IMG/VR virus record: IMGVR_UViG_3300042892_003674
Length of the DNA stretch: 64,000 nucleotides
From: a virus
Lineage: Duplodnaviria; Heunggongvirae; Uroviricota; Caudoviricetes
Strand: one strand, 5' to 3'
Within the stretch, counting starts at the first letter, position 1; every line of letters begins with the position of its first letter. Positions 1 to 64,000 of the stretch are shown one piece after another. The translations under genes and the position numbers were made by a program. The notes under the pieces are model-generated. The model did no database searches. It was not told the origin of the DNA and was given only the letters and a program-made list of their open reading frames with translations.

Positions 1-2
1 AA

Positions 3-728
3 GAATTAAGTGGATGGTTTGATTCACCTAAAAACTTTAACGAGAAATGTCCTTTAACAGATTTGTATTACACAATGCAAAACTCTAAAAATGCAATCTT
101 GATTGAAAAATCAAAACAATTAAAATACTCTAAAAAATACTATTCTTATGTTTTAGTAGTTGAAGACGAACAACAACCAGAATTAGTTGGTAAAATCTTA
201 ATCTTCCAATACGGTAAAACTATTAAAGATAAAATCTCTGCTGAGAAAAATGGTGAAATCTCTGGTGTTCCTTGTAACGTATTTGATTTATCAGCTGGTA
301 AAGATTTCGTATTAGTTGTTAAAGAAATTCAAACAGGAGACGAAACTTACCCAGATTACAAAATGAGTATGTTCAAACCAGAGGCTACTTCTTTACCAAT
401 CTACTTTAAAGATAAAGCAGTTTTCAAAAACGCTCCACTTGTAGAAGGTAAAATTGATCCAAATGCACAAGGTAAAGTAAAAGAGTTTTTACTTGATAGA
501 ACTAATGAACTTGAAGATTTTGCTCCGAAACATTTAACTGACGAACAACAATCAAAAATCAGTGAAATTAGTAATTTCTTAACTGGTAAATCTTCTGCTT
601 CTTATCCAACAGCTCAACAAGCTAAGCCAGCTTCTGAAGATTTTGAATTTGAAGATAGTTTCACAAACACTTCAACAAGTGCAACTGCTACTACCGAGGA
701 CGAAGATGACTTCTTTAGTGACTTGTAA
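3..728 (+). CDS. ssDNA-binding protein, T4 gp32-like (5' partial)
   Basis: Frame is open to the window edge. KILIFQYGKTIKDKI, CNVFDL..GKDF and YPDY..S.F motifs; acidic tail EDEDDDFFSDL. Confidence 0.8.
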   Translation, partial: ELSGWFDSPKNFNEKCPLTDLYYTMQNSKNAILIEKSKQLKYSKKYYSYVLVVEDEQQPELVGKILIFQYGKTIKDKISAEKNGEISGVPCNVFDLSAGKDFVLVVKEIQTGDETYPDYKMSMFKPEATSLPIYFKDKAVFKNAPLVEGKIDPNAQGKVKEFLLDRTNELEDFAPKHLTDEQQSKISEISNFLTGKSSASYPTAQQAKPASEDFEFEDSFTNTSTSATATTEDEDDFFSDL

Positions 729-749
729 ATCAAGTAGTTATTATTTAAT

Positions 750-778
750 AAAAATCCCTATTTATAGGGATTTTTTTA
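750..778 (+). terminator. intrinsic terminator
   Basis: AAAAATCCCTAT-TT-ATAGGGATTTTTTT. Confidence 0.85.
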
Positions 779-854
779 TTGGATATAATCAGAACTTTTA
801 ATAATTATTTAATATAATCTATTAAGGAAGACTGAAAAAAAATATAAATAAACT

Positions 855-1784
855 ATGAGTTTAGCAAATAAAAGTTTTAAAAATAACTTAACCGGTGAAA
901 TAGTAACCGTTATTGATTCATTTGAAAACATTGCAATTTTGGAAAATAAACAAAAATTAAATGTTAGTCAGCTTATGAATACTGCACTATATACAGAAGA
1001 AATCGATCCAATGAGTTTCTTTAATAATCAAGGAGCTTATAATATATTAGCTGAAAAGATTAAGAGTATACCACAAGATCAAATAGGTGATGATGATGGT
1101 GAGATCAATGTTTCTGGTGTAAACCGAATTGATATACCAAGAGGTATCGATCAAGAGGAATCTCTTATTACAATGTCATCTGAAGAAGATGAGAAAGCAG
1201 CTCTAGCAGCTAAGTACGGTATTGTAAATCCACCAGTAGAATCTTTACAAAGACAAAATGAAGCATTCGCAAAGATATTAGGTGAAGAATCTGAAAGTGA
1301 GTTACCAAGAGTACCACAATATCAACAACCAGAACAGGAAGTTGTTCAACGTGTTGAAGTAAGTAGAGAAGAAATGGTTGAGTATGTTCAACCAGTTCAA
1401 AGAGTAGAAGTTGAAGATCCTATTATTAAGATGTTTAAAGGAGTAAAAAGAATTGTTGAATTTAATATAAGTTTAGATATTAAAAATAAAATTCCTCGTT
1501 TAGATTTTATAGAAATGATGGAAGATTCTTATGAAACAAGTATCATTGATTTCTTGGCGGATGAGTTTACAAATGAATTATTAAAAAATCCTGATACTAT
1601 TAAAGGTATGATTAAAAGTAAAATCAAAACATTGGTTTATGGAGAAGATAAAGTTGAATCATTTCCAACACCAATAAATGATCAGATTACAGATGCAGTT
1701 ACACAAGTTGCAGAAAATCCGGTTAAGGTTACTAAACCCAGAGCACCGAGAAAGCCACGTGCAAAAAAAGAAGAAGTTAAGTAA
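855..1784 (+). CDS. hypothetical protein
   Basis: 309 aa ORF, no recognisable motif. Confidence 0.75.
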   Translation: MSLANKSFKNNLTGEIVTVIDSFENIAILENKQKLNVSQLMNTALYTEEIDPMSFFNNQGAYNILAEKIKSIPQDQIGDDDGEINVSGVNRIDIPRGIDQEESLITMSSEEDEKAALAAKYGIVNPPVESLQRQNEAFAKILGEESESELPRVPQYQQPEQEVVQRVEVSREEMVEYVQPVQRVEVEDPIIKMFKGVKRIVEFNISLDIKNKIPRLDFIEMMEDSYETSIIDFLADEFTNELLKNPDTIKGMIKSKIKTLVYGEDKVESFPTPINDQITDAVTQVAENPVKVTKPRAPRKPRAKKEEVK

Positions 1785-2200
1785 TGGTAGATGAGGTATT
1801 TTTACAAAATGCAGTAAGAATTAGAAGAACTTATTTAAAGTTATCTAATAATATGGATCTTTATCAAAAGAAAGCTCAACAGGTTTCTGATAAATTAGAA
1901 GAAACACTTACTAAAATCGAAGAGATTGAGAAAGAAGCTAAGGAAAGTAGAAATTCAAAAAATGGTTCAAGTAATGGTATAGAGTATTTTTTAAATGAAC
2001 TAATGAAAGCACTACAGGAAGTAGATGATGATGGTAAATCATTAGAAAATTTAGTAAATCCTTTAAACAAAGAGATTGAAAAATTGGCATTAGAAGAACA
2101 AGAACTTTATAGAAAAATAAAAGAAAAACATTTTACTTTAACAGATGAACAGATAATTGAATCAGTTAGAGATAGATTAATTAAAGAAAACCTTTCATAA
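1784..2200 (+). CDS. hypothetical coiled-coil protein
   Basis: 138 aa, coupled to upstream ORF (TAATG), followed by terminator hairpin at about 2186-2217. Confidence 0.75.
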   Translation: MVDEVFLQNAVRIRRTYLKLSNNMDLYQKKAQQVSDKLEETLTKIEEIEKEAKESRNSKNGSSNGIEYFLNELMKALQEVDDDGKSLENLVNPLNKEIEKLALEEQELYRKIKEKHFTLTDEQIIESVRDRLIKENLS

Positions 2201-2250
2201 GAAAGGTTTTCTTTTTTAATATATACAATAAAATATTGTTTCTATAACAA

Positions 2251-4122
2251 ATGTCTAAGATTTCTAAATACATCAAGCTTGACAAAAATATTCTATTGGA
2301 GTATATCTATAATGATTCAAATCTAATATCTGAACCATATAGTATTTTAGTTAATTCTAAATATAAAACAAACGCTTATATGGCGAGTCCATCAAGTATA
2401 ACTGGTAATGATATAAATAATCAACTATTTAAACTTGATACTATATCTGGAAGATATGGTAAAATAAATACTAATAACTATTCATTTTTACAAGTAAAAG
2501 ATTATACATCAGGTAATCCATTAAGACATGATACTTTAAAAGTTCACTTACCAATAAATTGGACTTTCGGAGAATATTTAGGATTCTATGTAAAAGTTTA
2601 TGCACATGATTATACAAATAGTAAAATATATGATTTATCAAATTTTTACTTTGATATGACTTCTATAGAACAACAATATTTACTAAACTTTACATCACCA
2701 CCACTATTGTTTCAAGAAAAGTTATGGGGTAAAAATATCACAATTGAGATTCCCGCATTGAGTGAACTATCTTCACAAATTTTAAATAGCAAGCCAAGAG
2801 AGAATAGTATAAACTATAATCTTACTGATAATATTGGTTTGAGCTCAACTGCACCAATATTTATTGATTTTCATTTTATAACTAATATACAAACAATAAA
2901 TAGTGTTACATCTTACTTATTAAGTGCAAATAACACAGTATCAATACCTCAATCACCAGAATTCGAGAGATTAGGATTAGTAATTCAACATTCATCTAAT
3001 GGAGATTTCTTTGAAATATATGGTGTTTATAATGATACAATATTTGGATTTAAAAAGTTCATTGATGATTCATATACTTTAGATAGAAATTATTATGTTC
3101 AATATGATATTACAACTTATGAGCAAAATATTCGTGGAAAAACTACTACAATAACTGTAACAGATAATTTTAATGAGACTATAGAATATAGGCCTATAAT
3201 AAAATACTCTTCTACAACTGCTATAATTGATGTTGAGATGAGACTTATTGATAGTGTTGATGATAGTACAATTATTAGAAGAGCATCTTATGGTATGTTA
3301 CAGGATGAATTATCTAAATATGCAATAAACATGATGAAAATTAATGTTAAGAATGTTTCTAAACCAAAAATTTATAATATTAAGTCATCTATAAATACTA
3401 CTTTAATTGGTGGTTTAGGTAATGCAAATGGTTCATTAGTATTAGGTAATATTGGTGGTGGTATAAATAATGGTAATAGTAATACACAAGGTGTGAATAA
3501 TTTAAGTTCTCAAAATGGAGTAGTTATTGAGACTATTAAAGTTCCATTTCCAGTTTTAGTAGATAGATTTAATATCATTGCTAAATCTGATAATGCACTT
3601 TTCAATAATACTATATTTTATGGTTTTGGTAAAATTCAAATTTTACTTTATCCATTTGATAATGTTATTAAATTCTCGATTGCAACTGGACCAGAAACTA
3701 AACCAGATTATTTTAATATGACCGGAATAAGTGAGATTAGTTTAGTTATAAAGAATGATCAAAATCAGATTACATTTCCATTATTTACAGAATCCGGAGA
3801 TATTAACTTAGCAATAGGACAAGTGGTATTTAAAGTAACTCAAAATAGATTTGCAGAGATTAAAAAGATATATGATGGTGGTATAAATATATTTTATATT
3901 ACAGGTAAGAGTCAATCTACTACCTCAGTAGTGTATACAGGTTTATTTAAAATATATGATAGTAGATCAAATGTAAATGCGTTAAATGATCAAGCTGCTA
4001 ATATGCAGGCAAATAACCCAAGTATTATTTTAGATCCAAATACAACTAAGGAAACTGCCATAGTAACAAGAAAACTAATAAACGAACAAGCTCCTATTAT
4101 AAAACCAGGTGCAACATCATAA
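2251..4122 (+). CDS. probable virion structural protein
   Basis: 623 aa, beta-rich N/T/I/S composition, TAATATATA box upstream, next to tail-tube-like gene. Confidence 0.5.
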   Translation: MSKISKYIKLDKNILLEYIYNDSNLISEPYSILVNSKYKTNAYMASPSSITGNDINNQLFKLDTISGRYGKINTNNYSFLQVKDYTSGNPLRHDTLKVHLPINWTFGEYLGFYVKVYAHDYTNSKIYDLSNFYFDMTSIEQQYLLNFTSPPLLFQEKLWGKNITIEIPALSELSSQILNSKPRENSINYNLTDNIGLSSTAPIFIDFHFITNIQTINSVTSYLLSANNTVSIPQSPEFERLGLVIQHSSNGDFFEIYGVYNDTIFGFKKFIDDSYTLDRNYYVQYDITTYEQNIRGKTTTITVTDNFNETIEYRPIIKYSSTTAIIDVEMRLIDSVDDSTIIRRASYGMLQDELSKYAINMMKINVKNVSKPKIYNIKSSINTTLIGGLGNANGSLVLGNIGGGINNGNSNTQGVNNLSSQNGVVIETIKVPFPVLVDRFNIIAKSDNALFNNTIFYGFGKIQILLYPFDNVIKFSIATGPETKPDYFNMTGISEISLVIKNDQNQITFPLFTESGDINLAIGQVVFKVTQNRFAEIKKIYDGGINIFYITGKSQSTTSVVYTGLFKIYDSRSNVNALNDQAANMQANNPSIILDPNTTKETAIVTRKLINEQAPIIKPGATS

Positions 4123-4137
4123 AAATAATAGTAAGAA

Positions 4138-4737
4138 ATGAGATTATCCAGTCAGGCCAGTCAGTTTATATTTAATCTACCTCAAGCTTTTTTAAAGCCG
4201 GAGATTATAGATACTTATACACCAATTCTTGAAAAGAATTGGGTTCAGTATGAGAATGTAATTGATTATTTGAATTCTACTATTAAGGGTGTGAATTTTC
4301 CGGGTATATCATTTGAATTAGTTAAACGTATTGAGGTTAGAGGTAAAGAAAGATACTTAAAACCTGCAAAGAATATTCAAGATATACCAACCACACACGA
4401 CTTAACTGTTACATTTAGATCAGTTGATTCTGATCTAAACTACTGGTTGATGTTTGATATTATGAGTAAACATTATTTAGATACTGATAATGCCTTCTTA
4501 GAACCATTTACAATTACTTGTGTTGATATACATAGAGATGCAATTTATATAATTCGTTTTTATGAGATAATACTTAAATCTTTATCTGATAATACTTTCA
4601 ACTACTCACAACAAAAAGTTAATGCGAAAGAATTTACAATTACTTTTCACTTTAACTTTTATGATATTGAGTTCTTACTTAATCAAAGTAAGGTACTTGA
4701 ATTGGGTAATGTACCTCAAATTATTCAAATTATTTAA
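4138..4737 (+). CDS. tail tube / tail completion-like protein (T4 gp19/gp3 fold)
   Basis: Pattern GVNFPGISF...DLTVTF..VD...W...F.ITFHFN typical of tube-fold proteins. Confidence 0.45.
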   Translation: MRLSSQASQFIFNLPQAFLKPEIIDTYTPILEKNWVQYENVIDYLNSTIKGVNFPGISFELVKRIEVRGKERYLKPAKNIQDIPTTHDLTVTFRSVDSDLNYWLMFDIMSKHYLDTDNAFLEPFTITCVDIHRDAIYIIRFYEIILKSLSDNTFNYSQQKVNAKEFTITFHFNFYDIEFLLNQSKVLELGNVPQIIQII

Positions 4738-4921
4738 AGATATTTTCAATCTTTATCTTTCTTCTATTTCTCTTACTAAAAAGTTCATTTAGTATTTGAT
4801 TATCTATTGATTTTGTTAGTTCGTCTGCCAACATTTGTGTCATTGTATCTACTATATCTATACCATATGATTCTCCTAAAGGTTGTTCATAAATCTCACC
4901 ACCTGCTCCTGTTTTTTTCAT
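4730..4921 (-). CDS. small protein resembling a major-capsid helix, with C-terminal RxxKIxxIF motif
   Basis: GIDIVDTMTQMLADELTKSIDNQILNELF followed by RKIKIENIFK. Confidence 0.5.
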   Translation of the reverse strand: MKKTGAGGEIYEQPLGESYGIDIVDTMTQMLADELTKSIDNQILNELFSKRNRRKIKIENIFK

Positions 4922-4924
4922 CTA

Positions 4925-5575
4925 TTATTTATATATTCTATCTGGTAATAATGCGTATGAACTACATTGAAATTCTTTGTATATACATGAATTACCTAGT
5001 ATTAGGTTTTGATTTACGGTCTCGGGGTTCCAACTTCTCTCAACAGTTTCAAAAAAGTCTTCAAACTTTTCAATATTTATTGACTTCATTATATAGTCAA
5101 ATCTACCAAATAAAAAGTTATCATTTATACCAGCACCTCTACTTGGCCAATATATTTCAGGTAGATAGCAAATATCATCATTTATTATAAAATCAAAGTC
5201 AGTATTAAATAATACATCACAACGTGATTTTGCTAAGTATTGATATTCACTACTTAGATTATTATCTTTTATATATTTAACTATTAAAAAATTATGAAAA
5301 AATTGTGCATAGTGTCCAATTCTCATATGATCCCTACCTTCACAACTTTTTGCTTGTAGTGTATAAGGAAATCCGATTTCTTTAACAGATTCTACTGTTG
5401 GATCAGGTGTTTTTATAATATACTTAAATTTATCAGTATCAATATATTGACTATCCCAAGTTGATATTAGAAAGTCTATATCATAATTAGGTAATAATCT
5501 TTTATAATTTTCTATAATTTCATCTATATTATTATTCCTATATAATCCCCAAAAACATAATAGTAGTTTATTCAT
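4925..5575 (-). CDS. putative glycosyltransferase / polysaccharide modification protein (WavE-like)
   Basis: LISTWD, KSRCDVLF and INDNFLFG motifs; lies in glycan operon. Confidence 0.5.
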   Translation of the reverse strand: MNKLLLCFWGLYRNNNIDEIIENYKRLLPNYDIDFLISTWDSQYIDTDKFKYIIKTPDPTVESVKEIGFPYTLQAKSCEGRDHMRIGHYAQFFHNFLIVKYIKDNNLSSEYQYLAKSRCDVLFNTDFDFIINDDICYLPEIYWPSRGAGINDNFLFGRFDYIMKSINIEKFEDFFETVERSWNPETVNQNLILGNSCIYKEFQCSSYALLPDRIYK

Positions 5576-5584
5576 AACTTTTAT

Positions 5585-7138
5585 TTATTTTTTATTGAAA
5601 AATTCTTTCCAATAATTATATGTTTTATAGTCATCTGGTGTGCCCCAACATATATAATTTTCAACCTCAAATACTTTAACTTTTAACCCAGATTTTATAT
5701 TTTGATTTAAAACATCATCCACATAAAACTCATTATTAGATCTTATATTCTCTTCGTAGTTTTTCTTTAAACCATCAATAAAATATCTAGCTTTTCTAAA
5801 GAACATAGTTCCTATTATAGCGTGTGTTTTTAATGGATCATCGTATATAAACTTTTTACAAGAAACATGTTTTATCATATCATTATCATCTACATCTAAC
5901 CAAGCATACATATCTGGGTTTATTTTACTTGTTTGATTATTTCTAAAAGACCAAACTATAATATCATTAGACTCATCATTTACCAACTCTAGATATTTTT
6001 CGGTATCATAGTAAACCCCATTATCACATGCAGATATTAGTATTGGTTTATCTAAATCTAAATTACTATAATCAATACCAAGTTCACAAGTACAAGCTTG
6101 ACCCTCAGTAGTCATACTAATAGGTAGTATATCACAACCACTATAAAAACTAGATAATGTTTCATCTAATTTATATTTATCTATGTGTTCTCCTAGACAA
6201 ATAAATGTATTATTATCACATTGTGGAAGACATTTAACTGCTTTTATAATCATTGGTAATCCATCAACATCGATTAAAGGTTTAGGTAATTCGTATCCAC
6301 ACTCAGAAAATCTACTACCTCTACCAGCCATTGGTAGTACTAATGTTACATCATCATTGTGTTTTATAGTAGGTAGTTCAGGTTTTGAGAAGTAATTAGA
6401 CCAACCTTTGTATATTTCTAAATCATATGGTGTACCCCATTGTAACATATTCTCAATTTCAAATATATTCACTTTTAAACCATCTCTAACTAATAGATTA
6501 TAAACAAGACTCACATAATATTCACCTTTTAAATTTATATCTAGATCTATTAGCTCTTTAAAGTATTTCTTAACCATTTTACCTGATTTAAAATAGTATG
6601 TTCCGTTTGAGGCATACTCATTCATTTTATTATCAGTAAATGGTTCTTTTTCTTTTATTTCCAAAAGAATATTATTTCTCTCTTTACAAAAGGCATAGTT
6701 ATCACTACCTAACATATGTGGATGAAACCCAGTATAACAAGGTATCGCACCGTCAAAGTCTTTAACAATTTCTAGGAATTTATCAAAGTTCCAATATGTA
6801 CCGTAGTCACAATAACTAATAATAACTTCTGAATCATCATTTATGTATTCTGAAATTTGATTTACTGCATCTACTGGTCCTTTTCTATTCTCACTTGGTA
6901 CTTCATAAATTTTACAATTAGGTACTATAGATTTTAGAATATCTCTCATTTTAGTATCTCTAAGATGTATCTCATTACATATAAATGTAACGTCAGTTAC
7001 ACCTGGGAATAGATCTACAACGTGTTTAATTATTGGTTGACCATCTACCTCAATTAAAGGTTTTGGGTCTTTATAACCGGCATCTATAAATCGTTTACCT
7101 ATACCAGACATTGGTATTATTAGTTGTATGTTATTCAT
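5585..7138 (-). CDS. tandem two-domain sugar nucleotidyltransferase
   Basis: Two NTP_transferase signatures: IPMSGIGKRF...PKPLIEV and LPMAGRGSRF...PKPLIDV; WGTP ends each domain. Confidence 0.85.
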   Translation of the reverse strand: MNNIQLIIPMSGIGKRFIDAGYKDPKPLIEVDGQPIIKHVVDLFPGVTDVTFICNEIHLRDTKMRDILKSIVPNCKIYEVPSENRKGPVDAVNQISEYINDDSEVIISYCDYGTYWNFDKFLEIVKDFDGAIPCYTGFHPHMLGSDNYAFCKERNNILLEIKEKEPFTDNKMNEYASNGTYYFKSGKMVKKYFKELIDLDINLKGEYYVSLVYNLLVRDGLKVNIFEIENMLQWGTPYDLEIYKGWSNYFSKPELPTIKHNDDVTLVLPMAGRGSRFSECGYELPKPLIDVDGLPMIIKAVKCLPQCDNNTFICLGEHIDKYKLDETLSSFYSGCDILPISMTTEGQACTCELGIDYSNLDLDKPILISACDNGVYYDTEKYLELVNDESNDIIVWSFRNNQTSKINPDMYAWLDVDDNDMIKHVSCKKFIYDDPLKTHAIIGTMFFRKARYFIDGLKKNYEENIRSNNEFYVDDVLNQNIKSGLKVKVFEVENYICWGTPDDYKTYNYWKEFFNKK

Positions 7139-7601
7139 TTAGATTCTTTTGTTTTAAAATATCTATAAAGTCTGTACAGATAGCATAAACTGTATTATTA
7201 CTATTATAATTTTCTATAGATTTCTCATCAAGAAGTGGTATTATACAAGTTTCGTCTAAATTCAAGTCTAAATTATGAACCCATATATGATTTGTACTAG
7301 TTAGAACAAAATCATCACTTGAATGACAGAAGTATTTTATACCACAGTTCATTCTTTTAAATTCCTGTGCAGAATAAAGATCTTTACAATGAAACCAAAT
7401 ATTATCTTTTCTACTTGTAATCCATTCCTTTGTTATTATTGTATCTGGAGTATCATGTCCTAGATAAAACTTATTATCAATATATCTAATATCAACTTCT
7501 ACATCATAACCCATTGATAATGTGGTATCTATATATGATGGTTTATTTTCTCTTTCTGGGTAAATGCCATTATAATTACCTCTATGTGAAATTATTCTCA
7601 T
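7131..7601 (-). CDS. glycerophosphodiester phosphodiesterase-like protein
   Basis: ISHRGN...EN....I...GYDVEVDI...LGHD...ICTD. Confidence 0.75.
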   Translation of the reverse strand: MRIISHRGNYNGIYPERENKPSYIDTTLSMGYDVEVDIRYIDNKFYLGHDTPDTIITKEWITSRKDNIWFHCKDLYSAQEFKRMNCGIKYFCHSSDDFVLTSTNHIWVHNLDLNLDETCIIPLLDEKSIENYNSNNTVYAICTDFIDILKQKNLNE

Positions 7602-7900
7602 ATTTCTTCAATTCTCATATTTTTATCATCTATGAATAAATCATAGTATGGTTTGTCAACTCGTAGTTCATGATGTTTAGCACCCCATTCATTTAGTTGT
7701 GCTTTTGTCAGATCATACCAATTAATATTTGTTCTACTTCCTCTTGCAGTCCAGTAAACAATAGTGTTTCCTTCATCATAAAGTTTGTTAATCTTCTCAA
7801 TATTTTCTAATATTGGTTTTGCATTACTATAAACTCTTGGTTTATCAGGTGTCTCACAGATTGTTTCATCTATATCAACATATATAACTTTTTTTCTCAT
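7598..7900 (-). CDS. HAD-family phosphatase (capsule-biosynthesis type)
   Basis: VDIDETIC, WTARG and KPYYDLFIDDK motifs. Confidence 0.8.
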   Translation of the reverse strand: MRKKVIYVDIDETICETPDKPRVYSNAKPILENIEKINKLYDEGNTIVYWTARGSRTNINWYDLTKAQLNEWGAKHHELRVDKPYYDLFIDDKNMRIEEI

Positions 7901-8562
7901 TTCAGTAATTCTTGTCTATATTTTTCTTTTATATCATTTACCAAATCATTAGTTTCAATATCTGATAGAAATTTAATATCTCCTAATAGTATAGCACCTA
8001 GAAATATTTTGGCTGACTTCTCACATATTTCACTTATGATGACACATTCATCAATTGTTTTTCCACAAGCAATGATTCCATGATTTTCTAGTAATATTAG
8101 CTTTGGGAAGTAACCTTCCTCATCAATGAATTTATTAACATATTCTTCGATTATTTTAGTCAATTCTTCTCCTGGTTTAGCATAGGGAACTAAACATGAC
8201 TTTTCACCATTAAAAATAACTTGATCAGGGAATAATCTATTATTTGAAAATAGATTACTATATTTAGAACATAATATTTTAACTGTATTGGTAGGATGTG
8301 TATGAGATATATAATTTATATTATCAAATTTTAGTAGTAGAGTATGGAATCCTAATTCCATACTACCACGTTTACTAAAATTTGATAACTGGTTACCATC
8401 TAAGTCAAATTTAACTAAACTATTTTTAGATAGTTCACTAAGTCTTTGACCACTTGCCTTAATTAGTAATCCATCTTCAATCTTTCCAGATATATTACCT
8501 TCCATTCCAACACAATACTTTGATATTTTTTTGGATAATTTTATTAATTGTTTTTCTATCAT
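7897..8562 (-). CDS. class II aldolase/epimerase family protein
   Basis: EGNIS, IKASG, SMELGFH, SHTHP and LENHG motifs. Confidence 0.85.
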   Translation of the reverse strand: MIEKQLIKLSKKISKYCVGMEGNISGKIEDGLLIKASGQRLSELSKNSLVKFDLDGNQLSNFSKRGSMELGFHTLLLKFDNINYISHTHPTNTVKILCSKYSNLFSNNRLFPDQVIFNGEKSCLVPYAKPGEELTKIIEEYVNKFIDEEGYFPKLILLENHGIIACGKTIDECVIISEICEKSAKIFLGAILLGDIKFLSDIETNDLVNDIKEKYRQELLK

Positions 8563-8573
8563 AAATACTTTAT

Positions 8574-9995
8574 TTATTTTTTAATATTTAGTAAGATAAA
8601 AACAATATAGTCATAATAATTATTATTTAACATGTTTAATTTTAGATTATGTTCTTGATATGAGTCAAAAACTAGTATATTAAAGTTATCATTATTATAC
8701 TTTTTAAATTTAATATTTTGTTCGTCAAGATATCTTATTACTTCTATTATACTAATACTCCTATTTACTAATACTTTTAACTTTATATCAATTGGATCGA
8801 TATCATTTGAAATTTCTTCAATATCTGTAAAAAAGTTTATTACAACATCCGATATATCTCTTTGAGGTTCAATATATTTTAAATAGTCAATTTTTCTATC
8901 TTCGATTTGTTTTATTATCTTTTCTCTTGAATATCCTCTTTTTGCAATATCTCTTTTTATTTTCCAAGTATATTTTAGTACATTATCCGTATCAACAAAT
9001 ATTTTAATATTAAATATATTTTTATCATCGTTATACAGTGAGTGTAATCCACATACAATAATATTATCCGAACTATCAATTTTTTCTTGTTCTGTAAATC
9101 TACCACTACTATGATCATAATCAACTTGATAAATAGACTTTCCAATTTTTAAATTAAAAATATCATCATTCATTTTAGTTATATAGTTAGCATCTGGATT
9201 TAAGTGTGTAAAATCCTGCCAATTATCATGACCTCTTTCCCATTTATGGTATCTATCACATTCTAACATAAAAGAGTTTGAGAAGTATTTTTTTAATATA
9301 TTACCAAGTGTTGTTTTACCACTACCAGAGTCTCCTGCAATAGCGAAAACATTACACATTGATAATATAATATTATAGTCAATATCACATAATTGACGTT
9401 CAATGTTATTATTTTTAAGATAGTGATAAAGTAAGGTCTCTGATGTATAACCATTTGTTATTATTAAGTCTCTAATACTTAAATAGAAGTCAAAGTATTT
9501 ATCCATTAGGTCTGAACTACCATAAGCAAATGTATCACAAATATAGGAGTCATTTATATTATCTAATTTACTTTTATCTATCTTACTATCTTTTGGTATA
9601 TATATCTTATCATTATTAAAATCTATATCAGATATAATATTTAGGTCAGGTCTATATTTAATAACCATATCATATTTACCAAATATGGTCTCATTTATCT
9701 TTTTTATTTGATTTAGTTTATAATACTTTATCCAAGTATTTAGTAAATCATTTTCTCTTTTATTGTTGGATATTTTTAGATTTGTTTCATGTGTTAGAAA
9801 TACTGGCTTTAGATTATCAGTGATAAATCTAATATCATTATTTATATTTAGATATTTATCATCACTTTCTTCATTATCAGTTATGTGTATATAAATATCA
9901 ACATTCTCAAATTTGTCTATTATTTTTTCTTGAAAATTACTCAAATTTATTTTAAATGTTCTTAGATATCCTGAGATTAAGACTGCTACTTTCAA
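8574..9995 (-). CDS. fusion of putative GT-like domain and phosphoribulokinase/uridine-kinase domain
   Basis: N-term AVLISGYLR...YRPD...DTFAYG; C-term IAGDSGSGKTT, CDRYHKW, GLH, RDIAKRGY. Confidence 0.8.
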   Translation of the reverse strand: MKVAVLISGYLRTFKINLSNFQEKIIDKFENVDIYIHITDNEESDDKYLNINNDIRFITDNLKPVFLTHETNLKISNNKRENDLLNTWIKYYKLNQIKKINETIFGKYDMVIKYRPDLNIISDIDFNNDKIYIPKDSKIDKSKLDNINDSYICDTFAYGSSDLMDKYFDFYLSIRDLIITNGYTSETLLYHYLKNNNIERQLCDIDYNIILSMCNVFAIAGDSGSGKTTLGNILKKYFSNSFMLECDRYHKWERGHDNWQDFTHLNPDANYITKMNDDIFNLKIGKSIYQVDYDHSSGRFTEQEKIDSSDNIIVCGLHSLYNDDKNIFNIKIFVDTDNVLKYTWKIKRDIAKRGYSREKIIKQIEDRKIDYLKYIEPQRDISDVVINFFTDIEEISNDIDPIDIKLKVLVNRSISIIEVIRYLDEQNIKFKKYNNDNFNILVFDSYQEHNLKLNMLNNNYYDYIVFILLNIKK

Positions 9996-9996
9996 A

Positions 9997-11208
9997 TTAT
10001 ATTATTATTTTTTTTAGTTCTGTTATATCCACTAACCATGGTGAATTAAGTCCATTATCTAATGGTAGACAATCTTCTTTACTAACAACAATAGATTTAT
10101 ATTCACCGTCATTATTCCAACCGGCAACTGGTGTTCCAGTATATATTATAGTCAACATGTTCCCATCTATCTCTGATATTTCACCTATAATATCTTTATA
10201 CTTAACACGCATATTCGTTTTAAAGTCACCTATCTCATAATGAGATGTTTTGTCAAAGTATATAGTTTCAACATTTGAAAAACTATACTTAAATCTTTCA
10301 TTTACATCTAAGAACCCTGGTGAACATAGTGAAATAAGTTTAGTATTATTAGAAAATAATACATTACATAACCCACCACCTATAGCACCTATTACAAATT
10401 CGCAGTTTCTAAATAGATTTATCTTCTCAACGGTAGTATAGTTTTCAGTAAATACTTCTTCATAGCCATTCTCTTTAAGATAGTCAACTAATTCATCCTC
10501 ATTTACTAACTTTCTTCTGGTTGTATAATTGGTTCCTATATTAGATGTATCATCATTTAACCAAGTTCTTCGAGAAATGTATATTTTTTTAGGAAAGTCA
10601 CTTTTGATTTCTATATTATGTAATTTTTGATAGAATTCAAAAATCTCTTTTCTCGGTGGTTTATTTGAATCATATTCATGTGTATATGATGATGATATAA
10701 ATACTTTTTTATATTCTGTATTTTTATCAACGATAATTATATCATCATCCGATATATTTAGTAGTTCTAAAAACTCTTTAACAAATCTGTAGAAGTGTGA
10801 CTTACCATATGAAAAGTTCATAAGTAACTTTAAGTCTTTATTTTCTTTTTTAATTTCTTTAAATGATATTAAGTATGGTAATGTATCATATACAAAGTGA
10901 TAGTAGTTATCAACATTATATATGAAGAAGAATACTGGTGTATCAACAGTATTATTTATCTCTAAATTATCTAATTGATAAGTATCATCATTCTTCAGAT
11001 TTTTAAGAGACATTATATTTTCTCTTATTGGATTATAAATTTTATCATTACAATATAATAAAGTATTTGGGTAAAATAATGATTTACCCAAAATTTTTAC
11101 ATTATCAAGTTCAAATATAAATATCTCTCTATCATTTTCATCCTTTTTAAGAAAGGAATATTTAGAATCTATTAAATCTAGTCCTTCTATTTTATACTTC
11201 ATGTTCAC
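9997..11208 (-). CDS. glycosyltransferase family 61 (DUF563)
   Basis: NYYHFVYDTLP, IYISRR...RRKLVNE, IGAIGGGLCNVLF. Confidence 0.8.
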   Translation of the reverse strand: MNMKYKIEGLDLIDSKYSFLKKDENDREIFIFELDNVKILGKSLFYPNTLLYCNDKIYNPIRENIMSLKNLKNDDTYQLDNLEINNTVDTPVFFFIYNVDNYYHFVYDTLPYLISFKEIKKENKDLKLLMNFSYGKSHFYRFVKEFLELLNISDDDIIIVDKNTEYKKVFISSSYTHEYDSNKPPRKEIFEFYQKLHNIEIKSDFPKKIYISRRTWLNDDTSNIGTNYTTRRKLVNEDELVDYLKENGYEEVFTENYTTVEKINLFRNCEFVIGAIGGGLCNVLFSNNTKLISLCSPGFLDVNERFKYSFSNVETIYFDKTSHYEIGDFKTNMRVKYKDIIGEISEIDGNMLTIIYTGTPVAGWNNDGEYKSIVVSKEDCLPLDNGLNSPWLVDITELKKIII

Positions 11209-12016
11209 TCATTCCTCTTCTAAAGTGTCTATTTGTTCCTTTAAGAAAGTTTTCTACTATTTTTTTATATTCATCATGTGCAAAGTCAGATAGTGAATTG
11301 TGTTGTCCTACTTTATCAAGTGGTATAAGATGACCACCATGAGTAATATGTAAATATTGGTAGAACTCTAATAGAACAAAATAACCACATCCCATTCTAT
11401 TATTCTCTTCGGTATATAATTTATAAACTTTATACTCCTCTCTAAGTTTTTTTTGTAATTCAGAACTACTTTCAATAGTTCGATATGTTAGTTCTTTAAA
11501 TTGACCTATTATATCTAAGAAATTACTAAGATTCCATATAGAAGCATTCACATTATATTGATAATAACCTTTTTTATTAAGTGTTAAGAAAATATCATCG
11601 TCTTTTATTTCACCATTTATCTCACCAGTATTTATATTTATACGGTTATCTATCCAATTATTTTCCCAATCCATTTGTAAGTCAACTCTAGTAATATCAT
11701 GTTTATCCATAAGTGAAATAATCTTATTTAAAGTCGTATCATCTTTTTTCAAGACAATATCAATATCGTGAGTAAGTAATACATATTTAAACTTATCTCT
11801 TAATTTATCTAATTCACATAGTCTGTTCGCATATGGTAAATTATCATCATAGAATATTATATTTTCATATTTTGAGTAAATATCTTCGATTTCTAAATTA
11901 TTTTTATTAATCAATAATGATTTAGAGACTCCATTTAGGTATTCTGTTTGTATTTTACAAATATCTAAAAAATCTGTGTGTGTATAAACTACATAGTGTA
12001 TCATATTATATTCCAA
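11192..12016 (-). CDS. putative GT-A fold protein
   Basis: LLTHDID, YNVNASIW; operon context. Confidence 0.45.
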   Translation of the reverse strand: MEYNMIHYVVYTHTDFLDICKIQTEYLNGVSKSLLINKNNLEIEDIYSKYENIIFYDDNLPYANRLCELDKLRDKFKYVLLTHDIDIVLKKDDTTLNKIISLMDKHDITRVDLQMDWENNWIDNRININTGEINGEIKDDDIFLTLNKKGYYQYNVNASIWNLSNFLDIIGQFKELTYRTIESSSELQKKLREEYKVYKLYTEENNRMGCGYFVLLEFYQYLHITHGGHLIPLDKVGQHNSLSDFAHDEYKKIVENFLKGTNRHFRRGMSEHEV

Positions 12017-12762
12017 TTTTTTAATTTTACAGGATTTTCAAACATTTGTTTATATCCTCTCATAGCGTGTAAATTTATTTTCTTATCTGAAAATAAACCA
12101 TATTTTGAATCGATCTGATAGTATAAAGAACCCCAAATAGAATCTATTAGATGTACCTCTTTTGCATTTTGTATAATCTTTATAAAATCAAAGAAGTTAT
12201 TACTTATCTTATTTAAGTTTACATAGTTATGATCATCTAATTTATTTCCAAAGTCAATTTTTGTTGGAATATGTGTATAGTTACTATTAAACTGATCATC
12301 ATGATACAAAACATATTTATCTCCATATTTATTGATGAAATCATTATAAACTCTTTCTTCTAAATCTATATCACGGTTAAAAGAAAATAGATCAACTCGT
12401 GTGGTATATGGTATATTATAACAAGCATAGAATGATTCTATAAAAAAGTATTGTTCATTACCTCTAAAATATGAATATCTATAATTATCTCTCCGATAAA
12501 CATCATGTTCTCCGTGAAACAATATATCGTAGTTTGTATCAATATTAAGGTGATTTGTATTTAAGTGTCTACCATTATCAGTTGGTATATAAACTACTTC
12601 AACATTTTCTAAATCTTTTACATAAAAGTCTACAAAGTTTCTAGCATCATCTCTTATTATTACCTTTAAATGATCATAGAATTGTAAATACCAATTTATT
12701 AGTGGTAATTGACATACAATATCTGTCCATCCTTGGTGAAACCAAATTATTCCCTTTTTCAT
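12001..12762 (-). CDS. putative glycosyltransferase
   Basis: FHQGWTDI at N-term and EVHLIDS near C-term (GT-B-like); operon context. Confidence 0.5.
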   Translation of the reverse strand: MKKGIIWFHQGWTDIVCQLPLINWYLQFYDHLKVIIRDDARNFVDFYVKDLENVEVVYIPTDNGRHLNTNHLNIDTNYDILFHGEHDVYRRDNYRYSYFRGNEQYFFIESFYACYNIPYTTRVDLFSFNRDIDLEERVYNDFINKYGDKYVLYHDDQFNSNYTHIPTKIDFGNKLDDHNYVNLNKISNNFFDFIKIIQNAKEVHLIDSIWGSLYYQIDSKYGLFSDKKINLHAMRGYKQMFENPVKLKNWNII

Positions 12763-12775
12763 ATTTTTTATTATT

Positions 12776-13579
12776 TTATATCCAACCGTCTGATTGTGAT
12801 TTGTAAATACTATTTAAGTATTGGTGTACATTATTAGTATTGCCTCTGAATAATACTGCCCACATACCACAATTTCCAGAATGTGTTATCAATATATTAG
12901 ATTTTGATACAATTTTTGTTATTGCTAGAAAGTATGCTGCAAATATTTTTTTATCATCCGGTCTAACAGTATGATGTACTGCAATAGTAGGATTAGAGTT
13001 TATACTTGGTATCTCATCAAAAACTATTATTTTACTATTATCTATTTTATCTTTACAATAATTTAGAAAACCCTGGTCATCAGTTTGTATTATTATTTTC
13101 TTTTCTGGATTACTATTAGAACATTCAAGAGTTTTATTTAAAAATTCATCATATGAACCAATATTAGTTTCTTTAACTTTATCATTACCTCTATAAAATA
13201 CCGAAATTGTATTTTGATAGTCTATATTATACTTTTCTTCCATCTCTAGTACCATAGAGTTTACTTCATCAGATAAGCTAAAATACTTCTCAACAAATGG
13301 ATTTATTTCACTAATATTTAATAGTTTATAGTCTGAAAATTGTTCTTCGTCATCAGTCTTTGATAGTTTTATATCAAAGTTATATTCTATACTATTTTCT
13401 TTTTCTGTAAAGTAAAATTTAGATAGATCTTCCGGTTTTGATTTATAAAAGTCAAATTGTCTTGAGGAGTCAACAATAGTAGGTAGATTTTTATTATTAT
13501 TAAAAAAGTTTACTATTTCTATAAGTCTTATAGTACAACAGGAAAAAAAACCAGCATTATGCGTTATTGTTAGTGTCAT
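12776..13579 (-). CDS. putative fucosyltransferase (NodZ/O-FucT-like)
   Basis: HNAGFFSC, VFYRGNDK, IQTDD and SGNCGMW motifs. Confidence 0.6.
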   Translation of the reverse strand: MTLTITHNAGFFSCCTIRLIEIVNFFNNNKNLPTIVDSSRQFDFYKSKPEDLSKFYFTEKENSIEYNFDIKLSKTDDEEQFSDYKLLNISEINPFVEKYFSLSDEVNSMVLEMEEKYNIDYQNTISVFYRGNDKVKETNIGSYDEFLNKTLECSNSNPEKKIIIQTDDQGFLNYCKDKIDNSKIIVFDEIPSINSNPTIAVHHTVRPDDKKIFAAYFLAITKIVSKSNILITHSGNCGMWAVLFRGNTNNVHQYLNSIYKSQSDGWI

Positions 13580-14438
13580 TATTATTTATATATTTTAGTA
13601 GAATATTAAATGGGTTATTTATATTCAAATAGAAATCTTTTGCTTTGTCAAAGTTATAAACTTTGTCATCGTTTATTATTTCTTTGATTTTATCAATAGA
13701 ATCATTTTCAACATCTATATATTCAAAGCAGTTGCCATACCAATTTTCTACACTCGCTGACCCATAATAAATAGGTACTGTTTCACACAGAATTGAATCT
13801 ATAAATTTCTCAGTGATATAACCATCTTCAACAGAATTCTCCATACATATAGAAAATTGATAATCTTTTATTGCATCTAATTTGTTTTCAACATATCCTT
13901 TATATCTTCTATCAGTTATATTCCAACCTCTACCATACATATCAAAATCTAAATCACTATTTAGTAAATTTTGTACAAAGTTATATCTTTTATATCCACT
14001 TATATTGGATACTACTATTGATAATTTCTTAGTTTTATCATATTTAGTATTAGATATGGTATTTATGTTATTCTCAACATACTGAATCTCACCAATATTT
14101 ATTGGTTTAGGAAAAAGATGTGTAGTCATAACAGATGTATTAAACTGACATTTTTGATCGAAGTTTATATGAGAATATATCTTTGAAACATATGATCCTA
14201 AGTTTCTATCCCAGTTTTGACTCCAAGAAGGTTCCATTATAAATGCTATACGATTCTCAACAGGACATTGTATTTGATTTTTATATCTATTTAATATTAT
14301 TAAATAATCATATACATCATTATAAACGAGGTCTATACTTTTAGATACTTCATCATTATACCATATATCTCTAAATATATTAGAAATATTGTAGTCACTA
14401 TCCCAATCACAAACAACTTTTACTTTTATCTTATCCAT
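13557..14438 (-). CDS. alpha-1,3-fucosyltransferase, GT10
   Basis: YQFSICMENSVEDGYITEKFIDSILCETVPIYYG; start reset to MDKIKVK. Confidence 0.85.
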   Translation of the reverse strand: MDKIKVKVVCDWDSDYNISNIFRDIWYNDEVSKSIDLVYNDVYDYLIILNRYKNQIQCPVENRIAFIMEPSWSQNWDRNLGSYVSKIYSHINFDQKCQFNTSVMTTHLFPKPINIGEIQYVENNINTISNTKYDKTKKLSIVVSNISGYKRYNFVQNLLNSDLDFDMYGRGWNITDRRYKGYVENKLDAIKDYQFSICMENSVEDGYITEKFIDSILCETVPIYYGSASVENWYGNCFEYIDVENDSIDKIKEIINDDKVYNFDKAKDFYLNINNPFNILLKYINNNDTNNNA

Positions 14439-15072
14439 TCTGTATTGATGTCTCAAATTTTGGATTTTGTGAAATTAAGTCTGGTTCCATCCAGTAATTG
14501 TTTAAATTAAATTTATTTATTATATAATTGAAGTAAAAGTCTACAGGGTAGTTATTGTATTTAACATTCTCAAGTAACGTATCAACAACTTTTAAGTTTA
14601 ACATATATCCGTGAGTACATCTACTGCTATTTGTTTTAATAAGATTAGACGAGCCATTAGCATGTAAATCACAACAACTTCCTACCCATACTATATCATA
14701 ATCTTTATTTATATCCTTAGTATATTCATTAAATAGTGTAACAAAGTTATCCGATAGTAACGCATCATCTTCTAGTATAAGTGCATTCTGAATATTTTTA
14801 TTCTTCATATCTAACCAAATATCATAATGTTTAAGTAAGAGTGAAAGTTCACTTAATCTTAATTTTCTATAATGACCATCTAGTTGAAAATGTTTATCAA
14901 TATTTATAAAGTCTTTTTGTAAAATCTCAATATTTAGATCTTCTTTATCATTTGATAAAATCCAATCGGTATCTAGGTTATATTTAGATAGCTGCTCTTT
15001 TAAAGGAACAACTCTTTCAGTTAGTTTAGTATAGTGACAAACATATATTTTATCTATTAGATCTAATTTCAT
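14431..15072 (-). CDS. glycosyltransferase family 25
   Basis: SLLLKHY.IW, ALILEDDA, CTHGYML. Confidence 0.8.
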   Translation of the reverse strand: MKLDLIDKIYVCHYTKLTERVVPLKEQLSKYNLDTDWILSNDKEDLNIEILQKDFINIDKHFQLDGHYRKLRLSELSLLLKHYDIWLDMKNKNIQNALILEDDALLSDNFVTLFNEYTKDINKDYDIVWVGSCCDLHANGSSNLIKTNSSRCTHGYMLNLKVVDTLLENVKYNNYPVDFYFNYIINKFNLNNYWMEPDLISQNPKFETSIQNG

Positions 15073-15871
15073 TCTCCCAATATTTTTTATTTATTATATC
15101 AATGTTTTGATTTTTGTTTATGATTTCATCATACCTGTCAAGTAATTCTTTCTCATTTAAGTCATAATCTTTAACAATTAAAACCGGTAATTTTTCATAC
15201 ATATTTCTATTAAAATAACTATCTAAAACAATAGGTATACAACCCAGATAAAGTGCTTCCCAGTTTCTATGACAATCTATACCATTTCCCGGTGGTGATA
15301 TAACATATTTATGTGATTTTAGATCATCTATATAAGTTTTATAATCTCCACCGTTTCCAACCATCTTCTGTGTAATAAATGATTTATTATTTAATTGGTC
15401 AAATATAGTTTGTCTCTGTGGATTAGTACCTGGATTGAAGTTCATATAAACTAAATCTGATTTAGTATCATCACTTATTGATTGGTGAACTACCTCTTGT
15501 TTCTTTTGTTCTGGAAACCATCTAACTCTTTCTAGACCTATTGGTAAGCTTTTAATTCTATCAGTTTCAATATAGTTATAATTTTGACACCATATCTTCT
15601 CAACATTTTTAGGAAGATTGTTAAATAGATCAATGCCAAAAGTTGCATCTGAATTATGTGCAATAATTATTACACTATTAGAAAATTGGTTAAGAACTCT
15701 AAATAGATTGCCTAATCTATGTGTTTCAATAAATAAAATAGGATTATTATATTTTTGAAAAATAGATTTTAGTAAATCATAACTTGGTTCAATCATATTC
15801 TGTGAGTACATATCACCAAAAGTAAAATCAGCAAGTGATTCAAAGAAATCACCATCAATGAATTTATACAT
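15050..15871 (-). CDS. exostosin/GT47-like protein
   Basis: YVISPPGNGIDCHRNWEALYLGCIPIV. Confidence 0.75.
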   Translation of the reverse strand: MYKFIDGDFFESLADFTFGDMYSQNMIEPSYDLLKSIFQKYNNPILFIETHRLGNLFRVLNQFSNSVIIIAHNSDATFGIDLFNNLPKNVEKIWCQNYNYIETDRIKSLPIGLERVRWFPEQKKQEVVHQSISDDTKSDLVYMNFNPGTNPQRQTIFDQLNNKSFITQKMVGNGGDYKTYIDDLKSHKYVISPPGNGIDCHRNWEALYLGCIPIVLDSYFNRNMYEKLPVLIVKDYDLNEKELLDRYDEIINKNQNIDIINKKYWENEIRSNR

Positions 15872-16772
15872 TACCTAAGTAAAAGTTTTTTATATCGTCT
15901 GAACAAGATTCAATTACTTCCTTCATTTTTTTAAGTTCAGGTATATCTAAACTTAATAATTTACTAAGTTTATCACCTCTTAAATTTGTTGGTTCACCCG
16001 CCCACTTAGTTTCATCATTTAGTATTTCTAAAACACGACTATCTATTTGTTTAATATCAACATTTTTTCTATAGAAATCTTGATTGAGTGATTTACAATT
16101 TATTAAAGGATTTGGTACTTTATGATATTCAGTACTAATTGGAGAGTCTAAAAAGTTCTGACCTGTCCAAGGTTGATCTCTTACGAATAGATTTATTAGT
16201 GAGTTTTGATCTAATCCCCAACTCATTGATTTAAAATGATTATAGTAAGCATCAAATGTAATATCTTTTATAAAGTATATTTCAGATGGTCTATATCCAC
16301 AGAGACCTGCAAGTATTATAGTTGCACCACTACCATGATTTGTGTGTGTTCTTAATGTGTGTACTTTATATTTTTTATTTTGTAAAAAGTAGTATGTTGA
16401 CTTTATCTCATCTTCATTAGGTAATGAATCTATATCTCTACATAGAACAACATCTGATTCCTTATCAAATAAAGGTTTATATCTCCACATTGTTGGTTCA
16501 GTGTTGGTATAGTCATAAGGCATAAATACTAATTCAACATTACTCATATTTTCAGAGATTTTATCTAAAATCTCAAATAATGTATTTGATTTTATTTCCT
16601 CAGAAAGATGTATTTTTATTTTTGCATTTGGGTATATAATACTATTAACTGCCATTAGTGCAGGTATGTTATACCAGTATCTATCATATGCGTTATAAAT
16701 ATCCCAAAATCTCATCTCTTTATGTAATTGTTTTGGTGTAAAAAAACAATAACTTATTAGTAATTCTTCCAT
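15864..16772 (-). CDS. putative glycosyltransferase
   Basis: MWRYKPLF...VLCRDIDS, DQ..L motifs; operon context. Confidence 0.5.
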   Translation of the reverse strand: MEELLISYCFFTPKQLHKEMRFWDIYNAYDRYWYNIPALMAVNSIIYPNAKIKIHLSEEIKSNTLFEILDKISENMSNVELVFMPYDYTNTEPTMWRYKPLFDKESDVVLCRDIDSLPNEDEIKSTYYFLQNKKYKVHTLRTHTNHGSGATIILAGLCGYRPSEIYFIKDITFDAYYNHFKSMSWGLDQNSLINLFVRDQPWTGQNFLDSPISTEYHKVPNPLINCKSLNQDFYRKNVDIKQIDSRVLEILNDETKWAGEPTNLRGDKLSKLLSLDIPELKKMKEVIESCSDDIKNFYLGNV

Positions 16773-16787
16773 TTTATATTTTATTTT

Positions 16788-17621
16788 TTACCAGTAGCAA
16801 CCACCTTCAACCATTGTACTAGTTGTTGGTGTTTCTTCTGTAGTTGGTCTTGTCCAATATTCATTGTAGAACTTTGTAATGTCCTCACTACCTTCCCATC
16901 TTTTACCTCTTATACCAAAATATAATTGAAGTCCACCACCAATATAAACTGCAGATTTATTCAATTTATTTTTAATAAAATCACATAATGGTAGTCCGTA
17001 TGAACCACAACCTAATAGTGCTATATCAAAGTCAATATTTGATATATCTTTACACATTTTATCATATGATTCATACCAATCTTTATCAGGTCCTTGACCA
17101 CCAATTGATTGAATAGACTTATATGTAATATATTCTGCATCAGGTAGTATATTTTTATTTTCCCATATTTTATCTTTAACTAATAGTTGTTTATCTATCG
17201 TTTCTTTAAATGGATTTATAATAAGTATCTTTTTACCTTTTAAATGTTCAGTCCAAGGGTTATCAAATCTAAATGATTCTAAAGCACTTACATCAATAAG
17301 TGTTTTATCTTCAGGTACTAGAAAATCTTCCATTTCAATAAACCCCGTGTAATTCCAATATGCGTGTAAGTCACATGATTCACAAGCAGACTTATAATAC
17401 CTTGCATAAGTTATAAAGTTTTGTGTACCATAGAAACCAGCATTTATATAAAACCAGTTGTAAACGTGTTGTGGTATTTGTTGATTTGCTAATATTAAAG
17501 CAGATATGGCAGTTTCACCACCTAAACCTACTCTTGATATTAGAAAACTCTCTTTACTTTGTAAAAGTTTAGATATTGAATCATTACTTTCTTGTGCATT
17601 TAGTCTTTTTTCTACTCTCAT
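16788..17621 (-). CDS. putative glycan-modifying protein (GT-D-like)
   Basis: FDIALLGCGSYGLPL...IGGGLQL.FGI.GKRW. Confidence 0.5.
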   Translation of the reverse strand: MRVEKRLNAQESNDSISKLLQSKESFLISRVGLGGETAISALILANQQIPQHVYNWFYINAGFYGTQNFITYARYYKSACESCDLHAYWNYTGFIEMEDFLVPEDKTLIDVSALESFRFDNPWTEHLKGKKILIINPFKETIDKQLLVKDKIWENKNILPDAEYITYKSIQSIGGQGPDKDWYESYDKMCKDISNIDFDIALLGCGSYGLPLCDFIKNKLNKSAVYIGGGLQLYFGIRGKRWEGSEDITKFYNEYWTRPTTEETPTTSTMVEGGCYW

Positions 17622-18310
17622 TAGAAATGTGGTATTGTTTTCTTTTGGCTATCAATATTTATATTATTGGTTGGTTCAACCAGTAGATATGGACCAAATA
17701 CCATATCCGTATTATTATAAGTTCTGTGATTGGAAATATGTAAGTGTTTACTAACTATCTGCATACTTGGATTCTTAACATTATAGTTGTTCTCTAAGTA
17801 AATTTGTACAATTCTATTATCACAACCTGGTTTACCCATTAGAAACTTACTTCTTTCATCTAACTTTATAGGAGTTTTAAATATCCAAGAATCTTGTGAT
17901 AACATTCCAGTTGTTATTCCATTATTCCAAGGTTTATTATAAAAATCAACAAACCATTGATTATCTTTAAGTAATAGATCCCATCTTGTTAAAGCAACAA
18001 ATGTATTAGTAAGATCGGTATTATTTAGGTGCTTAATTGTTGAGTCAAAGAAAATATCTGTATTTGCAATAATACATATTTCTTCTGGTAAGTTACTATT
18101 ACACCATTCAAATAGAAAGTGAAATGTAGGTCTATTATCTATTTTAACAATTTCAATTTTATCTGATTTTATATCTAGTATAGAGTCATCTGATATAAAG
18201 ACATATATCTTTTCAATCAAATTATTTTTAATATTCTCATTTATACAAGATCTATATTCAACATCACGATTTTGATTTGTAGATTTAAAGTATTCAATAA
18301 TAAGTTTCAT
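17621..18310 (-). CDS. putative GT-A protein
   Basis: IANTDIFF, ALTRWD, SQDSWIF, GKPGCDNR. Confidence 0.5.
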   Translation of the reverse strand: MKLIIEYFKSTNQNRDVEYRSCINENIKNNLIEKIYVFISDDSILDIKSDKIEIVKIDNRPTFHFLFEWCNSNLPEEICIIANTDIFFDSTIKHLNNTDLTNTFVALTRWDLLLKDNQWFVDFYNKPWNNGITTGMLSQDSWIFKTPIKLDERSKFLMGKPGCDNRIVQIYLENNYNVKNPSMQIVSKHLHISNHRTYNNTDMVFGPYLLVEPTNNINIDSQKKTIPHF

Positions 18311-19356
18311 TAGGTAGTTTGTTGATTTTTTATATCATGTTTCATCATAATTTTAACTAAATCCTCAAACTTAACTTTTGGTTCCCAGCCTAATTTCTGT
18401 TTTGCCTTTGTGTAATCTCCTAATAGTATATCAACCTCTGCAGGTCTATAATATCTCTCATCTATCTCCACAATTACTTTATCTTCAAAGTATGCTTTCT
18501 CATCAACACCTTCACCAACCCATTTAAGTTGCATTCCACATTCTAAAGCAGCCAGGTTGACAAATTCTTTAATTGAGTGGGTTTCATTGGTTGCTAAAAC
18601 ATAATCATCAGGAGTGTCTTGTTGTGTCATTAGCCACATTCCATAAACAAAATCTTTAGCATATCCCCAATCTCTTTTAGAGTAAAGATTGCCTAACCTT
18701 AATGTAGGGAAATCAGTATGACCTTTATCTAGATAATTTTTAATAACACCTAATGCCATTGTTACTTTTCTAGTAACAAATGTTTCTCCTCTTCTTTCAC
18801 CTTCGTGATTGAAAAGAATTCCGTTACTAATATGCATCCCATAAGATTCTCTATAGTTCTTTGTTATCCAAAGACCATACATCTTCGCACAACCATAAGG
18901 GGAACGTGGATGCATAACTGATTCTTCGGTATATCCTGTTATTGGCATATTATATCCCATACCACCGTATAACTCAGAAGTAGATGCTTGATAAACTCTT
19001 GCATTAGGACAGTGGTTTTTTACAGCCTCTAAAATTACTAATGTACCTAATCCGTCAACTTGTGCAGTATAATAAGGTATTTCAAATGAAACTCTAACGT
19101 GTGACTGTGCACCTAAGTTATAAACTTCATCTGGTTGTATTTTTGTAACTAAGTCTGAAATAACTAATGGATCAGTTAAGTCACCATAGTGTAGTTTTAT
19201 TCTATCATAAATATGATCTATACGTGCGGTATTAAATGAAGAACATCTTCTAATAATACCGTGTACTTCATAACCTTTATCTAAAAGAAGTTCTGCTAGG
19301 TGTGATCCATCCATACCGGTTATTCCGGATATAAGTGCAACTTTTTTATTTAACAT
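18310..19356 (-). CDS. gmd: GDP-mannose 4,6-dehydratase
   Basis: [44 protein letters not shown]. Confidence 0.97.
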
Positions 19357-20266
19357 ATTCCTTATAAGTTTTTTCTATTCCTTCTTTAAGAGAAGTTTTA
19401 TATTCCCAACCTAAGTTTGTTAGTTTAGAAACATCTAATAGTTTTCTTGGTGTTCCATTTGGCATTTGTGAGTTGAAAAGTATATTTCCTTTGAATCCAA
19501 TTACTTCTTTTATTAAGTAGGCTAAATCTTTAATTGTTATATCTTCACCAGTTCCGATGTTTACTATATCATTGTCGTTATAGTTATCCATAAGAAACAA
19601 ACATGCTTCTGCTAAATCATCAACAAAAAGAAATTCTCTCATTGGTGTTCCATCACCCCATATTTCTACGTGTGGGTTATCGTTTATTTTAGCTTCGTGA
19701 AACTTTCTAATCATTGCAGGAAGTACATGAGAATTTTTTAAATCATAGTTATCATTGTAACCGAATAGATTTGTTGGCATAACTGAAATAAAGTTAGTGC
19801 CATATTGTTCATTATAACTTTGACACATTTTAATACCCGCTATCTTGGCAATTGCATAAGCATCGTTAGTTGGTTCTAACGAACCAGTAAGCAAGTATTC
19901 TTCTTTAATTGGTTGTTGACATAACTTAGGATAAATACAGGATGAGCCTAAGAAAAGTAGTTTCTTAACATTAAATAGTTTAGAACAATTAATAATGTTA
20001 GATTGTATCATTATATTATCATAGATAAAGTCACCTTTAAAATCAGAATTGGCTTTTATACCACCAACTTTGGCAGCACATAAGAAGACATATTCTGGTC
20101 TTTCTAATAGAAAGAAATTTCTAACTTGTTCTTGATTTAAAAGGTTTAGGTTATCTTTATTTTCGGTAATTAAGTTAGTGAATCCTAACTGTTGTAGTTT
20201 TCTTAAAATAGCAGAACCGACCATACCTTTATGACCTGCTATATATATTCTTGAGTCCTTTTGCAT
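19346..20266 (-). CDS. fcl: GDP-L-fucose synthase
   Basis: [46 protein letters not shown]. Confidence 0.97.
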
Positions 20267-20314
20267 TATACAAAAATTATTTTCTTTTTATAGATTTTAT
20301 TTGGATTTTGTTTA

Positions 20315-20345
20315 AAAAAAAAGAAGAGTATTACTCTTCTTTTTT
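20315..20345. terminator. bidirectional terminator-like hairpin
   Basis: AAAAAAAAGAAGAG-TATTA-CTCTTCTTTTTTT. Confidence 0.7.
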
Positions 20346-22436
20346 TGTTTTCTTTCTCTTTTTCAAGTTGACTGTTGTTACATCATTTTCAGAATCATAG
20401 TCAAGTAATAAAATACTACCTTCTTTTGGTTCACTTTCAATGATGAATTCAGTTACCGCATCATCGATACTTCTTTGAATAGCTCTTTTCAAAGGTCGAG
20501 CACCAAATTGTGGATCATAACCAATCTCAACTAAATGTTCTTTTAATACATCAGATACTTCTAAAGTAAATCCAATCTCTAAACCTCTAGCTAAAGTTTT
20601 TCTTAATTCTAAGTCAACAATTTTCATTATTTCCTCTTTACCTAAATCTCTAAAGTAAATGATTTCATCTAATCTATTGATAAATTCAGGTGCGAATTTT
20701 TTCTTTAACTCTTTTTCTAAGATACCTTTTATATCATCCTCTTTCTTGTCATTTTTGGTTTTGGTAGAGAATCCAACACCAGCACCAAACTCTTTAACAA
20801 CTTTAGTACCAACATTTGAAGTCATTAAGATTACACAGTTTTTAAAGCTAACTTTTCTACCGTGAGAATCTGTAATATGTCCTTCATCTAACATCTGTAA
20901 GAAAAGATTGAATATATCTGGATGAGCTTTCTCAATCTCATCAAGAAGAATTACTGAATAAGGTTTTCTTCTAATCTTGTCTAATACATTCGCATCATCA
21001 TATCCAACATATCCAGGAGCAGCTCCTTGAATTCTTGTTAAAGAGATTTTATCCATGTATTCAGACATATCTAATCTGATTAAAGAATCTTCTGACTCAA
21101 ATAAGTACTTAGATAATTGTTTCGCCAATTCTGTTTTACCAACACCAGAGTTACCAATTAAGATACCACTAAAGATTGGTTTGTTTGGATCTTTCATACC
21201 AACTCTTCCTCTTTGAATAGATTTAATGATTTTCTTAACGGCATCATCTTGTCCAACAACTTTACCAGCAATGTTTTCATACATCTTAGAAAGTTTTTTA
21301 TTTTCACTTTGGTTTACTTTTTGAACTGGGATACCAGTAATCATAGCTACAACCTCAGCAACATTTTCTTCACCAACTGATTGTCTGTTCTTCAAAGTTT
21401 CTTCCTCCCATCTTTCTTTGGCTACTTGTAATTGAGTATTTAATTGTTTTTCAACATCTCTCAATTTGGCCGCTTCCTCATACTTCTGACGTTTAATCAC
21501 ATCATTCTTCTTTTCTTTGATATCCACAATTTTTTGCTCTACGTCAGTAATTTCTTTTGGTACAACAATATTTGAAATGTGAACTCTTGCACCCGCTTCA
21601 TCTAAAGCATCAATGGCTTTATCTGGTAAGTGTCTATCAGACATATATCTAACAGTCAGGTCAACACATGCTTTGATGGCTTCATCAGTATAAGTTACGT
21701 TGTGGTGAGACTCATACTTATCTTTTATGTTTGTTAAGATTTGTATAGTTTCTTCTGCACTAGCAGGTTCAACAACAACTTTTTGGAAACGTCTTTCTAA
21801 AGCAGCGTCTTTTTCAATATGTTTTCTATACTCATCAAGTGTTGTTGCACCAATGATTTGTATCTCACCTCTTGCCAAAGCAGGTTTAAACATATTAGAA
21901 GCATCCATAGAACCACTTGAGCCACCTGCACCAATCATAGTATGAATTTCATCAATGAAAAGAATAATAGATTTATCATCTTCAACTTCTGCCATAAGTG
22001 CTTTGATTCTTTCTTCAAATTGACCACGATATTTAGTACCCGCAACCATAGAAGCTAAGTCTAACATGACAACTCTTTTATCAAAAAGAATTCTACTAAC
22101 TTTACGTTGTGAAATTCTAAGTGCTAGTCCTTCTGCTATAGAAGATTTACCAACTCCCGCTTCACCAAGTAACATAGGGTTATTTTTCTTTCTTCTTGAA
22201 AGAATTTGAGAAACTCTTTCGATTTCTTTATCTCTTCCAACAATTGGGTCTAGCTTACCTTCTTCTGCGTATTTAGTTAAATCACGACTATAAGTATCTA
22301 ATACCGGAGTTTTAGATTTAGTATCGGATTTTTTACCATTACCACCTCCGAATTTATTGTAGTCGTCATCGTCGTCATCTTCTAAAGAAGCTTTAACGTC
22401 AAGTGTTTTCGTAAGTAAGTGTTTGTTTATCTCCAT
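20331..22436 (-). CDS. clpC: ClpC-like AAA+ unfoldase lacking the N-terminal Clp-repeat domain
   Basis: Two Walker A motifs ([16 protein letters not shown]), FIDEIH, UVR M-domain [20 protein letters not shown]. Confidence 0.9.
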
Positions 22437-22491
22437 ATTTTATTTAATAAGATTTATAATAAGTTTTATATTCGGTAAATGATTAAAGTTT

Positions 22492-22812
22492 TTACTTTTC
22501 CTTTAAAATTTGTTCAATAATTGAGTCTCTTCTTTCAGATACATCAGTATCAATATGTTCACAGTAAATGTTTAAATTTAGTTTTGAATTAAAAACTATA
22601 TCAATAGTTTTTATACGACATCCCTTTGCAATATATTTAGTGTGTTCGATTGTGAAGTTTTTGACCTTCTCATATTTATCTATGAAAAAGTCGTAGTAGT
22701 GTTTATTATTCTTGATGTCTAAATCCAGATAGATAGTTGCATGTTTTGAAATAGAAAGTTGTACACTTATATCTTCGACATGAAATATCTCATCGTCAAT
22801 TTTTACCCACAT
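22492..22812 (-). CDS. hypothetical protein with C-terminal RDxxIxxIL motif
   Basis: Ends ERRDSIIEQILKEK. Confidence 0.7.
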   Translation of the reverse strand: MWVKIDDEIFHVEDISVQLSISKHATIYLDLDIKNNKHYYDFFIDKYEKVKNFTIEHTKYIAKGCRIKTIDIVFNSKLNLNIYCEHIDTDVSERRDSIIEQILKEK

Positions 22813-22856
22813 AAAAAAAGTAATTTTTATGTTATACAGAAATAGGTATAATTTGT

Positions 22857-23339
22857 TTAGTTACTTTGTATATTAAAATTAAGATCTGGTATTATGATGT
22901 TAAGATCCTCACACCTTTTTATAAAGTCTTCAACAACTGTAAATGTTGAACGGATATCATCAAATTTATGTTCTTTAACATCCCATTTAGACTTATCCTC
23001 ACTCTTTAATTTTCTAAAGATTGTAATTACATTATATTGTTGTTTGTAGAAAGCAAACGTAATAGAGGCATAGTAGTCGTCTCCGTTTACATGTTTTAAT
23101 GATGTTGCAAAAAGAAGATGTATCTTTTGTTCACCTTTTTCAACCACTTTATAATTTAAGTGATTAAGTACTGGGAATTGATATCTCATTACATCTAAAA
23201 ATCTAATATCTTCACCAGAGTCATAGTTTTTAAACTTACTTATTACTTCTGGCATTTCTCCTTTTAAATAAGGTATCTCATATTGAGATTTAAAATCCTC
23301 ATCATCGAAGAATTCTACTAATCTTTTAATTTTTTTCAT
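22857..23339 (-). CDS. hypothetical protein
   Basis: 160 aa; N-term MKKIKRLVEFF. Confidence 0.7.
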   Translation of the reverse strand: MKKIKRLVEFFDDEDFKSQYEIPYLKGEMPEVISKFKNYDSGEDIRFLDVMRYQFPVLNHLNYKVVEKGEQKIHLLFATSLKHVNGDDYYASITFAFYKQQYNVITIFRKLKSEDKSKWDVKEHKFDDIRSTFTVVEDFIKRCEDLNIIIPDLNFNIQSN

Positions 23340-24177
23340 CTAAATAGTTTAATAAATTTTCTATAAGAACATCAGCTCTTTCTTTAAATTCTTTTTGTTT
23401 ATCAAAGGTTTTATTTGCAGTATAATAATCAACACCTTTATTTACGTGAAAAGCTTGTACTAGATTATCCGGTACAAATACACCAGAGTATTTCATCTGC
23501 ATGATATACGGTAGTACTGCTGATTTAGGATCAATTGAAAAAGGATCTGATATTACATCATATGATTCAGGTAAGTTATTTTTTGTATAATCTTTTGCAC
23601 CATCATCACCGTGTACATAAAATGCCGCAATCTTACCGTCTAAATGATTTCTTAACATATTTTCATGCTTACCAGACTTAGAAAGTTTACCGGTAAATTC
23701 TGAATTTTTGATGTTTTTTGGACCCATTAGATTTTTTGCATCATCAACTGCAAGTGTTTGGTTAACACAAACTAATCTATCGAAAAAAGATTTTACTTGT
23801 GACGTTAAAGAAAACCAATGAATAGGAGATATAATAATAAAAGCATCACACTCTTGTAGTAATTGATATATATCTAGGTCGTGCATTAAATCGGGTTTCT
23901 TTTTATCACCTTTGAAGTAACAAGAACAAGGAAAATGACAGTGATATCCACCTGCAGTTGATACACAACCTTTACAAGGTTGTATAATTGGTTGTTTTGA
24001 TTGATTGACAGCCAAATCAATTGTATGAAAATCGATAAATGGTAACCATTTATCTTTGATATAATCAACTATATCATGACTTTTAGAACTCATATTAGGA
24101 CAAGTGTCTTTATCCCTTGGTGAGCCTTGTATTATTAATATTTTTGGTTTATTATCACCTAGTTTTCTTATCTGCAT
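23326..24177 (-). CDS. NADPH-dependent FMN reductase / iron-sulfur flavoprotein family
   Basis: IQGSPR, PCKGC...C..PC.C, ECDAFIIISPIHW, KSFFDRL. Confidence 0.8.
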   Translation of the reverse strand: MQIRKLGDNKPKILIIQGSPRDKDTCPNMSSKSHDIVDYIKDKWLPFIDFHTIDLAVNQSKQPIIQPCKGCVSTAGGYHCHFPCSCYFKGDKKKPDLMHDLDIYQLLQECDAFIIISPIHWFSLTSQVKSFFDRLVCVNQTLAVDDAKNLMGPKNIKNSEFTGKLSKSGKHENMLRNHLDGKIAAFYVHGDDGAKDYTKNNLPESYDVISDPFSIDPKSAVLPYIMQMKYSGVFVPDNLVQAFHVNKGVDYYTANKTFDKQKEFKERADVLIENLLNYLDEKN

Positions 24178-24220
24178 ACACTATATATAAAAAAACCCAG
24201 ATTAAAATCTGGGTTTTTTA

Positions 24221-24580
24221 TTATAATGTATTTTTTAATAATGTTTCTACTTTAAGGAAATCTTCTTTATCAAGATCTACTAACTCACCATCGATAAAAA
24301 CTTCGTTGATAGTAACATCAATATCAGTAAGTTCTACATCACAAGAGCCTGGTGTCCAATAGTCACCACTTTCCTCTTCGATAGTTCCTTCAACATAAAC
24401 CTCATAGTTTACGATAACATCTTTCCCATCTACATCAAATGACATAGATTGATCTTTTTGTGTAAAAGAACCTTCGTTCTCGTAGATCATATCTACAAGA
24501 CTTTCTGTATTTAAGAAATCACCATCAATAAATTTTAAGTTGTCAAAGTTTGTCATATCTGTTTCTTTATTAGAGTACAA
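24221..24580 (-). CDS. hypothetical acidic protein
   Basis: 119 aa; upstream TAtaTTTG box, downstream terminator 24188-24220. Confidence 0.7.
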   Translation of the reverse strand: MYSNKETDMTNFDNLKFIDGDFLNTESLVDMIYENEGSFTQKDQSMSFDVDGKDVIVNYEVYVEGTIEEESGDYWTPGSCDVELTDIDVTINEVFIDGELVDLDKEDFLKVETLLKNTL

Positions 24581-24614
24581 ATATACGGTGATTATATCAG
24601 AAATACAAAAATTA

Positions 24615-25064
24615 CTATGTTAATTTTTTAATTTCTGAGAAAATACTTTTTCTTGGTTGTCTTTGTTTTACATCGTTCTGTGTTGATACTTTCGTATAAT
24701 CTACAATGTTTTTTGGTCGTCTATCTTCCTCAACTATCTTTACTGTTTCTTTTGTTTCTTTAAAGTTACCTGCGAGTGTATCATAGATACTCTGCCATTT
24801 GGACTTATTTATACCTGCCTTATCAAGGTAAGCATAAATTGACTCTTTAGGTATCTCACTAAATTTCTTCCCTGATGCAACAACTGCATCTACTAAAATG
24901 TTTATTATATCCATATTTTTGTTTTTTTCCTCTTTCTTTTTTACCCATCCTTTAGGATATTTAATACCTTTTGGACCGGTAATTCCTTTTGGACCTGGTG
25001 AACCATTAGCACGACTAATGTCATATAATTCCTTCATACGTTCCAAACTTTTAATTGATGCCAT
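24615..25064 (-). CDS. hypothetical protein
   Basis: 149 aa ORF. Confidence 0.65.
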   Translation of the reverse strand: MASIKSLERMKELYDISRANGSPGPKGITGPKGIKYPKGWVKKKEEKNKNMDIINILVDAVVASGKKFSEIPKESIYAYLDKAGINKSKWQSIYDTLAGNFKETKETVKIVEEDRRPKNIVDYTKVSTQNDVKQRQPRKSIFSEIKKLT

Positions 25065-25540
25065 TATATCTTTATTATTTTATCGAAACCTTCATCTTCA
25101 GTTGGTAAAACAAAAGACTCCATCATTGATTTAATTACAAATGGTGGTATGAATTTATTTTCGTTCACTAATCTAAAATCATTTCTTCTTTTGTATTCTT
25201 CTGAATCTAAGATTGGTAACACAACAGATACTTTGTAATAATCATTAGAGAAGTAAGAAAGGTTTTTAACTCTTACTTTTCTTGATAAGTTAGTCATGTC
25301 GATGATAACATCTACTTTTTGAGTAGCTGCATCAGTTATTCTTTTAGCCAACAATTTATCAACTGCTTTTTGATCAACAGTTTTAAAAGCTAAGTTATAA
25401 TCTCTTGTACCTGCAACTTCCATAACGATTTCGTCTCTGGATATAGCAAGAACATCTGGGTAGTTTTCTCTTACCCAAGTAGATTTACCAGACATTGGTA
25501 TCCCTGATAATATTATAACGAATGGTGATTTTGTTTTCAT
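25064..25540 (-). CDS. P-loop kinase (AAA_33 / polynucleotide-kinase-like)
   Basis: LSGIPMSGKSTW, ISRDEI, VIIDMTN...R. Confidence 0.8.
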   Translation of the reverse strand: MKTKSPFVIILSGIPMSGKSTWVRENYPDVLAISRDEIVMEVAGTRDYNLAFKTVDQKAVDKLLAKRITDAATQKVDVIIDMTNLSRKVRVKNLSYFSNDYYKVSVVLPILDSEEYKRRNDFRLVNENKFIPPFVIKSMMESFVLPTEDEGFDKIIKI

Positions 25541-25611
25541 AATTACAAATGTACAAATAAAATTCGACTTGACAAATTTTATATATAAGAAATAAATAAA
25601 GTTTTAATAAT

Positions 25612-27516
25612 ATGATAAGTAAGTATAATGATTTCATTCTTGAAAAATTGCTAAATGAGTCTGTAATATTTTATGCACCACCATTTAGAAAAGTGTTAAA
25701 TAAACTATCTAGCGAACCTATTGCTAAAATACTATTAGATACAGAAAGAACTGATATAAAGCCAGATATAACATTTGTAAATTTAGACAAAGATGGTTAT
25801 GTTTCATTTACAACAATGAAGAATACAAAAAAGATTCTAATGGATAGATTTTCTGATGTTTTTGATGAAGAAGGTTTAGAAAACACATTAAACAATGATC
25901 CACTTATTGGTGATGATATATGGAACCTACATAGTGGTGCAGATAGTATTAGAAGTGAATCTCCATTAAGATATAGAGGTGCACTAAATGATGCAGACCC
26001 ATATGAAAAAGCTAGAAATCCTCTTAAACTAGGTCGTTTTATAAATAATATATTCCCAGGTAAATTTACTGCAAGAGAAGTAGAAGAGTTCGTAAATAAG
26101 TTCAAATCTACATTAGAACAAAGTGGTGAGAAGTTTATTGAAGTATCTGGTGATGAAATCGCAGAATGGTATGACTATAATAATTATAAAATTATGAATG
26201 GTTCATTGGGTAGTTCTTGTATGGCAAGAGCAGAAAAAAGAACATTTGAAATTTATACTTCTAATCCAGAGGTATGTAGAATGTTAGTTTTATTAGAAGA
26301 TGATAAACTAATCGGAAGATCACTTATTTGGAAAGTAGTTGATGATACTGATACAGTTTCTAAAGAGGATCACTTAGATTTTGAATATTTTTTAGACAGA
26401 CAATACACCATAAAAGATTCTGATGTAGAAAAGTTTAGAGCTTATGCAGTTGAAAGAGGTTGGGCTTATAAAACACATAATAATCATCATAGTTTAGAGA
26501 CAGTAACATTCAAAGATACTAATTATAAACTAGAGATGCAAGTACAACTTAATATAAAGAAATTTAATAGATTCCCTTATGTTGATACATTTAGAAGATA
26601 TGATCCAAGAACTGGAATACTTTACAATGATAATGATAATGAAGATACGAAAAATATTGGATGTTATATTTTAGATAGTACATCAGGTGGTTATAGTGAA
26701 ATAAATGACACTGTTTATTCTGATTGGCATGATTGTGATATTGAGAGAGATGATGCAATTTATTCTGAAAGATTAGGAGATTGGATATACAGAGAGGATT
26801 CTGTTACTGTTACAAGAGGATCTCGTGCTGGTGTTTATCCAGATGGATATGACGATCTTTCTTGGTCGGAATGGGATGATCAATACTATCATAGTGATAA
26901 CGCCGTTTGGTGTGATGATTACCAAGATTATATCTATGAAGAAGATGCTGTTGATACAGTAACGAGTGTAGATGATGATGGTACTATTTCAGGTGGATGG
27001 GGTGACCAATACTATCATAAAGATGATAAAGATACTATTATATCAATGGATAAAGTAAAAGATAAAGAATGGTATAAAAAACTAAAAACTGAAGATCGTG
27101 ATTGGAGGGATAAAGAAGCTATTAAATTAGAACTTGTTACATTAGATTACAAAAATGAATATGTATTAAACATCTTCAAAATAGAAACTTATCTACTAAA
27201 AACTGATCAAGAAAAAGAATACTTCTATCTAACGGAAGAAGATGCAGAATTACTTGGATATGAAATTGATAAAGTAAGTGACGATGATGATAATCTTGAT
27301 AAATATAGAAGAATAACTGATTGGTTTGATTACTATACAGATATAGAAACTTATAAAGATAAACCTACTTTATTTAGAGACAAACCAATTATAACAGTTG
27401 AAGAATTGAAAAATAAAATAGATGGAATCATAGACTCGGAAAAAGAAGATAATGAAAAATTAGATCCACACTATTGGACACAAAGATTAGAATTTCTTGA
27501 AAAATGGTTTGAATAA
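25612..27516 (+). CDS. uncharacterised phage protein (SCM/GRxLxW/DRxY family), paralog of 51508-52737
   Basis: GSLGSSCM, GRSLIW, LDRQY, FPYVDT; acidic repeat-rich C-half. Confidence 0.75.
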   Translation: MISKYNDFILEKLLNESVIFYAPPFRKVLNKLSSEPIAKILLDTERTDIKPDITFVNLDKDGYVSFTTMKNTKKILMDRFSDVFDEEGLENTLNNDPLIGDDIWNLHSGADSIRSESPLRYRGALNDADPYEKARNPLKLGRFINNIFPGKFTAREVEEFVNKFKSTLEQSGEKFIEVSGDEIAEWYDYNNYKIMNGSLGSSCMARAEKRTFEIYTSNPEVCRMLVLLEDDKLIGRSLIWKVVDDTDTVSKEDHLDFEYFLDRQYTIKDSDVEKFRAYAVERGWAYKTHNNHHSLETVTFKDTNYKLEMQVQLNIKKFNRFPYVDTFRRYDPRTGILYNDNDNEDTKNIGCYILDSTSGGYSEINDTVYSDWHDCDIERDDAIYSERLGDWIYREDSVTVTRGSRAGVYPDGYDDLSWSEWDDQYYHSDNAVWCDDYQDYIYEEDAVDTVTSVDDDGTISGGWGDQYYHKDDKDTIISMDKVKDKEWYKKLKTEDRDWRDKEAIKLELVTLDYKNEYVLNIFKIETYLLKTDQEKEYFYLTEEDAELLGYEIDKVSDDDDNLDKYRRITDWFDYYTDIETYKDKPTLFRDKPIITVEELKNKIDGIIDSEKEDNEKLDPHYWTQRLEFLEKWFE

Positions 27517-27517
27517 A

Positions 27518-27548
27518 ATAAAAAAGACTCCAATTGGAGTCTTTTTCT
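27518..27548. terminator. bidirectional terminator
   Basis: AAAAAGACTCC-AATT-GGAGTCTTTTT between convergent genes. Confidence 0.85.
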
Positions 27549-28269
27549 ATTTAAAGGCTTTTAAAACTTTAACTTTATGTCCTGCGGTTGTGTGAACTCT
27601 ATGATAACCATCAATTAGTCGGTATTTACCATTAGTAAATGTAACTAATCCTCTAATTCCTTTATAGTTTTTATCACTATAGAATTCTAAATCTTTTTTC
27701 TTTACTTTACTATGGTGTTCAATAGAACCAAAGTTTATTTCGCTTTTATCAAGTTCAACTATTTCATATTGACAATTTTCTAACTCTGGTAATAAACTAC
27801 CATATTCTAAATCTAATAAATATTCTACACGTCCGGATAAGTTCTCAATAGAGAATGCTATTTCTAATTCTGTTTCTATTTTATCAGAAATGTTTTTAAT
27901 AATAAATGTTCCTTCAATTTCTTGTCCATAATATCCACCACATACTTCAATATCAAAGTTATATGGTTCCCATATTTTATATTTTCTTAAAATCCTATCA
28001 ATAGTATAGCGATTTATATCTTCTCCTATACCATAAAGTAATTGATTTAATCGATCTTCTCTTTTACCTAAAATGGTACTACTATCAAATAGTTCATCAT
28101 AAATTAGATTTACCATTTGAGAAATATTCACATCAGTAACCACTGCATCATAAATAGTACCGCAACGACAAATTCCTTCATCATTACAGCCATTATTTTC
28201 ACAATCGTATTCTGTGTGATAATCTATATCGACACAACGATAGTGTAAATCTATTTTATCTAGGTTCAT
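27547..28269 (-). CDS. hypothetical protein with C-terminal ParB-like motif
   Basis: YRLIDGYHR near C-terminus. Confidence 0.55.
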   Translation of the reverse strand: MNLDKIDLHYRCVDIDYHTEYDCENNGCNDEGICRCGTIYDAVVTDVNISQMVNLIYDELFDSSTILGKREDRLNQLLYGIGEDINRYTIDRILRKYKIWEPYNFDIEVCGGYYGQEIEGTFIIKNISDKIETELEIAFSIENLSGRVEYLLDLEYGSLLPELENCQYEIVELDKSEINFGSIEHHSKVKKKDLEFYSDKNYKGIRGLVTFTNGKYRLIDGYHRVHTTAGHKVKVLKAFK

Positions 28270-28579
28270 TTTTCTTTAATTTTTGACTTGGTTTAATATT
28301 TATATGGTAGTTACACCAAGCATCATTTTCGTTTAGTTTTTGTTTAATGTAAACTTCTTCTTTGCATAAAGCGTTATAAATCTGTAAACGTGTTTTAGGA
28401 CTTACTGCATACCAACTAATTGGCATTATCTCCTCACATTCATAAGGATCTAGTTTAATTCTATCTATGACAGATTTTCTATCATAGATAGGTTTATCAA
28501 GCCATATAAATCCGATATGATCTATGGCTTTTACTTTATCTCTAATTTTAATAATTAGATGTGTATCTAAAAATGTCAT
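28256..28579 (-). CDS. hypothetical protein
   Basis: 107 aa, translationally coupled. Confidence 0.65.
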   Translation of the reverse strand: MTFLDTHLIIKIRDKVKAIDHIGFIWLDKPIYDRKSVIDRIKLDPYECEEIMPISWYAVSPKTRLQIYNALCKEEVYIKQKLNENDAWCNYHINIKPSQKLKKNEPR

Positions 28580-28989
28580 ACTGGTTTGTTGTTTACGATA
28601 CCATTGTGATAGTATCTAAAGTTAGTAATATCTTTACCTTCTACTTTGTCTAAGTAGTTTAATACCGCTCCTATTATATTTCTTTTTCCAGAAGTGTTGT
28701 CTGTATGAGCATACCAATCTGGAAAATTTTTGTTATTATCTAAACAGTAATCAATTAAATAATCTACTGCTGACTTACCTGTGTATTCAACCCCATCTTT
28801 ATAACAAGCCAAATCGTGGTCAAAAGAAATCAAATCAATTATATCAAAGTTCTTATCTACTAGGTCGATAAATTCAAAATAATCTCTAACAATTACCCAT
28901 TTATTTTTATCAGAATAGTCCACACCAAGACCTTTGTCTACATTGTGAGACATTGATGGAATTCGGATATCATCTAAAAATACTATCAT
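28576..28989 (-). CDS. cyclic-phosphate-processing receiver domain protein
   Basis: VFLDDIR...ISFDHDL...G...HT.N. Confidence 0.7.
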   Translation of the reverse strand: MIVFLDDIRIPSMSHNVDKGLGVDYSDKNKWVIVRDYFEFIDLVDKNFDIIDLISFDHDLACYKDGVEYTGKSAVDYLIDYCLDNNKNFPDWYAHTDNTSGKRNIIGAVLNYLDKVEGKDITNFRYYHNGIVNNKPV

Positions 28990-29441
28990 ACTGAGTAATG
29001 TTTTAAAAAGTCTTTCTCGACTTGTTTTAATGAGTTCATTCCGACATCAGTTATTCTATCGAGAACGATGTCTATTTCTAAGTTATTATAAATCCAATGT
29101 TCTAAATCGTCTAAAAAGAAATCATACTTAAATAAATTCTTTTCATCTAATTTATCTTCTAATTCTAACTCTATATCTATCTTGTTATTTAGAATTTCTT
29201 GTGATAAATCTAAGTACTCGTGTTGAATTAAATTATTAGTAAGTATCTTACTATATTTTACTACTTCTACGGGTGTTGATATAACATAACAACAATAAAT
29301 ATTATCATCTTCATAATCAAAAAAACCTTCTGCGTCTAATTCAGAAATTTGTTCTTTCTCATAGTCCGATAGGTTATCATAGTCTTCATTTAGTTCTAAT
29401 GAGGATTTTGAATATCTTATCTTATATACACGATTCGCCAT
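28986..29441 (-). CDS. hypothetical protein
   Basis: 151 aa; TAtcTTTG box at 29460-29467. Confidence 0.7.
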   Translation of the reverse strand: MANRVYKIRYSKSSLELNEDYDNLSDYEKEQISELDAEGFFDYEDDNIYCCYVISTPVEVVKYSKILTNNLIQHEYLDLSQEILNNKIDIELELEDKLDEKNLFKYDFFLDDLEHWIYNNLEIDIVLDRITDVGMNSLKQVEKDFLKHYSV

Positions 29442-29478
29442 AATGTATATATTTAATTACAAAGATACGAAAAGTTAT

Positions 29479-29730
29479 TTATTTATCAAAGATAATTTCA
29501 TCATATCCTAATTCTTCTTTTAAACGTGAAATAATTTCTTCACTTGTTGATATAAAGTTGTATTGATTATCCATCAAGGTTTTATTATCTGAACCACATT
29601 GACATCCTTTTATGAATTTTTCTGTGACAAATATAAATCTTGCTAGTTCTTTATTATTCTCAAAGATTTCTTCTTTGTTTTTAAGAATTGTCCACAGTTG
29701 AGTTGCGGATTTTACTATTAGTGTTTTCAT
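29479..29730 (-). CDS. hypothetical protein
   Basis: 83 aa ORF. Confidence 0.6.
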   Translation of the reverse strand: MKTLIVKSATQLWTILKNKEEIFENNKELARFIFVTEKFIKGCQCGSDNKTLMDNQYNFISTSEEIISRLKEELGYDEIIFDK

Positions 29731-29773
29731 TGGTTAAACTTATTTTATGTTTCTATATATAATTAAAAAATAG

Positions 29774-29977
29774 TTGATTATTATGAGTAAAAGTTTTAGT
29801 GGTAGTATGATGTCAGATGCTAAGTCAGCGGCACCAGATTACAGATGGGAGAATGAAAGATATTTATTAAATATTATCAAAACTCAATTAGGAATTACAG
29901 ACGAGGATATGAATAACCCAAGTATTGTAAAAGCTAAAGTTAGAGAAGCTAATATCGATAAAATATTAGAAAACTAA
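29774..29977 (+). CDS. small protein with C-terminal RExxIxxIL motif
   Basis: Ends VREANIDKILEN; terminator follows at 29982-30010. Confidence 0.65.
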   Translation: MIIMSKSFSGSMMSDAKSAAPDYRWENERYLLNIIKTQLGITDEDMNNPSIVKAKVREANIDKILEN

Positions 29978-30012
29978 CAAATAAAACCTCTCATTTGAGA
30001 GGTTTTATTTTG

Positions 30013-30083
30013 TTATCCTACAGGGATTCGAACCCCGACTGTTTGGACCAAAACCAAATGTGCTACCGTTACACCATAGGATA
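30013..30083 (-). tRNA. tRNA-Gln(UUG)
   Basis: Cloverleaf; loop TT-TTG-GT. Confidence 0.85.
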
Positions 30084-30088
30084 ATATG

Positions 30089-30160
30089 TAGCGTTGGGGA
30101 ATTCCGAGATCCCGACCGTTCGGATATGAGCCGACTTCTCTGCCTCTGAGATACAACGCC
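30089..30160 (-). tRNA. tRNA-Met(CAU), atypical T-loop
   Basis: Loop CT-CAT-AT; T-loop CTCGGAA; Ile2 identity not excluded. Confidence 0.7.
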
Positions 30161-30167
30161 ATTTATT

Positions 30168-30241
30168 TGCAGTGAATATTGGACTCGAACCACACCTCCG
30201 ACGACTCCGGTCGGTACTCTAACCTTTTAAGCTATATCACT
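30168..30241 (-). pseudogene. degenerate tRNA (Asp-like body, scrambled loop CGGAGTC)
   Basis: D-arm and TTCGAG present; acceptor and T stems mismatched; G33 and T37. Confidence 0.55.
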
Positions 30242-30308
30242 TCTCCAACTTGTCTTTTACTAGATATTACACAAGTCAGGATTACACTTACCTTCCAGTA
30301 AGCTTTTG

Positions 30309-30437
30309 CGGTAGTGGCTGGACTCGAACCAGCAATGTGAAATCCTCTAGGCGACACTTATTCCTAAAACTATAAAGTTTCACAACCCTTATAATTTCGT
30401 CATCCGATTAATCTCTGACTTTAGTGCTAACACTACC
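30309..30437 (-). ncRNA. tRNA-like RNA: acceptor plus T-arm with about 95 nt structured insert
   Basis: GGTAGTG/CACTACC; GCTGG-TTCGAGT-CCAGC; internal TGTGAAA/TTTCACA stem. Confidence 0.65.
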
Positions 30438-30443
30438 AATTTG

Positions 30444-30512
30444 TACCGAGAAAGGGTATCGAACCCTTCTATAGACGGATATGAGCCATCCACGGTCGCC
30501 TGACCCCTCGGT
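30444..30512 (-). tRNA. tRNA-Met(CAU) with minimal D-loop
   Basis: Loop CT-CAT-AT; D-arm GGTC-AGGC-GACC. Confidence 0.65.
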
Positions 30513-30518
30513 ATGTTG

Positions 30519-30591
30519 CAGTTATAACGGGGATCGAACCCGCGACCTCTAGGGCGACAACCTAGCACTCTAACCTCTGAGCTATATAACT
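30519..30591 (-). tRNA. tRNA-Asp(GUC)
   Basis: Loop TT-GTC-GC. Confidence 0.9.
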
Positions 30592-30598
30592 ATTTTAG

Positions 30599-30672
30599 CG
30601 GGACCAACGGGATTCGAACCCGCACCGCGCACCGTGACAGGGTGGCATTGTAAACCATTCAACCATGGTCCC
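30599..30672 (-). tRNA. tRNA-Asp(GUC)
   Basis: Loop CT-GTC-AC; near-identical to 31222-31295. Confidence 0.9.
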
Positions 30673-30681
30673 ATATTTTTG

Positions 30682-30756
30682 TCGGGATAGCAGGATTCGA
30701 ACCTGCGACCTCTTGCTCCCAAAGCAAGCGCGATAACCGGACTACGCTATATCCCG
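30682..30756 (-). tRNA. tRNA-Pro(UGG)
   Basis: Loop TT-TGG-GA. Confidence 0.92.
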
Positions 30757-30817
30757 AAAAATCTAATTCTACGCTAACAGTATGTAGTTCTATGAATTAG
30801 TAACAGTCTCATCTGAG

Positions 30818-30890
30818 CGGTCTATGAGGGATTCGAACCCTCTCCGTACCGGGCGACAGCCGGACATCTTAGCCATTTGACCTATAAACC
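30818..30890 (-). tRNA. tRNA-Asp(GUC)
   Basis: Loop CT-GTC-GC. Confidence 0.88.
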
Positions 30891-30898
30891 AATTTTTG

Positions 30899-30972
30899 CA
30901 GTACTAACGGGACTCGAACCCGCAATCTCCACCGTGACAGGGTGGCGTCATACACCAATATGCTGTAGTACT
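30899..30972 (-). tRNA. tRNA-Asp(GUC)
   Basis: Loop CT-GTC-AC. Confidence 0.88.
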
Positions 30973-30979
30973 ATTTTCG

Positions 30980-31054
30980 TCGCGTAAACAGGACTCGAAC
31001 CTGCAATAACCCCGCGTCCAAGGCGGGTAACCTCTCTCTGTGGATCGTTACGCG
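30980..31054 (-). tRNA. tRNA-Pro(UGG), atypical D-arm
   Basis: Loop CT-TGG-AC. Confidence 0.75.
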
Positions 31055-31063
31055 TTATTTTTG

Positions 31064-31137
31064 TTGTACTATCAGGATTCGAACCTGAGCTACTTGAGTC
31101 AAAGTCAAGTGTGTTTAAACCGCTACACTATAGTACA
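31064..31137 (-). tRNA. tRNA-Gln(UUG)
   Basis: Loop CT-TTG-AC. Confidence 0.88.
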
Positions 31138-31144
31138 GTATTTG

Positions 31145-31215
31145 TTAGAGTACTGGGGGTCGAACCCAGAGCACAGGATCCAAAGGCCTGGATATTACCG
31201 TTATACGATACTCTA
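31145..31215 (-). tRNA. tRNA-Gln(UUG)
   Basis: Loop CT-TTG-GA. Confidence 0.8.
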
Positions 31216-31221
31216 ATTTAG

Positions 31222-31295
31222 CGGGACCAACGGGATTCGAACCCGCACCGCACACCGTGACAGGGTGGCATTGTAAACCATTCAACCATGGTCCC
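31222..31295 (-). tRNA. tRNA-Asp(GUC)
   Basis: Duplicate of 30599-30672 with 1 nt difference. Confidence 0.9.
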
Positions 31296-31304
31296 ATTTA
31301 TTTG

Positions 31305-31378
31305 TCGCAAAGACGGGAATCGAACCCGCTAACTGATGCCTCCAATGCACCCGTGCTTAAAACCTTAGTCACTTCGCG
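31305..31378 (-). tRNA. tRNA-Pro(UGG)
   Basis: Loop AT-TGG-AG. Confidence 0.75.
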
Positions 31379-31393
31379 TTATTTTTATTCCAT

Positions 31394-31429
31394 AAAAAAA
31401 ATCCGTTAGTCTCAAAGACTAACGGATTT
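31394..31429 (-). terminator. attenuator terminator, tRNA array 1
   Basis: AAATCCGTTAGTCT-TTG-AGACTAACGGATTT plus U-tract. Confidence 0.9.
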
Positions 31430-31452
31430 GTAATTTTTATACACGTAATTTC

Positions 31453-31551
31453 TTAATGTGATATAAATACATAGTTAGTCTGGCTCGTGAAACGATCCTG
31501 ATCCTGCATCGGCTGCGGCATAACTACTATATTTACATTTACATTTTTCAT
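31453..31551 (-). CDS. leader peptide 1 (MKNVNVNIVVMPQPMQDQDRFTSQTNYVFISH)
   Basis: Translated by hand; MPQPMQDQD run matches the Met/Pro/Gln/Asp array. Confidence 0.88.
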   Translation of the reverse strand: MKNVNVNIVVMPQPMQDQDRFTSQTNYVFISH

Positions 31552-31555
31552 ATTA

Positions 31556-31615
31556 CTATATATTAAACTTTTATTGTTCCTTTTTGTTTTTCTTTGATTT
31601 TATACTACAAAAGTA
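31556..31615 (-). promoter_or_regulatory. tandem promoter boxes for array 1 (TActTTTG and TAATATATAG)
   Basis: Same two boxes precede leaders 2 and 3. Confidence 0.6.
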
Positions 31616-31645
31616 ATATAAAGTTTTCAATTCACCTAATCTTTA

Positions 31646-31771
31646 TTAGATTTTTTTAATTTCTTTTTTAGAAAGTGCTCTTTCTGAGCTCCAAAAGATT
31701 CTTTTGTATTTCTTTCTCAAGTGTTTAGCCCATTCTTTACAAACTGCAAACTGTCCTTTTTTACCAGCCAT
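31646..31771 (-). CDS. small basic protein (41 aa, not in ORF track)
   Basis: MAGKKGQFAVCKEWAKHLRKKYKRIFW...; TAtcTTTG box upstream. Confidence 0.55.
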   Translation of the reverse strand: MAGKKGQFAVCKEWAKHLRKKYKRIFWSSERALSKKEIKKI

Positions 31772-31819
31772 TGTTTCTATTATTTTAACAAAGATACAAC
31801 TATTTTTTTATTCACCAAA

Positions 31820-32242
31820 CTACCAACCGACTATTTCATCGATTGCTTGTTGAACTGCTGCATTAAAGGCCATATCATGATCTGAATCACCTTCATCATA
31901 TCCAATTTCTGCTGAACTGTCAGATAAACAAGTTGTAAACTCGTGTATAGCACTTCTAAGATCTTCTCTTAGTTTGTTATAACAAGGTAGTTTAACCATT
32001 TTATCTAATACATCATAGTCAATACTAGATTCATTGATTTTAGATTCTTCTAAAGATTCAATTTTATCATCAACTTCTTCAATTGATAAATCGTCTATTT
32101 TTCTAGTTTTATCATTAAAACGTGATTTTACGTTTCTAGGAAATTGTTGATTATCAGTATTTTTAGTGAAACCTCTTTTGAAGTCTTGAATCGTACTTTT
32201 CTCTTCTTCTTTTTTGAAGTCATCAAATTTTGCTATAGCCAT
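31820..32242 (-). CDS. hypothetical protein
   Basis: 140 aa; N-term MAIAKFDDF, internal KINES. Confidence 0.7.
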   Translation of the reverse strand: MAIAKFDDFKKEEEKSTIQDFKRGFTKNTDNQQFPRNVKSRFNDKTRKIDDLSIEEVDDKIESLEESKINESSIDYDVLDKMVKLPCYNKLREDLRSAIHEFTTCLSDSSAEIGYDEGDSDHDMAFNAAVQQAIDEIVGW

Positions 32243-32250
32243 GTTGTTAT

Positions 32251-32517
32251 TTATTTTTTGTTTATTAGTTCTTCAACGTATTTATCTCTTTGTTCTATTA
32301 AGTATTCATTACGTTGTATTAAACGTGTTCTTTCATCTTCCATGAGTTTATCAATGTAGTCTTGTTGTTTATCAATAGTTACTTGTTGCATATCAATTCT
32401 ATTATTATAAGTTTTATATTGAAAGTATATTACACCTAACATTAGAACTATAGTAAATGATTGCTCTTTAAGCTTAGATAAAAAAATATCTGTTATACTT
32501 TCTTTATTACCTTCCAT
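32251..32517 (-). CDS. single-TM coiled-coil protein (possible holin-like)
   Basis: Hydrophobic FTIVLMLGVIYF followed by a charged coiled coil. Confidence 0.45.
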   Translation of the reverse strand: MEGNKESITDIFLSKLKEQSFTIVLMLGVIYFQYKTYNNRIDMQQVTIDKQQDYIDKLMEDERTRLIQRNEYLIEQRDKYVEELINKK

Positions 32518-32520
32518 GAT

Positions 32521-32751
32521 TTATAGACAAGCGTTGATTTCATTTTTTTGTTGTTCTGTTAAACCAGATTCAAACCAATCTTTACCTAACATTATTGTTA
32601 AGTGTTCTTTGTTTCTATCTAATCTATCTTGTTCTTCTTCTGTTAAAGAAGTCTTTAACTTTAATTCATTGATTAAGTTTACTGAATCAAATGCAGCGGA
32701 GATTGAACGTTGAGTTTGTTCTTCTGTTGTCTCAATTTCTGGAATAGTCAT
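32521..32751 (-). CDS. hypothetical protein
   Basis: 76 aa ORF. Confidence 0.65.
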   Translation of the reverse strand: MTIPEIETTEEQTQRSISAAFDSVNLINELKLKTSLTEEEQDRLDRNKEHLTIMLGKDWFESGLTEQQKNEINACL

Positions 32752-32757
32752 AATTAT

Positions 32758-33306
32758 TTATTTTATTTTTATTCTAAAACTTTCGTAAGTTTGTAGATAT
32801 TTATTTTTAGATTCGGTATAAGTATAGCTATCAGGATATTTATCAATAAAAGAGAAATCTTTTACTGATAGTTTAAATCCTAATCTATTAAAGAAATTTA
32901 CTAGATCTTTTATTGATTGATCTTCAAATCCAAAGAATGTTTCTTTATCATATTTAGAACCTAATCCTGTGTAATGTATAATTTCTGTATTACCCGGCAT
33001 TTTTATAATAAACTCTGATACCATTGCATCACCATAGGTAATATCTATATTTAATTTAAGATCAGATAAAGCTTTTGTACCATCATTATCTTGTACTAAA
33101 TGAATATCAAATTCCAAATAATCAGGTTCACCATTTAATTTATTATGTTTAAATGTATTTTGATGATATATTATTTGTGCAATATTAGCATTACCAATTA
33201 TTGATACTTCTGAAAATAATAAGTTAAAATTACCATTATCTGTAACAATAGTTAGTTTTTTAGGTAAATATTTTTTCCATACTTCCTTATCAAATATGTT
33301 TGTCAT
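32758..33306 (-). CDS. hypothetical protein
   Basis: 182 aa ORF. Confidence 0.7.
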   Translation of the reverse strand: MTNIFDKEVWKKYLPKKLTIVTDNGNFNLLFSEVSIIGNANIAQIIYHQNTFKHNKLNGEPDYLEFDIHLVQDNDGTKALSDLKLNIDITYGDAMVSEFIIKMPGNTEIIHYTGLGSKYDKETFFGFEDQSIKDLVNFFNRLGFKLSVKDFSFIDKYPDSYTYTESKNKYLQTYESFRIKIK

Positions 33307-33385
33307 TTAATGAAATCATTTTTCTTATATATTAAATTACAATTATCGAAAAATAAAAAAGTCGAGATTTCTCTCGACTTTTGTT

Positions 33386-34648
33386 TTAACACATATAAAC
33401 ACTATCATCATAATCACCTAAGATTTCGATACCTCGGTAATCTAAATCTGGTAGGTATTCTAATAGATCATTTCTATCACACTCAGTTCTATGTTCTGAC
33501 TCATAGAATACAGTACATTTGAAACCATCCCACTCTAATTTAGTATAGTGTAGTTCAATATCTTTGAACAATCTTGTAATAAGTTGAGACTCATATTTAA
33601 TTCTATCCTCAATCAACTCTACTTTAACTATTTTACCAGTTGTGGCATTTGTTTCAATCATAGATAAATATTGGAACAATTCATCATAGAAGTAAGACTT
33701 CTCAGTTTTAACTCTGTAAGCACCTTGTTGTCTAGTTCTTGAAGAACTATAATCATTGGTCATTACATTTGTTGATGCATAAGCATTGGTATAGTTACCA
33801 GTATCATATCTTGAAGAACCCCAAGCACCCCAATCATCACCGTAACCACCGTAACCACCCCAAGAGTAATCGTACTCAACTTTTGATGGATCTCTTTCTA
33901 CAGGTAAGCTAGCCCAATCAACTTTTAGACAAGCTTCAGCTAATTTGGTTAAGTGAGCAATATCTTGTCTTTCAGAGAAAGTATGTTCAGAGTAATAACC
34001 AACAGAAATGTTTGTACATTCTGGATAGATACTAATAAATTGTATAGAGTCAGTTAAAACACCATTTTTGTCTAATTTATATGAGAATGTTTCTTCAACA
34101 TCGTTAAATGCTTTTGCAAGAGCTTCACCAAATGTATCTGAACAACATCTTTTTGAACTTTGAAATGTAATGATAGAATCAGTGCTTCTACGGTCAAAAG
34201 AGATTACTTTGTTGATACCTGGAATTTTCTCTACTTTTTGTACATCAGCAACTTTTCTAGAACCGATACAACCTACTTCTTCTCCTAGGAAAAAGTAATA
34301 TAAACCAGGAATATTTTTTTCGATCATGTTTAACATAATTGTTACACCTGCTTTATCATCGGCACCTAAGATAGATTTACCATCAGTTTTGATAATATCT
34401 CCGTCAAAAATATGAACAACTTCTGTATTTGCTTTAGTTGCAGTATCTAAGTGTGAAGTAAACATAGCATCACTCTCACCTATTTTAATAAATAAGTTAC
34501 CAAATTCATCCTCTTTTAAACTTTTAGGTAACAAGTGAAAAAGTTCTTGCTCAGTACCGTGAGGATAAGTTCTAGATGTTAGTTGTAAGAATTTTTTTGT
34601 TATATTCATTTTAGCGATTTTTTTATTATTATAATTAATAACATGCAA
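33386..34648 (-). CDS. M28/M20 zinc peptidase
   Basis: SHLDT, LGADDKAG, GEEVGCIGS, SFDRR, YYSEH. Confidence 0.88.
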   Translation of the reverse strand: MHVINYNNKKIAKMNITKKFLQLTSRTYPHGTEQELFHLLPKSLKEDEFGNLFIKIGESDAMFTSHLDTATKANTEVVHIFDGDIIKTDGKSILGADDKAGVTIMLNMIEKNIPGLYYFFLGEEVGCIGSRKVADVQKVEKIPGINKVISFDRRSTDSIITFQSSKRCCSDTFGEALAKAFNDVEETFSYKLDKNGVLTDSIQFISIYPECTNISVGYYSEHTFSERQDIAHLTKLAEACLKVDWASLPVERDPSKVEYDYSWGGYGGYGDDWGAWGSSRYDTGNYTNAYASTNVMTNDYSSSRTRQQGAYRVKTEKSYFYDELFQYLSMIETNATTGKIVKVELIEDRIKYESQLITRLFKDIELHYTKLEWDGFKCTVFYESEHRTECDRNDLLEYLPDLDYRGIEILGDYDDSVYMC

Positions 34649-34709
34649 ATATAAACATATTATTTAATATAACAAAAGATTATAGAATTATTTTTTTAAT
34701 ATATAAATT

Positions 34710-36926
34710 ATGTTTACAATAGATACAAATGTTTTAAATGGTTCCACTGTTATTTCTGATAAATTTAACATAAGTGCTAGTGCCTCAGCAGCCGATGCAA
34801 CACCTTATATTAATAATATAGAAGAAGAGTACATAATCAGTTTTACAAATTTACAAAATATTAGCAAGATAACCAAATTTACTTACGATACTTTAGGTTT
34901 ATCTACTACAAGATATTTAGCACAATATTATCGTTTATCAAGAGATGGTCAAAAATGGACTAATTGGTTTGACTTAAAAAAATATATTGATAACTTTCCA
35001 GCAATAGACCCGTTAGACCCACTATATTTAGATATTAAATGGGTTAGAAAAGGAACAAATCCACTTGGTTCAATTAGAATATTAGAGTATGCTATTGAAT
35101 GTACAGTTGAAAGACCTATGGTCGATGATGGTTCTGCAGTTCAATTACCAGCAGGAGGTATTCAACTAATTAGACCACCTTTTATTTATAAAGTTTTTAA
35201 ATTAGAAGATGTTGAAGTAATATCATCTACTGGAATACAAGGGGTAGATTTGAAGTGGAGGTACTCTCAAGATAATTCAAGAACTTGGTCAGATTGGGAA
35301 TTTCTAACTAAAGAAAATGTATCTACTAAAAGACTAACACCAACAAGATTTTTTGAAGTTGAGTATTCAATAGAGAATAAATCTGGTGTTCCAGTAAAAA
35401 TACAAGATATAAATTTAATTGGTAATTTTCAAAATGTTACTTTAGATTATCAAAAAAGTAATTTATATGGATTAAGAGAATGTTGTCAATCGAACTTAAC
35501 TGGTGCATTTGATGCTAATGGAAATTTTATACCTAATACTAATTTAAACTCAAATAGTGGTGGAGGCTGTGATTCTACTAATATATTTTCGTCAATGACA
35601 AAAGATGAACAAGCACTTCTTTACAACCCTTATAATCAAAGTACGGCACTAAATCTTTTGAATAAATTAAGTACAGATGCCCAAATGATGTTTGGACATG
35701 CAGTTGTTTACTTTGTAACTGACCCTGATGCAAAAGGTCAAGATTATTCAATGCATGAGTATCAACTATATAATATTGTTTGTGAAGGTGATGTTAAAGT
35801 ATCTGTAAATAATAATGAGTTTCCAGACTCACAAATTACAATGAATCAATTTGATTTAAGTTTATTTGATAATATGGAAGTACACATAACAAAAGAACAA
35901 TTCAAAAGTGTATTTGGTGCACAAAGAAGACCTGGTAAAGAAGACTTTATGTTTTTCTGTCAACTAAGTAGAATGTTTCAAGTAGATCACGTATCTCAAT
36001 TTAGAGGATTTAATAACTCTGCAGTTTATTATAAATTGATATTGAAAAAATACAATCAAAAAGCAAATGTACAAGCTGGTACGACAGAGATTCAAAACAA
36101 ATTGGATATGCTTACACAGAATACTACAATTGATTCATTATTTGGTGTTGAAAATACAGAAGATAAGAGAGCGGTAGCTAATAAAGTTCAAACAAGAACT
36201 TTAACTAGTGATTTAATTAGGTTAGAATATTTGGCAACTATAAATAAAGAACTGATTGAAAATTCTTCTACAGTAATATCTAAATCAAATTATGACTTAT
36301 ATTCAGTTGATGCAGGAATACCAGCAGTAAATTACTTTAACTCTGATCCTATTCTAAAAGTTTCCGATAATATTGGATTTACAATTTGGTTTAATATCAA
36401 TAATTATATAGATGGTGAGGTTTATAACTTCTTTAATTACTATGATGATACTAATGTTGGTAATCCAATTGGTTGGAAAGTGAATTTAACTAATGATGTA
36501 ATAACCGTTACTTTAAATGGTGATACTTATACAACAAATTCTGATTTATTGTTAGATGAAGAAGTTTGGTATTGCTATACATTAAATGTTGATCAAAGAA
36601 ATAGAAAAATATCTCAATTTATTTATAAACGTAATGTTGATTTTGAAGAAGAAGCGGGAAGACTTACAAGTAACTTCCTAAGAAAAGTTTATTCTGATGA
36701 ACAAGATATGACACCATTTGAATTTACTATTGAAAATACTAATCCTCAATTATTAGGTTCCGATATGAAAGTAACTAATATTAGATTATTTACTGATATT
36801 ATACCAGAATCTACATTTGATAAGATACTTAATCAAGCGATTATTAGAGACGATTCTAAGTATTTAGTTTTTGCAGATAACGCGAATACACGTCTCACAC
36901 TTCCAAATTTTCCACTATTTGAATAA
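34710..36926 (+). CDS. probable virion protein with neck (T4 gp14-like) central domain and C-terminal LamG-like domain
   Basis: FGHAVVYF...EYQLY...EVHITKEQFKSVFG..RP...DF.F pattern; TAATATATA box upstream. Confidence 0.5.
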   Translation: MFTIDTNVLNGSTVISDKFNISASASAADATPYINNIEEEYIISFTNLQNISKITKFTYDTLGLSTTRYLAQYYRLSRDGQKWTNWFDLKKYIDNFPAIDPLDPLYLDIKWVRKGTNPLGSIRILEYAIECTVERPMVDDGSAVQLPAGGIQLIRPPFIYKVFKLEDVEVISSTGIQGVDLKWRYSQDNSRTWSDWEFLTKENVSTKRLTPTRFFEVEYSIENKSGVPVKIQDINLIGNFQNVTLDYQKSNLYGLRECCQSNLTGAFDANGNFIPNTNLNSNSGGGCDSTNIFSSMTKDEQALLYNPYNQSTALNLLNKLSTDAQMMFGHAVVYFVTDPDAKGQDYSMHEYQLYNIVCEGDVKVSVNNNEFPDSQITMNQFDLSLFDNMEVHITKEQFKSVFGAQRRPGKEDFMFFCQLSRMFQVDHVSQFRGFNNSAVYYKLILKKYNQKANVQAGTTEIQNKLDMLTQNTTIDSLFGVENTEDKRAVANKVQTRTLTSDLIRLEYLATINKELIENSSTVISKSNYDLYSVDAGIPAVNYFNSDPILKVSDNIGFTIWFNINNYIDGEVYNFFNYYDDTNVGNPIGWKVNLTNDVITVTLNGDTYTTNSDLLLDEEVWYCYTLNVDQRNRKISQFIYKRNVDFEEEAGRLTSNFLRKVYSDEQDMTPFEFTIENTNPQLLGSDMKVTNIRLFTDIIPESTFDKILNQAIIRDDSKYLVFADNANTRLTLPNFPLFE

Positions 36927-36939
36927 AATATATACATAT

Positions 36940-37338
36940 ATGAGAAAGTTTACAAGTTTAAATGAAGATGTTAAGTTCGGAAGACATATGATTGAAGAAG
37001 ATAAAATCTTATATCAAGATAGTGATTTCTTTATAATGTTTGATGGATTTCCAACAAGTCCAGGTCACATACTTATCATAACAAATGGACCAGAAGAAAC
37101 TTACTTTGATTTAAGTCAGTCCAAAAAGAAGAAACTATCTGAAATGTTAGATAAAGCTAAACAGATAGTTGAATCACAATATGAACCAGATGGTTACAAT
37201 ATAGGTATGAATTGTGGTGAACCAGCAGGACAAACAGTAATGCAATTTCATTGTCATTTAATCCCAAGATATACTGGTGACGTAGAAAATCCAAGAGGTG
37301 GTGTTAGACACTCTGTTATAGGAAAAGGTTATTATTGA
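36940..37338 (+). CDS. HIT-family hydrolase
   Basis: FPTSPGHIL, GYNIGMNCG..AGQTVMQFHCHLIPR; start reset to MRKFTSLNE. Confidence 0.9.
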   Translation: MRKFTSLNEDVKFGRHMIEEDKILYQDSDFFIMFDGFPTSPGHILIITNGPEETYFDLSQSKKKKLSEMLDKAKQIVESQYEPDGYNIGMNCGEPAGQTVMQFHCHLIPRYTGDVENPRGGVRHSVIGKGYY

Positions 37339-37673
37339 TTATGAAAGAATATTTATTTGTATATGGTCAATTTAGAGATACTGCAAAAAATTTACTAAAG
37401 AAACCTGTTTTTTTTGGAAGAGCAACAATTAAAGGTAAAATTTATAGAGTAAATGAATTCTACCCTGGTTTTGTAAGTGGATCTGGAGAAGTTTTAGGAG
37501 ATATATATCTTATAGACCCATCAATATTCCCAGAACTAGATGATTTTGAAGGTGATGAGTATATAAGAGTTAAAACAAACACATCAAAAGATATTGAGTG
37601 TTGGGTTTATAAGTATAAATATGATGTTAAAGATTTTGAAGAAATCAAAGGTGGTGATTGGTGGCTTAGATAG
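37335..37673 (+). CDS. gamma-glutamylcyclotransferase (AIG2-like)
   Basis: LFVYG, YPG, LDDFEG..Y.R. Confidence 0.85.
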   Translation: MIMKEYLFVYGQFRDTAKNLLKKPVFFGRATIKGKIYRVNEFYPGFVSGSGEVLGDIYLIDPSIFPELDDFEGDEYIRVKTNTSKDIECWVYKYKYDVKDFEEIKGGDWWLR

Positions 37674-38106
37674 TTGGTATTAAATACTCAGTAACTGAAG
37701 TCCAATCAGGAAACTTATCTGAAGCAAATTCAATCCATTCTCCTTCAAACTCAGGTTGACCATTTTGACCATTATCATCAATAAGGTAGTCACCTTTCAC
37801 TAAAGATTTATCACCACACATAATCGTTTTTTCTAATACATCGAAACCTAAATGTTCTAAAACCCACTCAGCTTTCTCGTTAAAACAATTGATATTTTTA
37901 AATGAAGGACGTGTTAAAATCCAAACGTCATAATGTTCTTTTAATTTATTAAAAGACTCAATTGCATCTGGCATTGGTTCAAGATTTTTGAAGAACCCTA
38001 TTCGTGATTGAGGAAATTTAAAGTCAGGGTCTTTTCTACGAACATCTGAGAATGCTCCAAAAAAATCACACAAAACTCCATCCATGTCAATATAAACTCT
38101 TTTCAT
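37666..38106 (-). CDS. 5'(3')-deoxyribonucleotidase (HAD)
   Basis: YIDMDGVLCDF, EKAEWV, DYLIDD. Confidence 0.88.
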   Translation of the reverse strand: MKRVYIDMDGVLCDFFGAFSDVRRKDPDFKFPQSRIGFFKNLEPMPDAIESFNKLKEHYDVWILTRPSFKNINCFNEKAEWVLEHLGFDVLEKTIMCGDKSLVKGDYLIDDNGQNGQPEFEGEWIEFASDKFPDWTSVTEYLIPTI

Positions 38107-38154
38107 AATAATGTGTTTTATATTCTATACAAAGATACGAATTTAGTTTAAATA

Positions 38155-38188
38155 AAAAAGACTTCTTAATTAAAAGAAGTCTTTTTTT
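38155..38188. terminator. bidirectional terminator ending tRNA array 2
   Basis: AAAAAAGACTTCTT-AATTA-AAGAAGTCTTTTTTT. Confidence 0.8.
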
Positions 38189-38192
38189 GTTG

Positions 38193-38267
38193 AGCACTCT
38201 ACCGGATTCGAACCGGTGTCCCTGGGTTACAAAGCCAGAATAATCAAACCAACTATACGAAGAGTGC
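38193..38267 (-). tRNA. tRNA-Thr(UGU)
   Basis: Loop TT-TGT-AA. Confidence 0.8.
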
Positions 38268-38276
38268 ATATTTTTG

Positions 38277-38350
38277 AGCCAATAAAGGGAGTCGAACCCT
38301 CAACCTTCTCCATACCAAGGAGATACTCTAACCAATTGAGCTATATCGGC
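38277..38350 (-). tRNA. tRNA-Thr(GGU)
   Basis: Loop TT-GGT-AT. Confidence 0.9.
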
Positions 38351-38357
38351 ATTTTTG

Positions 38358-38431
38358 AGGCGCGGACTGGGATCGAACCAGTGTGTATGAGGTTGCAGCT
38401 CATCGCCTTCGTGCCACTCGGCCACCGCGCC
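38358..38431 (-). tRNA. tRNA-Cys(GCA)
   Basis: Loop CT-GCA-AC. Confidence 0.9.
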
Positions 38432-38438
38432 ATTATTG

Positions 38439-38511
38439 AGCTTCCTGACGGGATCGAACCGACGACATCTTGATTACAAATCAAGTGCTCTACCTGCTGA
38501 GCTAAGGAAGC
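38439..38511 (-). tRNA. tRNA-Thr(UGU)
   Basis: Loop TT-TGT-AA. Confidence 0.92.
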
Positions 38512-38520
38512 ATTTATTAG

Positions 38521-38591
38521 AGGTGCCTACTGGATTCGAACCAGTGTAGGAGATTTTGCAGACCTCTGCCTCACCACTCGGCCAAGGCACC
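38521..38591 (-). tRNA. tRNA-Cys(GCA)
   Basis: Loop CT-GCA-AA. Confidence 0.92.
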
Positions 38592-38599
38592 ATTTTTTG

Positions 38600-38673
38600 T
38601 TGGTAGTAAGGGAGTCGAACCCATAACCTCTTCGGTATCAGCGAAGTGCTCTAACCAGTTGAGCTAACTACCA
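38600..38673 (-). tRNA. tRNA-Ile(GAU)
   Basis: Loop CT-GAT-AC. Confidence 0.9.
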
Positions 38674-38681
38674 ATATATTG

Positions 38682-38757
38682 TGATTCCTATAGGATTCGA
38701 ACCTATGACCTCTTCCGTGTAAAGGAAGCGCTACTGAACCAACTGAGCTAAGGAACC
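38682..38757 (-). tRNA. tRNA-Val(UAC)
   Basis: Loop TT-TAC-AC. Confidence 0.92.
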
Positions 38758-38764
38758 TTTTTAT

Positions 38765-38944
38765 TTATTTTTCTTCACAATTATAATTTACGATGAAGTT
38801 CCATTTAGGAAAATTAGGATTTGATATATTTTCTATTACTTTTTCAGAAATCAATCTAAATCCATTAGTTTTCTCTAATGTTTCTCTCCAATTATAATTT
38901 TCATCATCAGAGCTAAATCCAATTGTGACATTTAATGTTTTCAT
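38765..38944 (-). CDS. 59 aa hypothetical protein inside tRNA array 2 (not in ORF track)
   Basis: MKTLNVTIGFSSDDENYNWRE...; fills the spacer between the two Val tRNAs. Confidence 0.55.
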   Translation of the reverse strand: MKTLNVTIGFSSDDENYNWRETLEKTNGFRLISEKVIENISNPNFPKWNFIVNYNCEEK

Positions 38945-38945
38945 G

Positions 38946-39020
38946 TAGTCCTAGACGGATTCGAACCGACGACCTATTCCGTGTTAAAGAATCGCTCTGA
39001 ACCAACTGAGCTATAGGACT
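38946..39020 (-). tRNA. tRNA-Val(AAC)
   Basis: Stem ATTCT/GGAAT, loop TT-AAC-AC. Confidence 0.85.
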
Positions 39021-39027
39021 ATTTTTG

Positions 39028-39100
39028 TTGGTATGGCGGGTTACGATCCCACTACCTTTCGCGTATCAGGCGAATGCTCTACCGAGTGAGCTACATACCA
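39028..39100 (-). tRNA. tRNA-Ile(GAU)
   Basis: Loop CT-GAT-AC; T-loop ATCGTAA. Confidence 0.82.
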
Positions 39101-39109
39101 ATATTTTTG

Positions 39110-39183
39110 CTCTCCCGCTTGGACTCGAACCAAGGACCCTCTGATTAACAGTCAGATGCTCTAACCAACTGAGCTACAGGAGA
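39110..39183 (-). tRNA. tRNA-Asn(GUU)
   Basis: Loop CT-GTT-AA. Confidence 0.92.
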
Positions 39184-39189
39184 ATTTTG

Positions 39190-39277
39190 CTACTGGGGTG
39201 GGATTCGAACCCACGGTGGAGCGATGCTCATCGGATTAACAGTCCGAACCATTCGACCTGGCTATGGCAACCCAGTA
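39190..39277 (-). tRNA. tRNA-Asn(GUU) with long variable arm
   Basis: Loop CT-GTT-AA; extra arm GAGC-ATC-GCTC. Confidence 0.75.
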
Positions 39278-39284
39278 ATATCTG

Positions 39285-39358
39285 CTCTCTCGACAGGACT
39301 CGAACCTGTAACCCTTGGACTAACAACCCACCGCTCTGACCATTATAGCTACGAGAGA
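39285..39358 (-). tRNA. tRNA-Asn(GUU)
   Basis: Loop TT-GTT-AG. Confidence 0.82.
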
Positions 39359-39377
39359 ATATTTATTTTTTGACATG

Positions 39378-39409
39378 AAAAAACCCAAACTTTTTGAGTT
39401 CGGGTTTTT
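39378..39409 (-). terminator. attenuator terminator, tRNA array 2
   Basis: AAAAACCCGAAC-TCAAAAA-GTTTGGGTTTTTT. Confidence 0.88.
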
Positions 39410-39436
39410 ATGAATTTATTATAATATACTTTAACT

Positions 39437-39526
39437 TTATACCATACATATCTCATTACCCGAAGTCGTGTTATTCACACAATTCGTAATCGTAATCACA
39501 TTAATATTTACAGTATTTGTTTTCAT
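39437..39526 (-). CDS. leader peptide 2 (MKTNTVNINVITITNCVNNTTSGNEICMV)
   Basis: Residues 3-21 are only T/N/V/I/C, the five specificities of the array. Confidence 0.9.
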   Translation of the reverse strand: MKTNTVNINVITITNCVNNTTSGNEICMV

Positions 39527-39530
39527 TATA

Positions 39531-39588
39531 TTATATATTAAATTTTTATTGTCCCTTTTTGTTTATCTTTATTTATAGTACAAATATA
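39531..39588 (-). promoter_or_regulatory. tandem promoter boxes for array 2
   Basis: TAtaTTTG (39581-39588) and TAATATATAA (39531-39540). Confidence 0.6.
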
Positions 39589-39631
39589 CTATAAGTTTTT
39601 TAATCTACCTAATTTTATTAGTATTATTTTG

Positions 39632-39714
39632 TACGGATAGTCGGACTCGAACCGACACGCATATTTCAGCACTGACTTCTAAGGCCAGCGGGTCTACCAT
39701 TCCCCCATACCCGC
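39632..39714 (-). tRNA. tRNA-Leu(UAG)
   Basis: Loop CT-TAG-AA; long variable arm. Confidence 0.9.
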
Positions 39715-39722
39715 ATATTTTG

Positions 39723-39804
39723 TATCGAAGGTGGGATTCGAACCCACACGTCTTTTGGACACTCGGTCTTGAGCCAAGCACGTCTACCATTTCATCACTC
39801 CGAC
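39723..39804 (-). tRNA. tRNA-Leu(CAA)
   Basis: Loop CT-CAA-GA. Confidence 0.92.
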
Positions 39805-39813
39805 ATTCATTTG

Positions 39814-39896
39814 TACCGAGAGCGGGACTCGAACCCGCACGTCCTTTCGGACACTGGCTTCTTAGACCAGCATGTCTACCATTCCACCACCTCGGC
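39814..39896 (-). tRNA. tRNA-Leu(AAG)
   Basis: Stem CTGGT/GCCAG, loop CT-AAG-AA. Confidence 0.88.
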
Positions 39897-39902
39897 ATAT
39901 TG

Positions 39903-39987
39903 TATCGGAGAAGGGACTCGAACCCTCACGCCCATTACTGAGCACAGCATTTTAAGTGCTGCGTGTCTACCATTCCACCACTCCGAC
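39903..39987 (-). tRNA. tRNA-Leu(UAA)
   Basis: Loop CT-TAA-AA. Confidence 0.92.
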
Positions 39988-39998
39988 AAGTGATTTTG

Positions 39999-40079
39999 TA
40001 CCCCAGATAGGATTCGAACCTACATTTTCAGTTTCCAATTACCCGTAGTTGTTTAGAAGACAACTGGGACTACTGAGGC
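39999..40079 (-). ncRNA. D-armless tRNA-Arg(UCU)-like RNA
   Basis: Acceptor GCCTCAG/CTGGGGT; extended stem AGTTGT-CTTCTAA-ACAACT; canonical T-arm; no D-arm. Confidence 0.6.
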
Positions 40080-40088
40080 ATATTTTTG

Positions 40089-40175
40089 TACGTCTGGAGG
40101 GAGTCGAACCCTCACGGCCATTCCTGACCACAGATTTTTAAGACCTGCGTGTACTACCAATTTCACCACAGACGC
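40089..40175 (-). tRNA. tRNA-Leu(UAA)
   Basis: Loop CT-TAA-AA. Confidence 0.9.
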
Positions 40176-40181
40176 ATTTTG

Positions 40182-40255
40182 TGACCCCGACAGGATTCGA
40201 ACCTGTGACCTACTCATTAGAAGTGAGTTGCTCTATCCAGCTGAGCTACGGGGCC
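40182..40255 (-). tRNA. tRNA-Arg(UCU)
   Basis: Loop CT-TCT-AA. Confidence 0.93.
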
Positions 40256-40274
40256 AATTTTTATTTTTTTCCAC

Positions 40275-40308
40275 AAAAAAACCCGAAACTTTTATATTTC
40301 GGGTTTTG
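40275..40308 (-). terminator. attenuator terminator, tRNA array 3
   Basis: CAAAACCCGAAA-TATAAAAG-TTTCGGGTTTTTTT. Confidence 0.88.
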
Positions 40309-40331
40309 TTTGTATATTTAGTTATAATATG

Positions 40332-40436
40332 TTATCCAATAACAGTATCATTTGCTCTAAATAAGGCAAAACCCGGTTCACGTCTTAGACATAAGACATT
40401 CAGCGTTAAGTTAATATTTAGATTAGTTGTTTTCAT
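40332..40436 (-). CDS. leader peptide 3 (MKTTNLNINLTLNVLCLRREPGFALFRANDTVIG)
   Basis: 6 Leu and 3 Arg codons upstream of the Leu/Arg array. Confidence 0.85.
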   Translation of the reverse strand: MKTTNLNINLTLNVLCLRREPGFALFRANDTVIG

Positions 40437-40440
40437 TATT

Positions 40441-40501
40441 GTATATATTAAGATTTTATTCTCTCTTTTTGATTATTTGTTATTTTTATAGTACAAAAGT
40501 A
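40441..40501 (-). promoter_or_regulatory. tandem promoter boxes for array 3
   Basis: TActTTTG (40494-40501) and TAATATATAC (40441-40450). Confidence 0.6.
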
Positions 40502-40526
40502 ATAAAAGTTTTCTATTGTACCTAAT

Positions 40527-40760
40527 TTATTTTAATTTATTTTCAAAAAACTCTGAGAGTTCTTTTACTAACTGTTCATTATTTTTTATTGTAGATTCTT
40601 GATCTTTTACATCAACCTCAATTGGATCATCAAACCATAATCCTTTGTTATCAAATCCTTTTGTTTTTGTCCAGGTAATCAAATCATTTAATCCCCAGAA
40701 TACTTCTTGTGGAGTATCTGAACCCCAAGAGTGCATAATTGTTAAGAAAAATTTTTCCAT
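40527..40760 (-). CDS. hypothetical protein
   Basis: 77 aa; TAccTTTG box upstream. Confidence 0.65.
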   Translation of the reverse strand: MEKFFLTIMHSWGSDTPQEVFWGLNDLITWTKTKGFDNKGLWFDDPIEVDVKDQESTIKNNEQLVKELSEFFENKLK

Positions 40761-40836
40761 TTATTTAGTTATTTCTATTTGTACTACAAAGGTAATAAAA
40801 AATTTTTATTGTATCAAAAATATGATATTTATTAAA

Positions 40837-41110
40837 CAGATAATCCAGATATTTCTATCTGGATTATCCGTTATAAGTAATATCACGTTAGTGATATTCC
40901 CCTACCACAGATAATGTCACCACTATCTGAGATCTCGCGACTGACCGGTTACCCGGCCAGCCGCGAGACACTAAACAAGAGCAGTTCTGAAGAATTGCCC
41001 TGTTTTCGCACACCTTCACAACGGGTTGCGTTGTGATTTAGCTGGTAGATTCCACTAACCTTTCACTAGCAAGGTGAATTGGCTGGGAACTGACTCACAT
41101 CAAACAAGAT
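40837..41110 (-). ncRNA. unidentified structured ncRNA
   Basis: GC-enriched non-coding stretch with at least 5 hairpins and a TAATATATAC box upstream. Confidence 0.6.
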
Positions 41111-41150
41111 TAATGAACCTTGTTATGATATGTATATTATAAAGTATATA

Positions 41151-44099
41151 TTAAAAATCACTCGTTCTATTAGTACTAATATTAACTTTATATTTTTTGT
41201 TAGTAATATATTCTTTATTGTATATAACAGCACTAATAGTATAGTCATTATTTGTATTAAAACTAGTATTACCTTCTATATTACCAGTATTACTTAGTGT
41301 TAGTCCCGGTGGTAATTCTGGATAAATACTAAGCTCTACTATCGGATTTAATTTACTACCTTTTATTTCGGAAGAAATTGATTCTATTTGTATAACATTT
41401 GTACTATCTTTTGTACCATCAATTTGAATTTCGCTATTTAGTAATGATATCTGATCTTTTATTTTAGTATAATATATATTTATTGATCCAAAGTCAATAC
41501 TTGAGTTTAGTTTATAATTATATTTACCATACAACCTATCAAATCTTTTGATATTTTTTAAAATCTGTGGTAAGTTTGATTGATATTTTTGTTTATTTTT
41601 TACTTCACTAAATTTAAAACCTGATATTTGATTTTTAGTATTTATTTTATAAGGTACTGTATCAATTGATCTTAGTTTTGTAATATCAAACTTTTTAAAA
41701 AATTTAGTTACACTGTTATAAATTGGATAGTTTAAATTTAGTTCTTTAGTAATTTCAGGATAACGACCATTTTCCTTATCAATATGTAAAAATGGATTAT
41801 CCTTATACTTTATGTAAACTGGATTTTTACTATAGTAAATAGGTGTATAAAGTATATTAGGTCCAAATTTATTTTTATTTCTATCATTTAGATTTTCTAG
41901 TATTTCATATCCTTTTAATTTTATTTCTTGGAAAAAACCAGAGAAACCACCATTCCTACTCCAAGATTTGAATTTTAGCTTATAGAATTTATCATTACTA
42001 TCATCACGTAATATAAACTCTTTATCTATTATTTGATCTCCAAGATTTTCATATACTTCACCAAGTGATATATATTCAATTCTTCTAAAGTCTTTATTGA
42101 AACACTCACTCCAAGAATAGTTATTTAGTATATATAAATCGGTTGATCCAAAAAGGCCATTACTGGTTCTTGTGATAAATGTTTGATATTCTTCATTAAT
42201 GATAATTTTATCAGATATAAAATCTTTCATACTGAAATTAGTCACATTTCCAAATGTGACTTTATATAATCCAGGAAATCTTATTTCAGAAATTTTTTGT
42301 AAAACATCTCGCTTAATAGAAGCATCAAATTTGGTAGGTAGTTTTTGCCCATCTGAAAAGGATATTACTGTTACAAAGCCCATTTTATTTAATTTCTTTT
42401 GACTTATAATTAGATTGGATAAATTACCATTTATTGGATATAGCCTTTGTTCATCAATATTTAAAATATATTGTTGTATATAATCAAGTCTAGTAGCGTA
42501 ATTTTCAAAATTATCATCTATTGCGATCATATTAAAGAATAGATCTACTATACTATATAGTTTAGGAAGATATTCTTGATTAAAATCTAATAATTTAGAT
42601 AATTTAAAATCTGTATTTTGATTTATCATTTCTTTTAAGGATTTATCATAGATTATAAGATCATCGATTCTTACATTAAAAAAATTAGAATAAATATCAT
42701 TTAATTTAGATCTATCATATGCCATTTGTAAATTTGTTGCCGGTATAAATCCTGGTTGTGATGCAAGTAATCTTTTTTTCTTTTGTTTTTTTGCTCTATT
42801 ACCCCAGACCTTACCATCATAAGTACTAACATCTTCTAAAAATCCATTTACTTCCAATTTAATATCATATACTGCTGGGTTTCCAAATGTATTTATATTA
42901 TCGTTGTATTTTTTAATATCTAGTAGTATATCTAATACGGCTTGTTTATCCTCACCACTGGAGTAGTTATAATATTTTTGTGCAAATTTAAAAGTTGTTT
43001 CTGAACCCTTTGAATCAATTTCAGATTTTCTCTGTTCAAATTTTATGAAATAGTTTTCTCTTATTTGACTAAATCTATTTAATTGAGACATTATTTCAGA
43101 AATACTACCTTCCCTTTTTTTAGCTTCTTCATTAGTCATTTTTATATTATCAAAAATAAAACTAGTACCTTTTTTAATTTCTCTATTTAACTCATCCATA
43201 TACTCATCGGTTATTCTTCTAATTGATAATTTAATATTATAAATCTCACCTAGTTTGAATTTATAATCGGTATATATTGATAGTTTTTTATTATCATCAT
43301 AAGTTAAACAAGCTGCAATTGAGAAATTGTCAAAATTGTCATTATATAAACTAAAATTATTAAAAGTGTCTACTTTCATACCAAATGGTGCCATAGCACC
43401 AAACTCTATCTTATTATTTATATTTTCGGTATCATAATTAAATGAGATAATATCACTTCGTCTTGAAGTATATTTTTTGGTAGTCTCTGTATTATTACTA
43501 TCATATTTAGTATTTTTAACCTTATGTGTTTTGCTTGGAAATCTATTAAGTCTCATTTCAAATGAAATATTATATTCATCATCAATATCATTTATTTCAT
43601 TTAATAAACCTATTGATACACCAGGTAGTTCCTGTGTACTTTTAGAAATACTAAGAGTTGATTCTTCATTATAATTTATAATATCATCTATCATATCTGA
43701 TTTTTTAGATGAACTTCCAATTGCCATATTATCAATAACTGTATTGGAAATTTTAGAAATTATATAGTTACCATTTTTAGGTAAGGTTTTAGTAGTAGTT
43801 AAATAAGGTGTATATGTAAATGTATTAAAATTATTATTTAGTAATAATTTAGTATTATTCAGTAATGCTATTATATTAGCAGGTAAGTTTTTAATAGTAT
43901 TATCACTAATAACATTAGTTGCTATTCTTATTTGTTTAATTGATGTAATAATTTTTGAATACTCTACATCAACACCTTCTGCCCATGAAATATATACTTT
44001 ACCTTTTTTAACTTTTAAAGGTCTGGTAAATATTTTATTCAGAGAAATATTATTATTTGTAATTGATTCTGAGATCGAGTTTATGATTGCTTTATCCAT
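41151..44099 (-). CDS. large hypothetical protein (possibly structural)
   Basis: 982 aa; C-terminal putative Ig-like LPPGLTL...G.I.G. Confidence 0.65.
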   Translation of the reverse strand: MDKAIINSISESITNNNISLNKIFTRPLKVKKGKVYISWAEGVDVEYSKIITSIKQIRIATNVISDNTIKNLPANIIALLNNTKLLLNNNFNTFTYTPYLTTTKTLPKNGNYIISKISNTVIDNMAIGSSSKKSDMIDDIINYNEESTLSISKSTQELPGVSIGLLNEINDIDDEYNISFEMRLNRFPSKTHKVKNTKYDSNNTETTKKYTSRRSDIISFNYDTENINNKIEFGAMAPFGMKVDTFNNFSLYNDNFDNFSIAACLTYDDNKKLSIYTDYKFKLGEIYNIKLSIRRITDEYMDELNREIKKGTSFIFDNIKMTNEEAKKREGSISEIMSQLNRFSQIRENYFIKFEQRKSEIDSKGSETTFKFAQKYYNYSSGEDKQAVLDILLDIKKYNDNINTFGNPAVYDIKLEVNGFLEDVSTYDGKVWGNRAKKQKKKRLLASQPGFIPATNLQMAYDRSKLNDIYSNFFNVRIDDLIIYDKSLKEMINQNTDFKLSKLLDFNQEYLPKLYSIVDLFFNMIAIDDNFENYATRLDYIQQYILNIDEQRLYPINGNLSNLIISQKKLNKMGFVTVISFSDGQKLPTKFDASIKRDVLQKISEIRFPGLYKVTFGNVTNFSMKDFISDKIIINEEYQTFITRTSNGLFGSTDLYILNNYSWSECFNKDFRRIEYISLGEVYENLGDQIIDKEFILRDDSNDKFYKLKFKSWSRNGGFSGFFQEIKLKGYEILENLNDRNKNKFGPNILYTPIYYSKNPVYIKYKDNPFLHIDKENGRYPEITKELNLNYPIYNSVTKFFKKFDITKLRSIDTVPYKINTKNQISGFKFSEVKNKQKYQSNLPQILKNIKRFDRLYGKYNYKLNSSIDFGSINIYYTKIKDQISLLNSEIQIDGTKDSTNVIQIESISSEIKGSKLNPIVELSIYPELPPGLTLSNTGNIEGNTSFNTNNDYTISAVIYNKEYITNKKYKVNISTNRTSDF

Positions 44100-44123
44100 A
44101 AACTATATATTTAGAAAGTATAT

Positions 44124-44294
44124 CTACTTTTGAGTATTTTGCTGTTTTCTTTTTTTCCAAGCTTCTACATCATTCTCAATATATTTTCTAATTCTTTTAG
44201 AAGCATTCATTGAGTTATCATCACAGAACTCTTGAAACTCTTCTAACAGTTTTTCAGAGATTCTAATTATAAAGTTCCTGTCTTTATTTGCCAT
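44124..44294 (-). CDS. ribbon-helix-helix DNA-binding protein (56 aa, not in ORF track)
   Basis: MANKDRNFIIRISEKLLEEFQEFC...NASKRIRKYI fits the beta-alpha-alpha pattern. Confidence 0.65.
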   Translation of the reverse strand: MANKDRNFIIRISEKLLEEFQEFCDDNSMNASKRIRKYIENDVEAWKKRKQQNTQK

Positions 44295-44302
44295 ATTTTT
44301 TT

Positions 44303-44479
44303 TTATTTATAAAAATCTTCTAATGCATGAATTAGAAGTGCTACACCAATACCGAATATAAGTGACTGTTCAATTATTCGCATTGTATTAAATTCTAGAT
44401 TTACTAGTGCCAATAAACCATATGCTAAAAAAAATCCTTTTGAGTAGTATTTAGCTACTGATTTTAATGGCTTCATCAT
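44303..44479 (-). CDS. 58 aa two-TM membrane protein (not in ORF track)
   Basis: MMKPLKSVAKYYSKGFFLAYGLLALV...SLIFGIGVALLIHAL. Confidence 0.55.
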   Translation of the reverse strand: MMKPLKSVAKYYSKGFFLAYGLLALVNLEFNTMRIIEQSLIFGIGVALLIHALEDFYK

Positions 44480-44508
44480 GCAACTTATATTATTTTTTTT
44501 TAAGAAGT

Positions 44509-44841
44509 TTAAATTTTTTTCTCAACATAAGTAACTATTTCACCTGGTGTAAATTCCTTCTCTAAAAGTAATGGTAATGATGTTTCTTTACACCAAGCAT
44601 ATATTGTATAGCCTTTGTATTGTTGATTTACATATTCCCATCTAGTTTCCCATAATTTTCGATAGATTCCCCTTCTACGATAATCATCATGTACCCAAGC
44701 ATCTAAGAATTTTATACGATTATCTTTCTCTACATTCATACAAATATGACCTACCGAGAGGTTGTTTTTTGTATCAATTGCAGACCACATTTCCAAAGTT
44801 TGTCCATGTGTCTTGATGTAAGTGATAGTCAGGTTTTCCAT
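44509..44841 (-). CDS. GNAT-family acetyltransferase
   Basis: AWVHDDYRRRGIY motif A; start reset to MENL. Confidence 0.75.
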   Translation of the reverse strand: MENLTITYIKTHGQTLEMWSAIDTKNNLSVGHICMNVEKDNRIKFLDAWVHDDYRRRGIYRKLWETRWEYVNQQYKGYTIYAWCKETSLPLLLEKEFTPGEIVTYVEKKI

Positions 44842-44891
44842 AAAACTATATATCATAAAAATATATCGAAAAACCCTACTTTTGAACTTTT

Positions 44892-45545
44892 TTAATAAAT
44901 AATCTGAGATACTCTAATAGAAGCTTTTACGTCTTTCTCACAGTAGATTTTTACCTCCTCAACTCTACCTTCCCAGTAAGCATCATGTACATCTCCACCA
45001 TTCATATTATCCTTTGGGGATTCAATACCCAGCTCATAACACATCTCATCAAATGAGAATGCCCAAGCGAATTTTGACTTCCAATCATCAGACATATCAG
45101 TAATTCTCATTTCCCATGGTTTCTTATTATAAGTAGTTATTATATCAGCTGGTTTAATACCATATTTAGCCAACTTATGTGCTACCCAAGGAATATCAAA
45201 GTAAGCTATTCTAAATCCTGATAGATTGAAGTCTTTCTTCTCAATCTTTTTAAGTAGATTGTTAAATTTTTCAACTATGTCTTTTTCATCGTCTCCATAG
45301 AAACTTGAAATTCTTTCTTGGCCATTATCTAAATAACCAAATGAGATACAAACGATTCTACCGTAAGTTGGTACAATACCACAATTATCAGCATAAGCTT
45401 CATCAACATTTTCATATTTAGAATCCCAACCCATTTTATGGAACTTACCTCTAAAAAGGTTTGAACCACGTTCATCATTTTTTTCAAATTCCGTAAAGTT
45501 TCTATATTGACCAGCCGTTTCTATATCGAAGTGAAATAATTCCAT
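44892..45545 (-). CDS. 3'-5' exonuclease (PolB-exo2 family)
   Basis: FDIET, RIVCIS, FDIPW, YCEKDV. Confidence 0.85.
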   Translation of the reverse strand: MELFHFDIETAGQYRNFTEFEKNDERGSNLFRGKFHKMGWDSKYENVDEAYADNCGIVPTYGRIVCISFGYLDNGQERISSFYGDDEKDIVEKFNNLLKKIEKKDFNLSGFRIAYFDIPWVAHKLAKYGIKPADIITTYNKKPWEMRITDMSDDWKSKFAWAFSFDEMCYELGIESPKDNMNGGDVHDAYWEGRVEEVKIYCEKDVKASIRVSQIIY

Positions 45546-45600
45546 AAAAGTTTTTTCTTATTATATGATTTTATTAGTCAAATGTTTTTATATATAGATT

Positions 45601-46083
45601 ATGAAACATTTAAGAAAGTTTAATGAATCCTTAGATTTTGATCCAGAAGTATTAGCTTGGGCGGAAGAGAATTTAGATATGATGCCTGTTGATGATAAAC
45701 AATATAAAATGGTAAAAGCTGAGTATAATGAAGCAATGTTAAGAGAGTATTGTGAAATGAATCTAGCTTACTTAATAGATGATGGTTTTTTTATGGATAT
45801 AAGTCTACACGGTGGTACTTATATTATAATTCTTAGAAGAAGCTTAACTACAAATCAACACGGTGTTCATACTTCTTATTTTAGGTGGGATGATATAAAA
45901 GATCATTATATACCATTTATATTAAGAATACAAAAAAAGTATAAACTTTCTAGTGATTACATAAATTTCACTTCATCAAATTCGATGGATTTAATAAGTT
46001 TTCCATTTTATAAATTAGATGATATAAATGTATATTGGGATCTTTCTAGAATAACATTTAAAATAGAAGAAAGTAGTTTATGA
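45601..46083 (+). CDS. paralog 1 of tandem family, N-term MKHLRKFNES
   Basis: LREYCEMNLAYLIDDGF core. Confidence 0.75.
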   Translation: MKHLRKFNESLDFDPEVLAWAEENLDMMPVDDKQYKMVKAEYNEAMLREYCEMNLAYLIDDGFFMDISLHGGTYIIILRRSLTTNQHGVHTSYFRWDDIKDHYIPFILRIQKKYKLSSDYINFTSSNSMDLISFPFYKLDDINVYWDLSRITFKIEESSL

Positions 46084-46529
46084 GACATTTAAAGAAATTT
46101 GAGTCTTTAATCAATCCAGAAAAAGTAGATAAAGAAGAATTGAGAGATTTTTGTGAAATGTGCTTAGCTTATCTTTTAGATGAAGGATTTGAAATACATA
46201 TAGTTGAACATTATTTTTGTTGTGAGATAAATCTTCATAAAGTTGGTTACCCTGAACAGTGGCAATACAAAGGTTTTAGATGGGAAGAAATAGCTGATAG
46301 ATTTATACCATTCTTAAAAGTCTTATATGATAAATATGTTAGTTTTGGTAATAAATGTATAAAACTTGAAACTGCTAATGGTATGACTACAAATGTATAT
46401 ATTTCGGATTTCTTAAATAATATGGAAATTGATATGAATAAAATAGAAAGAGTTCCAATTACATATAAAAGGTTATTTGATAAAAGTCCTATTTATAATA
46501 TACAAATGAAAATTGAAAAGAATAAATGA
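46080..46529 (+). CDS. paralog 2, N-term MRHLKKFES
   Basis: LRDFCEMCLAYLLDEGF core. Confidence 0.75.
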   Translation: MRHLKKFESLINPEKVDKEELRDFCEMCLAYLLDEGFEIHIVEHYFCCEINLHKVGYPEQWQYKGFRWEEIADRFIPFLKVLYDKYVSFGNKCIKLETANGMTTNVYISDFLNNMEIDMNKIERVPITYKRLFDKSPIYNIQMKIEKNK

Positions 46530-46963
46530 AACATTTAAAAAGATTTAATGAAAGTCGAGAAGAACTTACTTTACAGAGAGAAGAATTACGTGATTTCTGT
46601 GAGACCTACCTAGCTTATCTTTTAGACGAAGGATTTGAGTTAAAGATTTATGGAGGTGCTGAACTTGCAGCGGGTGTAACTCCTTTTCAAATTTCTTTAG
46701 TAAAACAAGATAAATCTATTTTTTCATGGCAAGATATAATCAATCAATTTCTACCATTTCTTAAATTTCTAAAAGATAATTATAACTTAGAAAAAGTAGA
46801 TCCAAGTTCAAATGTTTCTTACCACAGAAAAGCAGATATAAAATTTGTAGATTATAGATGGCATGGTATAATGTATCAAACTAAAGGACTGCTTGAAGAA
46901 AGACATAATGCACTTGATACAAAACAATTAAGAGAGGTATACTTTATGGTTACTATTAAATAG
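46526..46963 (+). CDS. paralog 3, N-term MKHLKRFNES
   Basis: LRDFCETYLAYLLDEGF core. Confidence 0.75.
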   Translation: MKHLKRFNESREELTLQREELRDFCETYLAYLLDEGFELKIYGGAELAAGVTPFQISLVKQDKSIFSWQDIINQFLPFLKFLKDNYNLEKVDPSSNVSYHRKADIKFVDYRWHGIMYQTKGLLEERHNALDTKQLREVYFMVTIK

Positions 46964-47288
46964 TAAATCCATCCGTTCTAAACATATCATTCACCAGTTC
47001 TACTAGAACATCACCGTGACAAGATTTTCCTTTACCATTCTCATCTTTACACCAACAACCCAATGTTTTACCTTTTAACTCGTGCAAATCATTTAGAAGA
47101 TGTTTACCTTCACCATTTGTAATCCATTCTTTATAAGCGTCAATAGCTTCTTTTCTTGAATTTACATGATACTTAGCTTTTGTTTTTCTATCTTTTATAT
47201 GAGAAAAAGGACAACCCCATTTAGTTGTCCTATCTATCATTATATCATAAGCGGCTTTTCTAAAGTGTACTACTTTACATTTACTCAT
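46956..47288 (-). CDS. DUF4326 family protein
   Basis: IDRTTKWGCPF...LKGKTLGCWCK...CHGDVL. Confidence 0.85.
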   Translation of the reverse strand: MSKCKVVHFRKAAYDIMIDRTTKWGCPFSHIKDRKTKAKYHVNSRKEAIDAYKEWITNGEGKHLLNDLHELKGKTLGCWCKDENGKGKSCHGDVLVELVNDMFRTDGFTI

Positions 47289-47914
47289 AATTTTTTAAAT
47301 ACTGTTATCCCATCTAACTCTATCTCAGATAATTTATCAGATAAAGAGGTAAGAATTTCTCTTTCTCCCAATCCATAATTTTTATTCTCGATAAGAATAG
47401 AACCTGGTTGCATTTCTTCTATTACTTTTAGATAGAAAGTTTTAAGTTTTTCTATATCTCTAAAAGGTGTATAACAATATATGATATTATAATCATGATA
47501 CTTTTGTTCCATTAAATCACCTTCTAATATTTGTAAATCGTTATTCCAAAAATCTAAAAGATTTTCATTAAGATAATTTACATATTTAGATTGTTTCTCT
47601 ATTCCTACAAAAGAATAATTCTTTTCAAGTTTTTTAGATTGAAGATAAATATCAAAAATCGCAGTTCCTAATCCTATACCACAATCACATATCTTTCCTG
47701 AATCTGGAAGCAATCCCATATCTTCTAGTTTCTTCAATAAAAAGATGTTTTGATCTAAATTACTTTGAATGTATAACCATTCACCATCTTCTGTTTTACT
47801 TACAAGCATATCACTTACTTCAAAAATCTTTGCGACCTTATAGTACTCTATAAGAGTCGGATCTGGTTCAACTATGATAAGTGGAGACAATCCAAGTGTT
47901 TTTCTTTCCTCCAT
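47285..47914 (-). CDS. class I SAM-dependent methyltransferase-like protein
   Basis: ICDCGIGLG, FVGIE, EGD, IYCYTPF. Confidence 0.65.
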   Translation of the reverse strand: MEERKTLGLSPLIIVEPDPTLIEYYKVAKIFEVSDMLVSKTEDGEWLYIQSNLDQNIFLLKKLEDMGLLPDSGKICDCGIGLGTAIFDIYLQSKKLEKNYSFVGIEKQSKYVNYLNENLLDFWNNDLQILEGDLMEQKYHDYNIIYCYTPFRDIEKLKTFYLKVIEEMQPGSILIENKNYGLGEREILTSLSDKLSEIELDGITVFKKL

Positions 47915-49506
47915 TATGCTATCAATTCTTCTGTTTCATGTTCTACTAAAACTGCAGCTCTTTGTCTAATCTCATCAAAGTTCCACTCTTTAGTAATTAC
48001 ACCCATTCTAAATACTTCAACTAATTCGTCTTTAACAGTATCAAAGTCAGCATCCATTGAAGTAACAGTTCTGAAAGTACCATCATCATTTTTAACAAGT
48101 TTCAAACGACCTTGTTTAGATTTTTTGAAAGATTTCATAATATTACCATCTGCATCCATTTCTGTAGGAGATTTAACTACATTTCTTTCTTCACCATCAA
48201 CTACAGCAAAACAAGCTTTAGTTGCAAAGTTATTTGTATCACGGTTTATATCCGCTTGTAGTAATTTACCACCCATACCTAGTGCTAAGTTCTCTGGAGA
48301 AATTTTCTCTGCTTTTAACATCGCATAGATTTCACCAATTGATTCTAAGTTTACACCGTCACCTTGAATTACTCTAACTTGTGGTGGAAGTACTTTGTAA
48401 CCTTTTTCATTTACAGTATAACCAAACTTGTCAAATAATATATCAAAGATTTCTTTTAATGTTCTTAAAACGTGACCAGAGTCAGGTCTAATAACTAATT
48501 GATTTCCAGGTGTTGCAGGTCTTGAAAGAACTAAATCTCTTAACTCAGTTCCCCAATACTCAGAACAAGCTCTAAAGATGTTATATGAATCTGATACACA
48601 TGCTACTAATCCAGTAGGAAATGTTTTTAAAACTCGCATCATTAACTCTAACTCTCCTTCTTCACCTTTAAGTGTCATAATAGAGTGTTCAGTTGCTGGA
48701 ATTGATAAACCATATACTCTATCTGTATTATATACGTCTCTAATCAATTTAGAAGCGATTACAGTGTCTGATCCTAGGAAGTTGACTAAATGTGCTGATC
48801 CACCAATTTTCGCTGATTGTACAGAAGATACACCTCTAAAACCAAAGTCATTTAAAACAAAATCAACTAAGAAATTGATTGTTTTATCATCATAAGAAGT
48901 ACAATCTAAAAATGAATTGGTTACAATTTTTCTAACTTCTCTTGAAAGAGTAGCCACAGTGATTGGATACCAAACTTGAAGTAAGATACTTTCTAGGAAG
49001 TTTGTCAACCAAGCACATTTTTCATCTAAGCTTTCAATAATGAAAAGTACATTTTTTGTATTTACAACGGTTCCCTCTGGTACAGCTTTAATACTGATAG
49101 GAAGTTTACCATCATATTTATCAACGATATAATCGAATTTAGAACGGTCGAATACATCTTCTCTGCCAAATACACCTAATTTAGAAGCTAAGTAATCATC
49201 TGCTTCATCAACTTCTTCTTTAGTAATAGCGATACCTTCTAAGTATTGTTTAAGTAAAATTTGTAGACCATAGAATAAGGTTTCAGAGAATTTACCACCA
49301 CGAGATTCCATATAGGAAACCATTTTGGTCATTTCTGTACCGTAAAATCGGTGGTGTGAGTATTTGTATGCGTCAGAGCAAAGGATTAAATTGTCTGGTT
49401 TTGTAATGATTTTTGTTAGGTATTTTTGAATACCTTCTAAAGAGTTCCAATCTTTATCAGCAATGGCTCTTTCTAATTTTCGAGTAATTTGTCTTTGTAA
49501 ACTCAT
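47914..49506 (-). CDS. nadV: nicotinamide phosphoribosyltransferase
   Basis: SDAYKYSH, DFGFRG, SIPATEHS, VSDSY, VIRPDSG, IQGDG, KKSKQGRL. Confidence 0.95.
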   Translation of the reverse strand: MSLQRQITRKLERAIADKDWNSLEGIQKYLTKIITKPDNLILCSDAYKYSHHRFYGTEMTKMVSYMESRGGKFSETLFYGLQILLKQYLEGIAITKEEVDEADDYLASKLGVFGREDVFDRSKFDYIVDKYDGKLPISIKAVPEGTVVNTKNVLFIIESLDEKCAWLTNFLESILLQVWYPITVATLSREVRKIVTNSFLDCTSYDDKTINFLVDFVLNDFGFRGVSSVQSAKIGGSAHLVNFLGSDTVIASKLIRDVYNTDRVYGLSIPATEHSIMTLKGEEGELELMMRVLKTFPTGLVACVSDSYNIFRACSEYWGTELRDLVLSRPATPGNQLVIRPDSGHVLRTLKEIFDILFDKFGYTVNEKGYKVLPPQVRVIQGDGVNLESIGEIYAMLKAEKISPENLALGMGGKLLQADINRDTNNFATKACFAVVDGEERNVVKSPTEMDADGNIMKSFKKSKQGRLKLVKNDDGTFRTVTSMDADFDTVKDELVEVFRMGVITKEWNFDEIRQRAAVLVEHETEELIA

Positions 49507-49511
49507 AATAT

Positions 49512-49838
49512 TTAATTTAATATTTTTTCTATCTTTTTATCCCTAATATCTGCGGTAGATTCATGTACTGTTCCACCCAAACTCTTTCCCATACCTTGTG
49601 TAAGTTTAAGAACTATTTCACCTGCTTCTTCAATACTTTCTACTTTAAACTTTAAATCTGAAATAGATAATTCATTTTTCTCCTCTTTATAGACACATGT
49701 AGGACCACCTGACATATCACCTAAATATATGTAATAATATGGTGTTGAAATACCTACCGCTTGATCTTTTATCCAATTAAATGGATAAGATTGAACCATC
49801 ATTAAGCCGTTTCCTATCTTTATAACTGGATTATTCAT
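49512..49838 (-). CDS. hypothetical protein with C-terminal RDKKIEKIL motif
   Basis: 108 aa, inserted between the NAD genes. Confidence 0.65.
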   Translation of the reverse strand: MNNPVIKIGNGLMMVQSYPFNWIKDQAVGISTPYYYIYLGDMSGGPTCVYKEEKNELSISDLKFKVESIEEAGEIVLKLTQGMGKSLGGTVHESTADIRDKKIEKILN

Positions 49839-50833
49839 TATTCAATTGTGTAAGTTACATTAGTTCTTTCTTCTAATCTCTCGCCAATTGACATAAGATT
49901 TTGAGAGTAAACTTTGTCGATGAAAGTTTTCATTAAATCTCTGTGTTCTGGAACAATCCCAGTTCTAATGCCATCATAGTTACTAAATTTATTAGCCGGT
50001 ATCCATTTTACTTCGGCTATATCATCAGAAGCTTTTGCAAGTCCAAAATGTCTTGTTGCTAAGTATAATGTAGTCATAATACCAGATTCTTCACCTTTAT
50101 ATCTCCAATCATTTACTTTTTGTGAAGTAATGTAAGTTAAGTCTCTATTTACTACTAGGTTACCACCAGTTTCTTCATCAAGTTCTCTTAAAGCTGCTGC
50201 TTCAAATGAAGCGTCTTTAGTATCAACAAAACCACCAATAAATCTAAATAGTTTCTCGTTAGGTTTTCTACCTAAAAGTATGTTACCTTCACTATCGTGT
50301 GCAACAATATCAACAGTTGGGAAAGTTGTAGGTCTGTGATTAAAAGAAGAGTAAATAACTCCGGCTCTAAAGTCGTCAGTATCTAATGTTTCTTTTGCAA
50401 CTTCTTCACGGATATTCGTACCGTTATAAGTAACACTTTCTTCTAATTCAATAACTGGAAATTTACCTTTGTATGAAGGAATAAAAGAGTCTCTGCTTCC
50501 GTAGATTACAGTTTTTTTCTCACCAAAAGGAATAGGGATAATAGAATCAACATCGTGAGACCATTTTTCGTTATATCTTTGATCTTGAATAGGTAAGATC
50601 ATAACAGAAGGGAATTCTTTTTGAATCATTGCTTTACGAGAAGCAAAGTCTAGTGGATTTTTACGAGTGTTTTGAACTCTAGATACACCTAAAAGTATGA
50701 TTACTTTTTTATGGTTATCTAATACGTAGTTGATTAGTGATCTGTGACCATCATGTAGTTTGTTTACTTGAAAACGGCCAATAATTGTACCAACTTCAAA
50801 GTCTTTCGGGTTTATTTCTGATTTGATTATCAT
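49838..50833 (-). CDS. nadM: bifunctional NMN adenylyltransferase / Nudix (NadM-Nudix)
   Basis: IGRFQVNKLHDGH, NPL, GGFVD...AALRELDEETG. Confidence 0.9.
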   Translation of the reverse strand: MIIKSEINPKDFEVGTIIGRFQVNKLHDGHRSLINYVLDNHKKVIILLGVSRVQNTRKNPLDFASRKAMIQKEFPSVMILPIQDQRYNEKWSHDVDSIIPIPFGEKKTVIYGSRDSFIPSYKGKFPVIELEESVTYNGTNIREEVAKETLDTDDFRAGVIYSSFNHRPTTFPTVDIVAHDSEGNILLGRKPNEKLFRFIGGFVDTKDASFEAAALRELDEETGGNLVVNRDLTYITSQKVNDWRYKGEESGIMTTLYLATRHFGLAKASDDIAEVKWIPANKFSNYDGIRTGIVPEHRDLMKTFIDKVYSQNLMSIGERLEERTNVTYTIE

Positions 50834-50852
50834 AATATATGTTTTAATTTTT

Positions 50853-51089
50853 TTAAATAACAGTTACTTCTTCAAAATGCCAGCATGACATAGGATCTTC
50901 ATCATAAGATTTTAGAACACCATCAACTAGAGCATTAAATGATATATTGATTTGATTATCTTCAATCAATATATCCGTTACATTCCATTCCCAATTCTTT
51001 AAAGTATCAATGATACCTTGTTTTAGGGTTTCGATACTTGAATAGTATCCAATTGCGTCATTGTTTCTTTTTAGTATAAATACTATCAT
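50853..51089 (-). CDS. hypothetical protein
   Basis: 78 aa ORF. Confidence 0.6.
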   Translation of the reverse strand: MIVFILKRNNDAIGYYSSIETLKQGIIDTLKNWEWNVTDILIEDNQINISFNALVDGVLKSYDEDPMSCWHFEEVTVI

Positions 51090-51108
51090 AAATTATATGA
51101 TTTTTTTA

Positions 51109-51462
51109 TTAAATAGTTATAGTTATTTTAAACTTCTTTATTTGATTATATTTGAAAAGAGGGAAAACTACATGAAGTTCTCTTTTACTATCCATTGTTT
51201 GATAGGATACATTTGCATCATATTTACGTTTCATAAAATCAACAACTGTTAAAACTTTTGGTTGTATCTTACTTATTTTAAATCCTTTTTTATTTTCTTT
51301 AGTTATATAAACATCTATAATATGTCTATTATTACCAAATTTATAAGTTTCAGAATCTACAAAAACTTTTCTAACCTCAAAATCATCATCAATTAGTTCT
51401 ACGAGAACACCATCGATTATATTATCGATTTCTTCTTGAACGTCTTGTAGTTTGATTTTCAT
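51109..51462 (-). CDS. hypothetical protein, possibly a distant relative of the 45601-46963 family
   Basis: IIDGVLVELIDDDFEV; start reset to MKIKL behind a TAtcTTTG box. Confidence 0.6.
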   Translation of the reverse strand: MKIKLQDVQEEIDNIIDGVLVELIDDDFEVRKVFVDSETYKFGNNRHIIDVYITKENKKGFKISKIQPKVLTVVDFMKRKYDANVSYQTMDSKRELHVVFPLFKYNQIKKFKITITI

Positions 51463-51507
51463 AGTACAAAGATACAAAAAATCCTCCAATGTGGAGGATT
51501 TTTTTAT

Positions 51508-52737
51508 TTAATCTTCATCATTATATTCATCTTCGTCATAATCTTGTGGATCATAATAATTCTCATCAGAACCTTCATATCCACCATTTGTACCTCTAAG
51601 TCTTCTATCATATTCATCATTGAAATTCATCAATGTATTATCATCTAGGTTAGCAAAAGACATAGTATCGGTATAAGGATAAAACGCAAAGTTAGTTTCA
51701 TCTAAATCAACTGTGATAACGGCTTTTTGTTCTATAACTCCATTACAGATAGTACACTCAAAATCCATACTTTGTGACTTTTTATACCAGAAATTTTTTG
51801 ATTGTGCAAATGTTATAAACAATTCAGTATCAGAATCATTACTAGTGTAAATTCTATCCATAAAGTTTATAGTACCTTCTACACCAACACATTTAGCATC
51901 ATTCCATAAAATTGCTCTACCTTTGATTTTATCAGAAGTATATTTACCATCTTCAATTTTACCAGCATCATCATAAAGAATAACTAATTTAACTTGTGGA
52001 TTTTTAACATAAATCTCAAAGAAGTCTGATTTCACATTAGCCATACAGGAGTTGTTCAAAGTACCACCACCTTTAGTATATTTCTCATGACGATACCATT
52101 TTGCGATGTCTTCACCAGATACTATATCAAATTTATTAGTAGCATCTTTATTAAAGTCATAAGCGGCCTTAAACTTATTAGTAAATTCTTCAATGTCTTT
52201 CTCGGTAAATGTTGCACCAACGGAAGATAAAAGGGATCTAGTCAATCTACCGATTCTAATAGAGTTTCTATTAGAAGACCAAATTTTATTAAAATTGGTT
52301 GTTGGTATCAAGGTAGATTTGTTTACAACAACTTTATAGTCACCTTCATATTGTTGAAAGATAACATATACTTTATCGGTAGTGCGTGACTTAGCTTCAC
52401 CTAAAATAGTTCCTAAAGTACCATACTCTGGTGACCAAGGGTCTCTATTAGGTTTTATATATCCTAAATCTTCGTAAATTTTATCATTTGCGGAACCGTG
52501 TGTAAGGTGTCTTGTATCCTCAGTGGTTTTCCACAACTGAGGTATACTGGCTTTAATTTCAGCAACTTTTCTATCAGGTGTAAAAGATACAGTATCTTTT
52601 TTGTCGGTAATATCAATATAGTTTTGAGTAACTATAAAGCTTTTATTTTCAATGTCTAAAAGTATTTTTGCGACACGGTGGTCAATAAGTCTTAATAAGT
52701 TTGTGAACTTACTGGAATATTTAATTTCAGATTGCAT
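51508..52737 (-). CDS. paralog of 25612-27516
   Basis: GTLNNSCM, KGRAILW, FMDRIY, FYPYTDT. Confidence 0.75.
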   Translation of the reverse strand: MQSEIKYSSKFTNLLRLIDHRVAKILLDIENKSFIVTQNYIDITDKKDTVSFTPDRKVAEIKASIPQLWKTTEDTRHLTHGSANDKIYEDLGYIKPNRDPWSPEYGTLGTILGEAKSRTTDKVYVIFQQYEGDYKVVVNKSTLIPTTNFNKIWSSNRNSIRIGRLTRSLLSSVGATFTEKDIEEFTNKFKAAYDFNKDATNKFDIVSGEDIAKWYRHEKYTKGGGTLNNSCMANVKSDFFEIYVKNPQVKLVILYDDAGKIEDGKYTSDKIKGRAILWNDAKCVGVEGTINFMDRIYTSNDSDTELFITFAQSKNFWYKKSQSMDFECTICNGVIEQKAVITVDLDETNFAFYPYTDTMSFANLDDNTLMNFNDEYDRRLRGTNGGYEGSDENYYDPQDYDEDEYNDED

Positions 52738-52805
52738 ATATTGTCTTTTGTATTAGATTACAAATATAATTAAATTATTTGAATAAAAAAGAGAAATCTC
52801 AAAAT

Positions 52806-53009
52806 TTAATTTGAGATTTCTCCTCTATATTCTTGTTTGTATTTTCCACACGGACATACCCAACAATCTTCTGTTGGAATTAAAGCACCCCAATTTGGTT
52901 GTTTATCTCTTTCACATCCATCATAAGAACAACATGTATAAGGATGATACCTTGTATTGTCTTGTTGATCTTGTAGTTTTTGTACTTGTTCTTTACTTAT
53001 CTTTCCCAT
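52806..53009 (-). CDS. small Cys-rich (putative zinc-binding) protein
   Basis: HPYTCC....C...WVCPCGKYKQ. Confidence 0.65.
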   Translation of the reverse strand: MGKISKEQVQKLQDQQDNTRYHPYTCCSYDGCERDKQPNWGALIPTEDCWVCPCGKYKQEYRGEISN

Positions 53010-53436
53010 TTAATATTTCATTTAGTATTTCGTCTCTTATTTCAGATTTTGGCTTAATAGTAATTTCATCAAATCTATAAGCAGTTCCATTTTTAGAACG
53101 AATTGAGTCGTGATAAATAACATCAACAATTCCTTCGAGTGGAACTTTACTATATTTTGAATGATAGTAGAATATATCATCTTTTGATGGTATATTTCCA
53201 CATAAACAATGGGTTACTGTTGGTACAGTGGATGCAGTTAAACTTGTAAAGTTGATATTAGGTAGTGTATGAATAAGATTAGATTTTCTACTAATATAAT
53301 TTTCACAATTAGTAATCGCCTTATCTATATTATCATCACTTATAGTATCTATTGAGCCATATAAAAAGTTAAATCCAAATTTTTGACCACCTGTTAGTTT
53401 TTTATATAGTTCTTCTAATTTTTCTTTCTTATTCAT
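52993..53436 (-). CDS. hypothetical protein with C-terminal RDEILNEIL motif
   Basis: 147 aa ORF. Confidence 0.65.
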   Translation of the reverse strand: MNKKEKLEELYKKLTGGQKFGFNFLYGSIDTISDDNIDKAITNCENYISRKSNLIHTLPNINFTSLTASTVPTVTHCLCGNIPSKDDIFYYHSKYSKVPLEGIVDVIYHDSIRSKNGTAYRFDEITIKPKSEIRDEILNEILNGKDK

Positions 53437-53816
53437 TACTTAACATCTATTCCTAAATTTAACATTGATTGATAAACTTGTAAATTCCAATGACCAAATG
53501 AACCTTTAATCAATTCACTAAATTTTGTCCATTTAACTACGTGTGGTTCGTCATATTCTATTTCTCCAGAGTAGTCTGCTAAATAAGTATAACCTATTCT
53601 TCCGTCTCTAGTTACTTTTACATATATCAATTTTAGATTAGTAATATCTAATCCAGTTTCTTCTTTTGTTTCTCTTATAGCACCAGCTTCTGGTGTTACA
53701 TCATAGTCTTCTAATGATCCTCCAACTAAACCAAAATCATTGTGGTCTGTCTTTCTTGATACACCTAATACTAATCCTTCTTTATTTACTAGCACAACTT
53801 GCACAGTTCCGTTCAT
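53436..53816 (-). CDS. Nudix hydrolase
   Basis: GGSLE.YD.TPEAGAIRETKEETGL Nudix box. Confidence 0.9.
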   Translation of the reverse strand: MNGTVQVVLVNKEGLVLGVSRKTDHNDFGLVGGSLEDYDVTPEAGAIRETKEETGLDITNLKLIYVKVTRDGRIGYTYLADYSGEIEYDEPHVVKWTKFSELIKGSFGHWNLQVYQSMLNLGIDVK

Positions 53817-53920
53817 ACTTTTCCTATTTAGATTACAAAGATAATGAATTATATTGATAATACAAGTAAAGTTGAAACTTTAATACTATATACTAATATA
53901 ATAATAAACTAATTTTTATA

Positions 53921-55348
53921 ATGAGAAAGGCAACAAATAAAGATAATTATACAAAGATAGAAATACTCGGTCAGTATAATACTAAGATAGAAGGTACTAA
54001 TAAAATTATTTCAGAACTACCTGTTGAGATTACTGATAAGACAGTTTTTATAGAGCCATCTTTTGGTTCTGGTAACTTTATCAAATCATTTAGAAGTAGA
54101 TATAATAATAAAATTGTTGCAGTTGAAATAGATGAAGAAGTTTTTTCAGAATTTGAACCAATTGATAACTGTCAGTTGATAAATCAAAATATCTATGACT
54201 TTGATTTAGATAAAGACTTTATAGAAGATTGTGATAGAATTTTATTAGTTGGTAATCCACCTTATAGAACTCCAGCATTATCTTTAAAAGATAGAAAACC
54301 TGAGATTGATAGATTGAAAAGATTATATAATATTGATGGTGTAAAAGAAGAATGTATATTCTTTATAGTAAAAACACTTGATGTAATTAAAAATGTGAAT
54401 AAAGAAGCAGATGTTTTTTATATTCTACCGAAAACAATCTTTCAAAATCCAACTAAAGCATTTAAGTCATTTTATACTTTCTTAAATAATAATTTGAATA
54501 TTGTATCTATTAAAGATATTGATAAAAATAATTTTGAGAACGTAAGTCAGAATTTAATTCTAGTTCACTTTACTACTACTATTACTAATAGTAAAACTAT
54601 GTTATATAATGATGAAGAAGTTTTATTAGAAGACTTCTTAGGTGCTAATCAAAATATTATACCTTATAATAAGATTTTTAAGAAAACTTATTTAGGTAGT
54701 GTTCCTGCAGAATCTTTTTTACTTTCTTGTAAAGATGAATCTAAAGAACATTTTATGTCAAGAGTATGTAGTATGTTTTTTGAAGAAACTAATCTTACTA
54801 ATCTAAAAGATAAACTGTCTTATAATAATTCACATCACTTGAGTAAAATCGATGATAATAAATTAGTAATAATTCTAGGTTATATAAATGAGATTAAAGA
54901 TTCCTATGATCTATCAGTATTTCAAAATATTGATAACTACAAAAGAATAAAACATAGAAATGAATGGAGATTTTATTTTAGACACGAAAGTATTAAAAAG
55001 GTTTCATTTGTTTATCTTATAAATAGTAATCCTGGTGAGTCTTTTTACTTTACGAGTAATCCAACATCAATATCAACCGATTATTATGGATATACAGATT
55101 ATGATGCAAATAGAAACTCTAGTCCTGGAAGTATAAGAACTGTTCCACTTGCTGGTATAAAAGATAATCTTACTGATGAATTTAAAAAGTATTGGTATGA
55201 AAATACTGAAATGCCAATTGATATGATTTATGAGTATATGATATTTATCTACAAATCTGATTGGTATAAGAATATTAAGAAAACTTATAGTAAGTTTTAC
55301 TTTGGAGTACCAGTAGAATTTATGGAAGAGTTTAAATATAAAAAATAA
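53921..55348 (+). CDS. N6-adenine DNA methyltransferase
   Basis: FIEPSFGSGNF motif I; VGNPPY motif IV. Confidence 0.85.
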   Translation: MRKATNKDNYTKIEILGQYNTKIEGTNKIISELPVEITDKTVFIEPSFGSGNFIKSFRSRYNNKIVAVEIDEEVFSEFEPIDNCQLINQNIYDFDLDKDFIEDCDRILLVGNPPYRTPALSLKDRKPEIDRLKRLYNIDGVKEECIFFIVKTLDVIKNVNKEADVFYILPKTIFQNPTKAFKSFYTFLNNNLNIVSIKDIDKNNFENVSQNLILVHFTTTITNSKTMLYNDEEVLLEDFLGANQNIIPYNKIFKKTYLGSVPAESFLLSCKDESKEHFMSRVCSMFFEETNLTNLKDKLSYNNSHHLSKIDDNKLVIILGYINEIKDSYDLSVFQNIDNYKRIKHRNEWRFYFRHESIKKVSFVYLINSNPGESFYFTSNPTSISTDYYGYTDYDANRNSSPGSIRTVPLAGIKDNLTDEFKKYWYENTEMPIDMIYEYMIFIYKSDWYKNIKKTYSKFYFGVPVEFMEEFKYKK

Positions 55349-55377
55349 AAAAAGGAGACATTAGTCTCCTTTTTTTA

Positions 55378-56133
55378 TTATAGTATATCACTAAAGTCTA
55401 AGTTAGTGTATAGTTTATCAGTTTTCTTACCATTCTCAATGTAGTAGTACTTACCATCTTTTACGTAAAGTGAGAATTTAAGATATTTTTTCAATTCATT
55501 AAATCCAATTTGTCCTTCTGTTAGGTTAGACTTGTGTTGTCCAGATAAAACAATTTTACCCGCATCATTTAATTGTTTGATAAAGGCTTTCTTGGTCTTA
55601 TCAGTTTTTTTAATTACTGTTGGATGGAAAACTGTATTTGGAACATTATAAATACTTATACCGTCTTTATAAACTAACACACCAACCATTGAGTCAAACT
55701 CACTAGGTTTAATTTGCTGAAAGCTTGTGTTAGAAAGACAAGTTTGTTTTTCAAATATAGACATTGCTCTTTGTACAGGATACTTATCTTTATCTTTACT
55801 AGACATTACTCTAATAGATTTAATTTCACCTTTCTTACCATCATATAAGAAGTCATAGTTCTCACTTGTTACACGAGTAACTCCGTTTACCATATCAACA
55901 AACTTTTTCTCAATAAGTTCTCCAGATTGAGTATTTTTAAGATAAATGTCAACGTGTGGAAATGAATCTCCACCATACATTCTTTTTAAAACAGTTAAGA
56001 AAGTTTTTCTTTCTTCATCAGTTGTTAAATGGTCGTTTTTTAAGTCTGTTAGTAAACTAGCAAACACTGAAAAGTCAACCTTTGAAAGTTCGTCTGATGT
56101 AATTGTATCTATGTTTATGTCTTTAAGTTCCAT
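55378..56133 (-). CDS. putative PD-(D/E)xK restriction endonuclease
   Basis: GELIE...YDFLYDGKKGEIKS; FQQIKP; convergent with the MTase. Confidence 0.5.
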   Translation of the reverse strand: MELKDINIDTITSDELSKVDFSVFASLLTDLKNDHLTTDEERKTFLTVLKRMYGGDSFPHVDIYLKNTQSGELIEKKFVDMVNGVTRVTSENYDFLYDGKKGEIKSIRVMSSKDKDKYPVQRAMSIFEKQTCLSNTSFQQIKPSEFDSMVGVLVYKDGISIYNVPNTVFHPTVIKKTDKTKKAFIKQLNDAGKIVLSGQHKSNLTEGQIGFNELKKYLKFSLYVKDGKYYYIENGKKTDKLYTNLDFSDIL

Positions 56134-56206
56134 GTTTTTTATTTATTTTTATTAAGCAAATATACAACATATATTTACATTTTCCTAGTAAAGGTTGATT
56201 TATTTT

Positions 56207-56443
56207 TTATTTACAATGATCGTGTTCACATTTTTTATGTTTACACTTATACGAAGTAATAATAAGAGGTATAAGACAACAAAATATATGAAACTTAAAT
56301 CCATATGCAATTATGAACCCAAGCCAACCAAACCAACTAAAATCAAGTTTATGAAGGTCTATATTAAATATGTGTGATATAGCATGTTCTAATAAGTAGA
56401 ATGCTATAAATGATACGATAAATGTGATTATAAATTTCTTCAT
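56207..56443 (-). CDS. small membrane protein with Cys/His-rich tail
   Basis: Two hydrophobic segments; CKHKKCEHDHC. Confidence 0.65.
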   Translation of the reverse strand: MKKFIITFIVSFIAFYLLEHAISHIFNIDLHKLDFSWFGWLGFIIAYGFKFHIFCCLIPLIITSYKCKHKKCEHDHCK

Positions 56444-57048
56444 TATTTAACTAAAATATGTTTTGACCAGAACTCAACTGATTCATTATAAACTTTTTTG
56501 TTTAATTTTTCTCCGTTACCACCCTCTTCAACACCTAAAGCATTTCTCATAATAGTGATCGGTACAAGTGGATCAGGGTGTGGAAGAACCGTACCCATAA
56601 TCGAAACAATTCCCCATTCAACATTATCATCAAAGTAAAACTCTTGTCCTTCTTCTTTTGGTTTAAATTCCTTTTGAAGTTGCTCTTTTGAATAAAGAAC
56701 TAAAACAATATAGTTTGCTTCCTGTGATTTGAATCCAGGTGGTAGTTGAACATATCTAGTTAGAATTGCCAACTCTTCTGGGGTTCTTTGTGAATAGTCT
56801 GTTCTAATATAAGGGTAAATGTCTAATGTAATTGGTCTAACTGCACATTTTACACCAAACTCATTTGGTAAAACCAAGTACTTACAAAAACTCCACTCAG
56901 AATCTAACATAGTTTCTGTTGAAGCATAATCATAAGCATCATTTATTACTTCTAATAGTTCGTCTTTAACTTCGGGATCAACTTTAGTTCCAGAGAAATT
57001 CTGTGAGAATTGTCTGGTTACAAAAGGATCATATTCAATTTTCTTCAT
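56443..57048 (-). CDS. DUF3228-like protein
   Basis: RTPEELAILTR, LYSKEQL, WGIVSI, PITIMRNALGVEEGG. Confidence 0.75.
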   Translation of the reverse strand: MKKIEYDPFVTRQFSQNFSGTKVDPEVKDELLEVINDAYDYASTETMLDSEWSFCKYLVLPNEFGVKCAVRPITLDIYPYIRTDYSQRTPEELAILTRYVQLPPGFKSQEANYIVLVLYSKEQLQKEFKPKEEGQEFYFDDNVEWGIVSIMGTVLPHPDPLVPITIMRNALGVEEGGNGEKLNKKVYNESVEFWSKHILVK

Positions 57049-57120
57049 TTTTATCTTAATTTAATTTTTATCAATGTTTCCAAAAACATGTAACATCATG
57101 ATATATAATATAAACTTATA

Positions 57121-57627
57121 CTATATCCCAAGTAATTGTTTTAATTTCTTCTCTCTTAATAAGGCAGTAACCAATCTTGGCTCATGTTCAATAATGAAAT
57201 TCATTATTTCTGTCAATATGTCACAATTTTCTACAATATCTCTACATCCTCTTGAGTTCCAAAGATACCAACATTCATCTGTATGCCAATCAATAGGTTT
57301 ATCTTCATCTGAACCATAATTTCTAAAGCTCCATTCAAATTTTTTATAGCTTTTTTGTTCGTCACGCCAACCAGAATACCACTCTAAACCAACTTCGGTT
57401 ACTAACTCTTCGTCATTATACCAAACAAGTTTTATATTGATGTCAGTGTGATTATTTCCTTTTGGTTTGTCTTTATAAACTAAAGTAAAATTACTTTGAT
57501 GTCCAAACTGTCTGTTTTCATATCTTTCATATATGTCAAAATACTGTTTAACAAAATCTTTTATTTGTTCAACAGTACAACAATCTTGACGTTGTTTAAT
57601 TCTTCGAGGTGTATCAATCAATTTCAT
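57121..57627 (-). CDS. hypothetical protein with C-terminal REKKLKQLL motif
   Basis: 168 aa ORF. Confidence 0.7.
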   Translation of the reverse strand: MKLIDTPRRIKQRQDCCTVEQIKDFVKQYFDIYERYENRQFGHQSNFTLVYKDKPKGNNHTDINIKLVWYNDEELVTEVGLEWYSGWRDEQKSYKKFEWSFRNYGSDEDKPIDWHTDECWYLWNSRGCRDIVENCDILTEIMNFIIEHEPRLVTALLREKKLKQLLGI

Positions 57628-57877
57628 TTACTTCTTTTAATAGTTGACGAACTTTCATAAATCTTTTAGGTGTTTTAATCCAAAGACCATATAAATCAAC
57701 GAATAAGGCTGGACCTTTTTTGCCATCAACTGGTTCTTTTCTAAGAATATCACAGTTACCTCTATGATTAGATTTTAGAACTTCTACTTCATAGGGTCTT
57801 TCTATTGAACTCATATAAAAAAAACGAACCTCGGTTTTATTGAGACCTAAAGTTCTTAGTACGTCAGTTAAATCCAT
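57614..57877 (-). CDS. hypothetical protein, tandem paralog A
   Basis: Shares EV.SN..G.C.I.R and WIKTP.RF with the next ORF. Confidence 0.7.
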   Translation of the reverse strand: MDLTDVLRTLGLNKTEVRFFYMSSIERPYEVEVLKSNHRGNCDILRKEPVDGKKGPALFVDLYGLWIKTPKRFMKVRQLLKEVNEID

Positions 57878-57878
57878 A

Positions 57879-58142
57879 TTATTTTTCTAATTCTTTTAAC
57901 CAAACACCAATTTGTACAAATCTTGTAGGTGTTTTGATCCATATTGTGTTTATTGTAGTAAAAAATCCAGCATAATCAATCCTTTCATTTATTTGAGTTA
58001 GTCTAATTATCTCACATTCGCCATTCTTATTAGAATTGATGATTTCTATTTCAACAGGTTTTTCATCAGTAGTATTCTTATAAAAATAAGAAACACCTGA
58101 TTTATCTAAATCTACTTTTTTAAGGAAGTCTTTTATAAACAT
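57879..58142 (-). CDS. hypothetical protein, tandem paralog B
   Basis: WIKTPTRF; TActTTTG box upstream. Confidence 0.7.
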   Translation of the reverse strand: MFIKDFLKKVDLDKSGVSYFYKNTTDEKPVEIEIINSNKNGECEIIRLTQINERIDYAGFFTTINTIWIKTPTRFVQIGVWLKELEK

Positions 58143-58188
58143 AACTTTATTTTTTACAAAAGTAAGTAAAAAAATTAGTATTTACAAA

Positions 58189-58956
58189 TTATATTAAATC
58201 TAAATCTATACCGTGAGTGTCCCACCACCATTCTTTAGATTTATCTTGGTGTTTATCTTTCAATCTTTCCCACTTCAATAAAATTCTTTCCTGCCTTTCG
58301 ACTTCATCATAATAAAATTGATGATCTATTATAATATTTTCTTTATGACATAACCTTAATAATTTCTTTAATATGTAACCTTGTTTATTATTACCCGGTA
58401 CAAAACCACTGTCAATTATCTTTTTAATCGTTTCTACCAACGTTTCTTGTTTCGACTTAGTAGTTTTATTCAAAATCATTTCTAATCGTTCTAAACCAAA
58501 CCCAACGTCAATACAAGTGCCTAATGGATTCACTATGTTTCCAATTTCAATACCATCTTTGTAAAATTCAGTACAATATCCACCTATATCACCATCAGAC
58601 CAAATACACTCTTCGTCAAATCTAACTTCTATATCTGTATAGAATTCTGACCATTCTGGTTTATCTGGATGTATAGTAACATAATCAGGTGTTATACCTA
58701 TTATCTTTAAAAAATCTAACCAATAATTTATTGTTTGTGGTACAGTCCATTCTCTGAAAGAGAAGAACCCTATCATATTGAAATAAAGTAAATGAGTCCC
58801 ATCACCTATTTCATCTATATCATTTAATCTTAAACAAGATTGTATGTTTGATATAGTTCCTTTGTAGTTTAAGTCTTTGAATTTAGACTTGTGTTGTTGC
58901 ATTCCTGCTGGACAGAATAATGTAGTTTCGTCATAAGACCTAACATTATCATCCAT
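58189..58956 (-). CDS. alaS: truncated alanyl-tRNA synthetase (catalytic core only)
   Basis: AGMQQ.K, QSCLR..DIDEIG...H...F.M.G.FSF, IDVGFGLERL; no editing or C-Ala domains. Confidence 0.8.
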   Translation of the reverse strand: MDDNVRSYDETTLFCPAGMQQHKSKFKDLNYKGTISNIQSCLRLNDIDEIGDGTHLLYFNMIGFFSFREWTVPQTINYWLDFLKIIGITPDYVTIHPDKPEWSEFYTDIEVRFDEECIWSDGDIGGYCTEFYKDGIEIGNIVNPLGTCIDVGFGLERLEMILNKTTKSKQETLVETIKKIIDSGFVPGNNKQGYILKKLLRLCHKENIIIDHQFYYDEVERQERILLKWERLKDKHQDKSKEWWWDTHGIDLDLI

Positions 58957-59061
58957 TTTAAATTCTATCTTTTTAACGTCACAGTAAGATTTGTATTCTT
59001 CTGTGACTAAAGTGCGTCCAGCGACTGTTCTTTAGTTTTCATATTTATTTTTTATTTTTAG

Positions 59062-59120
59062 TAGGGATAGAGGGAATCGAACCCCCAAAAATCCTGCTCT
59101 TCCAATTGAGCTATATCCCA
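59062..59120 (-). ncRNA. tRNA-like RNA lacking the anticodon arm
   Basis: Acceptor, D-arm GCTC-AATTGGAA-GAGC, 9-nt linker, T-arm GGGGG-TTCGATT-CCCTC. Confidence 0.7.
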
Positions 59121-59126
59121 AAGTTT

Positions 59127-59348
59127 TTAACAGTCACCATTACAGTACATTCTACGTTCACAATCGTAGTAACCCATTTCACAAGTGAAAACTCTACCTT
59201 TTTGTTTTTTACGACCCCAAGATATTAAAGTTTTATCATGTGACCAAGCTGTCTGTAAGTAACTTTTATCTTTTTCAACTCTTTTCGACTTACGACGAAA
59301 AGCTCTTTCTTGTTTCAATTTTACTTTTTCTTCTTTCGTCATAATCAT
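59127..59348 (-). CDS. small basic Cys-containing protein inside array 4
   Basis: MIMTKEEKVKLKQERAFRRK...CEMGYYDCERRMYCNGDC; start reset. Confidence 0.6.
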   Translation of the reverse strand: MIMTKEEKVKLKQERAFRRKSKRVEKDKSYLQTAWSHDKTLISWGRKKQKGRVFTCEMGYYDCERRMYCNGDC

Positions 59349-59357
59349 AAGTATTAG

Positions 59358-59429
59358 TGGATATGATGGGAGTCGAACCCACAATCATCCGAATTAGACC
59401 AATTCTTGCATTACTCGGTACTCATACCC
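59358..59429 (-). ncRNA. D-armless tRNA-like RNA with G3-U70/A73 alanine identity
   Basis: GGGTATG/CATATCC-A; T-arm GTGGG-TTCGACT-CCCAT; no cloverleaf centre. Confidence 0.65.
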
Positions 59430-59438
59430 AAAATTTTG

Positions 59439-59513
59439 TGGAGCCAGTGGAAATCGAACCCACCACAGTCTGGTTGCAAACCAAACTCGCCTAGCCTTGG
59501 AACATGTGACCCC
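59439..59513 (-). tRNA. tRNA-Ala(UGC)
   Basis: Loop TT-TGC-AA; G3-U70. Confidence 0.8.
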
Positions 59514-59523
59514 AAAATTGTTG

Positions 59524-59597
59524 TGGAGAATACCGGAGTCGAACCGGTGGCCTCTTGCGTGCAAGGCAAGCGCTCTAGCCATCTGAGCTAATCCCCC
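59524..59597 (-). tRNA. tRNA-Ala(UGC)
   Basis: Loop CT-TGC-AC; G3-U70. Confidence 0.93.
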
Positions 59598-59603
59598 AAA
59601 AAT

Positions 59604-59747
59604 AAGATAGAGAAAGTTTATTAAACGTGTTTTTACTGTGCTACCATTACACTATATCCGCATTTTAAATTATTTGTGCGGACAATAGGATTCGAACCTA
59701 TAATAGTCGTTTGAATACGAAGTAACGCTTTATATTACTACTATCTT
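59604..59747 (-). ncRNA. circularly permuted tRNA-like RNA
   Basis: T-arm plus TGTCCGC-A precede GCGGATA plus D-arm; ends pair (AAGATAG/CTATCTT). Confidence 0.75.
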
Positions 59748-59826
59748 TATAATTAAAGTGGTGTATAAAAATTTACATCTAACGTCTTAGATATAGAGAT
59801 TTCTACAACTTAAACCACTTCTACTG

Positions 59827-59898
59827 AGCGAATGACCGGGGTCGAACCGGCGGCCTTCTACTTGGCAAGCAGAAGCTCTACCACTGAGCTACATTCGC
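59827..59898 (-). tRNA. tRNA-Gly(GCC)
   Basis: Loop TT-GCC-AA. Confidence 0.92.
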
Positions 59899-59946
59899 AT
59901 TATTGGAGCCGGACCCTGGGACTAACAGGGAGTCCTCCGGCATGTG

Positions 59947-60019
59947 AGCAAAAGACGAGATTCGAACTCGCGACAACCTGCTTGGAAGGCAGGAGCTCTA
60001 CCAACTGAGCTACTTTTGC
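59947..60019 (-). tRNA. tRNA-Gly(UCC)
   Basis: Loop CT-TCC-AA. Confidence 0.92.
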
Positions 60020-60082
60020 ATGGCATCCCGTTACTCGTGCACGAGCCATGGCATTACGGGACCGATGTTATTCCATATTCTG

Positions 60083-60156
60083 TGCGGGAGAAGGGAATCG
60101 AACCCTCGTCTCTGACTTGGAAGGCCAGCATAATCGAGCCATTATACGACTCCCGC
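60083..60156 (-). tRNA. tRNA-Gly(UCC)
   Basis: Loop CT-TCC-AA; discriminator A. Confidence 0.88.
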
Positions 60157-60162
60157 GATTTG

Positions 60163-60236
60163 TTGGTAAGGTGGGTATCGAACCCACTATCTTTTGTGTA
60201 TAAGACAAATGCTTTTACCGTCTAAGCTACTTACCA
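60163..60236 (-). tRNA. tRNA-Ile(UAU)
   Basis: Stem TTTGT/ACAAA, loop CT-TAT-AC. Confidence 0.85.
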
Positions 60237-60245
60237 ATAATTTAG

Positions 60246-60317
60246 TAGTCCATAGGGGAATCGAACCCCTCTTTCCAGGATGAAAACCTGACGACCTAAC
60301 CGATAGTCGAATGGACC
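60246..60317 (-). tRNA. tRNA-Glu(UUC)
   Basis: Loop TT-TTC-AT. Confidence 0.92.
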
Positions 60318-60325
60318 AAATTTTG

Positions 60326-60399
60326 TACTCTTGACGGGAATCGAACCCGCATTTACATCAGCTTGAGAAGCTGGAGTCCTACCGTTAGACGACAAGAGC
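60326..60399 (-). tRNA. tRNA-Glu(CUC)
   Basis: Loop TT-CTC-AA. Confidence 0.82.
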
Positions 60400-60406
60400 A
60401 TTTTGG

Positions 60407-60474
60407 TGGGATGCGAGAGACTCGAACTCTCCTGCTAGGGTTTTACAGACCCGGCTATCACCATAATCCATCCC
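60407..60474 (-). tRNA. tRNA-Tyr(GUA), compact (short D-arm, no long variable arm)
   Basis: Loop CT-GTA-AA; 68 nt. Confidence 0.7.
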
Positions 60475-60488
60475 GATTATGTTTTTTG

Positions 60489-60561
60489 TAGTGTATGTCG
60501 GATTCGAACCGACGTCCTCCGCTTTGAAAAAGCGTAATCCTTACCGCTAGACGAATACACC
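60489..60561 (-). tRNA. tRNA-Glu(UUC)
   Basis: Loop TT-TTC-AA. Confidence 0.85.
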
Positions 60562-60642
60562 ATATTCTAAAAAGTGACCACGTTAGACTATTTCGGTTGG
60601 TTTTTCAAGTCTTTCGACCCGCACATAGTCACTTTTGTTTTG

Positions 60643-60725
60643 TGGGTAGAGAGGGATTCGAACCCCCGAACTCGAATGAGAACAGATTTACAGTCTGCCA
60701 GCTTTAACCACTTGCATATCTACCC
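60643..60725 (-). tRNA. tRNA-Tyr(GUA)
   Basis: Loop CT-GTA-AA; long variable arm. Confidence 0.92.
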
Positions 60726-60733
60726 GTATTTTG

Positions 60734-60805
60734 TACTAGTGACGGGACTCGAACCCGCATCTTCCGGTTTGAAAAACCAGCTTCCTGCCATTAGAAGACA
60801 CTAGC
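60734..60805 (-). tRNA. tRNA-Glu(UUC)
   Basis: Loop TT-TTC-AA. Confidence 0.85.
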
Positions 60806-60827
60806 ATATTTTTTAATTTTAATCAAT

Positions 60828-60868
60828 AAAAAAACCCAATCTGATTTTTACGTCAGATTGGGTTTTTT
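60828..60868 (-). terminator. attenuator terminator, tRNA array 4
   Basis: AAAAAACCCAATCTGA-CGTAAAAA-TCAGATTGGGTTTTTTT. Confidence 0.9.
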
Positions 60869-60891
60869 GTATAATAATGTTCTTTAACTCA

Positions 60892-60993
60892 TTACTTTAT
60901 ACACATAACGCTTCTGACCGATGGTATTGTATACCCCGCTTCATACCCGCCTATGGCTTCGATAGCTATTGTTATGTTAGTAATTGTTGTCAT
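60892..60993 (-). CDS. leader peptide 4 (MTTITNITIAIEAIGGYEAGYTIPSVRSVMCIK)
   Basis: Residues 9-21 are only I/A/E/G/Y; 5 ATA codons match tRNA-Ile(UAU). Confidence 0.9.
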   Translation of the reverse strand: MTTITNITIAIEAIGGYEAGYTIPSVRSVMCIK

Positions 60994-61031
60994 TTTTTCT
61001 ATTTTTTAAATTGTTGTTTTTAATTCTTCTA

Positions 61032-61039
61032 CAAAGATA
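61032..61039 (-). promoter_or_regulatory. TAtcTTTG promoter box for array 4
   Basis: Matches the Bacteroidota -7 consensus TAnnTTTG. Confidence 0.6.
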
Positions 61040-61088
61040 CGATAAGTTTTTAAACTACCAAATCTTTTTTTAATTTTTTATTCTTTAG

Positions 61089-61161
61089 TAGCGGGAGAAG
61101 GACTCGAACCTCCGACCTTATGGTTATGAGCCACACGAGCTGCCTACTGCTCTATCCCGCG
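61089..61161 (-). tRNA. tRNA-Met(CAU), initiator-like
   Basis: Loop CT-CAT-AA; C1-U72 mismatch; CGCGGGATAGAGCAG 5' end. Confidence 0.85.
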
Positions 61162-61207
61162 ATATATTTTTTGAGACTTGTATCTAAATCGTTACCTATC
61201 TCTTTTG

Positions 61208-61278
61208 TAGCGTATCGTGGATTCGAACCACCCCGTAGACCTTATGAGAGTCTCATGCAACCTTTACACTTTAACGCG
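61208..61278 (-). tRNA. tRNA-Met(CAU), initiator-like, partly degenerate
   Basis: Loop CT-CAT-AA; C1 mismatch; imperfect acceptor stem. Confidence 0.6.
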
Positions 61279-61330
61279 ATATATGTTTATACTTCTATAT
61301 ATTAGAAAAGTTTTCTCTATTTCTCTATTT

Positions 61331-61912
61331 TTAGTAGTTTTTTTCAATTTTTTTAATAATTTCGTCAATTTCTTTCTTAGATTGTTCTAAATCTACGTTT
61401 TTTATTACAAAATCCGCTAATTTGGCTTTATCTTCATCGGACCATTGACTTCTTATTCTTTTAATGACATCTTCTTTGTTAGTATTATCTCGTTTGATAA
61501 CTCTTTCAACTCTGACATCTTCTGGTGCAGTTACTAAAATTGTAAAATCACAATCTTTATAAGCACCACTTTCAAATAAGATAGCCGCTTCTTTAACTAC
61601 AAAAGGTTTATCACATTGTTTTAACCAGTTAGTAAAGTTTTTTCTCACTTTTGGATGAACAATCTCATTTAATTGTTTGAGTTTGTTTTCATTTCCGAAT
61701 ACAAAAGTAGCTAACTTTTTCTTATCTACCAAATTATTTTTTATAATTTCTTCACCGAAGGCATTTCTTATTTCATTTACTACTTCTGGTGTATCAAGTA
61801 ACTTCTTTGCCTCATCATCTGCAATATAAACAGGATAACCTAAAGTTTCAATATACTTTGTGATTGTTGTCTTTCCAGAACCAATCCCTCCTGTTATACC
61901 TATTATTTTCAT
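61331..61912 (-). CDS. coaE: dephospho-CoA kinase
   Basis: IGITGGIGSGKTT, IADDEAK, IVHP, EAAILFE, SQW. Confidence 0.93.
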   Translation of the reverse strand: MKIIGITGGIGSGKTTITKYIETLGYPVYIADDEAKKLLDTPEVVNEIRNAFGEEIIKNNLVDKKKLATFVFGNENKLKQLNEIVHPKVRKNFTNWLKQCDKPFVVKEAAILFESGAYKDCDFTILVTAPEDVRVERVIKRDNTNKEDVIKRIRSQWSDEDKAKLADFVIKNVDLEQSKKEIDEIIKKIEKNY

Positions 61913-61969
61913 AAAACAAATGTAGTGATAATTTTTAATATATAACTTATATAAAATAATTTATTAAAG

Positions 61970-62335
61970 ATGGAAAGACCTCAAGTAAGAATGATTGAAC
62001 CTCAATCAGAAGAAACGGCACCAGCAAACATTCCAAGTTGGGAAGCAGAACAACTACTTCGTAAATACGGACATCAACCAGAACAATTTACAAGTCGTCA
62101 AGTAGATCCACCTCCAACACCACCTGGTTTAACATTTGAGGAAATGATTGCTCAACAAGAAGCAGAAGAAAGAAATAATCAAATGAGAAGACAACAACAA
62201 ATGAATGGACCACAACCAAAAACATTTGATGGTACTAGAGGATATGATTCAGAAGTTAGATATACATCAGATGATGATTCAGGATTTGGTTTCAAGATTG
62301 AGATTACAACTGATATGCAATTACCTAGATATTGA
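61970..62335 (+). CDS. hypothetical protein
   Basis: 121 aa, Q/P-rich. Confidence 0.7.
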   Translation: MERPQVRMIEPQSEETAPANIPSWEAEQLLRKYGHQPEQFTSRQVDPPPTPPGLTFEEMIAQQEAEERNNQMRRQQQMNGPQPKTFDGTRGYDSEVRYTSDDDSGFGFKIEITTDMQLPRY

Positions 62336-62551
62336 ATCTATTTTAAGATCTCTCAATATCCATTCTTGTTTATAAATTTTACAAAACTTTTTTATTTCAG
62401 TAAGAAAGTTTTCTTTGTTCCAAAAAATCCAGGTAGAATCTATGAATTGTAGAATTTCTAAATTTCTTAATTCAGTTGCCATTTCATATTCACCTATTGT
62501 AAAGAAGTGATTCTTATATTCTATTAGTTTTTCTTTGTAGTATTCTTTCAT
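62321..62551 (-). CDS. small protein: UVR-like motif plus C-terminal RDLKI motif
   Basis: GEYEMATELRNLE; ends LRDLKIDSISR. Confidence 0.65.
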   Translation of the reverse strand: MKEYYKEKLIEYKNHFFTIGEYEMATELRNLEILQFIDSTWIFWNKENFLTEIKKFCKIYKQEWILRDLKIDSISR

Positions 62552-62808
62552 TTTAATACTTCGCTTATTTTTAAGTCTCGTAAAGAACTTTTTAGATAAG
62601 ATTTGGAGTCTTCATCTATATTAGTATCTATATATCTTTGTAGTAACATTGAAAGATTTTCAATAGTTGGATTTTGTGATATTTCACCAAATTGACCTTT
62701 AAAGGTGTTCTCGATACTTCTCAATGCACTCGCAGCATCCCATAATTGAAGCTTAACTGCACCACTTTTCATTGTAATTACTAGGTCGATTATTTCTTGT
62801 TTATACAT
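62548..62808 (-). CDS. small protein: UVR-like motif plus C-terminal RDLKI motif
   Basis: KSGAVKLQLWDAASALRSIE; ends LRDLKISEVLK. Confidence 0.65.
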   Translation of the reverse strand: MYKQEIIDLVITMKSGAVKLQLWDAASALRSIENTFKGQFGEISQNPTIENLSMLLQRYIDTNIDEDSKSYLKSSLRDLKISEVLK

Positions 62809-63307
62809 TTAGTATTCTATTTATCTGTGAATCTCTCAATTCTGATTTTGTTTTCTTAAACCATAAAGTTCTTTCGTATGCTTGTCTTAATTGTTTCCAA
62901 TCAGGTTTTGTGTCCCAAATTCCATAAACATACATTACATCATCCCATAGAATTAGACTTTTTAATTCAGATTTATCTTCAGCAACAAGATTAGTGTATA
63001 TCTTACCATTATAATCATATTCATATTCAACTTTATATTCCCAAGTTCTTCTAGTATCAATCCATTCAACTTCTAAAGCTTGGTCTATTATATAAGTATC
63101 TATGAAGAGTCCTAGTTTTGGATAAGTTAAACCATTTTGACCGGCTCCACCAATGACAGACTCATATAAAAAGAAATTACCTGTTTTGATTTTAGTTTGA
63201 TGTAAGTCAAATTTATTATAATGTTCTTTTTCATCTTCTTTATTTTCAAATCTAAATATCTTAGTTTTGTTTTTCTTCTCGTTTATTTGACCTTTTGTTA
63301 TAATCAT
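62801..63307 (-). CDS. hypothetical protein with C-terminal RDSQINRIL motif
   Basis: 168 aa; TAtaTTTG box upstream. Confidence 0.7.
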   Translation of the reverse strand: MIITKGQINEKKNKTKIFRFENKEDEKEHYNKFDLHQTKIKTGNFFLYESVIGGAGQNGLTYPKLGLFIDTYIIDQALEVEWIDTRRTWEYKVEYEYDYNGKIYTNLVAEDKSELKSLILWDDVMYVYGIWDTKPDWKQLRQAYERTLWFKKTKSELRDSQINRILNV

Positions 63308-63373
63308 GTTCTTTCCTTTAATTTACAAATATAAAAAATAATATATAAGATACAAAATATTTTATATAAAATT

Positions 63374-64000
63374 ATGGCATTAGTTCTTTTTGAAAGTAGA
63401 GTAAATATGATAACCGCGGCTACACCCTCAATTGGTGGATTCGTAGTTGCTTATGATACATTAGACGGAGTTTTAAAACAAAAAGATCATTTAGGTGTTA
63501 TTACACCAATTGGTTCAGGAGGTGGAATAGGTTCACTTGCACAAACACTATCTATTGGTAGTACTACTGGTACTAATTCAATATATTTAGATATAAATTC
63601 TCATGTTAGATCTAGTGGAGGTTCTGCTAGCTTAAGATTAGATAATGGTAGTTCTGGTAATTATGTAGAACTATCTTCTTCTAACTCAATAACTGGTTCT
63701 ACTTTGGCAATGAGTGATACTAATATTCTATTAAAAGGATTAAGTTCATCCTTAACAATGAATACATCATCTGTTAGTTTAATTTTTGGTGTAAATCAAT
63801 TTTTATTACAAAATAACAATTCTTATTTAAGATTAGGTTCAACAAATGTTTTAGAATTTACAACATCAACTGCAACTAGAGCAACTGGTAATAGGGTTCC
63901 GGCATTTATATCATCAAATGGTTCAAGATTTTCGAATACAGTTACTAATAGTGTTATATTAGGTGGTTCTAGTATTGTTGGTACACAATCAAACTCTGTT
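63374..64000 (+). CDS. probable tail-fibre/structural protein (3' partial, not in ORF track)
   Basis: ATG at 63374, open to window end; MALVLFESRVN...GSLAQTLSIG.TTG, S/T/G-rich. Confidence 0.65.
   Translation, partial: MALVLFESRVNMITAATPSIGGFVVAYDTLDGVLKQKDHLGVITPIGSGGGIGSLAQTLSIGSTTGTNSIYLDINSHVRSSGGSASLRLDNGSSGNYVELSSSNSITGSTLAMSDTNILLKGLSSSLTMNTSSVSLIFGVNQFLLQNNNSYLRLGSTNVLEFTTSTATRATGNRVPAFISSNGSRFSNTVTNSVILGGSSIVGTQSNSV

Follow-up and report, generated by a model that had tools for sequence, protein, structure and literature searches.

A putative multivalent leader-peptide attenuator upstream of a tRNA array in a giant phage

Introduction

What decides whether a phage transcribes its own tRNA genes? 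In general, tRNA genes have been regarded as constitutive or as controlled by growth rate, and to our knowledge essentially nothing is known about the regulation of those carried by phages. The question is raised by a 64,000-nt stretch of Caudoviricetes DNA (IMG/VR record IMGVR_UViG_3300042892_003674), hereafter the window, which contains four tRNA arrays. Its source is a giant phage, with putative hosts of Bacteroidota type. One of the arrays, of 11 tRNA genes, is preceded on the minus strand, between positions 61039 and 60828, by a promoter of Bacteroidota type, an ORF of 33 codons and a strong intrinsic terminator. An earlier note, made from the sequence alone, had read this arrangement as an attenuator with sensing codons that correspond to the tRNAs behind it. 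We have examined this reading by comparing the locus with its paralogues in the window and with its relatives in other phage genomes and contigs. As far as sequence comparison can tell, it is likely that the array is gated by a multivalent leader-peptide attenuator, that is, a ribosome-mediated device acting on transcription.

Results

Organization of the tRNA locus

The array and the elements preceding it are the following:

61088..61161, minus strand: tRNA-Met(CAU), just upstream of the promoter and outside the attenuator; 5′ boundary of the regulated unit
61032..61062, minus strand: promoter, with TTTG at 61062-61059, a 19-nt spacer and TAtcTTTG at 61039-61032
60892..60993, minus strand: leader ORF, 33 codons plus TAA, about 30 nt past the promoter
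60829..60868, minus strand: intrinsic terminator, with a 16-bp stem, an 8-nt loop and a U-run, -20.5 kcal/mol
59438..60805, minus strand: tRNA array of 11 genes, namely Glu(UUC), Tyr(GUA), Glu(UUC), Glu(CUC), Glu(UUC), Ile(UAU), Gly(UCC) x2, Gly(GCC) and Ala(UGC) x2
60162-60236, minus strand: tRNA-Ile(UAU) of the array, called by ARAGORN and Rfam

ARAGORN and Rfam confirmed the array (four Glu, one Tyr, one Ile-UAU, three Gly and two Ala), whose five specificities are those that the earlier note had assigned. The promoter was read from the sequence as the -33/-7 layout of Bacteroidota sigma-A promoters, according to the consensus of Bacteroidetes/Flavobacterium promoters. Apart from a match at 59597-59604, which overlaps the 5′ end of a tRNA-Ala gene, the TANNTTTG motif occurs only once on the minus strand in 58950-61040, and the same promoter block was found ahead of the other three leaders of the window and ahead of the orthologues. 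A sigma-70 promoter scan returned 34 sites for 37 expected and is uninformative for the organism concerned. The 5′-UTR of the leader, of about 30 nt, is A-rich and carries no Shine-Dalgarno sequence.

The tRNA-Met gene occupies the same place ahead of the promoter in the five related contigs checked (L001, L018, L068, L099 and L105). On the other side, the first tRNA of the array begins 23 nt past the terminator, leaving no room for a separate array promoter. The four arrays of the window share a common plan, consisting of a promoter, an ORF of 29-34 codons, a terminator and tRNAs about 20 nt further on; the Asp/Gln/Pro array is an exception in spacing, with its first called tRNA located about 100 nt past the terminator.

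Downstream extent of the transcription unit

Downstream of the array lies a gene related to alanyl-tRNA synthetase (AlaRS):

58189..58956, minus strand: AlaRS catalytic-core homologue (“mini-AlaRS”), 255 aa; Pfam tRNA-synt_2c PF01411, 1.5e-18

The match to PF01411 scored 67 bits and covered profile positions 27-201 of 552. Alignment to the AlaRS chains in PDB showed that the class-II core motifs are kept (motif-2-like and GxGxER-like segments), with internal deletions, and that the protein ends at the equivalent of about residue 320 of a bacterial AlaRS, with nothing beyond the catalytic core. The two tRNA-Ala of the phage both carry the G3:U70 pair.

The earlier note saw no terminator between the array and this gene and judged the gene to be probably co-regulated. 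Two scans bore out the first statement, finding no minus-strand terminator between 60828 and 55379; the first one downstream of both the array and the AlaRS-like gene is located at 55379-55344. No good promoter motif was found between the array and the gene either, and in four other lineages (L119, L120, L002 and L068) the unit that begins with the Ala-containing leader still includes the gene. Taken together, these features lend indirect support to co-regulation, and the AlaRS-like gene probably belongs to the same transcription unit as the array.

The leader ORF and its codon run

Two features of the leader were considered:

60931..60969, minus strand: putative sensing run, codons 9-21, IAIEAIGGYEAGY, made only of Ile, Ala, Glu, Gly and Tyr codons
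Ile codons of the leader, minus strand (codon number in brackets): ATT (4), ATA (7), ATA (9), ATC (11), ATA (14), ATA (23) and ATA (32); five of the seven are ATA

As had been pointed out before, residues 9-21 of the 60993-60892 leader form an uninterrupted stretch of 13 I/A/E/G/Y residues, the same five specificities as those of the tRNA array. These residues account for 17 of the 33 in the leader, their background frequency being 0.296. A run of at least 13 is expected in about 1e-6 of random 32-mers (about 5e-7 to 3e-6), and the next-longest I/A/E/G/Y run among the 233 ATG ORFs of 20-45 codons in the whole window has 6 residues. The three Gly codons of the run are all of the rarest kinds (GGC, 3.4%; GGG, 2.7%).

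The earlier note had also stressed ATA and its decoder tRNA-Ile(UAU), which works without TilS, so that tilS depletion would act solely via the host's own ATA decoder. Its count of ATA codons is correct, and the emphasis finds no support in this leader alone: the enrichment is not significant (p=0.16), because ATA already represents 45.9% of the Ile codons in the long ORFs of the window. When the Ile codons of the runs were pooled over relatives, ATA accounted for 8 of 10 in Ile(UAU) units versus 0 of 3 in the Ile(GAU) unit, a contrast (Fisher p=0.035) between non-independent lineages that is suggestive only. Beyond the amino-acid level, codon-anticodon matching presented a modest excess in this leader (12 of 15 versus 10.9 expected) and a small one overall (264 versus 241.8 expected).

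Viral and metagenome contigs yielded 12 distinct orthologous sequences, in all of which the leader ORF stays open. Among these orthologues, the run accumulated 6 synonymous and 0 non-synonymous changes, versus 1 synonymous and 9 non-synonymous in the rest of the ORF (Fisher p=8.7e-4). Selection in the run thus acts on the meaning of the codons and not on the nucleotides, which indicates the ribosome as the reader, and we infer that the leader ORF is translated. Codons 23-30 were invariant at the nucleotide level. Such a block could be a binding site and not only a pairing strand. On this explanation the ORF would be irrelevant, and antitermination would depend on a factor that binds the leader RNA in a T-box-like or PyrR/TRAP-like manner, either a protein of phage or host origin or an uncharged tRNA. 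The codon-level selection in the run, which points to the ribosome, argues against this explanation. So does the outcome of the Rfam searches: at gathering thresholds only tRNA models were matched in the window, and at E<=1 nothing relevant appeared in 58900-61400, with no leader, T-box or other cis-regulatory family at either threshold. Of all the explanations weighed in this study, we consider this the least probable.

Correspondence between leaders and arrays in related phages

A megablast search of 56000-64000 against GenBank phages gave tRNA-sized matches only, one of which led to LR745206.1, a related 634-kb phage. Relatives of the leader were sought with a 21-mer pattern in place of a 15-mer pattern, whose scan was dropped as too unspecific (115 mostly chance loci). 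For the four arrays of the window, the true assignment of leaders to arrays was the best of 24 permutations. The same was true of LR745206.1 for 5040 permutations, and when 18 modules were pooled none of 200,000 permutations was as good as the true assignment. The same leader start also carries other runs, namely AYYYEGE ahead of Tyr/Glu, ERREREE ahead of Glu/Arg, L/V/C ahead of Cys/Val/Leu and S/R ahead of Arg/Ser.

The correspondence extends to rearranged arrays. In LR745206.1 and contig L068, where the array is split, a Y/E-rich leader stands ahead of Glu/Tyr and a separate I/G/A-rich leader ahead of Ile(UAU)/Gly; in these split-array relatives the AlaRS-like gene goes with the I/G/A leader and Ile/Gly. 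Two other contigs, L119 and L120, have fused arrays, headed by I/A/E/G/Y leaders that are differently written.

With the same architecture, the quantity sensed could be amino-acid supply or aminoacylation, as in the trp, his and pheST attenuators, and not tRNA amount. A stall would in that case signal starvation or failed charging, the AlaRS-like enzyme would be the useful product and the tRNAs would be passengers. It is well established for attenuation that a stalled ribosome cannot distinguish a missing from an uncharged tRNA; in addition, the unit does include an AlaRS-core gene whose linkage to an Ala-containing leader is conserved, in parallel to the E. coli pheST attenuator. However, a synthetase is present for just one of the five sensed amino acids, and the other three units of the window, as well as most relatives, hold tRNAs only. 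Moreover, the composition of the leaders tracks the tRNA content of each array through splits and fusions, which would be difficult to account for if the regulated product were anything but the tRNAs. Sensing of supply or charging is a serious alternative that we nevertheless regard as unlikely. The most far-reaching interpretation, to which we give somewhat less than an even chance, is that what the leaders gauge is not the supply of amino acids but the usable tRNA pool, host plus phage. In that event every cassette would act as a closed-loop tRNA homeostat serving one codon group, with a minimal AlaRS placed on the same sensor.

Terminator, candidate antiterminator and folding

The following elements may take part in the switch:

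60913..60918, minus strand: GUCAGA (codons 26-27), 5′ strand of the candidate antiterminator, separated from the sensing run by 12 nt and within the invariant codons 23-30
60857-60852, minus strand: candidate antiterminator target UCUGAC, made up of the final 5 nt of the terminator 5′ arm and the adjoining first base of the loop
60869..60902, minus strand: spacer hairpin, spanning the leader stop codon
60971..60977, minus strand: 5′ strand ACAUAAC of helix P1, candidate region 1 of a 1:2 pairing; partner GUUAUGU at 60909-60903

The complementarity between GTCAGA and TCTGAC that the earlier note had described is present (60918-60913 with 60857-60852). On its own, the duplex (6 bp plus a 3-bp extension) was no better in energy than shuffled sequences (176 of 300 shuffles). 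Among the 12 module types, this copy has the weakest antiterminator. When the transcript was folded without the terminator 3′ arm, GUCAGA (nt 76-81) paired with UCUGAC (nt 137-142) and, together with GUU x AAC, extended the base of the spacer hairpin, giving an antiterminator fold over nt 73-146 of -15.5 kcal/mol. The case for a functional antiterminator comes from covariation across paralogous modules and orthologues, not from the pairing of this copy. In 12 modules with distinct terminators, the energies of the modules' own antiterminator-terminator pairs summed to -148 kcal/mol, versus -100 +/- 8 kcal/mol for permuted pairs, and 0 of 100,000 permutations were as good. The two strands changed together, being GAGUUGG x CCAACUC in L120, AGACUG x CAGUCU in L119 and GUCAGACU x AGUCUGAC in the Y/E-type modules. 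Along with the synonymous-only run and the tracking of split and fused arrays, this covariation lends strong support to the idea of an attenuator written in the codons of the tRNAs that it precedes.

Helix P1 was present in the minimum free energy (MFE) fold of the full-length leader, and in relatives it showed one compensatory change (ACAUAG x CUAUGU; ACAUAGA x UCUAUGU), which is suggestive only. The 1:2 helix is weak and conserved in part; its inner pairs are not conserved, and it is not the MFE structure as long as the 3′ arm is missing. In equilibrium folding with ribosome masks, the terminator always won when its 3′ arm was present. With the 3′ arm still to be transcribed, the MFE structure was the antiterminator, with or without a ribosome mask, except when GUCAGA itself was covered. 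Stalled and unstalled states were not discriminated by these calculations and no switch was reproduced; the attenuator model thus rests on kinetics and sterics.

The absence of a clear switch in folding, and a pairing that in this copy is statistically indistinguishable from chance, would also be compatible with a terminator acting as a fixed leaky stop or insulator that sets a low constitutive tRNA level; the short ORF would then either encode a small peptide or be an incidental frame, and would play no part in sensing. This explanation leaves unaccounted for the exact match between the run and the five amino acids of the array, the restriction of the run to synonymous changes while the remainder drifts, the rewriting of leaders where arrays are split or fused, and the presence in each leader of a complement to its own terminator 5′ arm, and we find it very improbable.

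Nor do equilibrium folds settle which way the switch works; the logic could be reversed, with smooth translation of the leader leading to readthrough and stalling to termination, so that tRNAs would be made only if translation is healthy. However, the leader stop codon lies 23 nt ahead of the terminator stem (mostly 17-33 nt, and at least 17 nt in all relatives), so that a terminating ribosome would fall short of the stem and could not melt the terminator. Moreover, the sequence that follows the run on its 3′ side is the terminator's complementary strand, which a stalled ribosome would leave free and a passing one would cover. We rate a reversed switch as still less probable than a leaky stop, and we infer that stalling favours readthrough.

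Discussion

In the attenuation model that we propose, transcription would begin at the promoter at 61062-61032 and a ribosome would read the 33-codon leader. If Ile, Ala, Glu, Gly and Tyr were decoded fast, the ribosome would pass over GUCAGA (codons 26-27) and park at the stop codon within the spacer hairpin; the 16-bp terminator would then fold and transcription would end 23 nt short of the first tRNA. If usable tRNA were short for any of the five amino acids, the ribosome would stall in codons 9-21 with its footprint ending just before GUCAGA. The duplex that GUCAGA could then form with UCUGAC, at the top of the 5′ arm of the terminator, would be stacked on the spacer hairpin. This antiterminator would delay nucleation of the terminator, and RNA polymerase would read into the 11 tRNA genes and probably into the AlaRS-like gene. 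The products of the array would relieve the stall, resulting in negative feedback on decoding capacity. The model assumes efficient coupling of transcription and translation in Bacteroidota. Since the leader run is written in exactly the five amino acids of the array, the phage probably makes the 11 tRNAs and the mini alanyl-tRNA synthetase only when ribosomes slow on those codons.

Multivalent attenuators have been described in enterobacteria, where the ilvGMEDA leader senses Ile/Leu/Val and the thr leader senses Thr/Ile, and the run of the leu leader uses rare CUA codons. Like ilvGMEDA and thr and the trp, his, leu and phe attenuators, the phage locus has a promoter-proximal short ORF with a multi-amino-acid codon run, a terminator 5′ arm with an alternative pairing partner immediately 3′ of the run and a leader stop ahead of the terminator; rare codons within the run are shared with leu. 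In contrast to the enterobacterial devices, which control biosynthetic enzymes, the putative phage attenuator would control tRNA genes, the loop closing on decoding capacity itself. It would also sense five amino acids, and it is phage-borne and one of several paralogous cassettes, each tRNA block having its own. It differs further in a much shorter antiterminator, a weak 1:2 helix and the lack of a match to any Rfam leader family. Biosynthetic or aminoacyl-tRNA synthetase genes, which define the classical regulon, do not head this unit, which opens with 11 tRNA genes and has the AlaRS-core gene only in a distal position.

The E. coli pheST attenuator, with its pheM leader, resembles the phage locus in having a synthetase gene behind a leader that carries codons for its own amino acid (here Ala). 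Unlike in pheST, the phage synthetase homologue comes last in a unit made up mainly of tRNA genes, comprises only a 255-aa catalytic core and is only probably co-transcribed. T-box riboswitches also sense the state of tRNA and place a terminator and an antiterminator ahead of translation-related genes. However, their contact with uncharged tRNA is direct, made by a specifier codon and the T-box sequence, and requires no ribosome; the phage leader shows codon-based selection and no T-box match. Our literature searches found no description of tRNA-gene attenuation and no publication of this design. With respect to the enzyme, a virus-encoded AlaRS shorter than its cellular counterpart is known from Tupanvirus, whose mini-AlaRS keeps the whole aminoacylation domain, comprising the catalytic and tRNA-recognition parts (PMC10036535); the 255-aa phage protein, known from its sequence, differs from it in aligning to the catalytic core only, with internal deletions.

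In this locus a classical attenuation device appears to have been turned onto the tRNA genes themselves. The speed of the ribosome on a set of codons would decide the making of the matching tRNAs, a direct feedback on decoding capacity. The natural variants, which would sense from one to five amino acids in fused and split forms, constitute a ready test system, and for synthetic biology they may offer compact, programmable, codon-specific sensors. If the leaders do act as homeostats of the tRNA pool, a huge phage would replace just those tRNAs that are limiting in infection, in response to triggers such as host shut-off, codon-usage mismatch or cleavage by a host anticodon nuclease. Attenuation of this kind is a possible explanation for the grouping of tRNAs by amino acid in huge phages, and it would make testable the debate on whether phage tRNAs compensate for codon usage, replace degraded host tRNAs or evade tRNA-targeting defence.

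Organization of the proposed attenuator 4 locus

The window carries 41 tRNA genes, all of them on the minus strand and mostly gathered in four blocks, as called by ARAGORN and in agreement with Rfam. In the putative attenuator 4 (A4), a promoter, a leader ORF and a terminator precede an array of 11 tRNA genes and an AlaRS-like gene. Every element listed in the earlier note was recovered at its position. The parts of the region are:

61161-61088, minus strand: tRNA-Met(CAU), upstream of the A4 promoter
61062-61032, minus strand: promoter (TTTG, 19-nt spacer, TAtcTTTG)
about 30 nt, minus strand: 5′ UTR of the leader, A-rich, without a Shine-Dalgarno sequence
60993-60892, minus strand: leader ORF, 33 codons plus stop
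23 nt, minus strand: spacer from the leader stop codon to the terminator stem
60868-60829, minus strand: intrinsic terminator (16 bp, −20.5 kcal/mol, U-run)
starting 23 nt past the terminator, minus strand: first array tRNA, a tRNA-Glu
60805-59438, minus strand: tRNA array (Glu, Tyr, Glu, Glu, Glu, Ile(UAU), Gly, Gly, Gly, Ala, Ala)
58956-58189, minus strand: AlaRS-like ORF, 255 aa (AlaRS catalytic core, PF01411, 1.5e-18)

The TAnnTTTG −7 box with a TTG about 19 nt upstream is the Bacteroidetes/Flavobacterium promoter type. This promoter, the lack of a Shine-Dalgarno sequence and a tRNA match of 92% to Flavobacterium phages jointly suggest that the host is one of the Bacteroidota. The upstream tRNA-Met has an initiator-like C1 × U72 mismatch, also present in its L001 copy, and all five related contigs checked (L001, L018, L068, L099 and L105) have a tRNA-Met at this position ahead of the module. 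This tRNA lies outside the attenuator, perhaps because elongation stalling could not sense an initiator. Another tRNA-like element, weak and with a CAU loop, is found at 61208-61278 on the minus strand (Rfam 22.8 bits).

Leader codons and array specificities

The earlier note had pointed to a 13-residue run of I, A, E, G and Y in the leader. This run is indeed present at codons 9-21 (IAIEAIGGYEAGY), and its five amino acids coincide exactly with those that the tRNAs of the array carry. Given an I/A/E/G/Y background of 0.296, about 5e-7 to 3e-6 of random peptides of the same length would contain such a run. The window has 233 ORFs of 20-45 codons that start with ATG, and the next-longest run among them has 6 residues.

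Classical attenuators are sharpened by rare codons, as in the leu leader. All three Gly codons of the run are the rarest ones (GGC 3.4%, GGG 2.7%; joint chance 2e-4), and two of three Ala codons are rare too. The proposed emphasis on ATA held as a count, 5 of the 7 Ile codons, but was not significant (p = 0.16), ATA making up 45.9% of Ile codons in the long ORFs of the genome. When Ile(UAU) units were pooled over lineages, 8 of 10 run Ile codons were ATA and none was ATT (binomial p = 0.03; ATT absence, p = 0.003), whereas ATT occurs three times in the window's Ile(GAU) unit (Fisher p = 0.035 vs Ile(UAU) units); codon 11 is ATA instead of ATC in one window-type haplotype. These values, pooled over few, related lineages, are suggestive of ATA use tracking tRNA-Ile(UAU). 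Across all modules, codon-anticodon matching beyond the amino-acid level is small (264 vs 241.8 of 307).

Leaders and arrays in the window and in related phages

The three other tRNA blocks of the window share the same plan, that is, a promoter box, an ORF of 29-34 codons, a gap of ~25 nt and a strong terminator. Their tRNAs begin about 20 nt past the terminators, save in the Asp/Gln/Pro/Met block, where the first called tRNA lies about 100 nt past. Leaders enriched in M/P/Q/D, N/T/V/I/C and L/R precede the Asp/Gln/Pro/Met, Asn/Ile/Val/Cys/Thr and Arg/Leu arrays, respectively. Every leader was scored against every array's amino-acid set and the assignments were permuted: the true assignment in the window was the best of all 24 permutations.

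A tRNA-sized megablast match led to LR745206.1, an uncultured phage of 634,780 bp whose arrays are syntenic with those of the window and are each preceded by a leader and a terminator. Here the block is split between two leaders, each with its own terminator. One is Y/E-rich (run SYESYYEE) and precedes Glu, Glu, Glu, Tyr, Glu and Tyr, and the other (run ISIAVIGNGAGAI) precedes Ile(UAU), Gly, Met and Gly; a Q-only leader (QQIQQQQ) lies before three tRNA-Gln genes and there are four further matched pairs. The true assignment was the best of 5040 permutations. Contig L068 is split in the same way, and in L119 and L120 the arrays are fused and the leaders are differently written in the same alphabet (IEAIGYAYEAG and VIGAYEAGYAYEG). 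The L119 contig (IMGVR_UViG_3300009181_004073) forms a perfect palindrome in which leader, array and AlaRS-like gene occur twice in inverted orientation, probably an assembly artefact.

Scanning for the conserved leader start retrieved 8 viral and 58 metagenome loci. Many of them share the first seven codons, after which the run differs and agrees with the array behind it: AYYYEGE before Tyr/Glu, ERREREE before Glu/Arg(UCU), L/V/C before Cys/Val/Leu and S/R before Arg/Ser. For 18 non-identical modules, none of 200,000 permutations equalled the true pairing; this set includes orthologues, which are non-independent, but the tests within single genomes are valid. The window leader shares its backbone (GUCAGA, ...VM.. 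tail, CCCA.TCTGAC terminator) with the Y/E type, the leader class found before Glu/Tyr arrays, so that I, A and G appear to have been written into its run where the arrays are joined. The leader start itself, M-(K/T/N)-T-I-T-N-I, is nucleotide-identical to the N-terminus of ordinary long proteins in related phages (L055, L146, L154, L158 and others) and may be an expression/initiation cassette rather than a protein tag.

Conservation of the leader

Twelve distinct 33-codon orthologues were compared. Within the run, codons 10, 11, 13, 16 and 18 vary (GCT/GCA, ATC/ATA, GCC/GCG/GCA, GGG/GGA and GAA/GAG), all by synonymous changes that account for at least six events; of the possible single changes there, only 24% are synonymous (p = 1.9e-4). 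Outside the run, at least nine changes are non-synonymous and one is synonymous (Fisher p = 8.7e-4 vs the run); at codon 22, directly past it, T, R, K and I all occur. GUCAGA and the 3′ strand of the candidate 1:2 helix P1 both fall within codons 23-30, a block that is nucleotide-invariant save for one AGA to AGT change. A functional peptide encoded by the leader is argued against by this combination of synonymous-only change in the run, non-synonymous drift elsewhere and invariance at the nucleotide level. Such a pattern would be expected from a run that is read by a ribosome and a downstream part that is constrained by RNA pairing.

Predicted RNA structures

The full-length leader RNA folds at −42.5 kcal/mol (z = −5.5). 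In this fold nt 17-58 pair imperfectly, over a long range, with nt 73-91, and P1 (ACAUAAC × GUUAUGU) is the outer helix of that pairing; a spacer hairpin at nt 92-125 spans the stop codon, and the terminator lies at nt 126-165. Compensatory exchange in P1 was seen once between the window type and the Y/E type (A-U to G-C) and once more in L068, which is suggestive of covariation.

The earlier note had proposed that GUCAGA pairs with UCUGAC. The best fold without the terminator 3′ arm does contain this pairing (nt 76-81 with nt 137-142), which together with GUU × AAC stacks on the spacer hairpin; the segment nt 73-146 has −15.5 kcal/mol. The 6 bp alone are no better than shuffles (176/300). The antiterminator strand covaries with the terminator in L120 (GAGUUGG × CCAACUC) and L119 (AGACUG × CAGUCU). 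The corresponding pairing is GUCAGACU × AGUCUGAC in the Y/E type (−13 kcal/mol) and reaches −17 to −18 kcal/mol in the L/V/C type; in the E/R type, the leader segment GUUCGGAU or AAUCGGAU goes with a matching terminator arm. For 12 modules with clearly different terminators, energies of leaders against the 5′ arm of their own terminator sum to −148 kcal/mol, compared to −100 ± 8 for permuted pairs, and 0 of 100,000 permutations were as good. Of the 12, the window copy has the weakest own energy (−9.0), and against its own arm it ranks seventh.

The AlaRS-like gene and unannotated elements

The AlaRS-like protein aligns to PDB AlaRS chains with core motifs retained and internal deletions, and is smaller than the Tupanvirus mini-AlaRS (PMC10036535). 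The proposed lack of a terminator between the array and this gene was borne out: none was found on the minus strand between the attenuator and the gene, the next being 55379-55344. The sole other −7-box match in this interval overlaps the 5′ end of a tRNA-Ala. The gene directly follows a tRNA-Ala in L119, L120 and L068, and in LR745206.1 it belongs to the I/G/A-leader unit, not the Y/E unit, again with no terminator between. Taken together, the missing terminator, the single overlapping −7 box and the conserved gene position make co-regulation with the array plausible and evolutionarily consistent.

Both phage tRNA-Ala genes have G3:U70. The second, tRNA-Ala(UGC) (59439-59511, minus strand, ARAGORN), keeps this pair despite an aberrant D-arm and only 22 bits in Rfam, and could be a substrate for an AlaRS reading only the acceptor stem. 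Directly upstream of the AlaRS-like gene lies a 59-nt tRNA-like gene without an anticodon arm (59062-59120, minus strand; Rfam tRNA 41.8 bits), whose acceptor G3:C70 is not the Ala identity pair. Between it and the tRNA-Ala, a small basic Cys-rich ORF of about 70-85 aa (59127-59384, minus strand), inside the presumed transcription unit, had no Pfam match. Two tandem 87-aa paralogues (57614-57877 and 57879-58142, minus strand), also without a Pfam match, directly follow the AlaRS-like gene, and a DUF3228 protein (56443-57048) comes next, all before the terminator at 55379-55344.

Other elements were observed inside the array. At 59637-59698 (minus strand), tRNA halves occur in permuted order: a T-arm and 3′ acceptor strand (59698-59677) and, 15 nt on, a 5′ acceptor strand and D-arm (59661-59637). 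Their acceptor strands are complementary (GCGGAUA × UGUCCGC), and neither ARAGORN nor Rfam called them; they may represent a tRNA gene in circularly permuted form or what is left of two decayed copies. An unannotated tRNA-Tyr-like element (60407-60474, minus strand; L001 6085-6160) scores 22 bits in Rfam; its D-arm is odd, its anticodon loop has GUA and its CCA end is encoded. Megablast of the 8-kb query matched a single stretch in LR745206.1 (81% identity), which this element overlaps; in LR745206.1 it is the first element past the Y/E terminator. Finally, the 80-nt spacer from tRNA-Tyr to tRNA-Glu (60562-60641, minus strand) is closed by an inverted repeat, AAAGUGAC...GUCACUUU, followed by U residues; not called by terminator scans, it may act as a weak internal terminator or form a small structured RNA.

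Discussion

The geometry of the leader fits the classical attenuation model. A ribosome with its A site in codons 9-21 would cover the RNA to about nt 73 at most and leave GUCAGA free, while one past the run would cover GUCAGA and block the antiterminator pairing; in masked folding, this pairing was lost from A-site codon 23 onward. The passing ribosome would halt at the UAA in the 5′ arm of the spacer hairpin, and the scaffold bringing GUCAGA to UCUGAC would then be gone. In equilibrium folding, the antiterminator is preferred before the 3′ arm exists, even without a ribosome, and the terminator always once it does. The antiterminator would block the loop-proximal pairs, the nucleation site of the hairpin, while the polymerase is on the U-run, and we infer that even a short pairing could be enough for the delay needed.

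The logic might be reversed, with stalling causing termination and smooth translation causing readthrough. The position of the stop codon speaks against this: it lies 23 nt ahead of the terminator stem in the window and mostly 17-33 nt, at least 17 nt, in the relatives, and therefore a terminating ribosome would stay short of the stem and be unable to melt it. We consider it quite likely that A4 is a functional attenuator gating the tRNA array.

The leader has the structural features of a leader-peptide attenuator, save a convincing 1:2 helix, and matches no Rfam family. It would work like the multivalent ilvGMEDA and thr attenuators and pheST, from which it differs in controlling tRNA genes and in belonging to a set of paralogous cassettes carried by phages. 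Searches of the open literature and bioRxiv yielded no account of tRNA genes controlled through a leader peptide.
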